Assembly (NCBI GenBank): GCA_034005145.1
Contig: JAVEVH010000003.1
Coordinates: 1-53,656, forward strand
Length of the DNA: 53,656 nucleotides
Direction of reading: 5' to 3'
Source: Candidatus Dojkabacteria bacterium
GTDB taxonomy: Bacteria > Patescibacteriota > Dojkabacteria > SC72
The position numbers and the translations under genes were made by a program. This document shows positions 1 to 53,656 of the stretch, one piece after another. The stretch's first letter is position 1, and each line of letters begins with the position of its first letter. The notes beneath the pieces were generated by a model. The model was not told the origin of the DNA, did not search any database, and was given only the letters and a program-made list of their open reading frames with translations.

Positions 1-860
1 CTTCTCAATTAGATTTTGAAATAGAGGAAGAGACATTTAATGCTATTAAAGAAAGCTTACCTGTAGCAAAGCAGGTTTCAATGGAGAGAATTAGGGATGA
101 ATTTATGAAGTTACTTTTAAATTCTCCTAAGCCTTCTAAGGGTATAGAGTTAATGAGACAAACTGGCCTATTAAATATCTTTCTTCCAGAGTTACTAGAA
201 GGATATGGTGTTGAACAGAAGCTTTTTCATGCTCATGATGTATATACACACAGTATTAGGACATGTGATTTTGCGCAGGATTCTGTTAAGTTAGCTGCAT
301 TACTACATGATATTGCTAAACCTAGAACAGATATGGGTAATGGACACTTCTACGGTCATGATGTTGTTGGTGTAGAGATGGTAGAAACCATTTTGAAGCG
401 TTTAAAATTTTCTAAATCAGAGATAGAGAGGACTAAACTACTTGTTAAAAACCATATGTTTTACTACCCTCATTCCCAACTTGAAAGTAAGAAAGAGGGT
501 GAAATTTCTCTAAGTCAATGGAGTGATTCAGCTGTAAGAAGATTTTTAAATAGGGTAGGGGAAGAGAATGTTGAAGACCTTTTTAAATTAAGGATAGCGG
601 ATGCTACCTCTAATCCTAACTCACCATTCCAACCCGAAGAAATTACTGAGTTACAGAAACATATTTCCAAAGTAAGAGCACAGGATATGGCACTAAAGGT
701 AACAGATTTAGATATTAAGGGGGAAGATTTACAGGCAATAGGGGTTAAACCTGGTCCTCAGATGGGTAGTATATTAAAAAGATTACTAGATATCGTTATC
801 GAGGACCCTTTAATGAATACAAAAGAGAAACTGTTGGATGAAGCTAAGCATATGTTGTAA
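1..860 (+). CDS. cca: CCA-adding enzyme / tRNA nucleotidyltransferase, C-terminal part with HD domain (5' end lies outside the window)
   Basis: The frame is open from base 3 (SQLDFEIEEETFNAIKESLPVAKQVS precedes the listed Met), so the gene starts upstream of the window. HD-domain motifs HAHDVYTH and LLHDIAKP are present, with a tail typical of the poly(A) polymerase/CCA family. Confidence 0.8.
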   Translation, partial: SQLDFEIEEETFNAIKESLPVAKQVSMERIRDEFMKLLLNSPKPSKGIELMRQTGLLNIFLPELLEGYGVEQKLFHAHDVYTHSIRTCDFAQDSVKLAALLHDIAKPRTDMGNGHFYGHDVVGVEMVETILKRLKFSKSEIERTKLLVKNHMFYYPHSQLESKKEGEISLSQWSDSAVRRFLNRVGEENVEDLFKLRIADATSNPNSPFQPEEITELQKHISKVRAQDMALKVTDLDIKGEDLQAIGVKPGPQMGSILKRLLDIVIEDPLMNTKEKLLDEAKHML

Positions 861-893
861 TATTAGAATAATTAATTTTGTTAACTGCCTGAT

Positions 894-2321
894 ATGAAAT
901 TGAAATTCTGTGGAGCTGCCAGAACAGTTACAGGTTCCTGTTACTATGTGGATACTGGTTCGTACAAATTTTTAGTAGATTGTGGTGCTTTCCAAGGTAA
1001 GGATAACTTAGATGCTCTTAATTATGAGCCTTTTCCATTTGATCCTACTCAGTTAGATGCAATATTTCTAACACATGCTCACTATGATCACTGTGGAAGG
1101 ATTCCCATACTAGTTAAACAGGGATTTAAGGGTCGAATTATTGGTACTCAACCTACAAGAGATTTAGCTAAAATAGTGTTGTTAGATTCTACTAAATTAC
1201 AACAAGAAGAGTATGAAAGATGGCAATCTAAAAGTAAGATGCAAAAACCTTCGACAAATCTCTCGGAGGAAGGTTCTCTATATGCTGAGAGAAAGCCTCT
1301 TTTTTCTGAAGCAGATGTAGAGGGTATGTTTGAGCTTTTTGATGTATATCCATACGGATCATCTATTGATTTAAAGAAAGGGGTTGAATTTAGAATGAGA
1401 GATGCAGGACATATATTAGGATCTGCTATGATTGAATTCTGGATTAAGACTGCTGAGGGTAGAGATAGGAAGATTGTATTTAGTGGAGACTTAGGACAGC
1501 CAGGTGCAAGGATTGTAAGAGACCCTGATTTAGTAAGAGAGGCAGACTATGTAATATGTGAGGCTACATACGGTAATAGGTTGCATAAAAATAAAGATGA
1601 AACTGTATTAGAATTGCTTTCCATATTAAAACAGGCTCAAGAAGAGGGTGGTAATGTTTTAATTCCATCTTTTGCAATTGAAAGAACTCAAGAGCTTCTG
1701 TATGAGATTAATCTTTTTGTTGAGAATAAACTACTTAATAACATAGAGGTGTATTTAGATAGCCCTATGGCATCTAAGGCGACATCTGTTTTTAAACAGT
1801 ATCCAACTTTCTATGATGAAGATGCTAGAAGATTACTAGAAAAAGGAGATGATCCATTTCATTTCCAAGGGTTAGTTGCAGTTGATTCTGCAGAAGAATC
1901 TAAGAGATTGATCTCTAAAAAGGGAGTAGTCATTATTGCTGGTAGTGGAATGTGTACTGGAGGAAGGATAGTACATCATATTAAGAATCATATAGAGAAA
2001 GAAAATACTCATATGATTTTTGTTGGATATCAAGTAGATGGTACATTGGGTAGAAAGATTGTAGAGAAAAGCCCTGAGATTAGAGTAATGGGACAGAGAT
2101 TAGAAGTAAAAGCACAGATTCATACCTTAGGAGGATTTTCTGCTCATGGAGATCAAAGAGATTTAAGATATTGGTTAAGAAGTTTTGGTCACTCTCCAAA
2201 AAAGATTTTCATTGTACACGGTGATGAAGAAATCGCTATTGGTTTTGGCAGTAATATTAAATCTGAATTAGGAATAGATGTTGATGTACCTAAATTAAAT
2301 GAAGAGTTTGAGCTTAAGTAA
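894..2321 (+). CDS. beta-CASP family metallo-beta-lactamase-fold RNA-metabolising nuclease
   Basis: HxHxDH motif in LTHAHYDHCGRIP, a beta-CASP-like middle region, and C-terminal GGFSAHGD and IVHGD blocks, as in CPSF/RNase J-like nucleases. Confidence 0.8.
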   Translation: MKLKFCGAARTVTGSCYYVDTGSYKFLVDCGAFQGKDNLDALNYEPFPFDPTQLDAIFLTHAHYDHCGRIPILVKQGFKGRIIGTQPTRDLAKIVLLDSTKLQQEEYERWQSKSKMQKPSTNLSEEGSLYAERKPLFSEADVEGMFELFDVYPYGSSIDLKKGVEFRMRDAGHILGSAMIEFWIKTAEGRDRKIVFSGDLGQPGARIVRDPDLVREADYVICEATYGNRLHKNKDETVLELLSILKQAQEEGGNVLIPSFAIERTQELLYEINLFVENKLLNNIEVYLDSPMASKATSVFKQYPTFYDEDARRLLEKGDDPFHFQGLVAVDSAEESKRLISKKGVVIIAGSGMCTGGRIVHHIKNHIEKENTHMIFVGYQVDGTLGRKIVEKSPEIRVMGQRLEVKAQIHTLGGFSAHGDQRDLRYWLRSFGHSPKKIFIVHGDEEIAIGFGSNIKSELGIDVDVPKLNEEFELK

Positions 2322-2322
2322 T

Positions 2323-3267
2323 ATGAGTGTTAAACAGATTTTAGATATAGAAAAAGATATAAAAGAATTGAACATACAGGGTGCAACCAATGTTGCCATT
2401 GCTACATTGGAAGGTATGAAAATTTTCATTGAAGAGAGTAATGTATCAGATAAAGAGCTGTTTTACAAAGAGTTAGAAAGAGTAGGTAATAAATTAGCTA
2501 ATGCTAGATTGAATGAACCCTTGGCACGAAATGGAGTTAAGTATGTAACTCATCTGTTTAAAAAGAAGAAGGATGATTTACACTCCATTAATGATATGAA
2601 ACAGCAGCTGTTAGACTACTGTGATGAATACCTTTTTAAGATATCTGATTCCAAGAGAAGTATAATTGAATTAGGTCTTCCATATGTTAAACATTTTGAA
2701 AATGTTCTTACTCATTGTCACTCATCTACTGCAGTAGCAATATTGAAAGGAATAGGGGGATTAAATAGTTCATTTGATGTTGTTTGTACAGAAACTAGAC
2801 CTCTTTTTCAGGGTAGAACTACTGCTAAAAGTCTTTTAGATGACGGTATTTCTACCACTATGATAGCTGATAGTGCTGCAGAGTCTTTTATAATAGGAAG
2901 GGGTTCTGTTTCTATAGATGCAATCTTTATTGGATGCGATCAGATTACTCTAGATGGATACTGTATAAATAAGATTGGAAGTTGGGGTATAGGGATGGCA
3001 GCTAACTTAGCAAGTAAGCCGTTATATGTAGTTTCACCACTTTTAAAGGTTGATCCATATATTAAAGCTAAAGATATTTCTATAGAAATTCGTGAAGATG
3101 ATGAATTATGGAGTGAGGCACCAAAGGAGCTTAAGATGTTTAACCCTGCCTTTGAGATAGTTGATGCAAAACTTATTACTGGTTTTATGACCGAATTTGG
3201 TATTATTAAACCAGAAGAGATTCATGATATTGTTAGAGCTAAATATACATGGCTTTTTGATGATTAA
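2323..3267 (+). CDS. ribose-1,5-bisphosphate isomerase (eIF-2B alpha/beta/delta-like, e2b2 type)
   Basis: Blocks THCHSSTA, TETRPLFQGR and GCDQIT.DG..INKIGS; about 315 aa. The listed ORF starts at 2299 inside the upstream gene. The ATG at 2323 lies 1 nt after the upstream stop and is the likelier start. Confidence 0.7.
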   Translation: MSVKQILDIEKDIKELNIQGATNVAIATLEGMKIFIEESNVSDKELFYKELERVGNKLANARLNEPLARNGVKYVTHLFKKKKDDLHSINDMKQQLLDYCDEYLFKISDSKRSIIELGLPYVKHFENVLTHCHSSTAVAILKGIGGLNSSFDVVCTETRPLFQGRTTAKSLLDDGISTTMIADSAAESFIIGRGSVSIDAIFIGCDQITLDGYCINKIGSWGIGMAANLASKPLYVVSPLLKVDPYIKAKDISIEIREDDELWSEAPKELKMFNPAFEIVDAKLITGFMTEFGIIKPEEIHDIVRAKYTWLFDD

Positions 3268-3284
3268 TTTAAAATATTAAAAAT

Positions 3285-4793
3285 ATGGCACTATACCTTA
3301 AGAGTAAGAAATTTGATCTAGGAGCAGGTAAAAACTTGTTTGTTTTGATGAATAGTGAGGATGCTGATGATCTAGGAGTTAAGGAAGGAGAGATCCTTTT
3401 ACTAGGTTTTAAGGATGTAGAACTTTACGTAAAAGTTATAATAACTGAGAGTGAGGTAATGCAAGGAGAAGTGGGTCTGTATGAGGAATTAACAGAGGAA
3501 TATCATATCCCAGAGGGTAGAAAGATACTACTTGATATACCAGCTCCTACTAAGTCACTTGATGCTCTTAGGAAAAAGATCTCTGGCCATAGGCTAAATG
3601 AGGAGGAATTACTCTCCATTATGGAAGATATAGGGTCTAGGAGGCTTAAGGAGACGGAGGTAGCATTTTTTGTAGCTACTTTCTTTAGTCCAGGTTTTGA
3701 TGATGATGAGATTACTTGGATGACAAAAGGCATGGCCCAATCAGGAGAGATTTTAGACTTTAAATATATAAAAGATAATAAAGGATTAGTAATTGATAAG
3801 CATTCAATAGGTGGAACAGCAGGTAAAGGTATTACTCCAACCTTAGTTCCAATATTAGCAGCAGCTGGTTTGGTAGTACCCAATACATCTACAAGAGCAA
3901 TTACTTCTCCAGCAGGTACCACGGATATTTTAGAGAGTGTAATGCCTGTGTCGCTGACTAAAGAGCAAGTATATGAGGTTGTAGAGAAAACAGGTGCTTG
4001 TATGATATGGGGAGGCTCCCTCTATTTAGCTCCTGCTGACGATGAAATCATTAATGTAGAGAGGTCTTTAAGGATACAGGAATTCCAGAAGGTATTAGTA
4101 AGTATAGTTGCTAAGAAAATAGCAATGGGGTCTACATTTGTTCTAATAGATTTACCATATGGTAAGGGTACTAAATTAGAGAAGCCAGATGATCTAGAAT
4201 TTTTAAGTAGAGAATTTGAGAAACTCTTCCATAGGTTTGGTATAAAGTGTGTAACATACAAAAGGATAGTTAAGGGTCCAGATGGTAATGGAGTAGGTCC
4301 TCTACTAGAAATGAAGGAGTGTTTGAAGGTACTTGAAAGAGATGAGAAACGTTCAGAGGCACTAGAGGATGTAGTAGTAGAGATGGCAGCCATAATATTT
4401 GAGAACAACGGTAAGGCACAAAAGGGTATGGGTAAAAAAGTTGCACTAGAGCTATTAGATTCAGGAAAAGCATTAAAGAAATTCTGGGATATAGCTAAGG
4501 CACAAGGAGAAAAGAATGTAATTAAGTCTTCTGATATCAAACTTGGTTCTCTCACACATGAAGTTAAAGCTACTAAAAGTGGAGAGATAAAGAGTATATG
4601 GACAAGAGAAATAGTAGAAGTTGCTAGATCATTGGGTACTCCAAAGATTAAAGAAGCAGGTATATATTTCAATAAGATGCAGGGAGATAAGGTAGTAAAG
4701 GGAGATACTCTTATGACTCTATACGCTACTACAAAAGATAGAATGGAAGATGGTATTAAGGCTGTTGATTTGGAGAAATTCTTTGAGATTTAG
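3285..4793 (+). CDS. deoA: AMP phosphorylase (archaeal-type DeoA, thymidine phosphorylase family)
   Basis: Thymidine phosphorylase core (DKHSIGGTAGKGITP) preceded by the extra ~85-aa N-terminal domain. The ~500 aa length is typical of AMP phosphorylase. It sits adjacent to the R15P isomerase. Confidence 0.75.
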   Translation: MALYLKSKKFDLGAGKNLFVLMNSEDADDLGVKEGEILLLGFKDVELYVKVIITESEVMQGEVGLYEELTEEYHIPEGRKILLDIPAPTKSLDALRKKISGHRLNEEELLSIMEDIGSRRLKETEVAFFVATFFSPGFDDDEITWMTKGMAQSGEILDFKYIKDNKGLVIDKHSIGGTAGKGITPTLVPILAAAGLVVPNTSTRAITSPAGTTDILESVMPVSLTKEQVYEVVEKTGACMIWGGSLYLAPADDEIINVERSLRIQEFQKVLVSIVAKKIAMGSTFVLIDLPYGKGTKLEKPDDLEFLSREFEKLFHRFGIKCVTYKRIVKGPDGNGVGPLLEMKECLKVLERDEKRSEALEDVVVEMAAIIFENNGKAQKGMGKKVALELLDSGKALKKFWDIAKAQGEKNVIKSSDIKLGSLTHEVKATKSGEIKSIWTREIVEVARSLGTPKIKEAGIYFNKMQGDKVVKGDTLMTLYATTKDRMEDGIKAVDLEKFFEI

Positions 4794-6612
4794 CCCTCCT
4801 TATTAATACTGTAATAAGGGAGAGTAACAATATTAGCAATATTAGTACTACTAGTATTGGTAATATTATTATAAATGCTTTTCCGATAGTTGTAGTTTTT
4901 ACTAATATATTTAGAGTATCTTTTACATTCATATCTTCTTGCTCAGATGCAATATCACTGTATGAGAGTAGGGTATCTGTTTCAGGTATGTCTTTTTGTT
5001 CTACAGCGTAAACTTGAATAGAGTAGTTTTCTTTGGTAAAGGTATCTAAGTCTATACTATCTGCAGTATATACTCCTAAGTTAGTATCATCATCACTAAA
5101 GAAGCTCTCCCAAAGTACTGAATCTAAATTAGTACCAATTTGCATATTAACACTCTCATATGAAGGATCAATACTTAACCATCCATACTCAGGTACCCAT
5201 ACCTGTACCCATTGGTGTGGTACATTATCATCATCTGTTTTCTCTTCAATACCAATATAACCAACAGCAGCTCTAGAGGGAATACCCTGTGCACGAAGTA
5301 GGGCAATCATAGAGTCAGAGTACTCCATACATACAGAAGCTCCTCCTTGTAGTGCTGCTTTTGCCCCAATTCTTTCATTACTACTCTCTGCTTTTTCATT
5401 GTCATACTCTAATACCTCATTTATATATCCATATGTACTTCTAATTACATCTAAAAAGTATTCTTTCTCTTCTACTAGTTCGGATGCTTTAGATTGTATA
5501 AAGGAGTCTGTGGATTCCCAATACTTTGTAGGTAATAAATATTGAGAGAGTTTACTATCATTTTTTACAAGGTTTCTGTATTCAGAATATTTAAGATTAG
5601 GAACACTTCTCATATTCTCATACTCATCCTGTTCTAACCATATATATCCTGAGATTAGAATATCATTATCTTTGTTAGCAGGTACTTCGAAAGTACCTAC
5701 AACATTACCTTCTAAATCTATTGTTACCTTACTAGGTTTAGGATATATCTCCTCTATCATTACTCTTTGATTAGTTTCAGCGAACTCCCTTGGCAATGGT
5801 ACTTGATATATGTTTGTAGAAAGAGCACTAAGAGCAAAGGAGTATTTCTCAGGTACAATATTATCTGTCTTAGGAGCTTTTAAATTAATTTCAAATCTAA
5901 ATACTCTTGCTGTTCCAAATTCCAAATATACAGGTATCCCAACCCTGTCCTCTCCTTTAAAAGAGTAGGTTGTTTTAGAATCTTTTGTATTAGAGGTTGT
6001 GTATGTAGAAGGATATATCTTACTTAGAGGTGCTATCCCACTATCTACTACTAAATCTAAATTGTATTCAATCTTTGTAGTAGTACCAGAAACCTCATCC
6101 TTTTGTGTAAACTGTGTATCCTCATGAAGAGCAGGTACCTGTATAGCTACCCAATCTTTTACATTACGCACATAGATATGAGTTTTGTAATTAAGATTAA
6201 CAACATATACAGAACCATATGTTGTTGTTTTGTAATTAGGTACATTAATATAAATACCCTGTCCTAATTCTAATTCCTCTACTGTATATGGTACTTTACT
6301 TCCTGTATTACTAGTTACCTCCAAGCTATCTAGTTTGTACTGTCTTTCTAATTCAATTTCGTAATCTTTACCCGAAGAGGAGTCTGGTATATGAAATATC
6401 TTTTCTCCCTTTGTTGAGAAAAGGTACTCCCTGTTATTTACCTTCCTTAAAAACTGAGTATCAACCTCTACATAATCTTTACCTGTTGTATAGTTTACTG
6501 TTGTAGTATTAATGAATTCAAAATCATATGTAACAGCATCTACCTTTGTAAAAAAGAGAAGTAGTAATGGTAAAAACAAGAATGTTTTTCTGAGCAGTTT
6601 GTACATTTCCAT
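4756..6612 (-). CDS. exported transglutaminase-like (Cys-His-Asp) protein with C-terminal membrane anchor
   Basis: Signal peptide LFLPLLLLFFTKVDA. Transglutaminase core GASVCMEYSDSMIALLRAQGIPSR ... PHQWVQVWVPEYGWLSIDPS. C-terminal TM helix plus RRAKSQR tail. Confidence 0.75.
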   Translation of the reverse strand: MEMYKLLRKTFLFLPLLLLFFTKVDAVTYDFEFINTTTVNYTTGKDYVEVDTQFLRKVNNREYLFSTKGEKIFHIPDSSSGKDYEIELERQYKLDSLEVTSNTGSKVPYTVEELELGQGIYINVPNYKTTTYGSVYVVNLNYKTHIYVRNVKDWVAIQVPALHEDTQFTQKDEVSGTTTKIEYNLDLVVDSGIAPLSKIYPSTYTTSNTKDSKTTYSFKGEDRVGIPVYLEFGTARVFRFEINLKAPKTDNIVPEKYSFALSALSTNIYQVPLPREFAETNQRVMIEEIYPKPSKVTIDLEGNVVGTFEVPANKDNDILISGYIWLEQDEYENMRSVPNLKYSEYRNLVKNDSKLSQYLLPTKYWESTDSFIQSKASELVEEKEYFLDVIRSTYGYINEVLEYDNEKAESSNERIGAKAALQGGASVCMEYSDSMIALLRAQGIPSRAAVGYIGIEEKTDDDNVPHQWVQVWVPEYGWLSIDPSYESVNMQIGTNLDSVLWESFFSDDDTNLGVYTADSIDLDTFTKENYSIQVYAVEQKDIPETDTLLSYSDIASEQEDMNVKDTLNILVKTTTIGKAFIIILPILVVLILLILLLSLITVLIRRAKSQRISPNQQP

Positions 6613-6650
6613 ATATCGATATATTACTTTAGAATTAACATCTTTGAAAG

Positions 6651-6659
6651 TGGTATAAT
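6651..6659 (+). promoter_or_regulatory. extended -10 promoter element TGgTATAAT upstream of ychF
   Basis: TGGTATAAT lies 35 nt upstream of the ychF ATG, in the divergent spacer. A weak AAAGGA sits just before the start. Confidence 0.5.
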
Positions 6660-6693
6660 TGGAATCTTAAAATATTAAGTAAGTACAAAGGAA

Positions 6694-7818
6694 ATGGAAA
6701 GTGTTACAAGGTCACATACACTCTCATTGGGTATTGTTGGATTACCAAATTCAGGTAAGAGTACTCTTTTTAATGCATTAACTAAAAAGTCTGTACCTGC
6801 TCAAAACTATCCATTCTGTACGATAGATAAGAATGTTGGAGTAGTGGAGATACCTGATAAGAGGTTAGAGAAAATGGCAGGTTTTTTTAAAGCACAAAAG
6901 GTTGTACCCTCTGCTATGACATTTGTAGATATAGCGGGATTAGTAAAGGGAGCATCTAAGGGGGAGGGGTTAGGTAATCAATTTCTTTCTCATATTAGAG
7001 AGGTAGATGTAATACTTTACGTATTAAGAGCATTTAAGAGTGAAGAGATTGTACATGTATATAACAGGGTAGATCCTGTTGATGATTTTGAAATAGTTCA
7101 ATCAGAATTAATAATTAAGGATATTGAGAGTGTAGAGAAAAGATATGATACGGTTAAGAGGAACTCTAGGCCGGGTGTAACAGATGAAATGCAACTAGAG
7201 TTAGATACACTCCAAAGTGTACTTAAGGGTTTAAATGAGGGTATACCAGCGATTGATATAAAGCTTACAGATGAACAGAGAGATATAGTTAGAGAATTAT
7301 GGTTACTTACTAATAAACAGAGAGTATTTATACTTAACTGTAAGGAAGGGTTAGAAGAAAATAAAATGGAAGAGTGGAAGAAGCAATTAGGAGAGATTTC
7401 TACTGATCCAAATCATACATATATCTTAGAAGTAGATGTAAAATTACTCTCTGATTTAGCTAGTATGGAGGAAGAGGAGTTAAATGAATATATAGAGTTG
7501 TTGGGTAAGCAGCCTATTACAGTAGAGGATGTCGTTATGAGTGCATATCATAGATTAAACCTAATTACCTTCTATACTGGTTCTGAAAAGGAGTGTAACG
7601 CATGGAGTATAGAGAGTGGTGCTAATATTAAGAGTGCAGCTAGTGTAATACATACTGATTTAGGTAAAAACTTCATTACAGCAGATGTAGTTAATGTGGA
7701 TGATATGATTGATATTGGTGGATGGAATAGGGCTAAGGAAGAGGGTTTAATTAGAAATCATGGAAAAGAGTATATTGTTAAGGATGGTGAATATATTGTA
7801 ATTTTAGCCAATACTTAA
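6694..7818 (+). CDS. ychF: ribosome-binding ATPase YchF
   Basis: P-loop GIVGLPNSGKSTLFNALT and DIAGLVKGAS, with a C-terminal TGS-like domain. Full-length YchF/OLA1 architecture. Confidence 0.9.
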   Translation: MESVTRSHTLSLGIVGLPNSGKSTLFNALTKKSVPAQNYPFCTIDKNVGVVEIPDKRLEKMAGFFKAQKVVPSAMTFVDIAGLVKGASKGEGLGNQFLSHIREVDVILYVLRAFKSEEIVHVYNRVDPVDDFEIVQSELIIKDIESVEKRYDTVKRNSRPGVTDEMQLELDTLQSVLKGLNEGIPAIDIKLTDEQRDIVRELWLLTNKQRVFILNCKEGLEENKMEEWKKQLGEISTDPNHTYILEVDVKLLSDLASMEEEELNEYIELLGKQPITVEDVVMSAYHRLNLITFYTGSEKECNAWSIESGANIKSAASVIHTDLGKNFITADVVNVDDMIDIGGWNRAKEEGLIRNHGKEYIVKDGEYIVILANT

Positions 7819-7885
7819 TAGAATTGTAATCTGTGATTTTTTCTGATAAAATCCATTCGCTAAGTTAAAATATAGATATATTTAG

Positions 7886-8242
7886 ATGTTGATAGAAAGA
7901 GACGTAAAATTAAAGACATATGAGTTAATGGTAGCACTTAAACCTTTGTTACCTGACGATTTAAGGAAGAGTATACATAAGGAGTTTACAGAACTTATGA
8001 GTAAGGATGGTGGAGAGGTTTTAGATGTAGATGTATGGGGTAAGAGATATCTCTCATACAAAATAGAGGGTCATAATGAAGGGTACTATATTGTTTATAA
8101 CTTTAAACATACTCCTAAGAATATAAATGAGATGAAAAGGTTATTACAATTAAAGCAGGAGATACTAAGATTTATGATAATAGAGGTTGATAATCCAGCA
8201 TTAGTAGGTAAGGGTATAAAGAAGAAAGAGATAGAGGTTTAG
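7886..8242 (+). CDS. rpsF: 30S ribosomal protein S6
   Basis: YELMVALKP ... DVWGKRYLSYKI ... GYY pattern. First gene of the rpsF-ssb-rpsR cluster. Confidence 0.85.
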   Translation: MLIERDVKLKTYELMVALKPLLPDDLRKSIHKEFTELMSKDGGEVLDVDVWGKRYLSYKIEGHNEGYYIVYNFKHTPKNINEMKRLLQLKQEILRFMIIEVDNPALVGKGIKKKEIEV

Positions 8243-8307
8243 TTCAATATTTTTTAATCTTTGGCTGTTAATATTAAAGGTAAGTTAAATTTATATACAC
8301 AAAAAAA

Positions 8308-8775
8308 ATGTCAGCAAGGTCTTTAAATAAAGTTCAGTTGATAGGTAACTTAACTAGGGAACCAGAGTTAAGATATACCACTGGTGGAACTCCAGTAGTA
8401 ACATTTGGTTTAGCAACTAATAGGTCTTGGAAAGATCAAAATGGAGAGACTAAAGAGGTTGCAGAATTTCATAATATCGTTGCTTGGAACAAAATGGCTG
8501 AGATATGCCAACAGTTATTAGCAAAGGGTATGAAGATATATGTAGAGGGATCACTAACTACCAGATCATGGGAGGCAGAAGATGGTTCTACAAGATATAA
8601 AACAGAAATCAGAGTTGATGATATGATTCTTTTGGATAGTAAGGGTAAACAGGGTGCAGGTTTAGATGAGCATAAAGAGGAAGTTGAGGAAAAAGAGGTT
8701 GAAGTAGAGGAAGAGATTCCAGAAGTAGAGGCTGCAGATGAGGATCCTTTAGAGGATACTGATTTACCATTTTAA
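8308..8775 (+). CDS. ssb: single-stranded DNA-binding protein
   Basis: OB-fold N-terminus NKVQLIGNLTREPELRYT and an acidic tail ending DTDLPF. Confidence 0.9.
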   Translation: MSARSLNKVQLIGNLTREPELRYTTGGTPVVTFGLATNRSWKDQNGETKEVAEFHNIVAWNKMAEICQQLLAKGMKIYVEGSLTTRSWEAEDGSTRYKTEIRVDDMILLDSKGKQGAGLDEHKEEVEEKEVEVEEEIPEVEAADEDPLEDTDLPF

Positions 8776-8793
8776 TTTGTATAATACTGAGTA

Positions 8794-9147
8794 ATGGACG
8801 AAGGGAAAATAGAAGAGAAGAAAAATTTAGTTACACCATCTTTAGATGATGTTTTTGATGAGAAGGTAGTTACTGAAGAAGAGAGTGATGATACCTATGG
8901 TGGAAAGAAAAAGCAGAGAAGAAGAAGAAAGATTGTACAAAATCTTTCCTGTCCATTATGTGATTCAGGTGTAAAGAGTGTCTCATACAAAGATGTATAT
9001 CAATTAAAGAAGTTTACATCTGTAAGAGGTAAGATAATATCTGTAGAGAAATCAGGAGCATGTCATAAGCATCAAAAGCAATTAAACAACGCTATTAAAA
9101 GAGCAAGATATATGGCACTTTTACCATATGTAGCTAAGGATGTTTAA
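8794..9147 (+). CDS. rpsR: 30S ribosomal protein S18 with N-terminal extension
   Basis: S18 core YKDVYQLKKFTSVRGKIIS ... AIKRARYMALLPYV, with ~45 extra N-terminal residues. CPLC ... CHKH residues flank the core. Confidence 0.85.
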   Translation: MDEGKIEEKKNLVTPSLDDVFDEKVVTEEESDDTYGGKKKQRRRRKIVQNLSCPLCDSGVKSVSYKDVYQLKKFTSVRGKIISVEKSGACHKHQKQLNNAIKRARYMALLPYVAKDV

Positions 9148-9169
9148 GTGTAATTAGTAAGTCAATATT

Positions 9170-9197
9170 AAGAGGCCTTAGGGCCTCTTTTTGTTTT
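9170..9197 (+). terminator. rho-independent terminator after rpsR
   Basis: AAGAGGCC-ttag-GGCCTCTT hairpin followed by TTTTGTTTT. Confidence 0.8.
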
Positions 9198-9230
9198 AAA
9201 ATTTCTCTTTTACTGGTAAACTATTTTGTA

Positions 9231-10574
9231 ATGGAGACACTGCCTGTATTAAAGAAAAATGCATATCTTACTGTATTAATAAAAGATAACTATATATACG
9301 CTAATTTAGCATATACAGATCTCTCTGCACAAAAAACATATATGCTTTCTGATAAAACGGATCTTTCACCTTTGAGATTTAGGTTAGATGATATGGTGTT
9401 TACTAAGAATTTCTGGTTTGAATATTTTGATTCTTTAGAAAAAGTTTTTGATTGGGATATTGTAGATAGGAAGTGGGGTGAAGATTTTAGAATAAAGGAG
9501 TTTGAAAGAGAAGAGGTAGGTGTATCTGGTATTAAGGTTGTTGTAGATGATAACCAGGCTTTCTTTAAGAATATATATATTTCCTTAAAAGAATTCTCTA
9601 AGGATATTGTACTTAGGATATTGGATGATAGGTATATGGAGGTATTAACAAAGGGATTGGTAGATAGGTTAGAGTATGATGATATAGTATGGTTAGATTT
9701 AGATTTTCCTCATTTCTCAATATATAGGGGTAGGAGTAATAAAGAGGGGGAGGTAATATTTTCTTCTTCTAAAATAGATTGGAGTAATGAGATAGGGCTA
9801 ATAGATTTTGTTAAGAGTTCTAAATTGAATGCCTTTCTTTCTGTAGATTCATCCTCTGAGGAGATTTCAAATAGATGGGCTAACTGTATAGCACATGGGT
9901 ATGAGTATATTACGGACTATGTATTAAATGATGTAATTAGGGCATTCACAACCTTACAGATACTCTCTGTTAAACAGAGTAATAGGAAGAAATACGAAGG
10001 TATTGGTAAGGGTAATACCTCCATTATTCTTACTGGTAAGATTCCTAATCTTTTGCAACTTAGAGAACTTCTCTTATGCTTAATAGATGGTTTAGAGTTA
10101 GATGGAATATTTGATATCTTCATAGATAGGGATAGTAAACTGTATACCTTTGGAAAGAGTATGATTGAGAAAGAAGAGTCTCAAAATATCGTAGTACTTA
10201 AGGGTGATATATTGCCTAAAGCTATTAAACTCCTAATACCAGAGGTACCTTCTAAAGCTAAGAGTAAGATAATATTTTCTGCAAAGATATATTCTCAATT
10301 GTTAGAACCACAAGAGATTTACTCCTTAGGTTCCTCTTTGGAAATATTGAAACTTCCTCAAAGAGATGAGAAATTACTAATAGAGGGAGAGCTTAAAAAT
10401 GGTACTGTTTTTTCTCATTTACCATTTAAACAGGTACAGTACATATCTTCTAAAAAAATATTAGAGTATGAATATATTGTTGTTGATGGAAGGAGTAGAC
10501 CAATAGTATATGGACCATCTGCACATGAGAATAGGGTTAAATTAAGAATATGGGGTAATGGAGATAAGGAGTAG
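9231..10574 (+). CDS. hypothetical protein (447 aa), first gene of an orphan two-gene module
   Basis: Long ORF with only a short antisense competitor. Its end overlaps the next ORF by 17 nt. I recognise no family. Confidence 0.6.
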   Translation: METLPVLKKNAYLTVLIKDNYIYANLAYTDLSAQKTYMLSDKTDLSPLRFRLDDMVFTKNFWFEYFDSLEKVFDWDIVDRKWGEDFRIKEFEREEVGVSGIKVVVDDNQAFFKNIYISLKEFSKDIVLRILDDRYMEVLTKGLVDRLEYDDIVWLDLDFPHFSIYRGRSNKEGEVIFSSSKIDWSNEIGLIDFVKSSKLNAFLSVDSSSEEISNRWANCIAHGYEYITDYVLNDVIRAFTTLQILSVKQSNRKKYEGIGKGNTSIILTGKIPNLLQLRELLLCLIDGLELDGIFDIFIDRDSKLYTFGKSMIEKEESQNIVVLKGDILPKAIKLLIPEVPSKAKSKIIFSAKIYSQLLEPQEIYSLGSSLEILKLPQRDEKLLIEGELKNGTVFSHLPFKQVQYISSKKILEYEYIVVDGRSRPIVYGPSAHENRVKLRIWGNGDKE

Positions 10575-11565
10575 GATATTTGAAAAATATAAAGATTGGG
10601 AATTTAGTATTCCTCTGAAGCAGGGAGATAGGGTTATGTTTAAGGGTAAGAAGATTAAGGTAGGAGATATCCTTTTGGAGAAATCGGAAAGTACTCTTAA
10701 AAAATCTCTTAGTGTTCCTAAGGTCTTAAATTGTAAGAATGAAGATTGTGAGAAGTATGTACTAAGAATGGATGGAGAGTATATTGAAGAGGGTGAGTTA
10801 CTTGCTCAAAGAGTTTCTTCTGGAGGTCTTAATATGTTTGAACTGTTTTCTCCTGTTAGCGGAGTAGTAGATTTATCTAGGATAAAGCAGGGGTATATAG
10901 ATATATTAGGAGAGGAGAGGAAGTCTACTATAATGAGTGATTTTACTGGAACTGTTAAAGGTATAGATCCAATAGAGGGGTTACTAATTAACACGGATGT
11001 AATATGTGTAGATGGAGTAGTAAGTAGTAAAACCCAAGAGAGACTTTTTGGTAATTTAGAGATACTTGGGGATGGTAATACCATATTAACTGAGAAAAGT
11101 TTAGATGATGATTATAGAGGAAAGATTGTATGGGTAGGCCCATATCTATACAACAGAGTAGCCATAGAGCTGTTTGAGAGGGGTGCTATCGCAGTATTAA
11201 CATACGCTATGTCATACACAGAGTTTAGGGAGATAGGGTTACCTATTATGATTTTAGGAGGGTTTGGGTCTGTACATTGTGATAGTGCATTTCTAAAAAA
11301 GTTTATATCCTTGCGAAACAAATTCGTTATATTAGATGGTAAGCAGAATCAACTATATATTCTTTCAAATTCGGATATTAATCATAAGGGGTGGTTTGTT
11401 AAACAGTATACAAATCAGAGTGTGATATCTCGTTCATCTTCAACATATGGATATATTGGAAAAGTATTAGAGTTTGATGAGGATAGTAATTTTGCTCTAG
11501 TAGATTTTGGTAAAAGGGGTACTTCACTAATACATATTGGTCTATTAGAATTTATAGATTTGTAA
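10558..11565 (+). CDS. hypothetical protein (335 aa) with a lipoyl/barrel-sandwich-hybrid-like hairpin motif
   Basis: IEEGELLAQ ... SPVSGVVDL resembles the hairpin of biotinyl/lipoyl-like hybrid domains. The rest is unrecognised. Confidence 0.55.
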   Translation: MEIRSRIFEKYKDWEFSIPLKQGDRVMFKGKKIKVGDILLEKSESTLKKSLSVPKVLNCKNEDCEKYVLRMDGEYIEEGELLAQRVSSGGLNMFELFSPVSGVVDLSRIKQGYIDILGEERKSTIMSDFTGTVKGIDPIEGLLINTDVICVDGVVSSKTQERLFGNLEILGDGNTILTEKSLDDDYRGKIVWVGPYLYNRVAIELFERGAIAVLTYAMSYTEFREIGLPIMILGGFGSVHCDSAFLKKFISLRNKFVILDGKQNQLYILSNSDINHKGWFVKQYTNQSVISRSSSTYGYIGKVLEFDEDSNFALVDFGKRGTSLIHIGLLEFIDL

Positions 11566-11621
11566 TTATATCCTTAAGGGGAATATAATAGATTTCGGAT
11601 CTTATTTTTAAAAATTTTGAC

Positions 11622-12839
11622 ATGCAAGAAAACAGTAATAGTATTAGGATATTTGGTATATTAATGCTTACAGTAGTAGCATTTTGTATAGGTGTAATAT
11701 TTGGTAGATTTGTTGCACCTTCTGGTGTTAATTTACTAACATTTAATCCTTCTAAGAGTGTAAACTTTGATCTGTTCTGGGAGGTATGGAATATCCTTGA
11801 GAGTAAGTATGTAGAGAAGGATGTAGCGACTGAAGATGAGAAAGTATATGGAGCTATCAAAGGCTTGGTAAGCTCATATGATGATCCTGCTACTGTATTT
11901 CTTACACCAGAGGAAACAGAAAGCTTTAATGATTCTAATGAGGGTAAATTATTCCAGGGTATTGGAGCAGAGTTAGGATATTTAGATGGCGCTATAATCA
12001 TTGTAACACCTCTAGAGGGATCTCCTGCTAAAGCTGCAGGTATTAGAGCAGGTGACTATATCCTTAAGGTAGATGACTATGAAGTTAAGAGTGGAGATAA
12101 TGTGTATGAGATTGTACAAAAGATTAGGGGAGATGCAGGTACAGTAGTTACATTAGAGGTATTACATAAGGGGGAGTTTGAGCCTGTTACCATAGAAATA
12201 ACAAGGGGTGAGATTACTGTTCCAAGTATGGAGCTTTCATATGTAGGTGAGAAAAAAGATATAGCGTTGATTGATGTAACTAGATTTACTGAAGCATCTC
12301 TTTCAGATTGGAACGGAGCATGGGACAGTGTAGTAGAAGATATACAAAAGAGTAAGGTAGAGAAGATATTGATAGATTTAAGAGGTAATCCTGGAGGATA
12401 CTTTAATGCCGCAGTATATGCTGCAGATGATTTCTTGGATATTGGAAAAGTAATATCTAAACAGGAAGATGGTAAGGGTAATGTACAATCATTTGATGCA
12501 GAGAGTGGGGGGAGATTGATTGGTAAGAAAGTAGTTATACTTGTAGATGAGGGTAGTGCATCTGCTTCTGAAATTTTCGCAGGAGCCCTACAACAGAATG
12601 GTGTAGCAACTGTGGTTGGTGCAGAAACATATGGTAAGGGTACTGCTCAAACAGTATTAGATCTTAGAGGAGGTGCTAGTATTCATGTTACTGTTCTTAA
12701 ATGGTTACTTCCTGATGGTAGTTGGTTGAATAGGGAGAATCCAATAACTCCAGATGTAATAGTTGAGAATAGTACGGAGGACTTTGTAAAAGGAGTAGAT
12801 AAGCAATATAATGAGGCAATAAAAGAAATTAACAAATAA
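11622..12839 (+). CDS. ctpA: S41 family carboxyl-terminal processing protease with PDZ domain
   Basis: N-terminal TM helix. PDZ region GIGAELG ... GSPAKAAGIRAGDYILKVDD. S41 blocks IDLRGNPGG and ILVDEGSASASEIFAGALQ. Confidence 0.85.
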   Translation: MQENSNSIRIFGILMLTVVAFCIGVIFGRFVAPSGVNLLTFNPSKSVNFDLFWEVWNILESKYVEKDVATEDEKVYGAIKGLVSSYDDPATVFLTPEETESFNDSNEGKLFQGIGAELGYLDGAIIIVTPLEGSPAKAAGIRAGDYILKVDDYEVKSGDNVYEIVQKIRGDAGTVVTLEVLHKGEFEPVTIEITRGEITVPSMELSYVGEKKDIALIDVTRFTEASLSDWNGAWDSVVEDIQKSKVEKILIDLRGNPGGYFNAAVYAADDFLDIGKVISKQEDGKGNVQSFDAESGGRLIGKKVVILVDEGSASASEIFAGALQQNGVATVVGAETYGKGTAQTVLDLRGGASIHVTVLKWLLPDGSWLNRENPITPDVIVENSTEDFVKGVDKQYNEAIKEINK

Positions 12840-12861
12840 ATAAATTGTTAAAAATATTGCA

Positions 12862-14019
12862 ATGGAAGAAAATAAAAAAGAAAAAAAAGGTATAAACTTT
12901 TGTTTAGCTAACTACAAGCATTTAAAAGTATTTGGTATATCTTTCCTATTTATAGTTGTGATGTTAGTAATACTAGTCTCTTTTATACTTTTAATAAGGT
13001 ATTCCGAAAATATTCAAAACTTAGTACTGAATAAGGATACTCAAGAGAGTGAAGAAAATATAAATCTTACTGTTACCCAAGAAGAGAATGTAATTATTAA
13101 TGTTGTACAAGAAGCTTCCCCCTCTGTTGTTAGTATTGCTGTATCTCAGCTTACCTTGAAGAGTGGAGAGGGACTAGTAGATGAAGTAAGTAATATTGGT
13201 ACAGGTTTTATAGTAGATCCTAACGGTATTATCATTACTAATCAACATGTTGTTTCAGATACATCCTCTACATACAAGGTTATTACAAATGATGGTAAAG
13301 AGTATGAGGTTATTGAAATCTTAAGAGATGATAGTAATGATATTGCTGTTTTAAAGATAGATGCTACATCTCTAGATTCTCTAGAATTAGGTAACTCAGA
13401 TACATTACTTGTTGGTCAAACAGTAATAGCTATTGGTAATCCACTTGGTGAGTATGCAGGTAGTGTAACTACTGGAGTAATAAGTGGTGTAAATAGGTCT
13501 GTTACAACCTCTTCTGGATGGTTTGGTTCAACAACTAAGGTATATGAAGATGTTATACAAACAGATGCTGCTGTAAATCCTGGTAATTCAGGTGGTCCAC
13601 TTATCAGTTCTGAAGGTAAAGTAATAGGGGTTAACTTCGCTACTACTTCTAATGCAGATAATATATCTTTTGCATTACCTATTAACAGAGTAAAACAGAG
13701 ATTAGAAGAGTATCGAACATATGGTAAATTTATTAAACCTTATGTAGGAATCTCATATAGGATGATTTCAGAGTATGAAGCTATGTATTACAAGGATGTA
13801 GTAGCTGGAGCTTTGGTAGTAGCTATAGATCCTACCAGTCCTGCCGCTAATACAGATATAACTAGAGGAGACATTATTACAAAAGTAGAAGACAGGGAAG
13901 TTACTCAATCATTTGCATATATAATACAATCGTACAAAGTAGGGGATGAGATCTCCTTAGAGGTATGGAATGGTGGTAAAACTAGAACTGTAAAGGTAAC
14001 TTTAGAGGAAGCAGATTAA
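12862..14019 (+). CDS. htrA: HtrA/DegP-like trypsin-fold serine protease with PDZ domain
   Basis: TM anchor. Catalytic blocks TNQHVV, NDIAVLKI and GNSGGPL. C-terminal PDZ-like region. Confidence 0.85.
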   Translation: MEENKKEKKGINFCLANYKHLKVFGISFLFIVVMLVILVSFILLIRYSENIQNLVLNKDTQESEENINLTVTQEENVIINVVQEASPSVVSIAVSQLTLKSGEGLVDEVSNIGTGFIVDPNGIIITNQHVVSDTSSTYKVITNDGKEYEVIEILRDDSNDIAVLKIDATSLDSLELGNSDTLLVGQTVIAIGNPLGEYAGSVTTGVISGVNRSVTTSSGWFGSTTKVYEDVIQTDAAVNPGNSGGPLISSEGKVIGVNFATTSNADNISFALPINRVKQRLEEYRTYGKFIKPYVGISYRMISEYEAMYYKDVVAGALVVAIDPTSPAANTDITRGDIITKVEDREVTQSFAYIIQSYKVGDEISLEVWNGGKTRTVKVTLEEAD

Positions 14020-14825
14020 AGAGTAATCTTTAAAAACCTCTTTTTTTCAAATACATCTTTAATTTCTAAGATATTAGATTTTGGGTAATACCTTTTTACT
14101 AACTTCTTAGTTTTTAGAAATATAGATTCCTCTGTTTCAAGATATATTACCTTGAGATTAATCTTTTTACTTTTTAACTGTTCTAAGAGTTCTTCATAGT
14201 ATTTTAATCCATCTTTACCTCCATCTAGTGCAGCTCTTGGTTCATATCTTTTTACGCTTGTATCAAGCTCCTCATACTGCTTAGTGGGTATATATGGGAG
14301 ATTAGCTACTAAGAGTGTACTTCCTTTTAATTCAGGTATTCTACTAACTAGATCACTCTTCATCCATTTTATTCTTTTCTTTTTTAATATCTCTAACTCA
14401 TTCTTTTTGGCTACATTTAAAGCATTGGTAGAAATATCTGTAGCAAAGAAAGAGTAGGTAGGTTTCTTAAGAAGATATGCAAGTGAGATAATAATACAAC
14501 CTGAGCCTGTTCCTACATCTATTACATTCTTAATTTTCTCTTTCTCTAATATCTCCTTACATTCATATACTAGCTGTTCTGTCTCTATTCTTGGTATCAG
14601 GGTATCCTTAGTTACTTTAAAGGTATTCTCACAAAATTCACTATCTCCTCTGATATATTCCCATGGTTCACTGTCATGTAATCTTCTAAGTATTTTTTCC
14701 TCATTAGCTCTTTTATTCTTTGTTAGATACTTAGTAATCTCTCTACCTATACGGTAGCTATCAGGATATTTAATACCATCTAGGAATTTCTGTATACGAA
14801 ATATTTTTGCAAGATTACTTTTCAT
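14016..14825 (-). CDS. prmC: release-factor glutamine N5-methyltransferase (HemK/PrmC)
   Basis: SAM-binding DVGTGSGCI and an N(L)PY variant in VANLPYIP. It lies downstream of prfA and overlaps it by 11 nt. Confidence 0.8.
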   Translation of the reverse strand: MKSNLAKIFRIQKFLDGIKYPDSYRIGREITKYLTKNKRANEEKILRRLHDSEPWEYIRGDSEFCENTFKVTKDTLIPRIETEQLVYECKEILEKEKIKNVIDVGTGSGCIIISLAYLLKKPTYSFFATDISTNALNVAKKNELEILKKKRIKWMKSDLVSRIPELKGSTLLVANLPYIPTKQYEELDTSVKRYEPRAALDGGKDGLKYYEELLEQLKSKKINLKVIYLETEESIFLKTKKLVKRYYPKSNILEIKDVFEKKRFLKITL

Positions 14826-15921
14826 CTTCTAATGCCATAAGTTGAATACCATCTTTAATATCTGTTATTAACTGATCTAATTCACCATACATAATGGATT
14901 CAATATTATGCCAAGACTTCTTAACCCTATGATCTGTTACTCTGTTTTGTGGGAAATTGTATGTCCTAATCTTTTCTGCTCTCATTGCACTTCCGATTTG
15001 AGAAGACCTCATACTAGATCTTTTAGCATCCTCTTCCATCTTTCTTCTGTCATAGAGTCTAGATCTTAGATTGGCCATAGCTTTCTCTTTGTTTTGTGCT
15101 TGATGTTTTGTTTCTTGGCAACTTACAACTATACCAGTAGGTAAGTGAGTTATTCTTACTGCTGAGTCAGTTCTGTTTACACACTGTCCACCTGCACCTG
15201 AAGCTCTCATTACATCAATTCTTAGGTCTTCTGATTTAATTTCAATATCAATATCTCTAGCTTCGGGCATAATAGCGACTGATGCAGTAGAGGTGTGTAT
15301 TCTTCCAGAGGATTCTGTACTTGGTACTCTTTGTACTCTGTGTACACCACTTTCATACTTAAGTTTTTTATAAACATTTTTACCTTCAATATGAGCAATT
15401 ACCTCTTTATATCCACCTGTCTCAGATACATTACTATCGATTATCTGTACTTCCCAACCGTTTTTAATGGCATAGCTCTTGTACATATCAAAAAGATTAC
15501 CAGCAAAAAGAGATGCTTCCTCTCCTCCTGCTCCTGCTCTAATTTCTAGTATTACATTTCTACTATCATCTTCATCAGAAAATTCCCTATCTATCTGAAT
15601 CTTTTTTATCTCAAGATCTAATTCCTTTATCTTCTCTTCTAACTCTTCTACCTCTATCTCTGCTAATTCTTTTAAATCGTTTCCTTCTTCTTTTAAAATT
15701 TCTTGTGCTTGGTCATATCTCTCAATATTTTTTTGAATATCATTTACATAGGTATCTAATTGAGAGTAGTAGTTTAAATCTATACTAAGTTGGGACATAT
15801 TCTCACCAGTATTATGAGCATTTTGCATCTTTTGCTCTAATTCCTCTTTCTTCGCTTTGAAGTGATTTTCTGAATATTTTTTTCTTATATCATTAATGTC
15901 CATATATATGGATAATATCAT
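14815..15921 (-). CDS. prfA: peptide chain release factor 1
   Basis: GGQ motif in SGAGGQCVNRTDSAVR and the RF1-type PST tripeptide in RVPSTESSGRIHTS. An alternative start exists at 15903 (MDINDIRKK). Confidence 0.9.
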   Translation of the reverse strand: MILSIYMDINDIRKKYSENHFKAKKEELEQKMQNAHNTGENMSQLSIDLNYYSQLDTYVNDIQKNIERYDQAQEILKEEGNDLKELAEIEVEELEEKIKELDLEIKKIQIDREFSDEDDSRNVILEIRAGAGGEEASLFAGNLFDMYKSYAIKNGWEVQIIDSNVSETGGYKEVIAHIEGKNVYKKLKYESGVHRVQRVPSTESSGRIHTSTASVAIMPEARDIDIEIKSEDLRIDVMRASGAGGQCVNRTDSAVRITHLPTGIVVSCQETKHQAQNKEKAMANLRSRLYDRRKMEEDAKRSSMRSSQIGSAMRAEKIRTYNFPQNRVTDHRVKKSWHNIESIMYGELDQLITDIKDGIQLMALEDEK

Positions 15922-15943
15922 TTAAATATATATTGGGGTACTG

Positions 15944-16279
15944 TTACTTAGATATATTTGCGTTTGCAAGCATATCTTTAAGTGTGAGAGTAGAGGATGA
16001 AGCTTTTGGACCTGTTTTCTTAGCTTTTCTCTCTGCCATTTTCTCTCTTTTACTTCTAAAGGACATCTTTGCTGTTTTCTGAGCTCTTTCCTCAAATTTC
16101 TTAACAACATTGTCGGTATCTACAATCTTTTGTTCACCAGTATAGAATGGGTGACATTTAGAACAAAGCTCAACATTGAGGATTTCGTCTTGTAGTGTAG
16201 AACCTGTTACAAATGTATTACCACAGGAACAAACTACCTTTAATTCACCGTTGTATTTTGGATGTAAATCTTTTTTCAT
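15944..16279 (-). CDS. rpmE: 50S ribosomal protein L31 (4-Cys type) with basic C-terminal extension
   Basis: MKKDLHPKY ... CSCG ... [10 protein letters not shown] core, followed by ~40 extra lysine-rich residues. Confidence 0.85.
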
Positions 16280-16324
16280 AACAAGGAGGATTATAGCAGA
16301 ACAAAGGGGGGGTGTCTAGCTAGA

Positions 16325-16485
16325 AGGTCTGTCCTAGGTCTGTCCCCGTAATCTCTTGTTACAATCTCTTTACTGTTTGATTTTGGCTGCTTTTTCGTCT
16401 AGAAAAAGAAAGAAAAAGTCTGTACAAAATATATAAAAAGGAAGACCCCAAGCATTGAACTTGGGGTCGTACCTAGGGCAGACCT
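16325..16485. repeat. 14-nt inverted repeat pair bounding a 161-bp GC-richer noncoding element
   Basis: AGGTCTGTCCTAGG (16325..16338) against CCTAGGGCAGACCT (16472..16485), with one mismatch that is a G-U wobble in + strand RNA. The left arm is part of a tandem GGTCTGTCC(TA) duplication (16326..16345). Confidence 0.6.
16444..16468 (-). terminator. rho-independent terminator of hsp20
   Basis: GACCCCAAG-7 nt loop-CTTGGGGTC perfect 9-bp stem, 19 nt after the hsp20 stop. It is followed on the - strand by TTCCTTTTT. Confidence 0.75.
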
Positions 16486-16486
16486 C

Positions 16487-16930
16487 TTACTTAATTTCGA
16501 TGGTTTTTGTCTCTGATTCCTTGGCTTTTGGAAGCTTAATGGTGAGTACACCATCCTCAAAAGAAGCTTCTACTTTCTCCGAATCAACTATTGTTGGTAG
16601 ATTAAAGCTTTGGGAGTATGAGGATGATTGAAGAGTTCTTAGGAAGTATTTCTTTTCCTTCTCCTCTTTCTCTCCTTTGCTTTGTCCTTCTATACTTAAA
16701 CTATCACCTGATACAGATATTTTAATATCTTCTTTCTTTATACCTGGCATAGCCATTTTAACGAAGATATTGTTGCCTTCCTCCCATACATTTGCAGAGA
16801 GATTCTCAAAATCTCTATAGAAGAAATCATCCCATCTTGAAAGAGGGGAAGTAAAGAAATCCTCCATGAGAGATCTCACTGGTGTGTATAGGGTGTCTTG
16901 AGGTTTTTGATTAACTCTTACAATTTTCAT
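16487..16930 (-). CDS. Hsp20/alpha-crystallin family small heat-shock protein
   Basis: Alpha-crystallin domain VWEEGNNIFVKMAMPGIKKEDIKISV ... ASFEDGVLTIKLPK. Confidence 0.9.
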   Translation of the reverse strand: MKIVRVNQKPQDTLYTPVRSLMEDFFTSPLSRWDDFFYRDFENLSANVWEEGNNIFVKMAMPGIKKEDIKISVSGDSLSIEGQSKGEKEEKEKKYFLRTLQSSSYSQSFNLPTIVDSEKVEASFEDGVLTIKLPKAKESETKTIEIK

Positions 16931-16965
16931 AGTATTTTTAAATATTAAAATTTAAATATATATGA

Positions 16966-16992
16966 TTAGCAAATAGTACCACCGAGTGCTAA
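16966..16992. promoter_or_regulatory. CIRCE-like HrcA operator (one perfect arm, one degenerate arm)
   Basis: TTAGCAAAT-N9-GAGTGCTAA against the consensus TTAGCACTC-N9-GAGTGCTAA. The spacing is exact. The element lies inside the hsp20 promoter. Confidence 0.6.
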
Positions 16993-17002
16993 TTCCTGTC
17001 AA
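16973..17002 (-). promoter_or_regulatory. sigma-70-type promoter of hsp20
   Basis: On the - strand: TTGACA (16997..17002), an 18-nt spacer, then TACTAT (16973..16978). The CIRCE element occupies the spacer and the -10. Confidence 0.6.
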
Positions 17003-17049
17003 GATATTTTTAGTTGATTTTTGTTAATTAAAAAAATATACTAATTAGT

Positions 17050-17271
17050 ATGAAATATTCCAAAAGAATTCAAAACAGAGTGAGTAGAATAGAGGGGCAG
17101 GTTGGAGGAGTAAAAAGAATGATACTTAGTGATACAGAGGAGGAAAAGGTAATGACACAGTTACAAGCAGTAATATCATCTTTAGAAAGTTTGAAGTTGG
17201 AATTAATGAAAAAAGAGATGAAAGAATCTCTAGTAGAGGATATTAAGAAGTCTTTAGGTATATCAGAGTAG
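17050..17271 (+). CDS. CsoR/RcnR/FrmR (DUF156) family transcriptional repressor-like protein
   Basis: RVSRIEGQVGGVKRMI ... QLQAVISSLESL helix pattern of the family. The protein contains no Cys or His. Confidence 0.65.
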   Translation: MKYSKRIQNRVSRIEGQVGGVKRMILSDTEEEKVMTQLQAVISSLESLKLELMKKEMKESLVEDIKKSLGISE

Positions 17272-17324
17272 AAATCTGATATACTCATGTAGTGTACTGC
17301 CCAATAATATTAGATTAAGTAAAT

Positions 17325-17972
17325 ATGAAGATTAAAAATCTCGGATGGTCTTCCTTTCAGTTAAGCACAGGAGATATTACTGTATTAACAGATCCTCTTT
17401 CATTAAAAGAGAGTGGTTTAAGTCTTACAAAAAGTAAGGCAGATGTTGTACTTTTTTCAGAAAAAGAGCTTAGAGGAAAAGAGGGTATTTTAGAGAAGGG
17501 TGACCTCTTAAAAAAAGTAGAACCTGATCACAGGGAATCGATAATTGAGATATCTTCACCTGGAGAGTATGAAATTGGTGGTGTAATGATTAGAAGGGGA
17601 GTAGATTCTCCTTTCTACACTATTGATGAAGCCGTACTTAGAGTTGTATATATGGGGTTGATAGATAATTCGTTAGATGTTTCTATGACTAAAGATTTGG
17701 GAGATGTAGATGTATTAATTCTCCCCATAGGTAATGGTGATATGTTTATAGATTACGACAAGATTGAAAAGATTCTAAACTATATTGATCCTACAATACT
17801 TTTACCATGTGCATACAAAAAAGAGGGAGTAAAAGTTGGTAAAGATTTAAAGAGTAGGGAAGACTTTATCAAATTCTTTGGTTTTACAAATGTAAAAGAT
17901 GAATCATATATTAATGTAAGTCCTACACCAGAGCAAGAGAACAAAAATATAGAGGTAATATTTCTTAATTAA
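17325..17972 (+). CDS. MBL-fold (Lactamase_B_3/UPF0173-like) protein with a degenerate metal-binding motif
   Basis: N-terminus MKIKNLGWSSFQLSTGDITVLTDP and overall length resemble UPF0173 hydrolases. I do not see the HxHxDH motif. Confidence 0.5.
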   Translation: MKIKNLGWSSFQLSTGDITVLTDPLSLKESGLSLTKSKADVVLFSEKELRGKEGILEKGDLLKKVEPDHRESIIEISSPGEYEIGGVMIRRGVDSPFYTIDEAVLRVVYMGLIDNSLDVSMTKDLGDVDVLILPIGNGDMFIDYDKIEKILNYIDPTILLPCAYKKEGVKVGKDLKSREDFIKFFGFTNVKDESYINVSPTPEQENKNIEVIFLN

Positions 17973-17978
17973 TAAAAT

Positions 17979-19295
17979 ATGGAGAGAATTCCACCTCAAA
18001 ATGAAGAAGCAGAGAAGTCAGTATTAGGCTCAATACTTCTAGACAAAGATGCTTTAATAGAGGTTTCTGGGTGGCTTAGGCCATTACATTTCTATGAAGA
18101 TAGGCATAGTACAATATATGAAAATATATTAGAACTTTTTGAAGAGGGTTTGCCAGTAGATTTAGTTACAGTATCGGACAAGTTAAAAAAGAAAAAGGTT
18201 TTAAGTAAAGTAGGGGGTAGAGCATACTTAACAGAGTTAGCATCTTTCGTACCTACATCGGCTCATGCTGGTGAATACGCAAATATTGTTAAAGAGAATG
18301 CTACTAGAAGAGGATTAATATCCTCTGCTTCAGAGATAACGAAACTCTCATATGATGAAGAGTTACCATTACCACAGATAATGGATAAGTCTGAGTCTTT
18401 AATATTTGAGGTAGCACAATCAGGTATTAAGAGTAACTTTGTACATATTAAAGACTTACTAAAAGATGCTTACGAAAGAGCAGCACATGCCAAAGAGAGT
18501 GATGATTATGCCGGTATATCTACAGGATTTAGAGAATTAGATGTACTACTTGGAGGATTTCAAAAATCGGACCTTATTATCCTCGCTGCTAGACCATCTG
18601 TTGGTAAAACATCTCTAGCACTAGATATGATGAGACATGCCGCATTAATGGAAAAAAAGAATGTAGCATTTTTCTCTTTAGAAATGTCCAATATGCAAAT
18701 TATGGACAGACTTTTAGGTATGCAATCGGGTATTCCTTTCTGGGAGATTAGAACTAACAAATTAACAGAAGAGAAAGTTGTTAAGTTAGCAAATACGATG
18801 GGTGAGTTAGCTGATGCCAACCTTTTTGTAGATGATATGGCAGGACAACATATTAATCAGATTAGAACTAAAGCTAGAAGGTTAGCTTTAGAGCAGGGAG
18901 TAGATATGATTGTAGTAGACTACCTCCAACTTATGCATGGTAATAGTAAGGAGAGTAGAACACTAGAGGTAGGAGAGGTATCCCAGGGTTTAAAAAATTT
19001 GGCTAAAGAATTAAATATCCCTGTAGTAGCACTTTCTCAGCTATCACGTGCTATTGAGCAAAGACAAAGTAGAAGGCCACAGCTTTCAGATTTAAGAGAG
19101 TCTGGATCTATTGAACAAGATGCTGACGTAGTAATCTTTTTAGATAGGGAGGAAACATGGAATCCTGAAACAGAAAAGAAAGGTACTGCTGAAATATTTG
19201 TAGCAAAACATAGGAATGGTCCTACTGGTTTAGTAGAGTTAGCCTTTGTTAAAGAGATTGCCAGTTTTAGAAACTTGTACAAAGAGAAGAATTAG
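17979..19295 (+). CDS. dnaB: replicative DNA helicase DnaB
   Basis: N-terminal PPQNEEAEKSVLGSILLD, Walker A ARPSVGKTSLAL, Walker B IVVDYLQLM, and SQLSR ... SGSIEQDADVV. Confidence 0.95.
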   Translation: MERIPPQNEEAEKSVLGSILLDKDALIEVSGWLRPLHFYEDRHSTIYENILELFEEGLPVDLVTVSDKLKKKKVLSKVGGRAYLTELASFVPTSAHAGEYANIVKENATRRGLISSASEITKLSYDEELPLPQIMDKSESLIFEVAQSGIKSNFVHIKDLLKDAYERAAHAKESDDYAGISTGFRELDVLLGGFQKSDLIILAARPSVGKTSLALDMMRHAALMEKKNVAFFSLEMSNMQIMDRLLGMQSGIPFWEIRTNKLTEEKVVKLANTMGELADANLFVDDMAGQHINQIRTKARRLALEQGVDMIVVDYLQLMHGNSKESRTLEVGEVSQGLKNLAKELNIPVVALSQLSRAIEQRQSRRPQLSDLRESGSIEQDADVVIFLDREETWNPETEKKGTAEIFVAKHRNGPTGLVELAFVKEIASFRNLYKEKN

Positions 19296-19338
19296 TATAT
19301 ACAATCTACATTTTATTGATATATAATACACGAGTTTA

Positions 19339-19422
19339 GGTCGAGTGGTGGAACTGGCAGACACGCGGGACTCAAAATCCCGTGCTAGCAATAGTGTGAG
19401 GGTTCAACTCCCTCCTCGACCA
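19339..19422 (+). tRNA. tRNA-Leu (anticodon CAA), type II with long variable arm, no encoded CCA
   Basis: Acceptor stem GGTCGAG/CTCGACC. Anticodon stem CGGGA/TCCCG with loop CTCAAAA (CAA at 19373..19375). T arm GAGGG-TTCAACT-CCCTC, discriminator A. Confidence 0.9.
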
Positions 19423-19447
19423 TTTTTTAAATAATTAAGGAAAAGAT

Positions 19448-20200
19448 ATGGGCTTAGAAAATTTTATTCTCTCAATATTTGAGTTCGCAGGTGGTGTTGA
19501 TTTCAACCTTTTTAGCCTTATACTAGGTGTAATCATTATACTTTTTTGGTTAGTGATAATAGGGTGGGTATGGATAGACTCAGGAGAGAGGACATCTAAA
19601 ACTTCAATAAGGGTTGTATATCTTCTTTTAGTAATATTTCTTAATATACCTGGATTAATAATATACTTGATTGTAAGGCCAAGCGAAACAATTGAGCAAA
19701 TATATTGGGCTGATTTAGAAAGAAGATATCTTAAATATGAGACAGCAGAGTTAGGAGATTGTGCAAAATGTGGTCATCAACTACTTCCAGGGTATGTACA
19801 CTGTTCTAATTGTGGAAATGAGATAAAGAGGAAATGTCCTAAGTGTGGTGTGTTGATAAATAAAGATCATAAATTCTGTGAGAATTGTGGTACACAATTA
19901 AGAGAGAGGGCCTTAGCAGAAGAACAGTATCCTAATGTTACAGTAATGGAACAGCAAATACTTGCTACTAAAGAGCATGCTACACAAACAGTAGAATCTA
20001 AAAGGACTAGGTATAAGACGGGTAAGAGCTTTGTTGTTAAACTAGGAGATGTAATTCTATCTCTATTTAAAAAAGCAAAAGAGAGTATACCTTCTAAAAT
20101 TGTTGTAGAGAAGAAAGAAGAGAGCAAGGAAACTGTAAAAGAGGTTGTAAAGCCAATAGAGAAGAAAAAGAAAAAGAGTAAAAAGAAAAAGAAAAGATAG
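19448..20200 (+). CDS. membrane protein with double zinc-ribbon domain and lysine-rich tail
   Basis: Two N-terminal TM helices. Four CxxC pairs (CAKCG, CSNCG, CPKCG, CENCG). C-terminal KKKKKSKKKKKR. Confidence 0.7.
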   Translation: MGLENFILSIFEFAGGVDFNLFSLILGVIIILFWLVIIGWVWIDSGERTSKTSIRVVYLLLVIFLNIPGLIIYLIVRPSETIEQIYWADLERRYLKYETAELGDCAKCGHQLLPGYVHCSNCGNEIKRKCPKCGVLINKDHKFCENCGTQLRERALAEEQYPNVTVMEQQILATKEHATQTVESKRTRYKTGKSFVVKLGDVILSLFKKAKESIPSKIVVEKKEESKETVKEVVKPIEKKKKKSKKKKKR

Positions 20201-20240
20201 ATTTTTGGTACAATGGAGTATTAAGTTTTAGGTTATAGAT

Positions 20241-21044
20241 GTGTTAGATTATATCTTTAGATTAAAAGAGTTTATTCAAAGTATACATCCCCTTATTGTT
20301 TTTGCTCTGTTATTCTTACTGGGTATGTATATATTTTGGAGAGGATGTATTGAATCTAGAAAGAATAGGTCTTCTGTATTTGATATGTTTCTAATATCTG
20401 GATTTATTAGTGGAGTAGTAGGAAGAATTGTATACATTATCTTAGAGTGGGAACAGTTCTCATCCTTTATCTGGTATTGGTTACCATATGAGAAATATGG
20501 AGAAGAGGTATTTCTTTTTAGATTACTACCTTGGAGATTTTTTAGTGTATGGGATGGTGGACTCATTATCCTAGCTATGTTTGTTTCTTTGCTTTTACTA
20601 ATGACCTTCTATACACTCGTTATTAAAAAATGGAGATGGAAACATATGTTCTTTCCAATATATTTTTCATCTACAACAATGTTAGGGATGTCATTTGTAT
20701 ATATAGGTATTACAAGTGGTTTTAATGATTGGATATACAAAGGGTTGGTATTAATAGTAATACTGGCTATATTCTTCCTTCTCTTCAAATTTATCTATAA
20801 GGTAGTAAAAGATCCTCTCTTAGAAAAATATATATTAGGATATATAGGGGTTGGTATAGTATGGATATCATCAATATATATCTCCTATATCTATTTAACT
20901 AGTGAACTCTCTTTAACAGAGAATATATTAGTAGGAGTCTTTTTAGTTTGGTCCATTGTAATGGGAATAGCCTTTTTAACTGATTTAAGAAAGGCTAGAG
21001 TAAGAATAGAGAGGGTTTCTACAGTTAGGTCTGTACAATCTTAA
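20241..21044 (+). CDS. polytopic membrane protein, possibly Lgt-like
   Basis: GTG start. VGRIVYIILEWEQF ... VWDGGLIILAM loosely resembles the Lgt N-terminal half, but I do not see the C-terminal catalytic block. It sits directly upstream of lspA. Confidence 0.45.
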   Translation: MLDYIFRLKEFIQSIHPLIVFALLFLLGMYIFWRGCIESRKNRSSVFDMFLISGFISGVVGRIVYIILEWEQFSSFIWYWLPYEKYGEEVFLFRLLPWRFFSVWDGGLIILAMFVSLLLLMTFYTLVIKKWRWKHMFFPIYFSSTTMLGMSFVYIGITSGFNDWIYKGLVLIVILAIFFLLFKFIYKVVKDPLLEKYILGYIGVGIVWISSIYISYIYLTSELSLTENILVGVFLVWSIVMGIAFLTDLRKARVRIERVSTVRSVQS

Positions 21045-21048
21045 GTGT

Positions 21049-21435
21049 ATGAAATATCTTTTTAGATATGTAATATATTTTTCAGTTTTAATAGGAGTAT
21101 TAAATGTATTCTTTTCTGAGATTTTTTGCTCAATAGATAAGTGTGTAATTAATAAAGGTATAGCATTTGGAATTTCAATAAAGGGGGAGATATTAATTAC
21201 ATCTCTTTTAATTCTTTTAATTGTGTATATAGGTTTGAGAGTAAGAAGAGAGTGGGGGAGAATCTTAATAGGTATAGGGATATTAGGATTTAGTAATTTG
21301 GTATGTAGATTAATATTCGATGGTATACCCGACTATATTCACATCCTTAGCATATCTTTCAATATCGCAGATATCTTCATCGTACTGTTTGCAATAGTGA
21401 GTGGTATGTTAATCCTTTTGAAAAAAGAAGGATAG
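21049..21435 (+). CDS. lspA: lipoprotein signal peptidase II (short form)
   Basis: INKGIAFGIS and IPDYIHI ... FNIADIFIV motifs, with four TM segments. Confidence 0.75.
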   Translation: MKYLFRYVIYFSVLIGVLNVFFSEIFCSIDKCVINKGIAFGISIKGEILITSLLILLIVYIGLRVRREWGRILIGIGILGFSNLVCRLIFDGIPDYIHILSISFNIADIFIVLFAIVSGMLILLKKEG

Positions 21436-21471
21436 AGATATTACTCTTTAACATCCCTAAATGATAAAATA

Positions 21472-22416
21472 GTGATTACTATGAATATAAATATCCAAGA
21501 AAAAAATATAGGTGTAAGAGTCGACATATTAATATCAGAAATACTTAGAGAGAAATCCTTAACAAGAAATATAATACAAAGATATATAGAAAAAGGTTGT
21601 ACTGTTAATGGTAAGAGATGTAAAAGGTCTTACAAATTAAAAGAGGGTGATATCTTAGAGATAGATGAAAAATATTGGGATACTGTTAAAAGGGATTTAG
21701 ATTTAAGTAATGAGATATTACCTCAAAAGGGTAACTTAGATATTAGATATGAGGATGATAATTTAATAGTACTGTATAAATCTAAAGGTTTAGTTGTACA
21801 TCCTGGAGTAGGTAATAGAGATAATACACTTGCTAATTTCCTTAGAGAGTATTTAGAGAGTAAGGGTGAGTATGATACTTTGCTAGATAGGTGTGGAATT
21901 GTTCATAGGTTAGATAAAGGGGTTTCTGGATTAATGGTAGTAGCTAAGAATAAAGGTAGCCAGGATTTTCTAAAGGGTCAATTTAAAGATGGGTCAGTTA
22001 TTAAAATATATAGAGCAGAGTTAGAAGAGAGTAAAGATATTGAACATAATTTAGATATTAAAAAATATCTAGAAGAATTGAACATAGAATTACAACCTTG
22101 GAAAAATTGGGAAAAAATGGAAGGATATATAGGGAGGAGTAGTGTAAATAGATATAAGATGGAGTTTAAGAAGTATGAATTCAGTGGCTCTAAGTATGCT
22201 CTCAGCTATATAAAGTTCTTTGGTAAAGAAGTATTAATAAAGATAGATACGGGTAGAATGCATCAAATAAGGAGTACTTTAGAGTATATGGGTTACCATA
22301 TTAAAGGAGATAGCCTGTATGGTAATGGTAAAGAGGGAAATGAGATGATAATGTTAGAGTCTGTACTTTTGAGTTTTTTAAATATAGATGGTAAGAGATT
22401 AATTTTTACTGTTTAA
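21472..22416 (+). CDS. rluD: RluA-family 23S rRNA pseudouridine synthase (RluD-like) with S4 domain
   Basis: Catalytic HRLDKGVSGLMVVAKN and an N-terminal S4-like region. The listed start is GTG at 21472. The ATG at 21481 lies 10 nt after a TGaTAAAAT box and may be the real start. Confidence 0.85.
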   Translation: MITMNINIQEKNIGVRVDILISEILREKSLTRNIIQRYIEKGCTVNGKRCKRSYKLKEGDILEIDEKYWDTVKRDLDLSNEILPQKGNLDIRYEDDNLIVLYKSKGLVVHPGVGNRDNTLANFLREYLESKGEYDTLLDRCGIVHRLDKGVSGLMVVAKNKGSQDFLKGQFKDGSVIKIYRAELEESKDIEHNLDIKKYLEELNIELQPWKNWEKMEGYIGRSSVNRYKMEFKKYEFSGSKYALSYIKFFGKEVLIKIDTGRMHQIRSTLEYMGYHIKGDSLYGNGKEGNEMIMLESVLLSFLNIDGKRLIFTV

Positions 22417-22418
22417 AT

Positions 22419-23630
22419 ATGTCTTCAGGAAGAGAAAGATACAAAAAATCTAAAGAGAAGAAAGGGAGAAAGTCTTTAAATATTGGTATGGATAAGATAC
22501 TTCTTTTTCTGTTTTTAATTGGTATATTAGCTTACGGTATATATACATATATTGGGTTTAGTAATATTAAGAGTGATAACCCACTTAAAAATAGTAATTC
22601 TGATTACTATCTTCTCTCTGATAAAAAAGATGATTTAGAGAAAACATTAATAGTGTTTGAAGAGGAATATAATGAGAAAGAGGTAATAAAATATGTATAT
22701 CTGTATGCAGAGAATAAAGAGAAGAGTAAATCGGTATTAATATATCTTCCTGGGTGGTTAGAGTATAGAGGGTTAGAGAAAGATTTTGGTACATCAGTAT
22801 CTATATCTGCTTTTAGATACGCAGGGGAATTTATTCAAGATGGTAGGGGATTTGAATACGCTATATGGCAGTTAGAGCAGCTTTTGGGTAGTAATATAGA
22901 TCAGTATATATGGTTTAGTGCACAGTCTCTTTCTGTATTCCAGGATAAGCTAGGAACATCTTCAGGAGATTCTGTATATGCTCAGTACTATAATAATGGG
23001 TTTGATGTATCCGATGAGTCTTTCTTTTTTAATAATTTCGTATCTAAGTTAGGATGGTTTAATCTCTTAATGTCGTCTTCTAAGTTTAAAGATTCGGAAG
23101 CTGTAATATATTCTTCATATCCAACACTGGGTAATATTGTTGTAGAGCTTAAAAATATTCATAGTAGTACACTTGCTACAAGGCCATATATAATAGATTT
23201 TAGTAATGCAAAATATCTATCTCAGCAAGTTTCGTCTGGTACTGTAGGTATTACCAGCTATATCAATATTTCTGAGTACGATACTGTATGGAGAGGATTT
23301 GTAGATGGAATGATAGATAGGGAGTTAGAGAAAGAAAGGGCTAGGGTAGAAATCTACAATGGTAGTGGATTGAGTGGGTATGCAGCACAGTACTCTCGTA
23401 GGATTAGAAATAGTGGTATAGAGGTAGTAAGGTATGATAATGCTCCACAGAAGGAAGAGAAAACTAAATTTTATGTCCCTAATATTGAAGATTTCCCTAA
23501 CTCTTTACAAACTGTTCAAGAGATATTCCCTGGTACATATGAAATCATAGAGGGAAGACCCTCATTTATGACCACAGGGGATATTGTAATAATATTGGGT
23601 AAAGATATTCCTACAGTATATTCTTTTTAA
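22419..23630 (+). CDS. membrane-anchored protein with C-terminal LytR_C domain (LCP-like)
   Basis: N-terminal TM helix. C-terminal VEIYNGSGLSGYAAQYSRRIRNSGIEVVRYDNAP is typical of the LytR_C domain. Confidence 0.6.
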   Translation: MSSGRERYKKSKEKKGRKSLNIGMDKILLFLFLIGILAYGIYTYIGFSNIKSDNPLKNSNSDYYLLSDKKDDLEKTLIVFEEEYNEKEVIKYVYLYAENKEKSKSVLIYLPGWLEYRGLEKDFGTSVSISAFRYAGEFIQDGRGFEYAIWQLEQLLGSNIDQYIWFSAQSLSVFQDKLGTSSGDSVYAQYYNNGFDVSDESFFFNNFVSKLGWFNLLMSSSKFKDSEAVIYSSYPTLGNIVVELKNIHSSTLATRPYIIDFSNAKYLSQQVSSGTVGITSYINISEYDTVWRGFVDGMIDRELEKERARVEIYNGSGLSGYAAQYSRRIRNSGIEVVRYDNAPQKEEKTKFYVPNIEDFPNSLQTVQEIFPGTYEIIEGRPSFMTTGDIVIILGKDIPTVYSF

Positions 23631-23674
23631 AAGTATCTTTCACATATTTCTTTTCTAATGTACAATAATATGTT

Positions 23675-26116
23675 ATGACAATGATAGCTGTTATATTAAT
23701 ACTTCTTTTTGCCTCCCTCATTTTTGTTGCCTTTATCTTTTTAATTGGAGGTAAATCAAAACAAGAGATAGAGGTACTTGAAGAGGTACGTAATCCACTA
23801 ATTATGCAAATATTGGTCCCTAGAGAGAATGATAAGACTCCTCTTGCTGCTGAACAGATGTTCGCCTCTATACACGGTATATTGGGTGATTCTGTTAAAT
23901 CATTAGATATGATTAGTTTTGAGATTACGTCTAGTGGGAATAGTGGTATTAAATTCTACGCGGTAGTTCCTAAGCATTTAGGTAAATTTGTAGAGGGGCA
24001 AATATATGCACAGTATCCTAATGCTGATATTAAGTATGTAGATGACTATGTTGCTAAGAAAGAAAATGACATGCAACTTTTTGTTACAACAGGAGAGATA
24101 GAGTATGAAAAAGATTTCATATTCCCAATTAAAACATTTAGGAATTTTGAGGTAGATCCCCTAGCAGCTATTACAGGTGCTATCTCTGATTTAAAAATAG
24201 GTCAGTACGCATGGATTCAAATACTTGTAAGACCTGTATCTAACTACTGGCAGAGTAGTTCTAAAAAATATATCACCGCTATTAAAGATGGTAAGGATCC
24301 ATATGGTGGAGGTTTCTTTTCTCAATTCTCAAATCTTTTGAAAGGAGTAGGGGAGACCTTAGCTACAGCAAATGGAGCAGAGCCACAAAGGAAAGAGGTC
24401 GTTAAGCTTCAGCCTGGTCAAGAAGAAGAGTTAAGTGAAATTGAAAATAAGATGTTAAAGTTAGGTTTTGAATTTGGGTTAAGGATTGTAACTAAGGCTC
24501 AAACACAGATAGAATCAGAGCAGATATTAAGGGATATTGTAGCTAGTTTTAAACAGTTTACTACTGCACATCTCAATACATTCATACATACTAAACCAAC
24601 TAAAACAGGACAGGGTATATACTCCGACTATATTAAAAGGTATTTACCAGCAGATGTTGTAGACATTTTAAATATCGAAGAGTTAGCATCTTTGTATCAT
24701 ATGCCAAACATATCTGTAGAGACTCCTAATATTGCTTGGAGTAGATCTAAGAAACTAGAACCTCCTATGAATCTTCCAAAATCAGGTGATGATGGGGTTA
24801 CAGTATTTGCTGAAACAGATTATAGGGGTGCTAAGACAGAATTCGGTATAAAGAGGGATGATAGGAGGAAGCATTTCTACCTATTAGGTAAAACAGGAGT
24901 AGGTAAATCAACAGTGTTTAAGAATATGTTCATATCAGATATCTTGCGTGGTGATGGTGCATGTATTGTAGATCCTCACGGTGATACTGTTGAAGAGCTC
25001 TTAGACTACATCCCTCCAGAGAGAGTAGATGATGTAATATACTTTAATCCTACAGATACAGAGTGCCCAGTAGGTTTTAATTTACTAGAGTTAAAAGACA
25101 AATCTCAGAGAGATTTAATAGCGGATGGTGTAGTAGAGGTCTTTATCAAACAATTCGGAACTTCATGGGGTCCAAGATTACAATATATTCTTACTAATAC
25201 AATTGCTACAGCTTTGGAGGCTCAGGGTACAACTTTGCTTTCTGTTACTAGACTTTTGTTAGATAAGAATTACCGTAAATTTATACTTAAACAGGTAAAT
25301 GACCCAATACTAATAAAATTCTGGGAAGAGGAGTATGCACAGATGTCACAAAATTCTAAATTACTTTCGGAATCTGTATCTCCAATTCAAAACAAGGTAG
25401 GTAGATTTAACTCTTCTGCTGTTACTAGAAATATAATAGGGCAAGTTAAGTCTACAATAGATTTAAGAGAGATAATGGATAATCAGAAGATACTTCTTGT
25501 TAATCTTGCACAGGGTAGACTAGGAGAAGAGACGGCATCTTTACTAGGAGGAATGATAATTACCAGATTACAATCTACTGCGCTAGAGAGAGTAGATATG
25601 CCTGCTGACCAAAGAAAAGATTTCTTCCTGTTTGTAGATGAGTTCCAGAATTTTGCAACAGATTCGTTTGCTAAGATACTCTCTGAGGCTAGAAAGTTTA
25701 AGCTTGACCTATGTATGACTAACCAATATATTGATCAATTACCTTTAACAGTAAGACAAGCAATATTTGGTAATGTTGGAACTTTAGGATCATTTGTAGT
25801 AAGTCAATCAGATGCATCTGTATTAGAGAAGGAGTTCGCTCCAAATATTAGCTCTGCAGACTTAGTATCACTTGATGCTCACTCAATGTATATTAAGCTT
25901 TGTATTGATGGTATGACTTCTGTTCCATTTAGTGCAAGGTCTCTTCCTCCAAGGTTTGAACCTTTTGGGCTAAGGGAAGAGGTAATAGCTAGATCTAGAG
26001 AAAAGTATGGGACTCCAAAGGATGTAATAGAAGACAAGATAATGAGATGGAGTAATCAATCTTACAGTGAGAAGGGTAATAGGTCTGCTAAAGAAAAAGG
26101 AAATATTGTAATGTAG
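23675..26116 (+). CDS. TraD/VirD4-like (type IV secretion coupling protein family) P-loop ATPase with a large N-terminal membrane-anchored domain
   Basis: N-terminal TM helix. Walker A LLGKTGVGKST, Walker B FFLFVDEFQNF. MTNQ and GNVGT blocks resemble TraD/TraG-D_C type ATPases. Confidence 0.65.
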   Translation: MTMIAVILILLFASLIFVAFIFLIGGKSKQEIEVLEEVRNPLIMQILVPRENDKTPLAAEQMFASIHGILGDSVKSLDMISFEITSSGNSGIKFYAVVPKHLGKFVEGQIYAQYPNADIKYVDDYVAKKENDMQLFVTTGEIEYEKDFIFPIKTFRNFEVDPLAAITGAISDLKIGQYAWIQILVRPVSNYWQSSSKKYITAIKDGKDPYGGGFFSQFSNLLKGVGETLATANGAEPQRKEVVKLQPGQEEELSEIENKMLKLGFEFGLRIVTKAQTQIESEQILRDIVASFKQFTTAHLNTFIHTKPTKTGQGIYSDYIKRYLPADVVDILNIEELASLYHMPNISVETPNIAWSRSKKLEPPMNLPKSGDDGVTVFAETDYRGAKTEFGIKRDDRRKHFYLLGKTGVGKSTVFKNMFISDILRGDGACIVDPHGDTVEELLDYIPPERVDDVIYFNPTDTECPVGFNLLELKDKSQRDLIADGVVEVFIKQFGTSWGPRLQYILTNTIATALEAQGTTLLSVTRLLLDKNYRKFILKQVNDPILIKFWEEEYAQMSQNSKLLSESVSPIQNKVGRFNSSAVTRNIIGQVKSTIDLREIMDNQKILLVNLAQGRLGEETASLLGGMIITRLQSTALERVDMPADQRKDFFLFVDEFQNFATDSFAKILSEARKFKLDLCMTNQYIDQLPLTVRQAIFGNVGTLGSFVVSQSDASVLEKEFAPNISSADLVSLDAHSMYIKLCIDGMTSVPFSARSLPPRFEPFGLREEVIARSREKYGTPKDVIEDKIMRWSNQSYSEKGNRSAKEKGNIVM

Positions 26117-26157
26117 TACTTTCTTCTAGGCTTTCTAAGTGATAAAATACCCTATAT

Positions 26158-26937
26158 ATGTCAGGACACTCTAAATGGTCAACAATTAGGCACAAGAAAG
26201 CGGCTAATGATGCTAAGAAGGGTAAGATATTTTCAAAACTTTCTACACAAATTACTCACGCTGCAAGACAGGGTGGTGGGGATACTAATATGAATCCCAA
26301 TTTAAGGCTGTATGTAGATAAGGCTAAGAGTGTAGGTTTTCCAATAGATAGAATCGAGAAAGCGATATCCAAAGGTACGGGAGAGGGTGCGAATGGTGTT
26401 ACATATGAAGAGGTAACATACGAAGGGTTTGGTCCTTTAGGTGTTCAATTTGTAATAGATACTCTTACAGATAACAAGAATAGGACGGTATCGGATATAA
26501 GGCAACTGTTTGAAGAGGTAGGTGGAAATATGGGAGATAGTGGATCTGTATCTTGGAATTTTGATACAAGGGGATATATCTTAGTAAAAACAGGTCATAT
26601 GGTTAAATCAGAAAAATATGGAGAAGATGATAAGTATGTAAAAGAGGATAGAGAGAGTGTAATGATGGAATTAATGGATATAGAGGGTATAGAGGATATT
26701 AAAGAGATAGATATAGATGGAGTAGAGGGCTTAGAGATATATACACCTTACACAACACTTACTAAAGTTAGAGATGAAATCTCTAAGTTAGGATATGTAG
26801 TAATAGAGGCAGAGATAGTTAAAGAGCCTAAGATGAAAAAAGAATTATCAGAAAAAGAGTTAGAGAGAGTAAGCAATGCTATAGAAAAGATAGAAGAGAA
26901 TGATGATGTTCAAAATGTTTGGAGTGATATAGATTAA
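26158..26937 (+). CDS. yebC: YebC/PmpR family DNA-binding regulator
   Basis: MSGHSKWSTIRHKKAANDAKKGKIFSKL N-terminus and full family length. Confidence 0.9.
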   Translation: MSGHSKWSTIRHKKAANDAKKGKIFSKLSTQITHAARQGGGDTNMNPNLRLYVDKAKSVGFPIDRIEKAISKGTGEGANGVTYEEVTYEGFGPLGVQFVIDTLTDNKNRTVSDIRQLFEEVGGNMGDSGSVSWNFDTRGYILVKTGHMVKSEKYGEDDKYVKEDRESVMMELMDIEGIEDIKEIDIDGVEGLEIYTPYTTLTKVRDEISKLGYVVIEAEIVKEPKMKKELSEKELERVSNAIEKIEENDDVQNVWSDID

Positions 26938-26980
26938 TAGCTAAAATACTGCCCAGTATAAATTTTTTGTATATATACAG

Positions 26981-27475
26981 ATGTCTGTAGAGAATTCTGC
27001 TATTGAGAATAATTCAAGAAGAGAGAGGAAATTAAGACAGCTTTTTGCTCTTAAATTACTATTAAAAGATAAATTGCCCTATGAACTTAAGAAAGAATTT
27101 TGTAGAAATAGGGATAAAGTAAAATATGGTAATAAATTTATACTTGATAAAGGTACTGAGAATGCAACAACTTTTTTTAAAGATATATCCATATTAGAGG
27201 GAGATATAATTACCCAACTAATATATGTTAGTGAATTAGATTTAAGGAAACGTATAGGTGGAAATATTATGGATATGAGTGGATATTTTTCTAAAGAGAA
27301 ATTTGAAATTATAGATATTACAGATAAAGGAGTAGAGAAGGATGAAATATTCTCTATCTTAAAAACAGTAGATATGGATGATAGTAGAGTATTAATGGTA
27401 AGGGATCAACAGAAGGAATATGAAGAGGATATGTATGATGAGTTTTATTACTTTTTAGTAGAGTATGATATTTAA
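26981..27475 (+). CDS. hypothetical protein (164 aa), paralog of the next ORF
   Basis: Shares the blocks F.K..S.LEGD(I/V)I..QL(I/V)..S..DL(R/K), (D/E).IFSIL and YY.L(V/L)E with 27493..28095. Confidence 0.6.
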   Translation: MSVENSAIENNSRRERKLRQLFALKLLLKDKLPYELKKEFCRNRDKVKYGNKFILDKGTENATTFFKDISILEGDIITQLIYVSELDLRKRIGGNIMDMSGYFSKEKFEIIDITDKGVEKDEIFSILKTVDMDDSRVLMVRDQQKEYEEDMYDEFYYFLVEYDI

Positions 27476-27492
27476 ATTATTAATATTTATAT

Positions 27493-28095
27493 ATGGCACC
27501 ATATAATAGTGAGTTAGCTAAGAAGAATAGAGAGATCCTCTCTGATGAAGAAAGGGAAGCAGCATATTCTCTAATGGATTCTTTTCTATCTGATATAAAT
27601 AGTGATTTCCAAAAATACTATGATCATAGTTTCAATAATAGGGCAGAATTTATTGAATTTATGGAAGAGTTATTAGTTTTAAAGTATAGAGATTTAAAAA
27701 CACCTTTGAAGGTTGGTCAGAAAGAGGCTGAAATAAAGTCGGTAGTATGTACTCAGGAGTTCTATAAAATAGATAGCGTAGAGGGAGATGTAATAATTAA
27801 GCAGTTAGTCTCCTTCTCAAAGAAAGATTTAAAGTATTTTTCTGATATGGAGTTAGAAGAGGTTAGTATGGAATTGCCTCTTAAGATACCTGGAGAGCTA
27901 GAATTATCTAAAGAAATGATATTTTCTATCTTAGATGAGCAAAGTGCCTATTTATTAGCATATAATCAAGAAGATGCCCATTTTGTACCTTTAAAAGAAG
28001 AGCACCTTACGGGAAGATATTATACCCTTCTAGAGGCGACAATACCTAAGATAGATAATGGGTTGAAAGAGTATTTTGTTGATATAGAAGAGTAA
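27493..28095 (+). CDS. hypothetical protein (200 aa), paralog of the previous ORF
   Basis: The same three conserved blocks as 26981..27475. Acidic, with no recognisable family. Confidence 0.6.
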   Translation: MAPYNSELAKKNREILSDEEREAAYSLMDSFLSDINSDFQKYYDHSFNNRAEFIEFMEELLVLKYRDLKTPLKVGQKEAEIKSVVCTQEFYKIDSVEGDVIIKQLVSFSKKDLKYFSDMELEEVSMELPLKIPGELELSKEMIFSILDEQSAYLLAYNQEDAHFVPLKEEHLTGRYYTLLEATIPKIDNGLKEYFVDIEE

Positions 28096-28156
28096 AGGGC
28101 TATTAAATACTGTTTAAAGAAGTGTAAAGAAAGTCTTTAGAGTGTAAAATATACAT

Positions 28157-28645
28157 ATGAGAATACTAGGAATAGATCCAGGGTTAGCTATAGTAGGTTG
28201 GTCTATTGTAGATTTTGATAAAGATGGTGAACCAACCGCTATTGATTACGGAGCTATTACAACTGAAAAGGGTGAGAGTGTAGGTAATAGGCTGTCTGAG
28301 ATATATGATGATTTAAACTCCATTATTGAAGAGTTTAAACCTGATTACTGTGGTTTAGAGACACTACTTTTTTACAATAATGCTAAAACCGCTATTGTAG
28401 TTGGAGAGGCTAGGGGAGTAGTATTACTCTGTTTAGAAAAGAGTAATATTCCTGTACATGAGTTTACTCCACTACAGGTAAAAAGTAGTATATCAGGATA
28501 TGGTAAAGCTACTAAGGCACAGGTACAAGAGAATGTAAAAGTATATTTTAATTTGGATGAAATACCTAAACCTGATGATGTTGCTGATGCATTGGCTCTG
28601 TCAATTGCATGTTTTGATAGATTAAGAATGGATGAGTTAACTTAA
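28157..28645 (+). CDS. ruvC: Holliday junction resolvase RuvC
   Basis: MRILGIDPGLAIVGWSIV N-terminus and a C-terminal acidic catalytic block DDVADALALSI. Confidence 0.9.
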   Translation: MRILGIDPGLAIVGWSIVDFDKDGEPTAIDYGAITTEKGESVGNRLSEIYDDLNSIIEEFKPDYCGLETLLFYNNAKTAIVVGEARGVVLLCLEKSNIPVHEFTPLQVKSSISGYGKATKAQVQENVKVYFNLDEIPKPDDVADALALSIACFDRLRMDELT

Positions 28646-28665
28646 TATGGTAATATTGTTTAAGA

Positions 28666-29250
28666 ATGATTTCATATATATCTGGTAAAGTATCTAAGTG
28701 TAGTGTAGGGAAACTCAGTCATATTGAGGTACTACTCTCCTCTGGAATAGGGTATAGAGTGTATGTAACATCTCAATTTGAATTTAAAGAAGTTGGAACG
28801 GACATCTCTGTATATACTAGCTTTCAGGTAAGAGAGGAGAGTCAAACCTTGTATGGTTTTAATACCGAATTAGAAAGAGATTTCTTTGAAGAGCTACTTA
28901 CAGTCTCTGGTATTGGTCCTAAGTCTGCTCTCTCAATACTCTCTACATACAGTATGGAAAGAGTAAAAGAGATTGTATTGGAGGGTGATTCTAAATTACT
29001 TAGTAAAGTACCTGGATTAGGCCTTAAGGGTGCTCAAAAAGTAATATTAGAGTTAAGGGGTAAGATAGATTTTAGTAAAGAAGATGATGTAAGTAAGAGT
29101 GATATTAGATTAAAAGAGTTAAAAGAGGCTTTAAAGAGTTTAGGATTTAAGGGTAAGGATTTAGAAGAGAGTGTAGTAAGAGGGGGAGAGTTACTTAAAA
29201 AAGAGAATATAGAGATAGAGGTACTAATTAAAAAAGTATTAAGTCAGTAA
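28666..29250 (+). CDS. ruvA: Holliday junction branch migration protein RuvA
   Basis: MISYISGKV start, HhH region LLTVSGIGPKSALSIL ... VPGLGLKGAQKVILEL. Confidence 0.9.
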   Translation: MISYISGKVSKCSVGKLSHIEVLLSSGIGYRVYVTSQFEFKEVGTDISVYTSFQVREESQTLYGFNTELERDFFEELLTVSGIGPKSALSILSTYSMERVKEIVLEGDSKLLSKVPGLGLKGAQKVILELRGKIDFSKEDDVSKSDIRLKELKEALKSLGFKGKDLEESVVRGGELLKKENIEIEVLIKKVLSQ

Positions 29251-29251
29251 T

Positions 29252-30277
29252 ATGATTAAATCTAGTAAAAAAACAGAAGAGAAAAATCAACTCAAAAATA
29301 GTAGGGTAGTGGTTAGTAAGGAGATAGAGGAGGCAGAGCAAAAGATTAGGCCATCTAAGTTAGACGAGATGATTGGTAGAGGTCAGGAAAAGAAAACTAT
29401 TAAGATGATGATTAATTCTGCTAAACAGAGGGGAGAGGTAGTAGATCATGTACTCTTTTACGGTCCTCCTGGGCTTGGTAAGACTACCTTTGCACTCGCT
29501 ATAGCAAATGAGATAGGTTCCTCTATTAGGATTACGTCAGGGCCTGCTATAGAGAGACAGGGTGACCTAGCCGCTATACTTACCAACCTTAAAGAAAATG
29601 ATATCCTCTTTATCGATGAAATACATCGTTTATCTCGTGTAGTTGAGGAAATTTTGTACCCAGCTATGGAGGATAGAGCATTGGATATTGTAATGGGTAA
29701 GGGTCCTTCTGCTAAAACAATTAGACTTAATCTAGAACCTTTTACATTAATAGGTGCTACTACACAAATTGGAAAGATTAGTTCCCCTATGAGAGATAGG
29801 TTTGGGTTAATTCAGAGGTTAGATTTCTTTGGAAAAGAGGATATGGTAGAGATATTACAAAGAGCATGTAATCTATGGAGTATAGAGATAGATAGCGAGG
29901 CATTAGAATTACTCTCAGTAGGTTCTAGGGGTACTGCTAGAGTAGGTCTAAGATTACTTCGAAGAGTTAGAGATTTTGCTCAGAGTAATAATAAGAGTGT
30001 AGTAGATAGTGATACTGTCAAAAGTACAATGGAATTACTTGGTATAGATGATATGGGTTTAGAGGGCATAGATAGAGAGATACTTAGGGTAATATATAAG
30101 AACTTTGATGGAGGTCCAGTAGGTGTATCTACATTAGCAGCAAGTATATCAGAAGAGATTTCTACAGTACTTGATGTACATGAGCCTTACCTTATGAAGT
30201 GTGGTTTGATTAAGAGAACTTCTAGGGGGAGAGTTTTAACCTCAAAGGGTATAAAATATACAGAAAATATATTATGA
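29252..30277 (+). CDS. ruvB: Holliday junction branch migration ATPase RuvB
   Basis: RPSKLDEMIGR, Walker A GPPGLGKTT, Walker B ILFIDEIHRL, then GTARVGLRLLRRVRDF. Confidence 0.95.
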   Translation: MIKSSKKTEEKNQLKNSRVVVSKEIEEAEQKIRPSKLDEMIGRGQEKKTIKMMINSAKQRGEVVDHVLFYGPPGLGKTTFALAIANEIGSSIRITSGPAIERQGDLAAILTNLKENDILFIDEIHRLSRVVEEILYPAMEDRALDIVMGKGPSAKTIRLNLEPFTLIGATTQIGKISSPMRDRFGLIQRLDFFGKEDMVEILQRACNLWSIEIDSEALELLSVGSRGTARVGLRLLRRVRDFAQSNNKSVVDSDTVKSTMELLGIDDMGLEGIDREILRVIYKNFDGGPVGVSTLAASISEEISTVLDVHEPYLMKCGLIKRTSRGRVLTSKGIKYTENIL

Positions 30278-31101
30278 CAAATGAAAGGGTAGTAATAAAA
30301 AATGAAGATTCAGTAAAAAGAGGTAAGCTAATAGCTCTTTCCTTCTTTATTGCACTCTCTGTATTTGTACAAACTATAATGAAGATAGAGGATCAGAGTT
30401 TACTTAGAACAGTAATAACCTCTTCTGTATATTTAGTTATGACTTTTTTAGGATTAATATGGGCATTTAATTTCCAAGTAAAGATAAGGTCTTTACCTTT
30501 TCTTCTACACAGCTCTTTATTCGTAATGTCCGAATACCTCTTTATACAACTCTTCTTCGCTCAGAAGTTTAATCGTATATATGAAGGTATTCTTCTTTTA
30601 ATTCTAGTTGGTTTAATATTTGTAGGAACATATGTTAGTTTTCTAATGTCTAATGTATTTAATGTAAACCTTTATAAAGAGATTCCTTTAGTACATGTAG
30701 GTAGAACTACTTCATACATTATTTCTACCTTAACTATGTTCTTTACGATATTTGGATTACTTTCATTACAGTTACCTGTATATATTCTTCTTCCTTTAAT
30801 ACTTCTGGTTGCTGTATTCCTTTCCTTTATTCATCTTAAAAATCTAGGTTATGAGGGTTTACTATTATCTAGAAAAACATTACTAGTCTCTGTATTAGTA
30901 TTCTTTATGTTTTTGGGATCATTTCTAGCAGGTATAGTTCATGAGCTTTCAGCTATAGCTCCTACGGTAGGGTACTTTGCTGGTATAGGGATAGCTAATA
31001 TTAAGAGTAATAAAACGGGTTTTAATTGGGAAATACTTTTATATATTTTTGCATTAATAGCAGTTATTTTCCTAAATCTTTTTTTGAACATTTTTGCATA
31101 G
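30274..31101 (+). CDS. polytopic membrane protein of unknown function
   Basis: ATGA overlap with the ruvB stop and about 7-8 hydrophobic helices. No family recognised. Confidence 0.6.
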   Translation: MTNERVVIKNEDSVKRGKLIALSFFIALSVFVQTIMKIEDQSLLRTVITSSVYLVMTFLGLIWAFNFQVKIRSLPFLLHSSLFVMSEYLFIQLFFAQKFNRIYEGILLLILVGLIFVGTYVSFLMSNVFNVNLYKEIPLVHVGRTTSYIISTLTMFFTIFGLLSLQLPVYILLPLILLVAVFLSFIHLKNLGYEGLLLSRKTLLVSVLVFFMFLGSFLAGIVHELSAIAPTVGYFAGIGIANIKSNKTGFNWEILLYIFALIAVIFLNLFLNIFA

Positions 31102-31108
31102 CTATTAG

Positions 31109-31527
31109 AAAGTAGGGGAGTAGGGCCCTATAGCAAGAAAAGGCCCATAGTTTCACACGTCTTATAGTAATATCACTGTGGATAACTTAGTGCTAATACA
31201 TTTTTAAATAGGTACATATATTAGAGTAGATATTTAGAAGTTTAAATTATTACTGTGTGAGGTATGTACTTAGTGGTGGAGTACTATCCCCTATGTTGCA
31301 ATATGTTATGATTTTCTATAATATATAACCGAGTATAATCATCCTTATATGCGGTCTTATGTATGTAAGAGCTCAGAAGTACTTATTATTAAAGTTTTTT
31401 TATTAATTTAAAATAGATTAAATAATTGAATATATTAAAATATTTTAAAAATATATTTCTTTATATATTTCCCCATATCCCCTATATATATTGTACCTAT
31501 GAGAAAAATTCTAAAGTCCCCTACTTT
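31109..31527. repeat. noncoding spacer bounded by an 11-bp inverted repeat and carrying a TCCCCTA heptamer array
   Basis: AAAGTAGGGGA (31109..31119) against TCCCCTACTTT (31517..31527). TATCCCCTAT occurs at 31285..31294 and 31476..31485. That gives four TCCCCTA copies (three direct, one inverted) in an AT-rich spacer. Confidence 0.55.
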
Positions 31528-31560
31528 GATTTTAATTTTTTAAAAGCTTAGTATATATAT

Positions 31561-32967
31561 ATGAAGAACCGATTAGAGAATATACCTAAATTACCGCAGC
31601 AGGATAAGTATCTTTTGTACTTACAGAATAATGCTTACAGTATTCAAACCATACTTAATTATGCACGTGATCTTTCAATATTTAGTGTATATTTACATTT
31701 CAATAATATTGATTTCAAAAATCTTACTAAAGAGGAAGTTTCAAATTACAAAGGGTACCTGTCTAGTGGTAATCATTTGAAAGATTTAGATAGAATTAGG
31801 GAAAAATGCATAGAAAAGGCTTTACCTACAACAAAAGGAAAAGATGAAGCTCCTAGAGGCTCAGGAAAGATATCGAAAATTTCTACTGGTATGAATACAC
31901 CTGTAGATGAATCTGAAAATATCATTGAGGACTTGAATGAGACTTCGCAGGTATATGAGGATGACTTCCTAACCAAAATCTACGGTAAGGTGTATGGGTC
32001 ATTGGGTATACTTCAAAGACCATTAAATTCCAGAGCAAGAAGTACGAATGGTTTGGATGTTAGAAGTATAAATAGGATGTTGTCTGCTTTGAGGTCATAT
32101 TTAAAGTTTAGAATTGAATGGGATTTAGATATTCCAATTCCTCCTGATAGTGTTAAGATGGTTAAGGCAGATAAGAAGACTAAAAAGGTTGCTTCTTTAG
32201 AAGATTTAACTAGATTAATAGAGGCTCCTATGGAATTTGAAAAAGATGAGAAGGTAGCACTTAGAAATAGATGTATGTTAGAGATGCTTTTTGCTACAGG
32301 TATGCGTATATCTGAGTTAATTGGTCTTAATATTAATCAATTAAATACCCAAGGTAGACTATATATAACCGGTAAGGGTAAGAAAGAAAGAGCTGTATTT
32401 ATGACTCAAAGATCTCTAGGATGGTTGAATAAGTATTTGAGATTGAGGCTAGAGTATGCTTTTTCAGATAGGAAAAAGGAGGAGCAACCAGGTATTGTAG
32501 ATGAATTATTTACGGATTTAGGTATAGAAAAAGATAAACAGCGTGAAACATCTGAAGATATTTCACATTCAGAGGGTTTAAATTTAGAAGTTTTTGATAG
32601 TGAGAATAGGAAGTATATTAGATTAATAGAGGAGTATAGGAAGAATAAGTTTTTAGATAAATTTGACTCCCCTGCCCTATTCATCCCTTTTGTAGGAAGT
32701 AGGAGTAGAAAACCTAATGCAAGGATATCTACAAACTATTTTCAAGAAAAGATAGCGGATTATAGAAGAAGATTAGGAATACAGATACCTACCTCAGCAC
32801 ACAGTTTAAGACACGGTTTTGCAACATATATGGCAGAAGATGGTGCTAGTGCAGTAGCACTTCAAATACTTCTTGGTCATGAGAGCTTAGAAACAACTAC
32901 TAAGTATGTACATGCAAGCGAAAAGTTCGCAGAAGAGACTGTAAAAAAGAATCATCCTTTAAAGTAG
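31561..32967 (+). CDS. XerC/XerD-like tyrosine recombinase with two large insertions
   Basis: N-terminal SAM-like ARDLSIFSVYL. Catalytic blocks ATGMRISEL (R), GKGKKER (K), HSLRHGFAT (H-x-x-R), LLGHES (H) and TKYVH (Y). It is 468 aa against ~300 for typical Xer proteins. Confidence 0.8.
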   Translation: MKNRLENIPKLPQQDKYLLYLQNNAYSIQTILNYARDLSIFSVYLHFNNIDFKNLTKEEVSNYKGYLSSGNHLKDLDRIREKCIEKALPTTKGKDEAPRGSGKISKISTGMNTPVDESENIIEDLNETSQVYEDDFLTKIYGKVYGSLGILQRPLNSRARSTNGLDVRSINRMLSALRSYLKFRIEWDLDIPIPPDSVKMVKADKKTKKVASLEDLTRLIEAPMEFEKDEKVALRNRCMLEMLFATGMRISELIGLNINQLNTQGRLYITGKGKKERAVFMTQRSLGWLNKYLRLRLEYAFSDRKKEEQPGIVDELFTDLGIEKDKQRETSEDISHSEGLNLEVFDSENRKYIRLIEEYRKNKFLDKFDSPALFIPFVGSRSRKPNARISTNYFQEKIADYRRRLGIQIPTSAHSLRHGFATYMAEDGASAVALQILLGHESLETTTKYVHASEKFAEETVKKNHPLK

Positions 32968-33402
32968 TTATTCACTACTTAGTGCTTCTTGTATCTTTTG
33001 AGCATCAGGATCATCCATATTAGACTGTACTGCAGCTACTGCTGTAGGGTCCCCCTGGTTATATCTATCTAAAAGATCTTTACTTTTCTTAGTCATCTCT
33101 ATCGTATCTTTTAGATATTGGTTAAGTAATTCTAATTTCTTTGTCTCAGCATTCTCTCCATATGCAGTTATAAATACCTTATTCATTTTCTCAATAGCTT
33201 CTTCCTCTGTAGAGGGAGGTGTTTGAAGTAGATTTGCTAATTCTTCTAAAGCTGTATCATCCTCTAATTGCTCTAATGAAGTTACAGCAATATCTAATAC
33301 TTCTTCTGTAGCTAATACTAGTAATTCATCCAACTTATCTTGAGTAAATCCTAAATCCATTAATTCTTGTTTTAATGTTTCAAATTCTGTCTTAGGGTCC
33401 AT
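32968..33402 (-). CDS. acidic helical hypothetical protein (144 aa)
   Basis: ORF immediately downstream of the 664-aa gene on the same strand. Very D/E-rich. Its stop codon abuts the recombinase stop. Confidence 0.55.
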   Translation of the reverse strand: MDPKTEFETLKQELMDLGFTQDKLDELLVLATEEVLDIAVTSLEQLEDDTALEELANLLQTPPSTEEEAIEKMNKVFITAYGENAETKKLELLNQYLKDTIEMTKKSKDLLDRYNQGDPTAVAAVQSNMDDPDAQKIQEALSSE

Positions 33403-33423
33403 TTTTGTTTAATAAAAGTTTAT

Positions 33424-35418
33424 TTATTTAATCATATTTATTAAATTCTGAGCACCTGGTGTATTCATATCGGTTAAAATTTCAACCAAGGATGGATTAG
33501 GATTACCCATTTGTATTGCATCTACAAAGGAGTTTAGTAATCTATGAGTACCACTTGTACCTAAGTTCTCTAAAAGAGCAGATCTAGTTATTCCTGCATT
33601 TTGGAGAGCTGTTTCTGCTAAATGAGGTGCCATTTCGTGTACTCCTCCTACAAAGTTACTATGATTTGCAATTCCTCCTGGAAGATCTCCTGCAGGAGCA
33701 TTTGCTAAATTACCATTCCATGCACTTCCTGGTAAATCAACTCTACCATTTGAAGTTAAAACATTCTCTGTTAATGGTTCAGGTGACATTAAAGTCTCAG
33801 AACCACCACCTACATTAGTAATATTCTCTGCAGAGGAACCGCCACTTAGAGGTGTTTCAGGTGCATTTGATTGTGCTACGGCATCTGCATGTGTAGTAGT
33901 TGCGATATTCTCAGTTCCCTGTGTTGCTCCCATCTGTTCTATTATACTTTGGCCTCCCATAAAGAGTGATCTAAATGCTAGGCTACCACCGAATCCAACC
34001 ATAAAGCCTCTTATAAAGGGTTGTACATATCCTATTCCTGTCCTTATCTTGTTTACTCTATTTAATCTCCTTTCTAATACTTCTTTCCTTGCTTGGTCTG
34101 TTTCAGCTTCAATTCTTCTTGTTAAGCTTTGACTGTTTCTTCTGAGTACATAGTCAGTTCCACTGGTTAATATATTAGCTCCAATTAAAGCAGCACCAAC
34201 TGGTAAAGCAGCTGTGGAAGCAATCATAAGTCCAGTTCCTACTCCTGTAACTCCACCCGCAACTCCAGCAATTATTTTTGCTCTCCTAATATTTCTCTCT
34301 CTTCTTTCTCTATCCCTGTCATTTTCTTCTGGATTTGGTTCTGGTTCCGGTGTTGGCTCTGGTGTTGGTTCTGGCTCTGGTTCTGGTGTTGGCTCCGGTG
34401 TTGGTTCTGGCTCCGGTTCTGGTGTTGGCTCCGGTGTTGGTTCTGGCTCTGTAAGTTTTCTAATAGCTTCCCTTAAAGCAGCTATTTCTTCTCTTAAAGA
34501 ATCTAATTCATTATGTAAACTAGTAATTTCATCATCAGCTTTAGCCTTCTCCTTATAGATATCTTCATTTGCAAAGAATGTTCTACCTGTATTTGATAAA
34601 GGAGCATTTGCTGGGAATCCTTCATTAGCTTTCCTATTTGAATCTAATGCCTCTTGATGTAGGGCATCTCTTTTAGCCTTCTCTGCTATCTCATCCTGCC
34701 TAGCAAAGAAATCCTTACCATTATCAGACATAGGTTTCAGATTATTAAAACCCTCATTTGCTTCTTTATTAGAATCTAATGCTTCTTGATGTAAGGCATC
34801 CCTTTTTGCATCTTGTGCTATTTGATCCTGTCTAGCAAAGAAATCCTTACCATTATCAGACATAGGTTTTAAAGGTTTAAATCCTTCATTAGCCTTCTTA
34901 TTAGAATCTAAAGCATCTTGATGTAGTTCATCTTTTTTAAATCTATTGGCCTCATCTTGTGGCATTATTTCAGAAAGAGAAGAGGAAAAATTTTGACCTT
35001 TCAAATCTTTAGAAATGGCATCTTGGTCACTTAATGCCTGTTTCCCTTCTTGAGAAAGAGAACCTACATCATTACTTTTAGGAGCATCTTGAAATTTACC
35101 ATATCTTTTTGCATCTTCATCACTCATAGCTTGATCAAAGCTTTTAAAATTCTCTTTAATTTTATCAGGCTTCTCCCAATAGTTTTGTTTTACAACTCTC
35201 TCATTACTATTCTCTTCAATAGGAGGTTTTGTAGTATCTTGGTTGTTAGGAGTACTTTCCTGAGATGTTGCTACTGGTTGATTTTGGGTAGCCATTAACT
35301 TCTCCTCTGAATCTAATTCATCAAATACATTAGTAGAAGGCTGTGCTAGTGTAACAGGAGTATCAACATTTTTTTCAGAGCTTTCCCCTTTATTAAACAT
35401 ATTATCTAAGAAAGACAT
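33424..35418 (-). CDS. repeat-rich membrane protein (664 aa) of unknown function
   Basis: No signal peptide. Three ~44-aa repeats (ALHQEALDSN.KANEGF ... FFA), a coiled-coil stretch, an (EPTP/EPEP)n linker and an RDRERRERNIRRAK basic patch. Gly-rich TM helices and a ~200-aa C-terminal domain follow. Confidence 0.7.
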   Translation of the reverse strand: MSFLDNMFNKGESSEKNVDTPVTLAQPSTNVFDELDSEEKLMATQNQPVATSQESTPNNQDTTKPPIEENSNERVVKQNYWEKPDKIKENFKSFDQAMSDEDAKRYGKFQDAPKSNDVGSLSQEGKQALSDQDAISKDLKGQNFSSSLSEIMPQDEANRFKKDELHQDALDSNKKANEGFKPLKPMSDNGKDFFARQDQIAQDAKRDALHQEALDSNKEANEGFNNLKPMSDNGKDFFARQDEIAEKAKRDALHQEALDSNRKANEGFPANAPLSNTGRTFFANEDIYKEKAKADDEITSLHNELDSLREEIAALREAIRKLTEPEPTPEPTPEPEPEPTPEPTPEPEPEPTPEPTPEPEPNPEENDRDRERRERNIRRAKIIAGVAGGVTGVGTGLMIASTAALPVGAALIGANILTSGTDYVLRRNSQSLTRRIEAETDQARKEVLERRLNRVNKIRTGIGYVQPFIRGFMVGFGGSLAFRSLFMGGQSIIEQMGATQGTENIATTTHADAVAQSNAPETPLSGGSSAENITNVGGGSETLMSPEPLTENVLTSNGRVDLPGSAWNGNLANAPAGDLPGGIANHSNFVGGVHEMAPHLAETALQNAGITRSALLENLGTSGTHRLLNSFVDAIQMGNPNPSLVEILTDMNTPGAQNLINMIK
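34331..34451 (-). repeat. 36-bp tandem repeat (about 3.3 units) encoding the PEPT linker
   Basis: The unit GGTTCTGGCTC(C/T)GGTTCTGGTGTTGGCTCCGGTGTT repeats in frame. It translates on the - strand to TPEPTPEPEPEP. Confidence 0.85.
34540..34941 (-). repeat. three ~132-bp tandem coding repeats
   Basis: Protein repeats cover about residues 160-293. Units 1 and 2 share an identical 38-nt DNA stretch CTAGCAAAGAAATCCTTACCATTATCAGACATAGGTTT (near 34700 and 34832). Confidence 0.8.
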
Positions 35419-35564
35419 AATTGGTATATTAGTAAGATTAAATTCTAAATTCTTACCTAAAAAAAGTATAGGCAGATTTCTATTACTAGATTAATATTTA
35501 AAGTATTTAATGTCAATATAAAATAATCGTAGAAATATGTACATTTTTGATATACTATCTATAT

Positions 35565-38500
35565 ATGAAATTTAAAAAGATAAAATTACCTGAATTTAAG
35601 AAATTAAATTCATTCCTATCTAATAGATTTGGAGAAATATTACTTACATTAATACTCATATTAGTCTCCCTACTCTCTTTTAAAGAGGGTTTCTTTTTAC
35701 TCTCTAATGATAACTACTCTCCTGAACTTAACCCTACCCTATCGGTACAAAGATATATAGAATCTCCTGCATGGAGAAGCTATAGAGTATTGGGATTTGC
35801 ATCAGAGAGTGAACAGGCAGATGTATTTAGGAGTGGTATATTTGCAGGGTTAGAAACATTTCTACCTAATTGGAGTATAGCCCAAATCTTTGCTCTTATT
35901 TCCCTATCTGTTGGTACATTATCTATGGCGTATCTAACTACAATCTTTATTAGAGATTTTGTAAGTACAAAATATTCTAGATATATATTTTTGATTTCTG
36001 GAGTAATGTACTTAACGACTCTTTGGACTGCATGGGTCTTTAACTTCAATATGATGCCTTACATAACCCAATTTGGTTTCTTACCCTTACTACTATTAAG
36101 TGTCTACCTACTAATGAAAGATTGGTCTTGGGCAAAAGTCCTTCTTCTTTCTATTGCTTCTATCCTTTTCTCTTCCTCCTCTGTTATTGCTACTCTCTTT
36201 TTTGTAAATATATTCTTAATTACAGGAGCATTCATATATTGGGGGTATTTACATAAAACGAAGATCAGAAAGATATTAATTGGTATTGGTATATTCATTT
36301 TATTGCAATTATTCTGGTTCCTACCTTTTATACAATATACTTTCTCTTCAACTCAAAACATTATAGATTCATATACTAATAGAGCTATCACGGCAAATAC
36401 AATAGATTTGGAATCTCAAATGATGACAGTATCCAACTCTGCACGTTTCTATACCAGACTTCTTGGAACAATAGATAACCCATCTACAGAGAGTTATATA
36501 TTTCCTATGTCAGAGGACTTCCAAGCATATGATATCTACAAGGTAGTTGGCTTACTTCCTCTTTTCCTTTCAATAATGGGATTGATATTCTGTATATTTA
36601 AGAAAAAATGGAAACTACTACCACTTTGGTTTGTACTCTTTGCTTTACTTTTCTTACTTAAGAATCAGAATCCTCCATTAGGGGGTATATATATTTGGTT
36701 ACAGGAGAATTTTGATATATTTAAACAGGTGTTTAGATGGGTTTCTTCTAAATTAGGACAGTCATATTTAATTCTTTTAGTAATTACATCAGTAATAGGG
36801 TTTTTATATACAGTGGATTTCTACGCATCCTTCTTCAAAAGGAAGGAAAGAAAACTCTTTGTTTTAATTCCTGTAATACTCATTATCACTATTCCCCTCT
36901 TCTACTCAGAGTATTTCTTTAAGGGACAGCTTTTTACTAATAGGGCTTTGGTTAATCTGCCTGAAGAATATTACTCACTTGGTGAGGTACTTAGTGAAGA
37001 TGGGAACGGGAGAGTATTCTATGCTCCACCTGCAAATAACGGGTACTTTAGGGAGTATGAATGGGGATTTGTGGGTTCACAGTTTTTGGGATATATAATC
37101 CCCAACCCCTTAATGGATATGTCTTTAGCGATAGGGTCTGATGTTGGGGAGAGCGCTATGTTAGAGTTACAAAATGACTTTGAGTCAGGTAATCTTGTGG
37201 AGCTAAATAAAGATCTAGAGAAATACGATGTTGAGTATATATTGGTAGATAGAAGTCTTGTAAAAGGTAGATATGGATATGAATTAAATTGGGAATTAGT
37301 TGATAGATATGCAAAAAGTTGGGAAAAAGTTTGGTCAAAGAACTTCTTAGAATTGTACAAACTAAAAGAGAACGAGACTATTAAATATGTAGAATCTGTT
37401 GGTCAAAATAGTGAATTAGAGAGCGGATATTTTGTTAGAAAATATTCCCAAGAACCTCTTTTCTCTTCTTTAAATATAGACCTTAATGATGCAGTATTTA
37501 GTAAGAATAATTTAATAAAGAAGATAGAATATACAGGAGTAAATACTATCCTTTATTCCAATTATAATAAATTAGATATTAATAAGTTACCAACTACTAT
37601 TAAAAAGATTGGTACAGAAGTAATATCTACTTTGGCAACACCAAGTATAAAGGGGTTGAATAACAGTAGCTATAAAAAGGCTACTCTCCCCTCTTCCAAA
37701 GAGTATGTATATATTCTTAATCAAGATGTATTTACTCAAGGACAGCTAGAACAAGGTATTAATTTGTATAATAACTGGGGATCTGTAAATCAGCTTTCTG
37801 TTGTACAAAAGGATTCTTTTAAGAGTATAAATTACACAAATATCCTTAGTAAGAGTAAGCCTGGTGATTGTTCTGGTGGAGAGTATCGAATTATGCCTAA
37901 TGTAGTACCACAGGAAAGTAGTTCAGGTTTTGTAATTGAGGGAAATAGTGATCTGCCCTGTTTGTACACAGAAATATCTTTGGACAAGAGATTAAAATAT
38001 GTTGGTGAGATACTTTTAAACTGGGAGAGTAGTAATGGTACAGATATTGGGTACTGTCTTTACTCTTCAAATAGTGAGGTATGTTTAAATAAAGAGAAAT
38101 TCCTTTATACAGGAGATGGATATGGGAACATAACTCTCCCTATCCCTAAGGTTATTGATGGAGGGGATAACCTCTCTTTAGTACTGTATGCACTTAATCC
38201 CAAAGGAGAGAAATCAAGTTTGATTGTTAGGAATGTTGAACTAAAATACTCTAGTGATATAGAAGCTCTTAATTTAAAAGATAAGTATATTGATAAGGGG
38301 GAGAAATCATTAAATATAAATAATGGTGAATCTATTACTATAAAAATCCCAATATTTAACAATGGCTCTAGTTATGTATATAACTCTATTCAGAAAGAGA
38401 ATCTTTTGTGGCAACCCAATATTGCAGAGGATAGATCTTTACCATATCTAGCATCTTTTGATGAGGGAATGAAACAGAGTGTGCAGAATCAATATCTTAA

Positions 38501-39188
38501 TCAGTATCATCAACTTTTTGAAACAGATCCTACCAAAAGATACCTTTGGTATTGGGCTGGTGAGAATATTAGTAATATTCCCTCCTCTGTATGTTTAACC
38601 TATGTCGGAGATGATAAGTGTTGGGTAGATAGTACATTCTTTGATGACAAACTTGGTTCTGAAGCTCGTATATTTTCCCCTATCTCTTCAAAAGAGAATA
38701 GCTTGGATGCATCTTTTAATAGCATTAGTTTTAAGAATCTTAGTGAGAATATTCTTAAAGATTTCATTGTAATGGAGATTCCTAATATGTGGTTTGATTT
38801 CCAATTTGAACCGATATTACCAAGAGAATTTACAGAGAGTAAGATGCAAAGTATTTCAGAATCTCCTAATTCTACCTTTTACAAAATTAATACAAAAGAG
38901 ATTAAAAATAGAGATAAGATAATATCTATTCCACAGGCTAAATCTAACTCATGGGTAGCAATAGGTTTTACTGATTTCTTTATTAAACTAATCCCAGATA
39001 GTTCTAGAGTATATCTTAATGGATGGCAACAGGGTTGGGATATTAGTGGTATGAATAATTTAAATACTGTATTTGTATTCTATCTTCCCAATATAATTAG
39101 TTACTTTGGATATGGAGTAATAATTACTATCTTGGGAGTATCTACCTTCTATTTATTTAATCAAAGAAGAAAATATGGAAAAAAGTAA
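35565..39188 (+). CDS. large polytopic membrane protein, GT-C-like glycosyltransferase candidate (AftD/DUF3367-like architecture)
   Basis: About 12 or more N-terminal TM helices, a ~700-aa extracytoplasmic region and a final TM helix. The listed ORF starts at TTG 35547. The ATG at 35565 lies 8 nt after a TGaTATACT box. It overlaps the downstream GT2 gene by 14 nt. Confidence 0.6.
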   Translation: MKFKKIKLPEFKKLNSFLSNRFGEILLTLILILVSLLSFKEGFFLLSNDNYSPELNPTLSVQRYIESPAWRSYRVLGFASESEQADVFRSGIFAGLETFLPNWSIAQIFALISLSVGTLSMAYLTTIFIRDFVSTKYSRYIFLISGVMYLTTLWTAWVFNFNMMPYITQFGFLPLLLLSVYLLMKDWSWAKVLLLSIASILFSSSSVIATLFFVNIFLITGAFIYWGYLHKTKIRKILIGIGIFILLQLFWFLPFIQYTFSSTQNIIDSYTNRAITANTIDLESQMMTVSNSARFYTRLLGTIDNPSTESYIFPMSEDFQAYDIYKVVGLLPLFLSIMGLIFCIFKKKWKLLPLWFVLFALLFLLKNQNPPLGGIYIWLQENFDIFKQVFRWVSSKLGQSYLILLVITSVIGFLYTVDFYASFFKRKERKLFVLIPVILIITIPLFYSEYFFKGQLFTNRALVNLPEEYYSLGEVLSEDGNGRVFYAPPANNGYFREYEWGFVGSQFLGYIIPNPLMDMSLAIGSDVGESAMLELQNDFESGNLVELNKDLEKYDVEYILVDRSLVKGRYGYELNWELVDRYAKSWEKVWSKNFLELYKLKENETIKYVESVGQNSELESGYFVRKYSQEPLFSSLNIDLNDAVFSKNNLIKKIEYTGVNTILYSNYNKLDINKLPTTIKKIGTEVISTLATPSIKGLNNSSYKKATLPSSKEYVYILNQDVFTQGQLEQGINLYNNWGSVNQLSVVQKDSFKSINYTNILSKSKPGDCSGGEYRIMPNVVPQESSSGFVIEGNSDLPCLYTEISLDKRLKYVGEILLNWESSNGTDIGYCLYSSNSEVCLNKEKFLYTGDGYGNITLPIPKVIDGGDNLSLVLYALNPKGEKSSLIVRNVELKYSSDIEALNLKDKYIDKGEKSLNINNGESITIKIPIFNNGSSYVYNSIQKENLLWQPNIAEDRSLPYLASFDEGMKQSVQNQYLNQYHQLFETDPTKRYLWYWAGENISNIPSSVCLTYVGDDKCWVDSTFFDDKLGSEARIFSPISSKENSLDASFNSISFKNLSENILKDFIVMEIPNMWFDFQFEPILPREFTESKMQSISESPNSTFYKINTKEIKNRDKIISIPQAKSNSWVAIGFTDFFIKLIPDSSRVYLNGWQQGWDISGMNNLNTVFVFYLPNIISYFGYGVIITILGVSTFYLFNQRRKYGKK

Positions 39189-40002
39189 TCCTTTGGTATC
39201 AATAGTTATACCAGTACATAATGGGGAGGAATATATTAAAGAAGCTATAGATAGCTGTTTAAATCAGACATACAGAAATATTGAAGTAATAGTAGTAGAT
39301 GATAAGTCGGAAGATAGGACATTAGAGATATTAAAGGAGTATGGAGATAGAATTAAAGTATTACCAGTAGAGAAACAAGATGGATTAGGTAATGTAATAA
39401 ACATAGGTATTAAGGTTTCTAAGGGCAAATACATAGCTAGAATGGATGCAGATGATGTAATGTATCCTACTCGATTAGAGAAACAGGTAGAGTACCTTGA
39501 ATCTAATCCTAAGTGTGTAGCAGTAGGAGGTCAAATAGATATCATAGATGAGAATGGTAAGATTACTGGTCATAGGGAGTATGCAATAGAGGATAGAGAT
39601 TTAAAAAAGAATAGATTTCTTTTTCAACCGTTTGCACATCCTGCAGTAACACTTAGAAAAGATATTTTAGAAGATATTGGTTTGTATCCTGAGAATATGT
39701 GGAAGGTAGAGGATGTAAAACTTTTCTTAATATTAAGTACTAAAGGAGAGTTCCATAATCTAGAGGATACTGTACTTAAGTATAGAATGACTTTTAAAAC
39801 AGAGAGTCAGTCTAAGATGTTAGATCATTTTAAAAAGACTAATGATATTCGTAAATGGGCTATTAAAGAATTAAATATTAAGCCTACATTTAGAGAATAT
39901 ATTATCTGGAATATGCAAAAGATTGGGGTATCTGTTCTTAGTTTGTTTCCTTCTTCAGTCTTTATGAAGACTTTTGAATTGTTTAGGAGGGTTGTTAAAT
40001 AG
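39175..40002 (+). CDS. family 2 glycosyltransferase
   Basis: VSIVIPVHNGEEYIKEAIDSCLNQTYRNIEVIVVDDKSEDRT and a DxD in ARMDADD. Confidence 0.85.
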   Translation: MEKSNPLVSIVIPVHNGEEYIKEAIDSCLNQTYRNIEVIVVDDKSEDRTLEILKEYGDRIKVLPVEKQDGLGNVINIGIKVSKGKYIARMDADDVMYPTRLEKQVEYLESNPKCVAVGGQIDIIDENGKITGHREYAIEDRDLKKNRFLFQPFAHPAVTLRKDILEDIGLYPENMWKVEDVKLFLILSTKGEFHNLEDTVLKYRMTFKTESQSKMLDHFKKTNDIRKWAIKELNIKPTFREYIIWNMQKIGVSVLSLFPSSVFMKTFELFRRVVK

Positions 40003-40003
40003 A

Positions 40004-40456
40004 TTAATTTTCAAAATATATTTGAAATCCTGCTGAATCGTTATTAGCTTCATATTCTAATTCAACTGTATCACCTTGTAATACCATTGGATTTTGATCT
40101 TTAGCTATTGCAGGGTTACCTAATTCCCACTCTTGCTGATTTACTTCTATTTTTCCTGCACTGTTATTAATAGTTCCATCAAATGGCATTGTAAATGCTA
40201 TTCTTCCACCCTCAATCTTTAAATCTGTAAGATCTTTATTACCTTCAACTACTCTATTAGATTCCCATAATCCTAATGTATATTTTTTTACCTTTTTATC
40301 ATATTCCGTTTTGTATGTTCCATACTCTCCAATAGTCATTACTAGATTCTTAGGGGAGTACTCTTTCCCACAGCCTGTTAATTCTAGAGCTGTAATTCCT
40401 CCAGCTAATAGTACGGCTCCTTTTAGGAATTCTCTTCTTGATATTTTTTCACTCAT
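40004..40456 (-). CDS. Tat-signal lipoprotein with a conserved unknown C-terminal domain (paralog A)
   Basis: Twin-arginine motif SRREFLK, hydrophobic core, lipobox LTGC. The C-terminal domain has the blocks DLKIEGGRIAFTMPFDGTINNSAG, WELGNP and ANNDSAGFQ. Confidence 0.7.
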   Translation of the reverse strand: MSEKISRREFLKGAVLLAGGITALELTGCGKEYSPKNLVMTIGEYGTYKTEYDKKVKKYTLGLWESNRVVEGNKDLTDLKIEGGRIAFTMPFDGTINNSAGKIEVNQQEWELGNPAIAKDQNPMVLQGDTVELEYEANNDSAGFQIYFEN

Positions 40457-40532
40457 TGTTATAAATATATTAATTTATATGTATCAATTATATCCCATAG
40501 CTATACAGAATTCTAGTATATAGGTCTAACAA

Positions 40533-40560
40533 AAAAGGGAACTTTTTACAGTTCCCTTTT
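40533..40560 (-). terminator. rho-independent terminator (serves the 40741..41448 gene, about 180 nt downstream of its stop)
   Basis: AAAAGGGAAC-8 nt-GTTCCCTTTT perfect 10-bp stem. On the - strand it is followed by TTGTT after the stem's own T-rich end. Confidence 0.7.
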
Positions 40561-40740
40561 AGTAGTCATTCGTCCTTAAGGACTCATCAGTAAGATAAAA
40601 ACAATCTTAGTGACTCTAGCGTGTGACGGGGTTATGTGATAAATGGGGTTTTTTATTATTAAAAATATATAATATTTTGTAATATTAAAAAGATAATCCC
40701 AAGTACCGGAACCCAGCTAGAGTTAGAGAGGTATCTCTGA

Positions 40741-41448
40741 TTACTTGAACCAGAGTTGAAATCCAGCACTGTCATTGTTGGCACCATATGAAATAGTGAC
40801 CAGCGAGCCCTTTATTACGAGAGTATTTCCACTTTCGTCTTCAATGGGATTGCCCAATGTCCATACCTTATTGTCTATTGAGACCGACCCAGCACTATTA
40901 TTTATTGTTCCATCAAATGGCATCACAAATTGAATTGTTCCACCTTTGATTTTGAGATCCGCTAATGTCATTTCTCCAATAGAAATTTGTGCCTCAGGCC
41001 AGATGCCCAGAGTCCATTTGTTCATGTTACTGTCAAGGACAGCATGATAGGACCCAAGAGGACCAAGTACCAGCACAGTAGACTCTGAAACAAAATCTCC
41101 AGGATTATTGACAACAGGGTCATTTCCAATGGGATTATTGATGACAGGGTCATTCCCAACAGGGTTGTTGTTTGCACTAACAACTTGGTTTTGGATTTGA
41201 AACCCAAACCAGATTATCGCCATTATGGCAACAATCATTATCAATACAAACATAAGATCTCGCAATAAATTGCGCTGGGCCTTAGGCTCAGGATTGGTAA
41301 CAACTGGAGCTGTTTTTGCAACAGGAGCTGTTTTCGCAACAGGAGCTGTTTTTGCAACAGGAGCTGTTTTCGCAACAGGAGCTGTTTTCGCAACAGGAGC
41401 TGTTTTTGCAGCAGGAGCTGCTTTTGTCGTACTAGATTTTGTAGTCAT
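40741..41448 (-). CDS. type II membrane-anchored protein with an (AKTAPV)n tail and the same unknown C-terminal domain (paralog B)
   Basis: AAGGAG sits 6 nt upstream of the ATG. The N-terminal tail has six AKTAPV repeats, then a TM helix and NNP(V/I)GNDPV repeats. The C-terminal blocks are DLKIKGGTIQFVMPFDGTINNSAG, WTLGNP and ANNDSAGFQ. Confidence 0.75.
   Translation of the reverse strand: MTTKSSTTKAAPAAKTAPVAKTAPVAKTAPVAKTAPVAKTAPVAKTAPVVTNPEPKAQRNLLRDLMFVLIMIVAIMAIIWFGFQIQNQVVSANNNPVGNDPVINNPIGNDPVVNNPGDFVSESTVLVLGPLGSYHAVLDSNMNKWTLGIWPEAQISIGEMTLADLKIKGGTIQFVMPFDGTINNSAGSVSIDNKVWTLGNPIEDESGNTLVIKGSLVTISYGANNDSAGFQLWFK
41303..41428 (-). repeat. 18-bp tandem repeat, 7 units, coding for (AKTAPV)n
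   Basis: The unit ACAGGAGCTGTTTT(T/C)GCA repeats head to tail in frame. The first and last units are degenerate. Confidence 0.9.
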
Positions 41449-41487
41449 TTCATTCTCCTTTTATGACTTCTAAAAAAAATTTTATTT

Positions 41488-41502
41488 TTCACCAACGGTG
41501 AA
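41488..41502. promoter_or_regulatory. perfect 15-bp palindrome TTCACCAACGGTGAA, an operator-like site next to the paralog B promoter
   Basis: It lies 4 nt upstream of a - strand TAAAAT box (41479..41484). It is flanked by two TTAATTAACTA direct repeats (41504..41514 and 41522..41532) and a second TTCACC half-site (41535..41540). Confidence 0.5.
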
Positions 41503-41768
41503 TTTAATTAACTAAATGTTATTAATTAACTAGATTCACCATTGGTATATCAATAAAGAAGAAAGATACCTACTCTATTCTATTCATCACACGCTATTTT
41601 GTTTTAAATATATTAGACTAAGTCTATATAATATACTTAAAACTTTTTAAAGAACTCTGAGTTCATAAGAACTCATAAAAGATATTTAAGAGAATATCTC
41701 TCTATGAACACTTATGTTTATTTATTTGAAGTTTAGATATGTTAAAGAGCAGTATTTAATTATCTAAC

Positions 41769-41892
41769 TATATTATACTATAGGTTGGGTAAAATATCAA
41801 TATGTCTATTGATGTGGGTCAGGTTTATTCTTAATGAGCAATTAATTATTAAGATGTTATATTATACTATAAGCCGGTATCTTTATCAATAT
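41769..41892 (+). repeat. two 35-nt imperfect direct repeats, 89 bp apart, upstream of the NYN gene
   Basis: TATATTATACTATA-N12-TATCAATAT at 41769..41803 and 41858..41892 (26 of 35 identical, both ends exact). The second copy runs directly into a TCCCCTACT motif (41892..41900). Confidence 0.55.
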
Positions 41893-41939
41893 CCCCTACT
41901 CTTCAGAAATATTTAATATCTATTTGTTAGCATTAATAT

Positions 41940-42557
41940 ATGGTATCTAAATCATGTTATGTATTCATTGATTCATCTAATCTTTTCTATGGAGGTAAGA
42001 GAAGATTAGGATGGAGAGTAGACTATCTTAAGTTACTTAAATATCTAAAGAGAAGATACGGGGTAAAAAAGATATTCTATTATTCAGGAGTAGAAGCTCA
42101 TGGTTTTGAACCTCTACTTTCATCGTTAGAGAGATATCCAGTAGAGAGTTTATACAAATATCTCCAAGAGGAGTTTAAGAGAGCAAATAAGGAAGAAAAA
42201 GAATACCTTCTGAAAGATATATCTAGGACGAAGTTTTTAAGAAAGATAGAAGAGTTTGGCTATACTCTTAGATTAAAACCAATTAAACATTTAAGAGATT
42301 TTAAAGGCAGGATAAAGAGTAAGTCTAATTGTGATGTTGATTTAACTCTTGATGCGATTAGATTGGAGAAAAAGTATGACACTTTTATACTGCTTTCGGG
42401 TGATGGTGATTTTGAAATACTTCTTAGATATCTAAGAGAAAAAGGGAAGAATATTGTAGTAATTGCGAACAGTGACAATACAGCAAGAATTATAAAGGAT
42501 AGATATCAGGATAACTTTATAGATTTTTCTAGAATTAAAGAAGTAATTGAAGAATAA
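41940..42557 (+). CDS. NYN/LabA-like (DUF88) putative ribonuclease
   Basis: N-terminal VFIDSSNLFYG and CDVDLTLDA ... FILLSGDGDFEILLRYLREKGKNIVVIA, typical of NYN domains. Confidence 0.8.
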   Translation: MVSKSCYVFIDSSNLFYGGKRRLGWRVDYLKLLKYLKRRYGVKKIFYYSGVEAHGFEPLLSSLERYPVESLYKYLQEEFKRANKEEKEYLLKDISRTKFLRKIEEFGYTLRLKPIKHLRDFKGRIKSKSNCDVDLTLDAIRLEKKYDTFILLSGDGDFEILLRYLREKGKNIVVIANSDNTARIIKDRYQDNFIDFSRIKEVIEE

Positions 42558-42561
42558 AAAT

Positions 42562-42592
42562 GGGAGGATCGCCCATATAGGAAGGTCCTCCC
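42562..42592 (+). terminator. hairpin after the NYN gene (weak terminator)
   Basis: GGGAGGATC-13 nt-GGTCCTCCC stem starting 5 nt after the stop. There is no clean T-run afterwards. Confidence 0.45.
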
Positions 42593-42789
42593 GAGGTCTT
42601 GTGTTTAAGTATAATCCAAAGATTACTAATATTCAAGAATATATTTATGAACAATGTCGGAGTGTAGAATGAAAAAGACTGGCATTCACGTTCGGTCGAA
42701 ACCTTAGGTTAGTCCAGTCATGGTAATTAGAATATTATATTTCTTTGTAAATTATATATCAAGAATATTTTTGGTTTTTAATAAAAAAA

Positions 42790-42811
42790 AAGAGGAGATT
42801 ATTCTCCTCTT
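42790..42811 (-). terminator. rho-independent terminator of the 42817.. GT2 gene
   Basis: AAGAGGAGA-ttat-TCTCCTCTT stem, followed on the - strand by an 8-T run. Confidence 0.8.
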
Positions 42812-42816
42812 TAATA

Positions 42817-43569
42817 TTATCTATATGCTCTAAGCAGTTTAGAATTAAATACCCTATTCTCTCTCATAGAGATACTTAAGATATCCTTTATCATTTTACT
42901 TACCTCTTTAATATTTGCAGATGTAGAATCAGATCTATTCTTGTTTAAAAAGAAAGGTATTACAGATACAGTGTACCCTACTCTACCTATCTCATTTAAT
43001 ATCTCAGAGTCTATTGCAAACCTATTTACTTTTAAGTTAGGTAATATTCTTTTTACTAAATCTCTTTTAAAAAGTTTTAAACCACACCCTATATCAGTAA
43101 TATCTTTTGGTAATCTTAAAAATACCCTATTTATCAAAGTTAAACCGTAAGAGAATACCTTTCTACTTAAAGTCATCTCTACATTAGATTCAGAATGTAA
43201 TTTAGAAGGTATAACCGCCATTACACTATCTCTTTTAATAGCTTTAAGAGCATATCCTAATGTTCTAATTTGAATATCGGTATCTGCATCTATAAAACCG
43301 ATTACATCACCTGTAGCTCTACTCATACCATATCTAATAGCATATCCCTTACCCATATTCTCTCTATAACCATATACTTTAGCTTTTTTAAGATTATTGT
43401 TCTTAATATACTGCATTAAAGTACCCTTAGTATTATCAACATACCCATCAATTACGAAGATGAGCTCAAAATCAGGGTTGATTCTAGAAAGGTATCCATA
43501 TACCCTTTCTAATTGATCTAACACCTCTCTTTGTTTTTTATATGTTGGTATAACCAAAGATATTTTCAT
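42817..43569 (-). CDS. family 2 glycosyltransferase (polyprenol-phosphate sugar transferase-like)
   Basis: MKISLVIPTYKK ... FELIFVIDGYVDNT ... GFIDADTD. The listed ORF extends to 43635, but the internal ATG at 43569 gives the canonical GT2 N-terminus. Confidence 0.8.
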   Translation of the reverse strand: MKISLVIPTYKKQREVLDQLERVYGYLSRINPDFELIFVIDGYVDNTKGTLMQYIKNNNLKKAKVYGYRENMGKGYAIRYGMSRATGDVIGFIDADTDIQIRTLGYALKAIKRDSVMAVIPSKLHSESNVEMTLSRKVFSYGLTLINRVFLRLPKDITDIGCGLKLFKRDLVKRILPNLKVNRFAIDSEILNEIGRVGYTVSVIPFFLNKNRSDSTSANIKEVSKMIKDILSISMRENRVFNSKLLRAYR

Positions 43570-43644
43570 TGTTATTAATAAAGAGACAGATATGAAATAA
43601 ATATGTGCATTTAATAGTGTGCCCCAAAGGGGCAATCTACCTAA

Positions 43645-43884
43645 TTAGATAGATTGCTTTGCCTTTAGGTTTTTAACTATAGCTAATACTGTCATTCCAG
43701 TAGTAAATGTTGCTAAAGCTGCAATGTAGAAGATACTTGTATCATCAAAACCTGTTGGAATAGGTTTATGAGGTTCATATGGTGTATAAGGACCGTATGG
43801 ATTAGAGGTATCTGCTAATACAGCTGAAACATTTGCAAAGAAGAATGTTGCTACAGTTAATGCAACTGTGTATAACTTCCTCAT
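43645..43884 (-). CDS. 79-aa secreted mini-protein with a sorting-signal-like C-terminus
   Basis: Signal peptide MRKLYTVALTVATFFFANVSAVLA. Pro/Tyr-rich core NPYGPYTPYEPHKPIPTGF. C-terminal TM helix plus KNLKAKQ tail. Confidence 0.6.
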   Translation of the reverse strand: MRKLYTVALTVATFFFANVSAVLADTSNPYGPYTPYEPHKPIPTGFDDTSIFYIAALATFTTGMTVLAIVKNLKAKQSI

Positions 43885-43949
43885 ATTTAAAAGGGCTAGT
43901 TAATTTAAATGCAATAGCATTATACAATATCTAGCCACTTTAGTCTATA

Positions 43950-44792
43950 CTATGGGTTATAGCCTCGTAGGAAGGTCTCAAGTATCTTACCCTTACTAAC
44001 CATCTCTTGGGCATACTCTACTCCGATATATCTGTAGTGCCAACTCTCAAACTTATACCCTGTAGTTGGCTCGTATCCTTTTGGGTATGATATTACAAAA
44101 CCATACTTATATGCATTTTTTACTAACCATGCACTAGCCTTTGTATTAGCAAAAGAATCTCCTAGTGCATCCCCTATTTCATTACTACTAAAATCAATTA
44201 CAGTACCTAATTGATGTTGACTATGTCCTGGTCTAGCAGAGAATGTATCTACATAAGCTACATTATTATTATTTTTAGTTAACCAGTAGTTATATGTAGT
44301 TACCTGTGTTTGATATGATCTATATGCTGATACAATGCTTAAATCTATACCTGCAGCTTTAGAATCTGTAATCATATTCTTTAAATCATTGATAAGGATA
44401 TTTCTAAGGTAGTAGTTCTCTCCCCTTCTAATACCAGCATTACTTGCCTTAACTAAATCTTTTGGGGCATATGTACTTGGTAATTTATATGTCTTATTTA
44501 CCAATACTAATAGGTCATCACCACTTCTTTTAGTAGTAAATATCTCATCTGGATATTCCCACCAATTTTTACTTGTACTACTATTATCTTCCATTTTCTC
44601 TTCCTCCTTTTTAATTATTTCTTCTTGCACTTTTTCAATTACTGAAGTATCTTTAGGTTCTTTAAATACCCACTCCTGTTTCTCTTCCTCTTTATCATCT
44701 TCTTGTTGTGTACTTATTATCATATCAGCAGTTTTAGCAGGAAGAAAGAACATCAGTATTAATACGAGAGTATATAGTATGGTTTTCTTCAT
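43950..44792 (-). CDS. VanY/M15B family D,D-carboxypeptidase
   Basis: SAYRSYQTQ, GHSQHQLGTVIDF and ESWHYRYIG metal and catalytic blocks. Signal peptide from MKKTILYTLVLILMFF. The listed ORF reaches 44864, but the ATG at 44792 lies 7 nt after a TGTAAAAT box. Confidence 0.85.
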   Translation of the reverse strand: MKKTILYTLVLILMFFLPAKTADMIISTQQEDDKEEEKQEWVFKEPKDTSVIEKVQEEIIKKEEEKMEDNSSTSKNWWEYPDEIFTTKRSGDDLLVLVNKTYKLPSTYAPKDLVKASNAGIRRGENYYLRNILINDLKNMITDSKAAGIDLSIVSAYRSYQTQVTTYNYWLTKNNNNVAYVDTFSARPGHSQHQLGTVIDFSSNEIGDALGDSFANTKASAWLVKNAYKYGFVISYPKGYEPTTGYKFESWHYRYIGVEYAQEMVSKGKILETFLRGYNP

Positions 44793-44924
44793 AGGGTATA
44801 TTTTACAAGATTTTGGTATAGGTATATAGGTTAGGAAATATATTATTAGGTGTGCTATATTCAAGAAATCAAATTCCCGCTATCTTGTCTTCACAATATA
44901 TTTAAATTTTTAAAATATATTATT

Positions 44925-45218
44925 ATGTCTTTAACAAAACAAGATTTAAAAAACATAGGAAGTTTGTTTGTAAATAGGTTTGATGACATTGAGGAAAAAT
45001 TTCTAGAAATAGAAAGAAGAGATACATCACATGAACTTACCTTTATGAAGATGTTTAAAAGGTTTGATAATTTAGAATCTATGATTACTAAGGCTCATAT
45101 AAGAGAAAACAAAAATAGGGATAGATTGGATAAGGTAGAAATGGATGTAGATGATTTAAGAAGGAGTATTTTTGATTACAATGATGGTAGTTTTAAAACA
45201 AAAGCTTCAAAGGGTTAG
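44925..45218 (+). CDS. small coiled-coil hypothetical protein (97 aa)
   Basis: ATG at 44925, 8 nt after TAAAAT (44911..44916). Shares a D(L/I)..(I/L)..L...F..IE(E/K)(K/Q)(F/L).E..R pattern with 46011..46235. Confidence 0.5.
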   Translation: MSLTKQDLKNIGSLFVNRFDDIEEKFLEIERRDTSHELTFMKMFKRFDNLESMITKAHIRENKNRDRLDKVEMDVDDLRRSIFDYNDGSFKTKASKG

Positions 45219-45853
45219 TTTACCCTATTTGCATACCTAAAGATTCTTACAGGGGAATTGAAATATTTACATGTATAGAGGATTAGATCTGCGCTGTAGT
45301 CAGAGATATATGTACTCTCCTGCGAATTATATATTTCATATATATACTCTCTTTGATTCCAATATATACTTACCCTATCTCCTTTAACTGTTTTAGGTAG
45401 ATTGTAAAAAGATATCTTATTTCTAAAATCTGTACTCCAACTTGTATATCCAAATCTATGTGCAGCTAATATTATTGGTAACTGATCTTTTTCAGGAGTA
45501 CCGTAATCATTTACTATCCATGTACCCTTTAGGAGTGCTTTTTTGTAATCCTTACTATCTGATATGGGGGAATTTACCTTAATACTAGGTATTAATACAA
45601 AATACCCTTCGGGTAAATCTGGATTAAATGGGGGTATATTACTCTTCTCTTCAGGTTCTTTCTCCTCTACTTTCTCTTGTACTACCTCTTTAGCAATCTT
45701 TTCTACATCCTTATCTACCTCATCAGGATTTAATCTATACCAAATATATGGGGCTGTTGGTATAGCGAGTAGGATGATAGTAATAAGGATAAAGGTAAAA
45801 CCCATTAGAGTATAGGTATTAAGGAGTTTATTAATCTTTTCCTTTCTATTCAT
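45215..45853 (-). CDS. sortase family transpeptidase
   Basis: N-terminal TM helix. His in ILAAHRF, Cys in DLILYTC, Arg in VRIFRYA. The listed ORF reaches 45901. MNRKEKINKLL at 45853 is the likelier start. Confidence 0.8.
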   Translation of the reverse strand: MNRKEKINKLLNTYTLMGFTFILITIILLAIPTAPYIWYRLNPDEVDKDVEKIAKEVVQEKVEEKEPEEKSNIPPFNPDLPEGYFVLIPSIKVNSPISDSKDYKKALLKGTWIVNDYGTPEKDQLPIILAAHRFGYTSWSTDFRNKISFYNLPKTVKGDRVSIYWNQREYIYEIYNSQESTYISDYSADLILYTCKYFNSPVRIFRYANRVN

Positions 45854-46010
45854 ATATATACACATTATCACATATATATATTTTTTAGAAAATATCTCCA
45901 TTAAAATTATAACAGGGGGATGTATAGTTTAAGATATACAAGTTTTAGATATTGGATAAAGGGTCAGGAAATATATATTTGAGTGTGTCACAATATATTA
46001 TTAAATTGTA

Positions 46011-46235
46011 ATGGATATATATATGGTAAGAAAAACAGATGATATACAGCAATTGAAGGTACTTTTAGAGATACAGTTTAAGAGTATTGAAAAACAGCTT
46101 AAGGAGTATGATAGGAATATTTTAAAGGTATTAAAAAAACTTAATACACAAAAGAAATACTCTAATATGAATCAGTATACTGAAGATGTAGAGATTAAGG
46201 TAAGGTCATATATGGATGGAGATATGAGGGTATGA
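46011..46235 (+). CDS. small coiled-coil hypothetical protein (74 aa)
   Basis: ORF in an otherwise empty spacer. It resembles 44925..45218 in its N-terminal helix pattern. Confidence 0.45.
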   Translation: MDIYMVRKTDDIQQLKVLLEIQFKSIEKQLKEYDRNILKVLKKLNTQKKYSNMNQYTEDVEIKVRSYMDGDMRV

Positions 46236-46253
46236 ATAGGTAGTGTGTTTGTG

Positions 46254-46294
46254 CTAGGTCTGATAAGGAGATTTTGTCTGAATATCAGACCTAG
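46254..46294. other. 12-bp perfect inverted repeat hairpin between convergent small genes
   Basis: CTAGGTCTGATA-17 nt-TATCAGACCTAG. An alternative inner hairpin GTCTGA-ata-TCAGAC (46276..46290) competes for the right arm. Confidence 0.5.
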
Positions 46295-46304
46295 TATGTG
46301 AAGA

Positions 46305-46421
46305 TTAGAAGTGGAAAATGATTTTTAATATTACTAAAACAATAATAGATGCAATAAACATTGTAGCGATAGTTTCCCAACCCTCTTTTTCTTCTTTTGA
46401 AAAAGGCTTAACATCTTTCAT
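46305..46421 (-). CDS. 38-aa single-pass membrane peptide
   Basis: GGAGGAAGAGAA precedes the ATG at 46421 (a strong SD). MKDVKPFSKEEKEGWE is followed by one TM helix. The listed ORF extends to 46490 without support. Confidence 0.4.
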   Translation of the reverse strand: MKDVKPFSKEEKEGWETIATMFIASIIVLVILKIIFHF

Positions 46422-46543
46422 TTCTCTTCCTCCTATCTGAGATATTTTAAGTATCAGGTTGATACCTAATTCTATCTCAGATATGCACACTACCTATTTA
46501 GTATGTAAATGATGGAAAATCGTTATTACATACATTTAAAAAG

Positions 46544-46565
46544 AACCGCAGATTATACTGCGGTT
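46544..46565 (-). terminator. rho-independent terminator of gyrA
   Basis: AACCGCAG-attata-CTGCGGTT stem, 29 nt after the gyrA stop. It is followed on the - strand by TTCTTTTT. Confidence 0.75.
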
Positions 46566-46593
46566 TCTTTATATATACAATGGGATGAGATAT

Positions 46594-49404
46594 TTAGAGT
46601 ATAGCCATTGTAGCTACTCTATCTCCTTCTCCAATATTCATAATCTTTACTCCACTTGTTTGTCTTCCTAATGTTGGTATAGCGTCTATAGATGAACGTA
46701 TTACTTTTGATTTCTCAGATATTACCACTATCTCTGCTTTAGGATGATCTAATATCCTTGCTACAGCTATCTTACCTGTCTTTTTAGTTACTCTAAAGGT
46801 AAATATGCCTGTACCACCTCTTTTCTGTTTCGTATATTCAGAAAGTTTAGACATTTTTCCATATCCATACTCTGATAGTGTAAATATCCTGTTCTCATTC
46901 GTTCTTACTACTCCCATACCTACTATAAAGTCAGTATCTGATTTAAACTTCATAGCTGTAACACCCCTAGTACTTCTACCAAGTGGTCTAACATCTTTTT
47001 CAGAGAATCTAATAGATTTACCATCTTGTGTAACAAGTATTACCTCATCATCCCCTGTTGTTGGTTTTACCCATATTAATTCATCATTTACCTCTAATTT
47101 AATAGCGGTTAATCCATTAGCTCTAATCTTTGAGAATTCATTTAAATCAGTCTTTTTAACAATACCTCCCTTAGTTACCATTAAGAAATATTTAAAATCT
47201 CTCTTTTTAACTATACCCTGTGTATCTTGTCCCTCTTGTATTTCTTCTGAACCCATTATCCCACCCTTAGGATCTCTAGTTAAAATGGAAGTAATTACCT
47301 CATTCTGATCTAACTGTACCAAGTTTATCAAAGGAATACCCTTTGCTGTTCTACCGTACTCTGGTATTTCGAATATTCTTGTAGTAAATACCCTTCCCTT
47401 ATTAGTAAAGAGTAATAACTCATCATGTGTATTACACAAAAGTACGTGCTCTATGAAGTCTCCCTCTTTAGTATCTCCTCCTGATATACCTTTTCCTCCT
47501 CTTTTTTGTGTTTGATATGTAGAAGGAGGAACTCTCTTAACATATCCAGAATGAGTGATGGTGATTAAGGTTTCTTCCTGTGCTATTAAATCCTCCTCTG
47601 ATATCTCATTTACCTTACCCTTTACCACCCTACTCTTTCTCTTATCTGCGTAGTTCTCTTTAATCTGGTCTAAATCTTTACTAATGATTTCCAAAATTTT
47701 ATCTTGGTTATCAAGTACAGCATTGTATTCAATAATTTTTTCCTTAGTTTCTTTGTAATCATTCTCTAATTTCATTCTTTCTAATGCGGCTAATCTTCTT
47801 AGTTGCATATCTAAGATTGCTTGAGCCTGTACCTCTGTAAACTTAAACTTATCCATTAAGTTTGTTTTAGCAGTCTCTTGAGTCTTTGATGCTCTAATAG
47901 TTGCTATTACTTCATCCAAAAAATCTAAAGCCTTAAGTAAGCCCTCTAATATATGTGCATGATATCTAGCCTCTGCTAAATCAAATTCATACCTTCTAAT
48001 TGTTACAGTAAGTCTAAATGAGAGGAAAAGCTCTAGCATTCTCTTAAGTGAGAGAGTTATTGGTTCCTGTTCTACTAATGCAATCATATTAGCATTAAAG
48101 GTCTTTTGCATTTCTGTATATTTAAACAGTTTGTTTAGAACTGTTTTAGGTTGTGCATCCTTTTTAAGAATAACTACAACTCTAATACCCTCTTTATTTG
48201 ACTCATCTCTAATATCTGCTATACCAGTAATTTTCTTATCTCTAACCAAATCAGCAATCTTCTCAATCATATATGCTTTGTTAACTTGGTAAGGGATTTC
48301 AGTTATTAAAATCTGGTATCTACCATTTTGACCCTCTACTATGGATGCTTGCGCTCTTTGCAAAATCTTACCTCTACCAGTAGCATATGCATTTAATATC
48401 TCATCCCTATCATATATAGTTCCTCCTGTAGGGAAATCTGGTCCAGGTACAATCTCTATTAACTCTTCTGGTGTTATCTCTGATTTAAAATCAGGGTAAA
48501 GAACCTCTCCACTCTCCCCCATCCTATCCAATATCTTTTGAATATCTTTTTCATATTCTAATGATTTAGTATCAACGTAATTCTCTACATATGTCTCTGG
48601 TTTAGAATTCAATGTCTGGGGTATTACCTCTTTAGACTCCTTTGCTTTTCGTAGTTCATTGTAAATTGCTACACCTTCCCACCTATTTTTACCTTTAATC
48701 ATTTCCTGAAGAGCATCTATTAACTCTCCAAGATTATGAGGAGGTATTTGTGTTGCCATACCTACAGCAATACCTTGACTACCGTTTGCTAAAAGATTTG
48801 GGAAAAGTGCAGGTAAAACAGTAGGCTCTAATCTAGTACCATCATAGTTAGGAAGAAATGTTACTGTACCCTTGTATAGATCCTTTAAAAGCTCAGGTGT
48901 AATCTTACCCATTCTAGCCTCTGTATATCTCATTGCTGCTGCTGGGTCTCCATCTATTGAACCGAAGTTACCCTGTCCTTCTACTAAAAGATATCTAGTA
49001 GAGAACTCTTGTGCTAATTTTACTAATGTAGGATATACAACACTCTCACCATGAGGATGGTAGTTACCAGAGGTATCTCCAGCTATCTTTGCACACTTTC
49101 TAAAGTGTGAAGATGGAGAAAGAGAAAGGTCGTTCATAGCGACTAAGATTCTTCTTTGAGAGGGCTTAAGACCATCCTTTACCTCAGGAAGAGCACGAGA
49201 GACGATAACGGACATAGAGTAATCTATATAGTTGGATTTCATCTCATCTACAATTGAACGAGGTGTTAACTCACCAGGTTTAAATGTAAGATCAAAATCC
49301 AAATCATTATCCTCTTGTAGTATGGTAGACTCTACTGAATCTTTATTCTCTACCTCTATACTCTCTTGTGCTTTAGTTATTACTTTTTTATCTATATCAG
49401 CCAT
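46594..49404 (-). CDS. gyrA: DNA gyrase subunit A (with N-terminal extension and an internal insertion)
   Basis: SVIVSRALPEVKDGLKPSQRRIL, active-site AAMRYTEARM, GPDFPTGG and C-terminal beta-pinwheel repeats. It is 936 aa. Confidence 0.95.
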   Translation of the reverse strand: MADIDKKVITKAQESIEVENKDSVESTILQEDNDLDFDLTFKPGELTPRSIVDEMKSNYIDYSMSVIVSRALPEVKDGLKPSQRRILVAMNDLSLSPSSHFRKCAKIAGDTSGNYHPHGESVVYPTLVKLAQEFSTRYLLVEGQGNFGSIDGDPAAAMRYTEARMGKITPELLKDLYKGTVTFLPNYDGTRLEPTVLPALFPNLLANGSQGIAVGMATQIPPHNLGELIDALQEMIKGKNRWEGVAIYNELRKAKESKEVIPQTLNSKPETYVENYVDTKSLEYEKDIQKILDRMGESGEVLYPDFKSEITPEELIEIVPGPDFPTGGTIYDRDEILNAYATGRGKILQRAQASIVEGQNGRYQILITEIPYQVNKAYMIEKIADLVRDKKITGIADIRDESNKEGIRVVVILKKDAQPKTVLNKLFKYTEMQKTFNANMIALVEQEPITLSLKRMLELFLSFRLTVTIRRYEFDLAEARYHAHILEGLLKALDFLDEVIATIRASKTQETAKTNLMDKFKFTEVQAQAILDMQLRRLAALERMKLENDYKETKEKIIEYNAVLDNQDKILEIISKDLDQIKENYADKRKSRVVKGKVNEISEEDLIAQEETLITITHSGYVKRVPPSTYQTQKRGGKGISGGDTKEGDFIEHVLLCNTHDELLLFTNKGRVFTTRIFEIPEYGRTAKGIPLINLVQLDQNEVITSILTRDPKGGIMGSEEIQEGQDTQGIVKKRDFKYFLMVTKGGIVKKTDLNEFSKIRANGLTAIKLEVNDELIWVKPTTGDDEVILVTQDGKSIRFSEKDVRPLGRSTRGVTAMKFKSDTDFIVGMGVVRTNENRIFTLSEYGYGKMSKLSEYTKQKRGGTGIFTFRVTKKTGKIAVARILDHPKAEIVVISEKSKVIRSSIDAIPTLGRQTSGVKIMNIGEGDRVATMAIL

Positions 49405-49422
49405 TAGTACTAGTTATGTATA

Positions 49423-49863
49423 TTAATATGTTTTACCTTCTAAGTCAGAAGATATTTCTGCTTTTTTAAATTCGTAATCTATTGCAAGCTTACTAAGCTC
49501 AGTAAATGTCTCCATATCTGTTTTATAGTCGGTAACTATATCTTCTTCCATTGGAGATACTGAAATATTCTCTAACTCCTCCTCTTGATCATAGATATGC
49601 AATTTTACAAGATTATCATAGCGATCTGTTGTTCCCTCTTTTAGTATTTTCTCAATTGCAACCTTTCCAGCAACGGTATTATTTTCAATTTCACTCTTTA
49701 TCTTCTCTTCCAAAGCCTTGTTTGATTGGTCTTTTACTAAGATTTCTAATATTGCGTAATATGAATTTGGAACCTCATAAAAAAATCTCTTATCAATTAA
49801 CTGTGTTAGATTCTCCTTGAATTCTGGAGATTTTCTCATCTCATCTCTTGTTGTTTCCATCAT
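49423..49863 (-). CDS. acidic hypothetical protein (146 aa) between gyrB and gyrA
   Basis: It starts 4 nt after the previous ORF's stop and ends 18 nt before the gyrA ATG. About 34 D/E against 20 K/R by my count. Confidence 0.65.
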   Translation of the reverse strand: MMETTRDEMRKSPEFKENLTQLIDKRFFYEVPNSYYAILEILVKDQSNKALEEKIKSEIENNTVAGKVAIEKILKEGTTDRYDNLVKLHIYDQEEELENISVSPMEEDIVTDYKTDMETFTELSKLAIDYEFKKAEISSDLEGKTY

Positions 49864-49867
49864 ATCT

Positions 49868-50233
49868 TTATACTAAACAATTTAAATCAGAATCCTCTTC
49901 ATCCAAAAGCTCATATGGATCTATAGAGGCTTCATAAATATCTTCGTTATCATCATCTATTGGAATAGTATGTACATTATTTTCTATATCTACTCCAGAG
50001 ACAATAGCGACTGTGTCTAGATCCTTTTGGAAAGAGATTAATCTTTGACCAAATTTAGACTGTATCTCTTGTGTAAACCTCTCCCCATCTATACCATATT
50101 TAAAGAAATCAATCCTTGAATCTATATTAGGGTAGTTTTGATACAGAGCAATTAGTAACATCTCTGTTACCTCCCCTATCTTTTCTTTATCAATCTTTTT
50201 TGTATTAAGATTTTCCATATCTTTATTAAACAT
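49868..50233 (-). CDS. strongly acidic hypothetical protein (121 aa) between gyrB and gyrA
   Basis: Its ATG overlaps the gyrB stop (ATGTTTAA at 50226..50233). About 28 D/E against 11 K/R. C-terminal IDDDNEDIYEASIDPYELLDEEDSD. Confidence 0.65.
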   Translation of the reverse strand: MFNKDMENLNTKKIDKEKIGEVTEMLLIALYQNYPNIDSRIDFFKYGIDGERFTQEIQSKFGQRLISFQKDLDTVAIVSGVDIENNVHTIPIDDDNEDIYEASIDPYELLDEEDSDLNCLV

Positions 50234-52151
50234 CTAAATTAGCTCTCTTGGCATACTTTTGTATAAATCTTCTTCTAGGAGGTACCTCTGCACCCATTAA
50301 CATTTCAAATACCTTCTCTGCTTCCTCTGCATCAGCTATATGTACCTGTTTAAGTGCTCTTGTTTCTGGATCCATTGTTGTATCCCAAAGCTGTTGAGGA
50401 TTCATTTCTCCTAATCCTTTAAATCTGTTAGCTAAGGGACTCTTACCTGCAGTTTTAGCTTTCTTAACAAAGGCATCCTTTTCGTTATCATTTAAGAAGT
50501 AGTATTTCTTTTTACCAATCTCTACTTTATGTAAAGGAGGTTGAGCTACATATACGTATCCTCCATCTATTAAGGGTTTAAAGAATCTAAAAAGTAAGGT
50601 TAGTACTAAGGTAGTAATATGTAAACCATCTACATCAGCGTCACTCATAATGATGATTTTATGATATCTCAACTTACTAATATCTAAGGTAGTACCTATT
50701 CCTACTCCTAGTGCTGTTGTAATATCTTTAAACTCATTATTACCAAGTACTCTATCTACTCTATATTTATGTGTATTGATAATTTTACCTCTTAAAGGTA
50801 GTACAGCTTGATTATGCCTATCTCTACCCTGCTTAGCACTACCACCTGCAGAGTCTCCCTCTACAATGTAGAGCTCTGAGTCAGCTGGGTTATTACTAAT
50901 ACAATCTGCTAGTTTACCAGGTAAGGTAGTACTCTCTAGCGCACTCTTTCTAATTACAGCATCTCTTGCAGCTTTAGCTGCTGCTTTAGCTTTGTAAGAA
51001 AGTATAGCTTTATCTATTATCGCTTTAGCCTCTTTAGGATGTTCATCAAAGTATATTAGTAATTCATCTCTAATTACCTTAGCTACAGCATTTTTTACCT
51101 CTGGGTTATTTAACTTTATCTTAGTCTGTCCTTCAAATTGAGGATTAGCAACCTTAACTGAAATTACTGCAGTTAACCCCTCTCTTACATCATCTCCATT
51201 TAATGTTGTAGTTAATCCCTTGAGTAACTCCGACTTTTGAGCATATGTATTAATTGCACTAGTAAGAGCTGTTCTAAACCCTGAAAGATGAGTACCACCC
51301 TCTGGATTTATTATGTTATTGGTATAGCATTTTACATTCTCATCCATACTGTTTGTATACTGTATGGCTGTTTCTACAATTATTTCATCCTGTTCTTTTC
51401 TAGTGTAAAAAGGTATAGGGTTGATTAATTTCTCATCTATGTTCATAAAGAGAACATATGACTTAATACCATCTTCAAAGTAAAGATCAAATATCTTAGG
51501 AGGCTTACCCGCCTCTACTCTTTCATCCATTATTGATATCTTTAAACCTGCTGTTAGGTATGCATGTTGTCTACATTTTTTAACAATTTCTTTAAAATCA
51601 AAACTAGTTTCTGAAAATATCTCATCATCAGGCATAAACCTATGCTCTGTACCATTAACCTCTCTTGTATTCCCTACCTTTTTTACAGGATATTGAGGAA
51701 TTCCCCTCCTATATTCCTGTTGATACTTCTCTTTATCTCTTACTACCGTAGTTATCATCCACTCTGATAGCGCATTGGTACATTTCATACCTACACCGTG
51801 TAAACCACCAGACACTTTATACGCACCCTCTTCAAACTTACCACCGGCATGGAGATTAGTCATAACTGTTTCAAGTGTAGATACCTTTGTTTGAGCATGT
51901 ATTTCTACAGGGATACCCCTACCATTATCTTTTATTGAGATAGAGCCATCCTTATACAAACTTACCCATATCCTATCACAGTATCCTGCTATAGCTTCAT
52001 CTACTGAGTTATCTAATATCTCTGTAAAAATATGGTGTAACCCTTCTCTATCGGTTGAACCAATGTACATAGCAGGTCTCTTTCTTACTGCTTCTAACCC
52101 TTGTAAAACTTGAATATTGGATGCACCGTATTCACTTTTATTCTTAACCAT
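50226..52151 (-). CDS. gyrB: DNA gyrase subunit B
   Basis: GLEAVRKRPAMYIG, ATPase block EILDNSVDEA, Toprim EGDSAGG and PLRGKIIN, then C-terminal RFKGLGEMNP. Confidence 0.95.
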   Translation of the reverse strand: MVKNKSEYGASNIQVLQGLEAVRKRPAMYIGSTDREGLHHIFTEILDNSVDEAIAGYCDRIWVSLYKDGSISIKDNGRGIPVEIHAQTKVSTLETVMTNLHAGGKFEEGAYKVSGGLHGVGMKCTNALSEWMITTVVRDKEKYQQEYRRGIPQYPVKKVGNTREVNGTEHRFMPDDEIFSETSFDFKEIVKKCRQHAYLTAGLKISIMDERVEAGKPPKIFDLYFEDGIKSYVLFMNIDEKLINPIPFYTRKEQDEIIVETAIQYTNSMDENVKCYTNNIINPEGGTHLSGFRTALTSAINTYAQKSELLKGLTTTLNGDDVREGLTAVISVKVANPQFEGQTKIKLNNPEVKNAVAKVIRDELLIYFDEHPKEAKAIIDKAILSYKAKAAAKAARDAVIRKSALESTTLPGKLADCISNNPADSELYIVEGDSAGGSAKQGRDRHNQAVLPLRGKIINTHKYRVDRVLGNNEFKDITTALGVGIGTTLDISKLRYHKIIIMSDADVDGLHITTLVLTLLFRFFKPLIDGGYVYVAQPPLHKVEIGKKKYYFLNDNEKDAFVKKAKTAGKSPLANRFKGLGEMNPQQLWDTTMDPETRALKQVHIADAEEAEKVFEMLMGAEVPPRRRFIQKYAKRANLDV

Positions 52152-52241
52152 TATGTATCTTCTTTAAATTAGTCTGTAATATGTTCTATTCAAAGTCCAG
52201 GTATATTCTATATATTATAGGGGGAAATGTTAAGAGCTAAG

Positions 52242-52934
52242 TTATCTTGTTAAATCAAGATAAAGGCTCTCAAGCACTAATCTCCTATTACCATTGGCTT
52301 CTACTTTTCTCTTTGCATTTACTACTTTACCAATATCATTATAGATTTTTTTTACATCTACTCCCTCTCCTATTTTACTCTCTAAGTTCTTCTGAAGATG
52401 TAATTCTAAGTTCCTAAGTAAGAGTAATGTATCATCTCTCTCTTTGGAAATACCTTCTATTCTCTCAAAAGCTTGTAAAAGGTCAAGCTCAAATATATTA
52501 TCATACTCTAATTCAACCTCCCTTTCATCTTTTGTATATACCTTAAAACATCTGGAAAGGACTGTAGGTAGTAAATTCTTCTCATTACTGGTAGTAAGTA
52601 TATATACAGTGGTGTCAGTACTCTCTTCTAATGTTTTTAGTAAAGAATTTTGTGCCTGTGGAGTTAATTTCTCAGAATTAAATATTAACCCTACCTGAGC
52701 TTTCTCTTTAAAAGGAGTATACATCATTTCTTTTTGAAACTCTTTTACATCCTCTATACCAATACTCTTTACATTATCACTTACTAGAGTATGGATATCT
52801 GGGTTTTTACTATTAAAGAGATCTTCATTTATATCCCTCTGCCATAGCCTATTTAGAAGAATCTTTACTCCCTCCTTTATATTTTTCTCATTATTGCCTA
52901 CAATTAAGTATGTCATTATGGTACATTTTACCAT
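52242..52934 (-). CDS. holB: DNA polymerase III delta-prime-like clamp-loader subunit (short, P-loop degenerate)
   Basis: AQNSLLKTLEE ... VYILTTSNEKNLLPTVLSRCF blocks. Only ~225 aa. The N-terminus YLIVGNNEKN replaces the usual GxxGxGK. An alternative start exists at 52916. Confidence 0.65.
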   Translation of the reverse strand: MVKCTIMTYLIVGNNEKNIKEGVKILLNRLWQRDINEDLFNSKNPDIHTLVSDNVKSIGIEDVKEFQKEMMYTPFKEKAQVGLIFNSEKLTPQAQNSLLKTLEESTDTTVYILTTSNEKNLLPTVLSRCFKVYTKDEREVELEYDNIFELDLLQAFERIEGISKERDDTLLLLRNLELHLQKNLESKIGEGVDVKKIYNDIGKVVNAKRKVEANGNRRLVLESLYLDLTR

Positions 52935-52958
52935 ATATTTGATGTAATTTGATTAAAA

Positions 52959-53656
52959 ATGTTAATGGAATTAGAGGTAAAAGAGTTGTTACAAGGAGAT
53001 ATCTTAGATACTTTTGTTAAACAATCCCCTACTTCAAATTTCATGCAATCATGGAATTGGAGTAAGTATCAACAGGAGGGTTTAGGAAGAAAAACATTTA
53101 GATTAGGTTTTTATAGTGGTGAACAACTTGTTGCTATAGCTATATGCTACGAAGTATCTCAAACATTTGGAAAATATCTCTACTGCTCTAGAGGCCCTAT
53201 TCTAAAAGAACTAGATCCCAACCTATATACCCAAGTATTGAATTCTTTAAAAAAATATTTTGAGGGTAAAGAGTATATCTTCTTAAAAATAGATCCTAGT
53301 ATTGAAGAAAAAAATGAAATATCCCAAATTCCCCTCTCCTTAGGTTTTAAAAAATGTATTAACTATGTACAACCTGAAACACCATGGTTTACTGATTTAA
53401 AGGGAAATACAGAAGAAGAACTCTTAGATTGGTGCAAGGAAAACGGTATGGGTAAGAACTACCCTACATATATTCGTAAAGCGAAAAGGTCTGGTGTTAC
53501 AGTAAGATTTTCAAAAGAGTTACCAGATTGGAAACTGTTTACTCACTACCTTCATAACAGTGCAGATGTAAAAGATTTTGTAATTAATGGAGCTGATTAT
53601 TACCTTAAACAATTAAGATATTTAGGCGAGAATGGTGAAATACGCTTAGCTATTGC
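52959..53656 (+). CDS. FemAB family peptidoglycan interpeptide-bridge peptidyltransferase (3' end outside the window)
   Basis: An open frame from the ATG at 52959 runs to the window end, which is why it is absent from the ORF track. N-terminus FMQSWNWSKYQQEGLGRKTFRLGFYSGEQLVAIAICYEV is typical of FemAB/FemX. Confidence 0.7.
   Translation, partial: MLMELEVKELLQGDILDTFVKQSPTSNFMQSWNWSKYQQEGLGRKTFRLGFYSGEQLVAIAICYEVSQTFGKYLYCSRGPILKELDPNLYTQVLNSLKKYFEGKEYIFLKIDPSIEEKNEISQIPLSLGFKKCINYVQPETPWFTDLKGNTEEELLDWCKENGMGKNYPTYIRKAKRSGVTVRFSKELPDWKLFTHYLHNSADVKDFVINGADYYLKQLRYLGENGEIRLAI

What the first reader, a model, noticed from the sequence alone, without database searches (positions are those of the whole stretch)
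49423..50233. Two small, strongly acidic orphan proteins wedged between gyrB and gyrA
Seen: the gyrB stop overlaps the start of a 121-aa ORF in the octamer ATGTTTAA (50226..50233). That ORF ends 4 nt before a 146-aa ORF, which ends 18 nt before the gyrA ATG (49404). This leaves no room for a terminator or a separate promoter, so the four genes look co-transcribed, and gyrB and ORF121 look translationally coupled. By my count ORF121 has about 28 D/E against 11 K/R, with an IDDDNEDIYEASIDPYELLDEEDSD tail. ORF146 has about 34 D/E against 20 K/R. I see no pentapeptide repeats (Qnr/MfpA), no zinc finger (YacG), and no SbmC/GyrI, CcdB or ParE-like motifs. Established: gyrB and gyrA are normally adjacent or unlinked, and several known gyrase modulators are small acidic DNA mimics. 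Inference: these may be dedicated gyrase accessory or regulatory factors, possibly tied to the unusual GyrA encoded here.
Basis: partly seen in the sequence, partly recalled or inferred. Interest (0 to 1): 0.72.

Follow-up and report, generated by a model that had tools for sequence, protein, structure and literature searches.

The report
Small acidic genes inside gyrase operon
Two real, small, acidic proteins are encoded between the two DNA gyrase genes of an uncultured Dojkabacteria bacterium; one belongs to an undescribed family found only at this spot, the other is a very young gene, and a link to gyrase is plausible but unproven.

Summary
On the minus strand, gyrB, a 121-aa ORF, a 146-aa ORF and gyrA are packed with -8, 4 and 18 nt between them. 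Both small ORFs are under purifying selection (dN/dS 0.13-0.26).

The organism is a Candidatus Dojkabacteria (Patescibacteria).

- **ORF146 is not an orphan.** It belongs to an undescribed family ("X") of about 54 clusters of 116-158 aa acidic proteins. Every copy whose context was examined (17 distinct loci plus the window's own cluster) lies between gyrB and gyrA. The predicted fold is confident (pLDDT 87) and matches nothing in the PDB or among viral models.
- **X is dispensable and fast-evolving.** It changes about ten times faster than gyrase, has been lost in many sister lineages, is replaced by an unrelated ORF in one, and shows allele replacement by recombination.
- **ORF121 is a true lineage-restricted orphan**, unrelated to X.

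No known gyrase-modulator family matches either protein, and X is not tied to the unusual GyrA features. A gyrase-modulating or gyrase-protecting role is the best guess (about 0.4). A passenger gene in a permissive operon site is nearly as likely.

The parts
52205..52233 (-). Best sigma-70-like promoter match (TTAACA-17-TAGAAT, 10/12) in the holB-gyrB gap. Candidate operon promoter.
   Evidence: This is a consensus match only. The total number of promoter-like sites in the region is below the shuffle expectation.
50226..52151 (-). gyrB, 641 aa, complete. No intein in this strain.
   Evidence: HATPase_c, DNA_gyraseB, Toprim and DNA_gyraseB_C domains are all present.
49868..50233 (-). ORF121, 121 aa, or 116 aa if translation starts at Met6 (50218). 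pI 4.1, net charge -17. Lineage-restricted orphan with a conserved acidic C-terminal third.
49423..49863 (-). ORF146, 146 aa, pI 4.5, net charge -14. Member of the new family X, with a predicted alpha-alpha-alpha / beta-beta-beta / alpha-alpha fold.
49535..49834 (-). Central part of ORF146 that differs (70-79% nucleotide identity) from strain L001, whose flanks are 93-100% identical. A recombination or allele-replacement tract.
46594..49404 (-). gyrA, 936 aa, with a clade-specific acidic N-terminal extension and a ~90-aa insertion before the PGPDFPTGG motif.
46544..46565 (-). GC-rich hairpin followed by a T run, 29 nt downstream of the gyrA stop. Candidate operon terminator, bidirectional.

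Best explanation
**Shown.** gyrB, ORF121, ORF146 and gyrA form one compact unit in a Candidatus Dojkabacteria genome, and both small ORFs encode real, selected, acidic proteins.

- ORF146 belongs to a previously undescribed family, X. Its members are standalone proteins of 116-158 aa with pI 4.2-5.8. The predicted fold is a three-helix N-terminal part, a three-stranded sheet and two C-terminal helices.
- X is restricted to one Dojkabacteria clade and is encoded only in the gyrB-gyrA gap.
- X probably arose at the base of that clade and was lost several times.
- It evolves about ten times faster than the flanking gyrase genes and exchanges alleles by recombination.
- ORF121 is a much younger, unrelated addition, found only in the window's species cluster.

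**Inferred.** Because X is made from the same transcript as GyrB and GyrA, it most likely acts on gyrase. It would be a non-essential acidic modulator or target-protection factor. It would bind the basic DNA-binding surfaces of GyrA or GyrB reversibly, as GyrI, YacG, MfpA/Qnr and the phage peptide Igy do, but with an unrelated fold. ORF121, whose conserved part includes an acidic tail, would be a second modulator of this kind. No binding or mechanism is demonstrated.
For: - **Tight spacing, no internal terminator**.
- **Purifying selection on both ORFs**: omega 0.13-0.26.
- **Family size**: the exhaustive profile search gives 58 hits, about 54 of them standalone small proteins.
- **Position**: every context examined is gyrB-X-gyrA with spacers of about 5-25 nt. 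This holds down to 75% GyrB identity and for X hits as weak as E about 1e-4. No copy occurs elsewhere in 1.38 Mb of loci.
- **Negative charge is conserved family-wide**: median pI 4.56, net charge -2 to -18, with several positionally conserved acidic sites (D45, E71, D92, D129).
- **A genuine fold**: AF2 model with pLDDT 87 and pTM 0.80.
- **Three unrelated acidic small proteins** have been recruited to this same gap in one clade: X, ORF121 and the 168-aa ORF of L119.
- **Signs of conflict or protection**: fast evolution, presence/absence variation and allele replacement fit the protective or conflict-type roles reviewed for gyrase-binding proteins (PMC10886550).
Against: - The whole region (holB-gyrB-...-gyrA-VanY-sortase) is syntenic across the clade, so constant position carries little independent weight.
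- X is absent in 3 of 7 species genomes and 8 of 13 metagenome loci of the clade, with no visible compensating change in GyrA.
- Other Patescibacteria have clearly unrelated genes in this gap, for example an inorganic pyrophosphatase.
- Gyrase is 75-90% conserved while X is only 20-34% identical. A fixed interface on such a conserved enzyme would be expected to be better conserved.
- Acidic small proteins are common in this genome.
- There is no homology or fold similarity to any known gyrase binder.
- No interaction prediction could be run.
Confidence: 0.4

Rival explanations
1. Passenger genes. The gyrB-gyrA gap is a permissive, constitutively transcribed 'safe harbour'. New small genes can be expressed there without their own promoter. 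X and ORF121 would have cellular roles unrelated to gyrase and stay there only by descent.
For: - The gap holds different things in related lineages: nothing, X, ORF121 plus X, or an unrelated 168-aa ORF in L119. In L045 it holds a pyrophosphatase, and in L023 a 216-aa ORF with only a weak sub-threshold DUF4352 match.
- X has been lost repeatedly.
- The neighbourhood is fully syntenic, so position is inherited.
- X evolves about ten times faster than gyrase.
- X presence does not track GyrA features.
Against: - All three clade-specific occupants of the gap are acidic small proteins rather than a random sample of functions.
- X has been retained, with a conserved fold and charge, across lineages as divergent as 75% GyrB identity.
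- No X copy has ever been seen elsewhere.
Confidence: 0.35
2. Conflict genes not aimed at the cell's own gyrase. X and ORF121 would be fast-evolving immunity, anti-phage or anti-toxin-type factors (for example DNA mimics that block restriction enzymes, phage proteins or host proteins). They would merely use the gyrase operon for expression.
For: - Elevated omega relative to neighbouring genes.
- Sharp allele replacement confined to ORF146.
- Presence/absence variation between close lineages.
- Lineage-specific gain of ORF121.
Against: - No match to PADLOC or PHROGs models.
- No copies on viral contigs, phage records or plasmids.
- No partner toxin gene. Both proteins are acidic and their neighbours are housekeeping genes.
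- Overall omega of about 0.2 indicates purifying, not diversifying, selection.
Confidence: 0.12
3. ORF121 is an ancient tandem duplicate of X that has diverged beyond recognition. The locus would then hold two paralogous X-type proteins.
For: - Both begin with MF(N/E), and many X genes start with ATGTTTAA/ATGTTTGA, the same octamer that ends gyrB. This offers a microhomology route for a duplication.
- The junction TAAAGATATG occurs at both gene boundaries.
- The low-confidence ORF121 model has three N-terminal helices at positions similar to those in X.
Against: - The X-profile score of ORF121 is no better than that of 26-40% of 2000 shuffles.
- hhalign probability is below 1%.
- The ORF121 model is unreliable (pLDDT 45).
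Confidence: 0.07
4. The ORFs are chance reading frames or annotation artefacts in an AT-rich spacer.
For: None beyond the lack of database annotation.
Against: - Frames are preserved with omega 0.13-0.26 at dS up to 0.7.
- The family has 58 profile hits.
- The fold prediction is confident.
- Stop-rich 33% GC sequence makes open frames of 121 and 146 codons very unlikely by chance (own estimate from base composition, not a tool result).
Confidence: 0.01

Closest known systems
GyrI / SbmC (E. coli gyrase inhibitory and protective protein)
   Same: A small cytoplasmic protein proposed to bind gyrase reversibly and protect it from poisons (PMC10886550). X would play this functional role under the best explanation.
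   Different: No GyrI-like Pfam match in any of 62 X members or in ORF121. No PDB fold match. To my knowledge GyrI is encoded away from gyrA and gyrB, and the review describes no operon linkage.
MfpA / Qnr pentapeptide-repeat DNA mimics
   Same: Acidic proteins that occupy the DNA-binding saddle of gyrase and protect it. This is the same mechanism class as proposed for X.
   Different: X and ORF121 have no pentapeptide repeats. The predicted X fold is alpha/beta, not a beta-helix. X is much smaller.
YacG
   Same: A small endogenous gyrase regulator that blocks DNA binding.
   Different: YacG is a zinc-finger protein. ORF146 has no cysteine and ORF121 has only one (sequence). There is no Pfam match.
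Phage LUZ24 Igy peptide
   Same: A small anionic protein modelled as a DNA mimic acting on GyrB (PMC10886550).
   Different: Igy is phage-encoded and inhibitory. X has no relatives in viral contigs, phage records or viral structure models. The viral-contig scan for X could not be run because the alignment was too divergent.
Phage T4 three-gene topoisomerase II (gp39, gp60, gp52)
   Same: A type II topoisomerase specified by three genes rather than two (own knowledge).
   Different: In T4 the extra gene is a split-off piece of the GyrB homologue. Here GyrB and GyrA are both complete, and X matches neither of them.
C-terminal acidic tail of E. coli GyrA
   Same: An acidic element that tunes DNA wrapping by the GyrA C-terminal domain (own knowledge). 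The Dojkabacteria GyrA ends without such a tail, and ORF121 carries a conserved acidic C-terminal segment.
   Different: The E. coli tail is part of GyrA itself, whereas this would act in trans. The analogy was not tested.

Membership tests
Family X (new, defined here: Dojkabacteria gyrB-gyrA interposed acidic protein) | Significant match to the family profile over the full length | tested here: met
   ORF146 (P0004) scores E 1.5e-43 over profile positions 1-129. It aligns end to end with the members.
Family X (new, defined here) | Encoded between gyrB and gyrA on the same strand with short spacers | tested here: met
   Window. Relatives.
Family X (new, defined here) | ORF121 is also a member | tested here: not met
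   The hmmsearch score is no better than shuffles. hhalign probability is below 1%.
Pentapeptide-repeat proteins (Qnr/MfpA) | Tandem pentapeptide repeats (Pfam Pentapeptide families) | tested here: not met
   No such Pfam hit at E<=1 for ORF121 or ORF146, nor at E<=0.01 in 62 X members.
YacG | Cys4 zinc finger | tested here: not met
   ORF146 has no Cys and ORF121 has one Cys (sequences). No Pfam or NCBIfam hit.
GyrI/SbmC (GyrI-like, SHS2 fold) | GyrI-like domain, or structural similarity to SbmC | tested here: not met
   No Pfam hit. The Foldseek search of the PDB gives no match with E<0.05 or TM>0.3.
CcdB / ParE gyrase toxins | Toxin domain plus an adjacent antitoxin gene | tested here: not met
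   No Pfam hits. Both small proteins are acidic and are flanked by gyrB and gyrA only.
DNA-mimic proteins (a functional class, not a homologous family) | High net negative charge | tested here: met
   ORF121 has net charge -17 and pI 4.1. ORF146 has net charge -14 and pI 4.5. The X family has median pI 4.56. This is only weakly diagnostic, because 15% of the window's ORFs have pI below 4.6.
DNA-mimic proteins (functional class) | Surface carboxylates arranged like a DNA backbone, and competition with DNA for a DNA-binding protein | not testable with these tools
   Model coordinates are not exposed. No complex prediction or assay is available.
Split type II topoisomerase subunit (T4 gp60-like) | The extra gene is homologous to a missing segment of GyrB or GyrA | tested here: not met
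   GyrB and GyrA have full domain sets. The X profile hits no topoisomerase in 1.84 billion proteins.

The most novel reading that the evidence does not exclude
X is a dedicated, operon-encoded partner of DNA gyrase with a fold not seen in solved structures. It would be made in step with GyrB and GyrA and would bind the enzyme to tune it or shield it from gyrase poisons. To my knowledge this would be the first gyrase accessory protein found embedded in the gyrase operon itself. ORF121 would be a second, newly recruited partner in one lineage.
Probability: 0.2. Interest if true: 0.75.

Novelty: new variant of a known kind. Interest (0 to 1): 0.45.

Why it matters
Gyrase is an essential enzyme and a major antibiotic target. 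The known protein modulators of gyrase are few, and to my knowledge all are encoded away from the gyrase genes. A family of small acidic proteins encoded only inside the gyrase operon would be a new way of regulating or protecting the enzyme. Its fold has no solved counterpart. It could also give a new interface for inhibitor design. The idea can be tested with recombinant proteins, although the organism is uncultured.

If X turns out to be unrelated to gyrase, the locus is still a clear example of an essential operon serving as a landing site. New, fast-evolving and orphan genes are born, swapped and lost there in reduced Patescibacteria genomes.

Tried and rejected
1. **Curated libraries.** Pfam, NCBIfam, PHROGs, PADLOC and PDB-sequence searches for both proteins and 62 X members gave only sub-threshold noise.
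2. **Fold searches.** Foldseek of the confident X model against the PDB and BFVD gave nothing with E<0.05 or TM>0.3. The weak alpha-beta-beta-beta-alpha look-alikes (dsRBD, SRP9/14, HPF, CinA) were not significant and were dropped.
3. **ORF121 structure.** The model had pLDDT 45 with only four near-identical sequences, so no fold search was run on it.
4. **ORF121 as a duplicate of X.** Rejected at the sequence level.
5. **More ORF121 relatives.** None were found in JGI metagenome contigs, IMG/VR, phage records or plasmids. The viral-contig scan with the X alignment could not run because the alignment is too divergent.
6. **Long proteins hitting the X profile** (P0057, P0058, P0061, P0070). The two that were examined, P0058 and P0070, are repetitive Ig/FN3-type surface proteins, so those hits are compositional. 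P0057 and P0061 were not examined. They are very long (6724 and 2702 aa) and give several short, weak matched stretches.
7. **Missing Shine-Dalgarno sites as evidence of coupling.** Uninformative, because only 2 of 48 ORFs in the window have such a site.
8. **Link between X and the GyrA N-terminal extension or insertion.** Rejected, because both features occur in X-less genomes.
9. **X as a split gyrase fragment.** Rejected.
10. **Structured RNA in the operon.** No Rfam match at E<=0.1.
11. **Literature.** No description of a gene between gyrB and gyrA, or of Dojkabacteria gyrase, was found.
12. **Large gyrB-gyrA gaps in distant high-GC bacteria.** The ORFs there are ambiguous or unrelated, so this was not pursued.

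Full report
**1. Observation**

On the minus strand the window encodes five genes in a row.

| Gene | Coordinates | Size |
|---|---|---|
| holB-like | 52934..52242 | 230 aa |
| gyrB | 52151..50226 | 641 aa |
| ORF121 | 50233..49868 | 121 aa |
| ORF146 | 49863..49423 | 146 aa |
| gyrA | 49404..46594 | 936 aa |

- The spacings from gyrB onward are -8, 4 and 18 nt.
- GyrB and GyrA have their full Pfam domain sets.
- A consensus scan puts the best minus-strand promoter-like site (10/12) in the holB-gyrB gap. The only minus-strand terminator-like hairpin lies 29 nt after gyrA, with none in between. These are pattern matches only, but they fit one transcription unit.
- No Rfam family matches the region.

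**2. Are the ORFs real genes?**

Yes. Orthologues of both ORFs occur in every close relative, in the same order.
- Pairwise dN/dS is 0.13-0.26 at dS up to about 0.7.
- In the same genome pairs, gyrB and gyrA have omega 0.02-0.03 and holB has 0.03-0.08.
- The small proteins are therefore constrained, but they change about ten times faster at the protein level than the gyrase genes around them.

**3. The start of ORF121**

- The ATGTTTAA overlap is produced by GyrB's conserved C-terminal codons (...L-D-V-stop = ttaGATGTTTAA).
- The same octamer is present in relatives that have no ORF121 (L014, L018, L091, L093).
- A second conserved ATG (Met6, at 50218) lies 7 nt after the gyrB stop.
- NCBI and Logan list a 116-aa form on the same 53,656-bp contig, a length that matches a Met6 start. 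JGI lists 121 aa.
- Either start is tightly spaced. Translational coupling is plausible but not shown.
- This genome almost never uses Shine-Dalgarno sites (2 of 48 ORFs), so their absence here carries no information.

**4. Organism**

GyrB relatives in species-representative genomes identify the source as Candidatus Dojkabacteria (WS6, Patescibacteria/CPR). Some of these genomes are labelled Saccharibacteria by automated submissions. One clade shares 75-90% GyrB identity, and the next relatives are at about 50-55%.

**5. ORF146 belongs to a family ('X')**

- A first search found only 75-96% identical relatives.
- Related species genomes carry 128-141 aa ORFs at the same position that are 28-34% identical.
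- A profile search found 12 more clusters.
- An exhaustive profile search of 1.84 billion representatives gave 58 hits at E<=1e-3. About 54 are standalone proteins of 116-158 aa.
- Four of the 58 hits are long proteins. The two that were examined (P0058, P0070) are repetitive Ig/FN3-type surface proteins.
- Sources give family members no name or 'hypothetical protein'.
- No member matches Pfam, NCBIfam, PHROGs, PADLOC or PDB sequences.

**6. Position of X**

- Every X whose context was retrieved lies between gyrB and gyrA on the same strand, with spacers of about 5-25 nt. This includes hits as weak as E 1e-4.
- The X profile finds no other copy in 1.38 Mb of fetched loci or elsewhere in the window.
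- The whole block (T2SSE, FemAB, holB, gyrB, gyrA, VanY, sortase) is syntenic in all these loci. Vertical inheritance alone can therefore explain the constant position.

**7. X is dispensable and the gap is dynamic**

- In species genomes L012, L015 and L017, gyrB and gyrA abut.
- A metagenome scan with the clade-specific GyrA N-terminus returned 13 junctions from the clade that include the gyrB end (a further clade locus, L116, starts too close to gyrA to show the gap). Four have X, eight have none, and L119 has an unrelated 168-aa ORF (pI 5.1, no Pfam match).
- On GyrB trees, X-bearing and X-less lineages interleave, and X occurs in the deepest branches. This favours an ancestral X with several losses. 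The trees are neighbour-joining trees on a very conserved protein, so they are only indicative.
- Further away, a Shapirobacteria genome has an inorganic pyrophosphatase in the gap. A distant Dojkabacteria genome has a 216-aa ORF with only a weak, sub-threshold DUF4352 match (22.4 bits against a cut-off of 25.9).

**8. ORF121**

- Only three clusters (76-97% identical) exist among 5.8 billion proteins, all in the window's species cluster.
- No relatives were found in JGI metagenome contigs, IMG/VR, phage records or plasmids.
- It is not detectably related to X.
- Its AF2 model is unreliable (pLDDT 45).
- By my count from the invariant-column list, residues 26-72 are 79% invariant among orthologues and the acidic C-terminal third (73-121) is 69% invariant. 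The N-terminal 25 residues are 48% invariant.
- It is a genuine taxonomically restricted gene, added once upstream of X.

**9. Properties of X**

- AF2 on a 17-sequence alignment gives a confident model (pLDDT 87, pTM 0.80). It has helices at 6-10, 13-30, 35-42 and 46-60, strands at 67-74, 82-92 and 95-103, and helices at 117-124 and 130-142.
- Foldseek finds nothing significant in the PDB or BFVD. AlphaFold DB could not be searched, so novelty of the fold is not established.
- Across 62 members, pI is 4.2-5.8 and net charge is -2 to -18.
- Conserved positions are mostly hydrophobic core residues plus K25/R26, D45, N48, K67, E71, D92, T119 and D129.
- Acidity is marked but not unique. ORF121 and ORF146 rank 2nd and 4th of 48 ORFs in the window.

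**10. Recombination**

- The window and strain L001 are 93-100% identical per 100 nt through holB, gyrB, ORF121 and the first ~30 nt of ORF146.
- Identity then drops to 70-79% over 49834..49535 and recovers to 91% at the 3' end.
- dS is 0.65 in ORF146, against 0.04 in ORF121 and 0.125 in gyrB.
- L001's allele is about equally distant (71-75%) from all the others.
- A divergent X allele has therefore been swapped into an otherwise near-identical background.

**11. Link to the unusual GyrA**

The clade's GyrA has a 45-60 aa acidic N-terminal extension and a ~90-aa insertion before the PGPDFPTGG motif. Both are present in X-less L015 and L017, so X is not tied to them.

**12. Interpretation**

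- *Shown:* two real, co-located, acidic, non-essential small proteins. One belongs to a clade-wide undescribed family and one is an orphan.
- *Inferred:* a gyrase-directed modulating or protecting role, suggested by co-expression, conserved negative charge, and repeated recruitment of acidic small proteins to this gap. A 2024 review lists ParE, CcdB, TsbT, microcin B17, phage peptides such as Igy, FicT, Qnr/MfpA, YacG, MurI and GyrI, and does not describe any of them as encoded between gyrB and gyrA (PMC10886550). I rate this reading at about 0.4.
- *Main rival:* the nearly equal alternative (about 0.35) is that the gap is simply a permissive, well-expressed landing site and these genes are passengers. 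Frequent loss, unrelated occupants in other lineages and the poor conservation of X relative to gyrase all favour this reading.
- *What is missing:* no interaction evidence could be produced here.

**13. Verdict**

The finding is a moderately interesting lead (0.45). It is a new protein family plus an orphan gene in an unusual, testable genomic position, but there is no functional evidence.

Noticed in passing
window 49535-49834 (central ORF146), compared with L001: Sharp mosaic. Nucleotide identity to strain L001 is 93-100% across holB, gyrB and ORF121, but 70-79% in the middle of ORF146 (dS 0.65 against 0.04-0.12). A divergent allele has been swapped in by recombination.
   Followed up: partly
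window 50226-52151 (gyrB); L002, L007, L008, L010, L018: Intein presence/absence polymorphism. gyrB is 641 aa here and in L001. It is 1073-1075 aa, with an Intein_splicing domain, in otherwise 97-98% identical relatives and in L018.
   Followed up: no
window 50226-50233: The ATGTTTAA 'overlap' comes from GyrB's conserved L-D-V-stop codons and also exists in relatives without ORF121. NCBI and Logan list a 116-aa form of ORF121, a length that matches a Met6 start (50218). The string TAAAGATATG recurs at both the gyrB/ORF121 and the ORF121/ORF146 junctions.
   Followed up: partly
whole window: Shine-Dalgarno motifs are almost absent. Only 2 of 48 ORFs have a recognisable site upstream, so translation initiation in this organism evidently does not rely on them.
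   Followed up: partly
window 49234-49404 and about 48415-48687 (gyrA): GyrA carries a 45-60 aa acidic N-terminal extension and a ~90-aa insertion just before the PGPDFPTGG motif. Both are conserved across the Dojkabacteria clade, including X-less genomes. Other Patescibacteria have shorter versions.
   Followed up: partly
L119 1473-1988; L045 9928-10491; L023 9918-10568: Other genes occupy the gyrB-gyrA gap in other lineages: an unrelated 168-aa ORF (pI 5.1, no Pfam hit) in a clade member, an inorganic pyrophosphatase in a Shapirobacteria genome, and in a distant Dojkabacteria genome a 216-aa ORF with only a weak sub-threshold DUF4352 match.
   Followed up: partly
window 46543-46566: A GC-rich hairpin that scores as a terminator on both strands lies between the gyrA stop and a convergent 74-aa ORF (46011-46235, + strand). 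An opposite-strand ORF of 62-75 aa is called downstream of gyrA in most relatives (74 aa in L007, L009 and L091). Homology between these ORFs was not tested.
   Followed up: no
window 32968-33402 (-) and 8308-8775 (+): Two other small, strongly acidic ORFs: 144 aa with pI 4.1 and net charge -21, and 155 aa with pI 4.5 and net charge -16. They show that very acidic small proteins are not unique to the gyrase operon in this genome.
   Followed up: no
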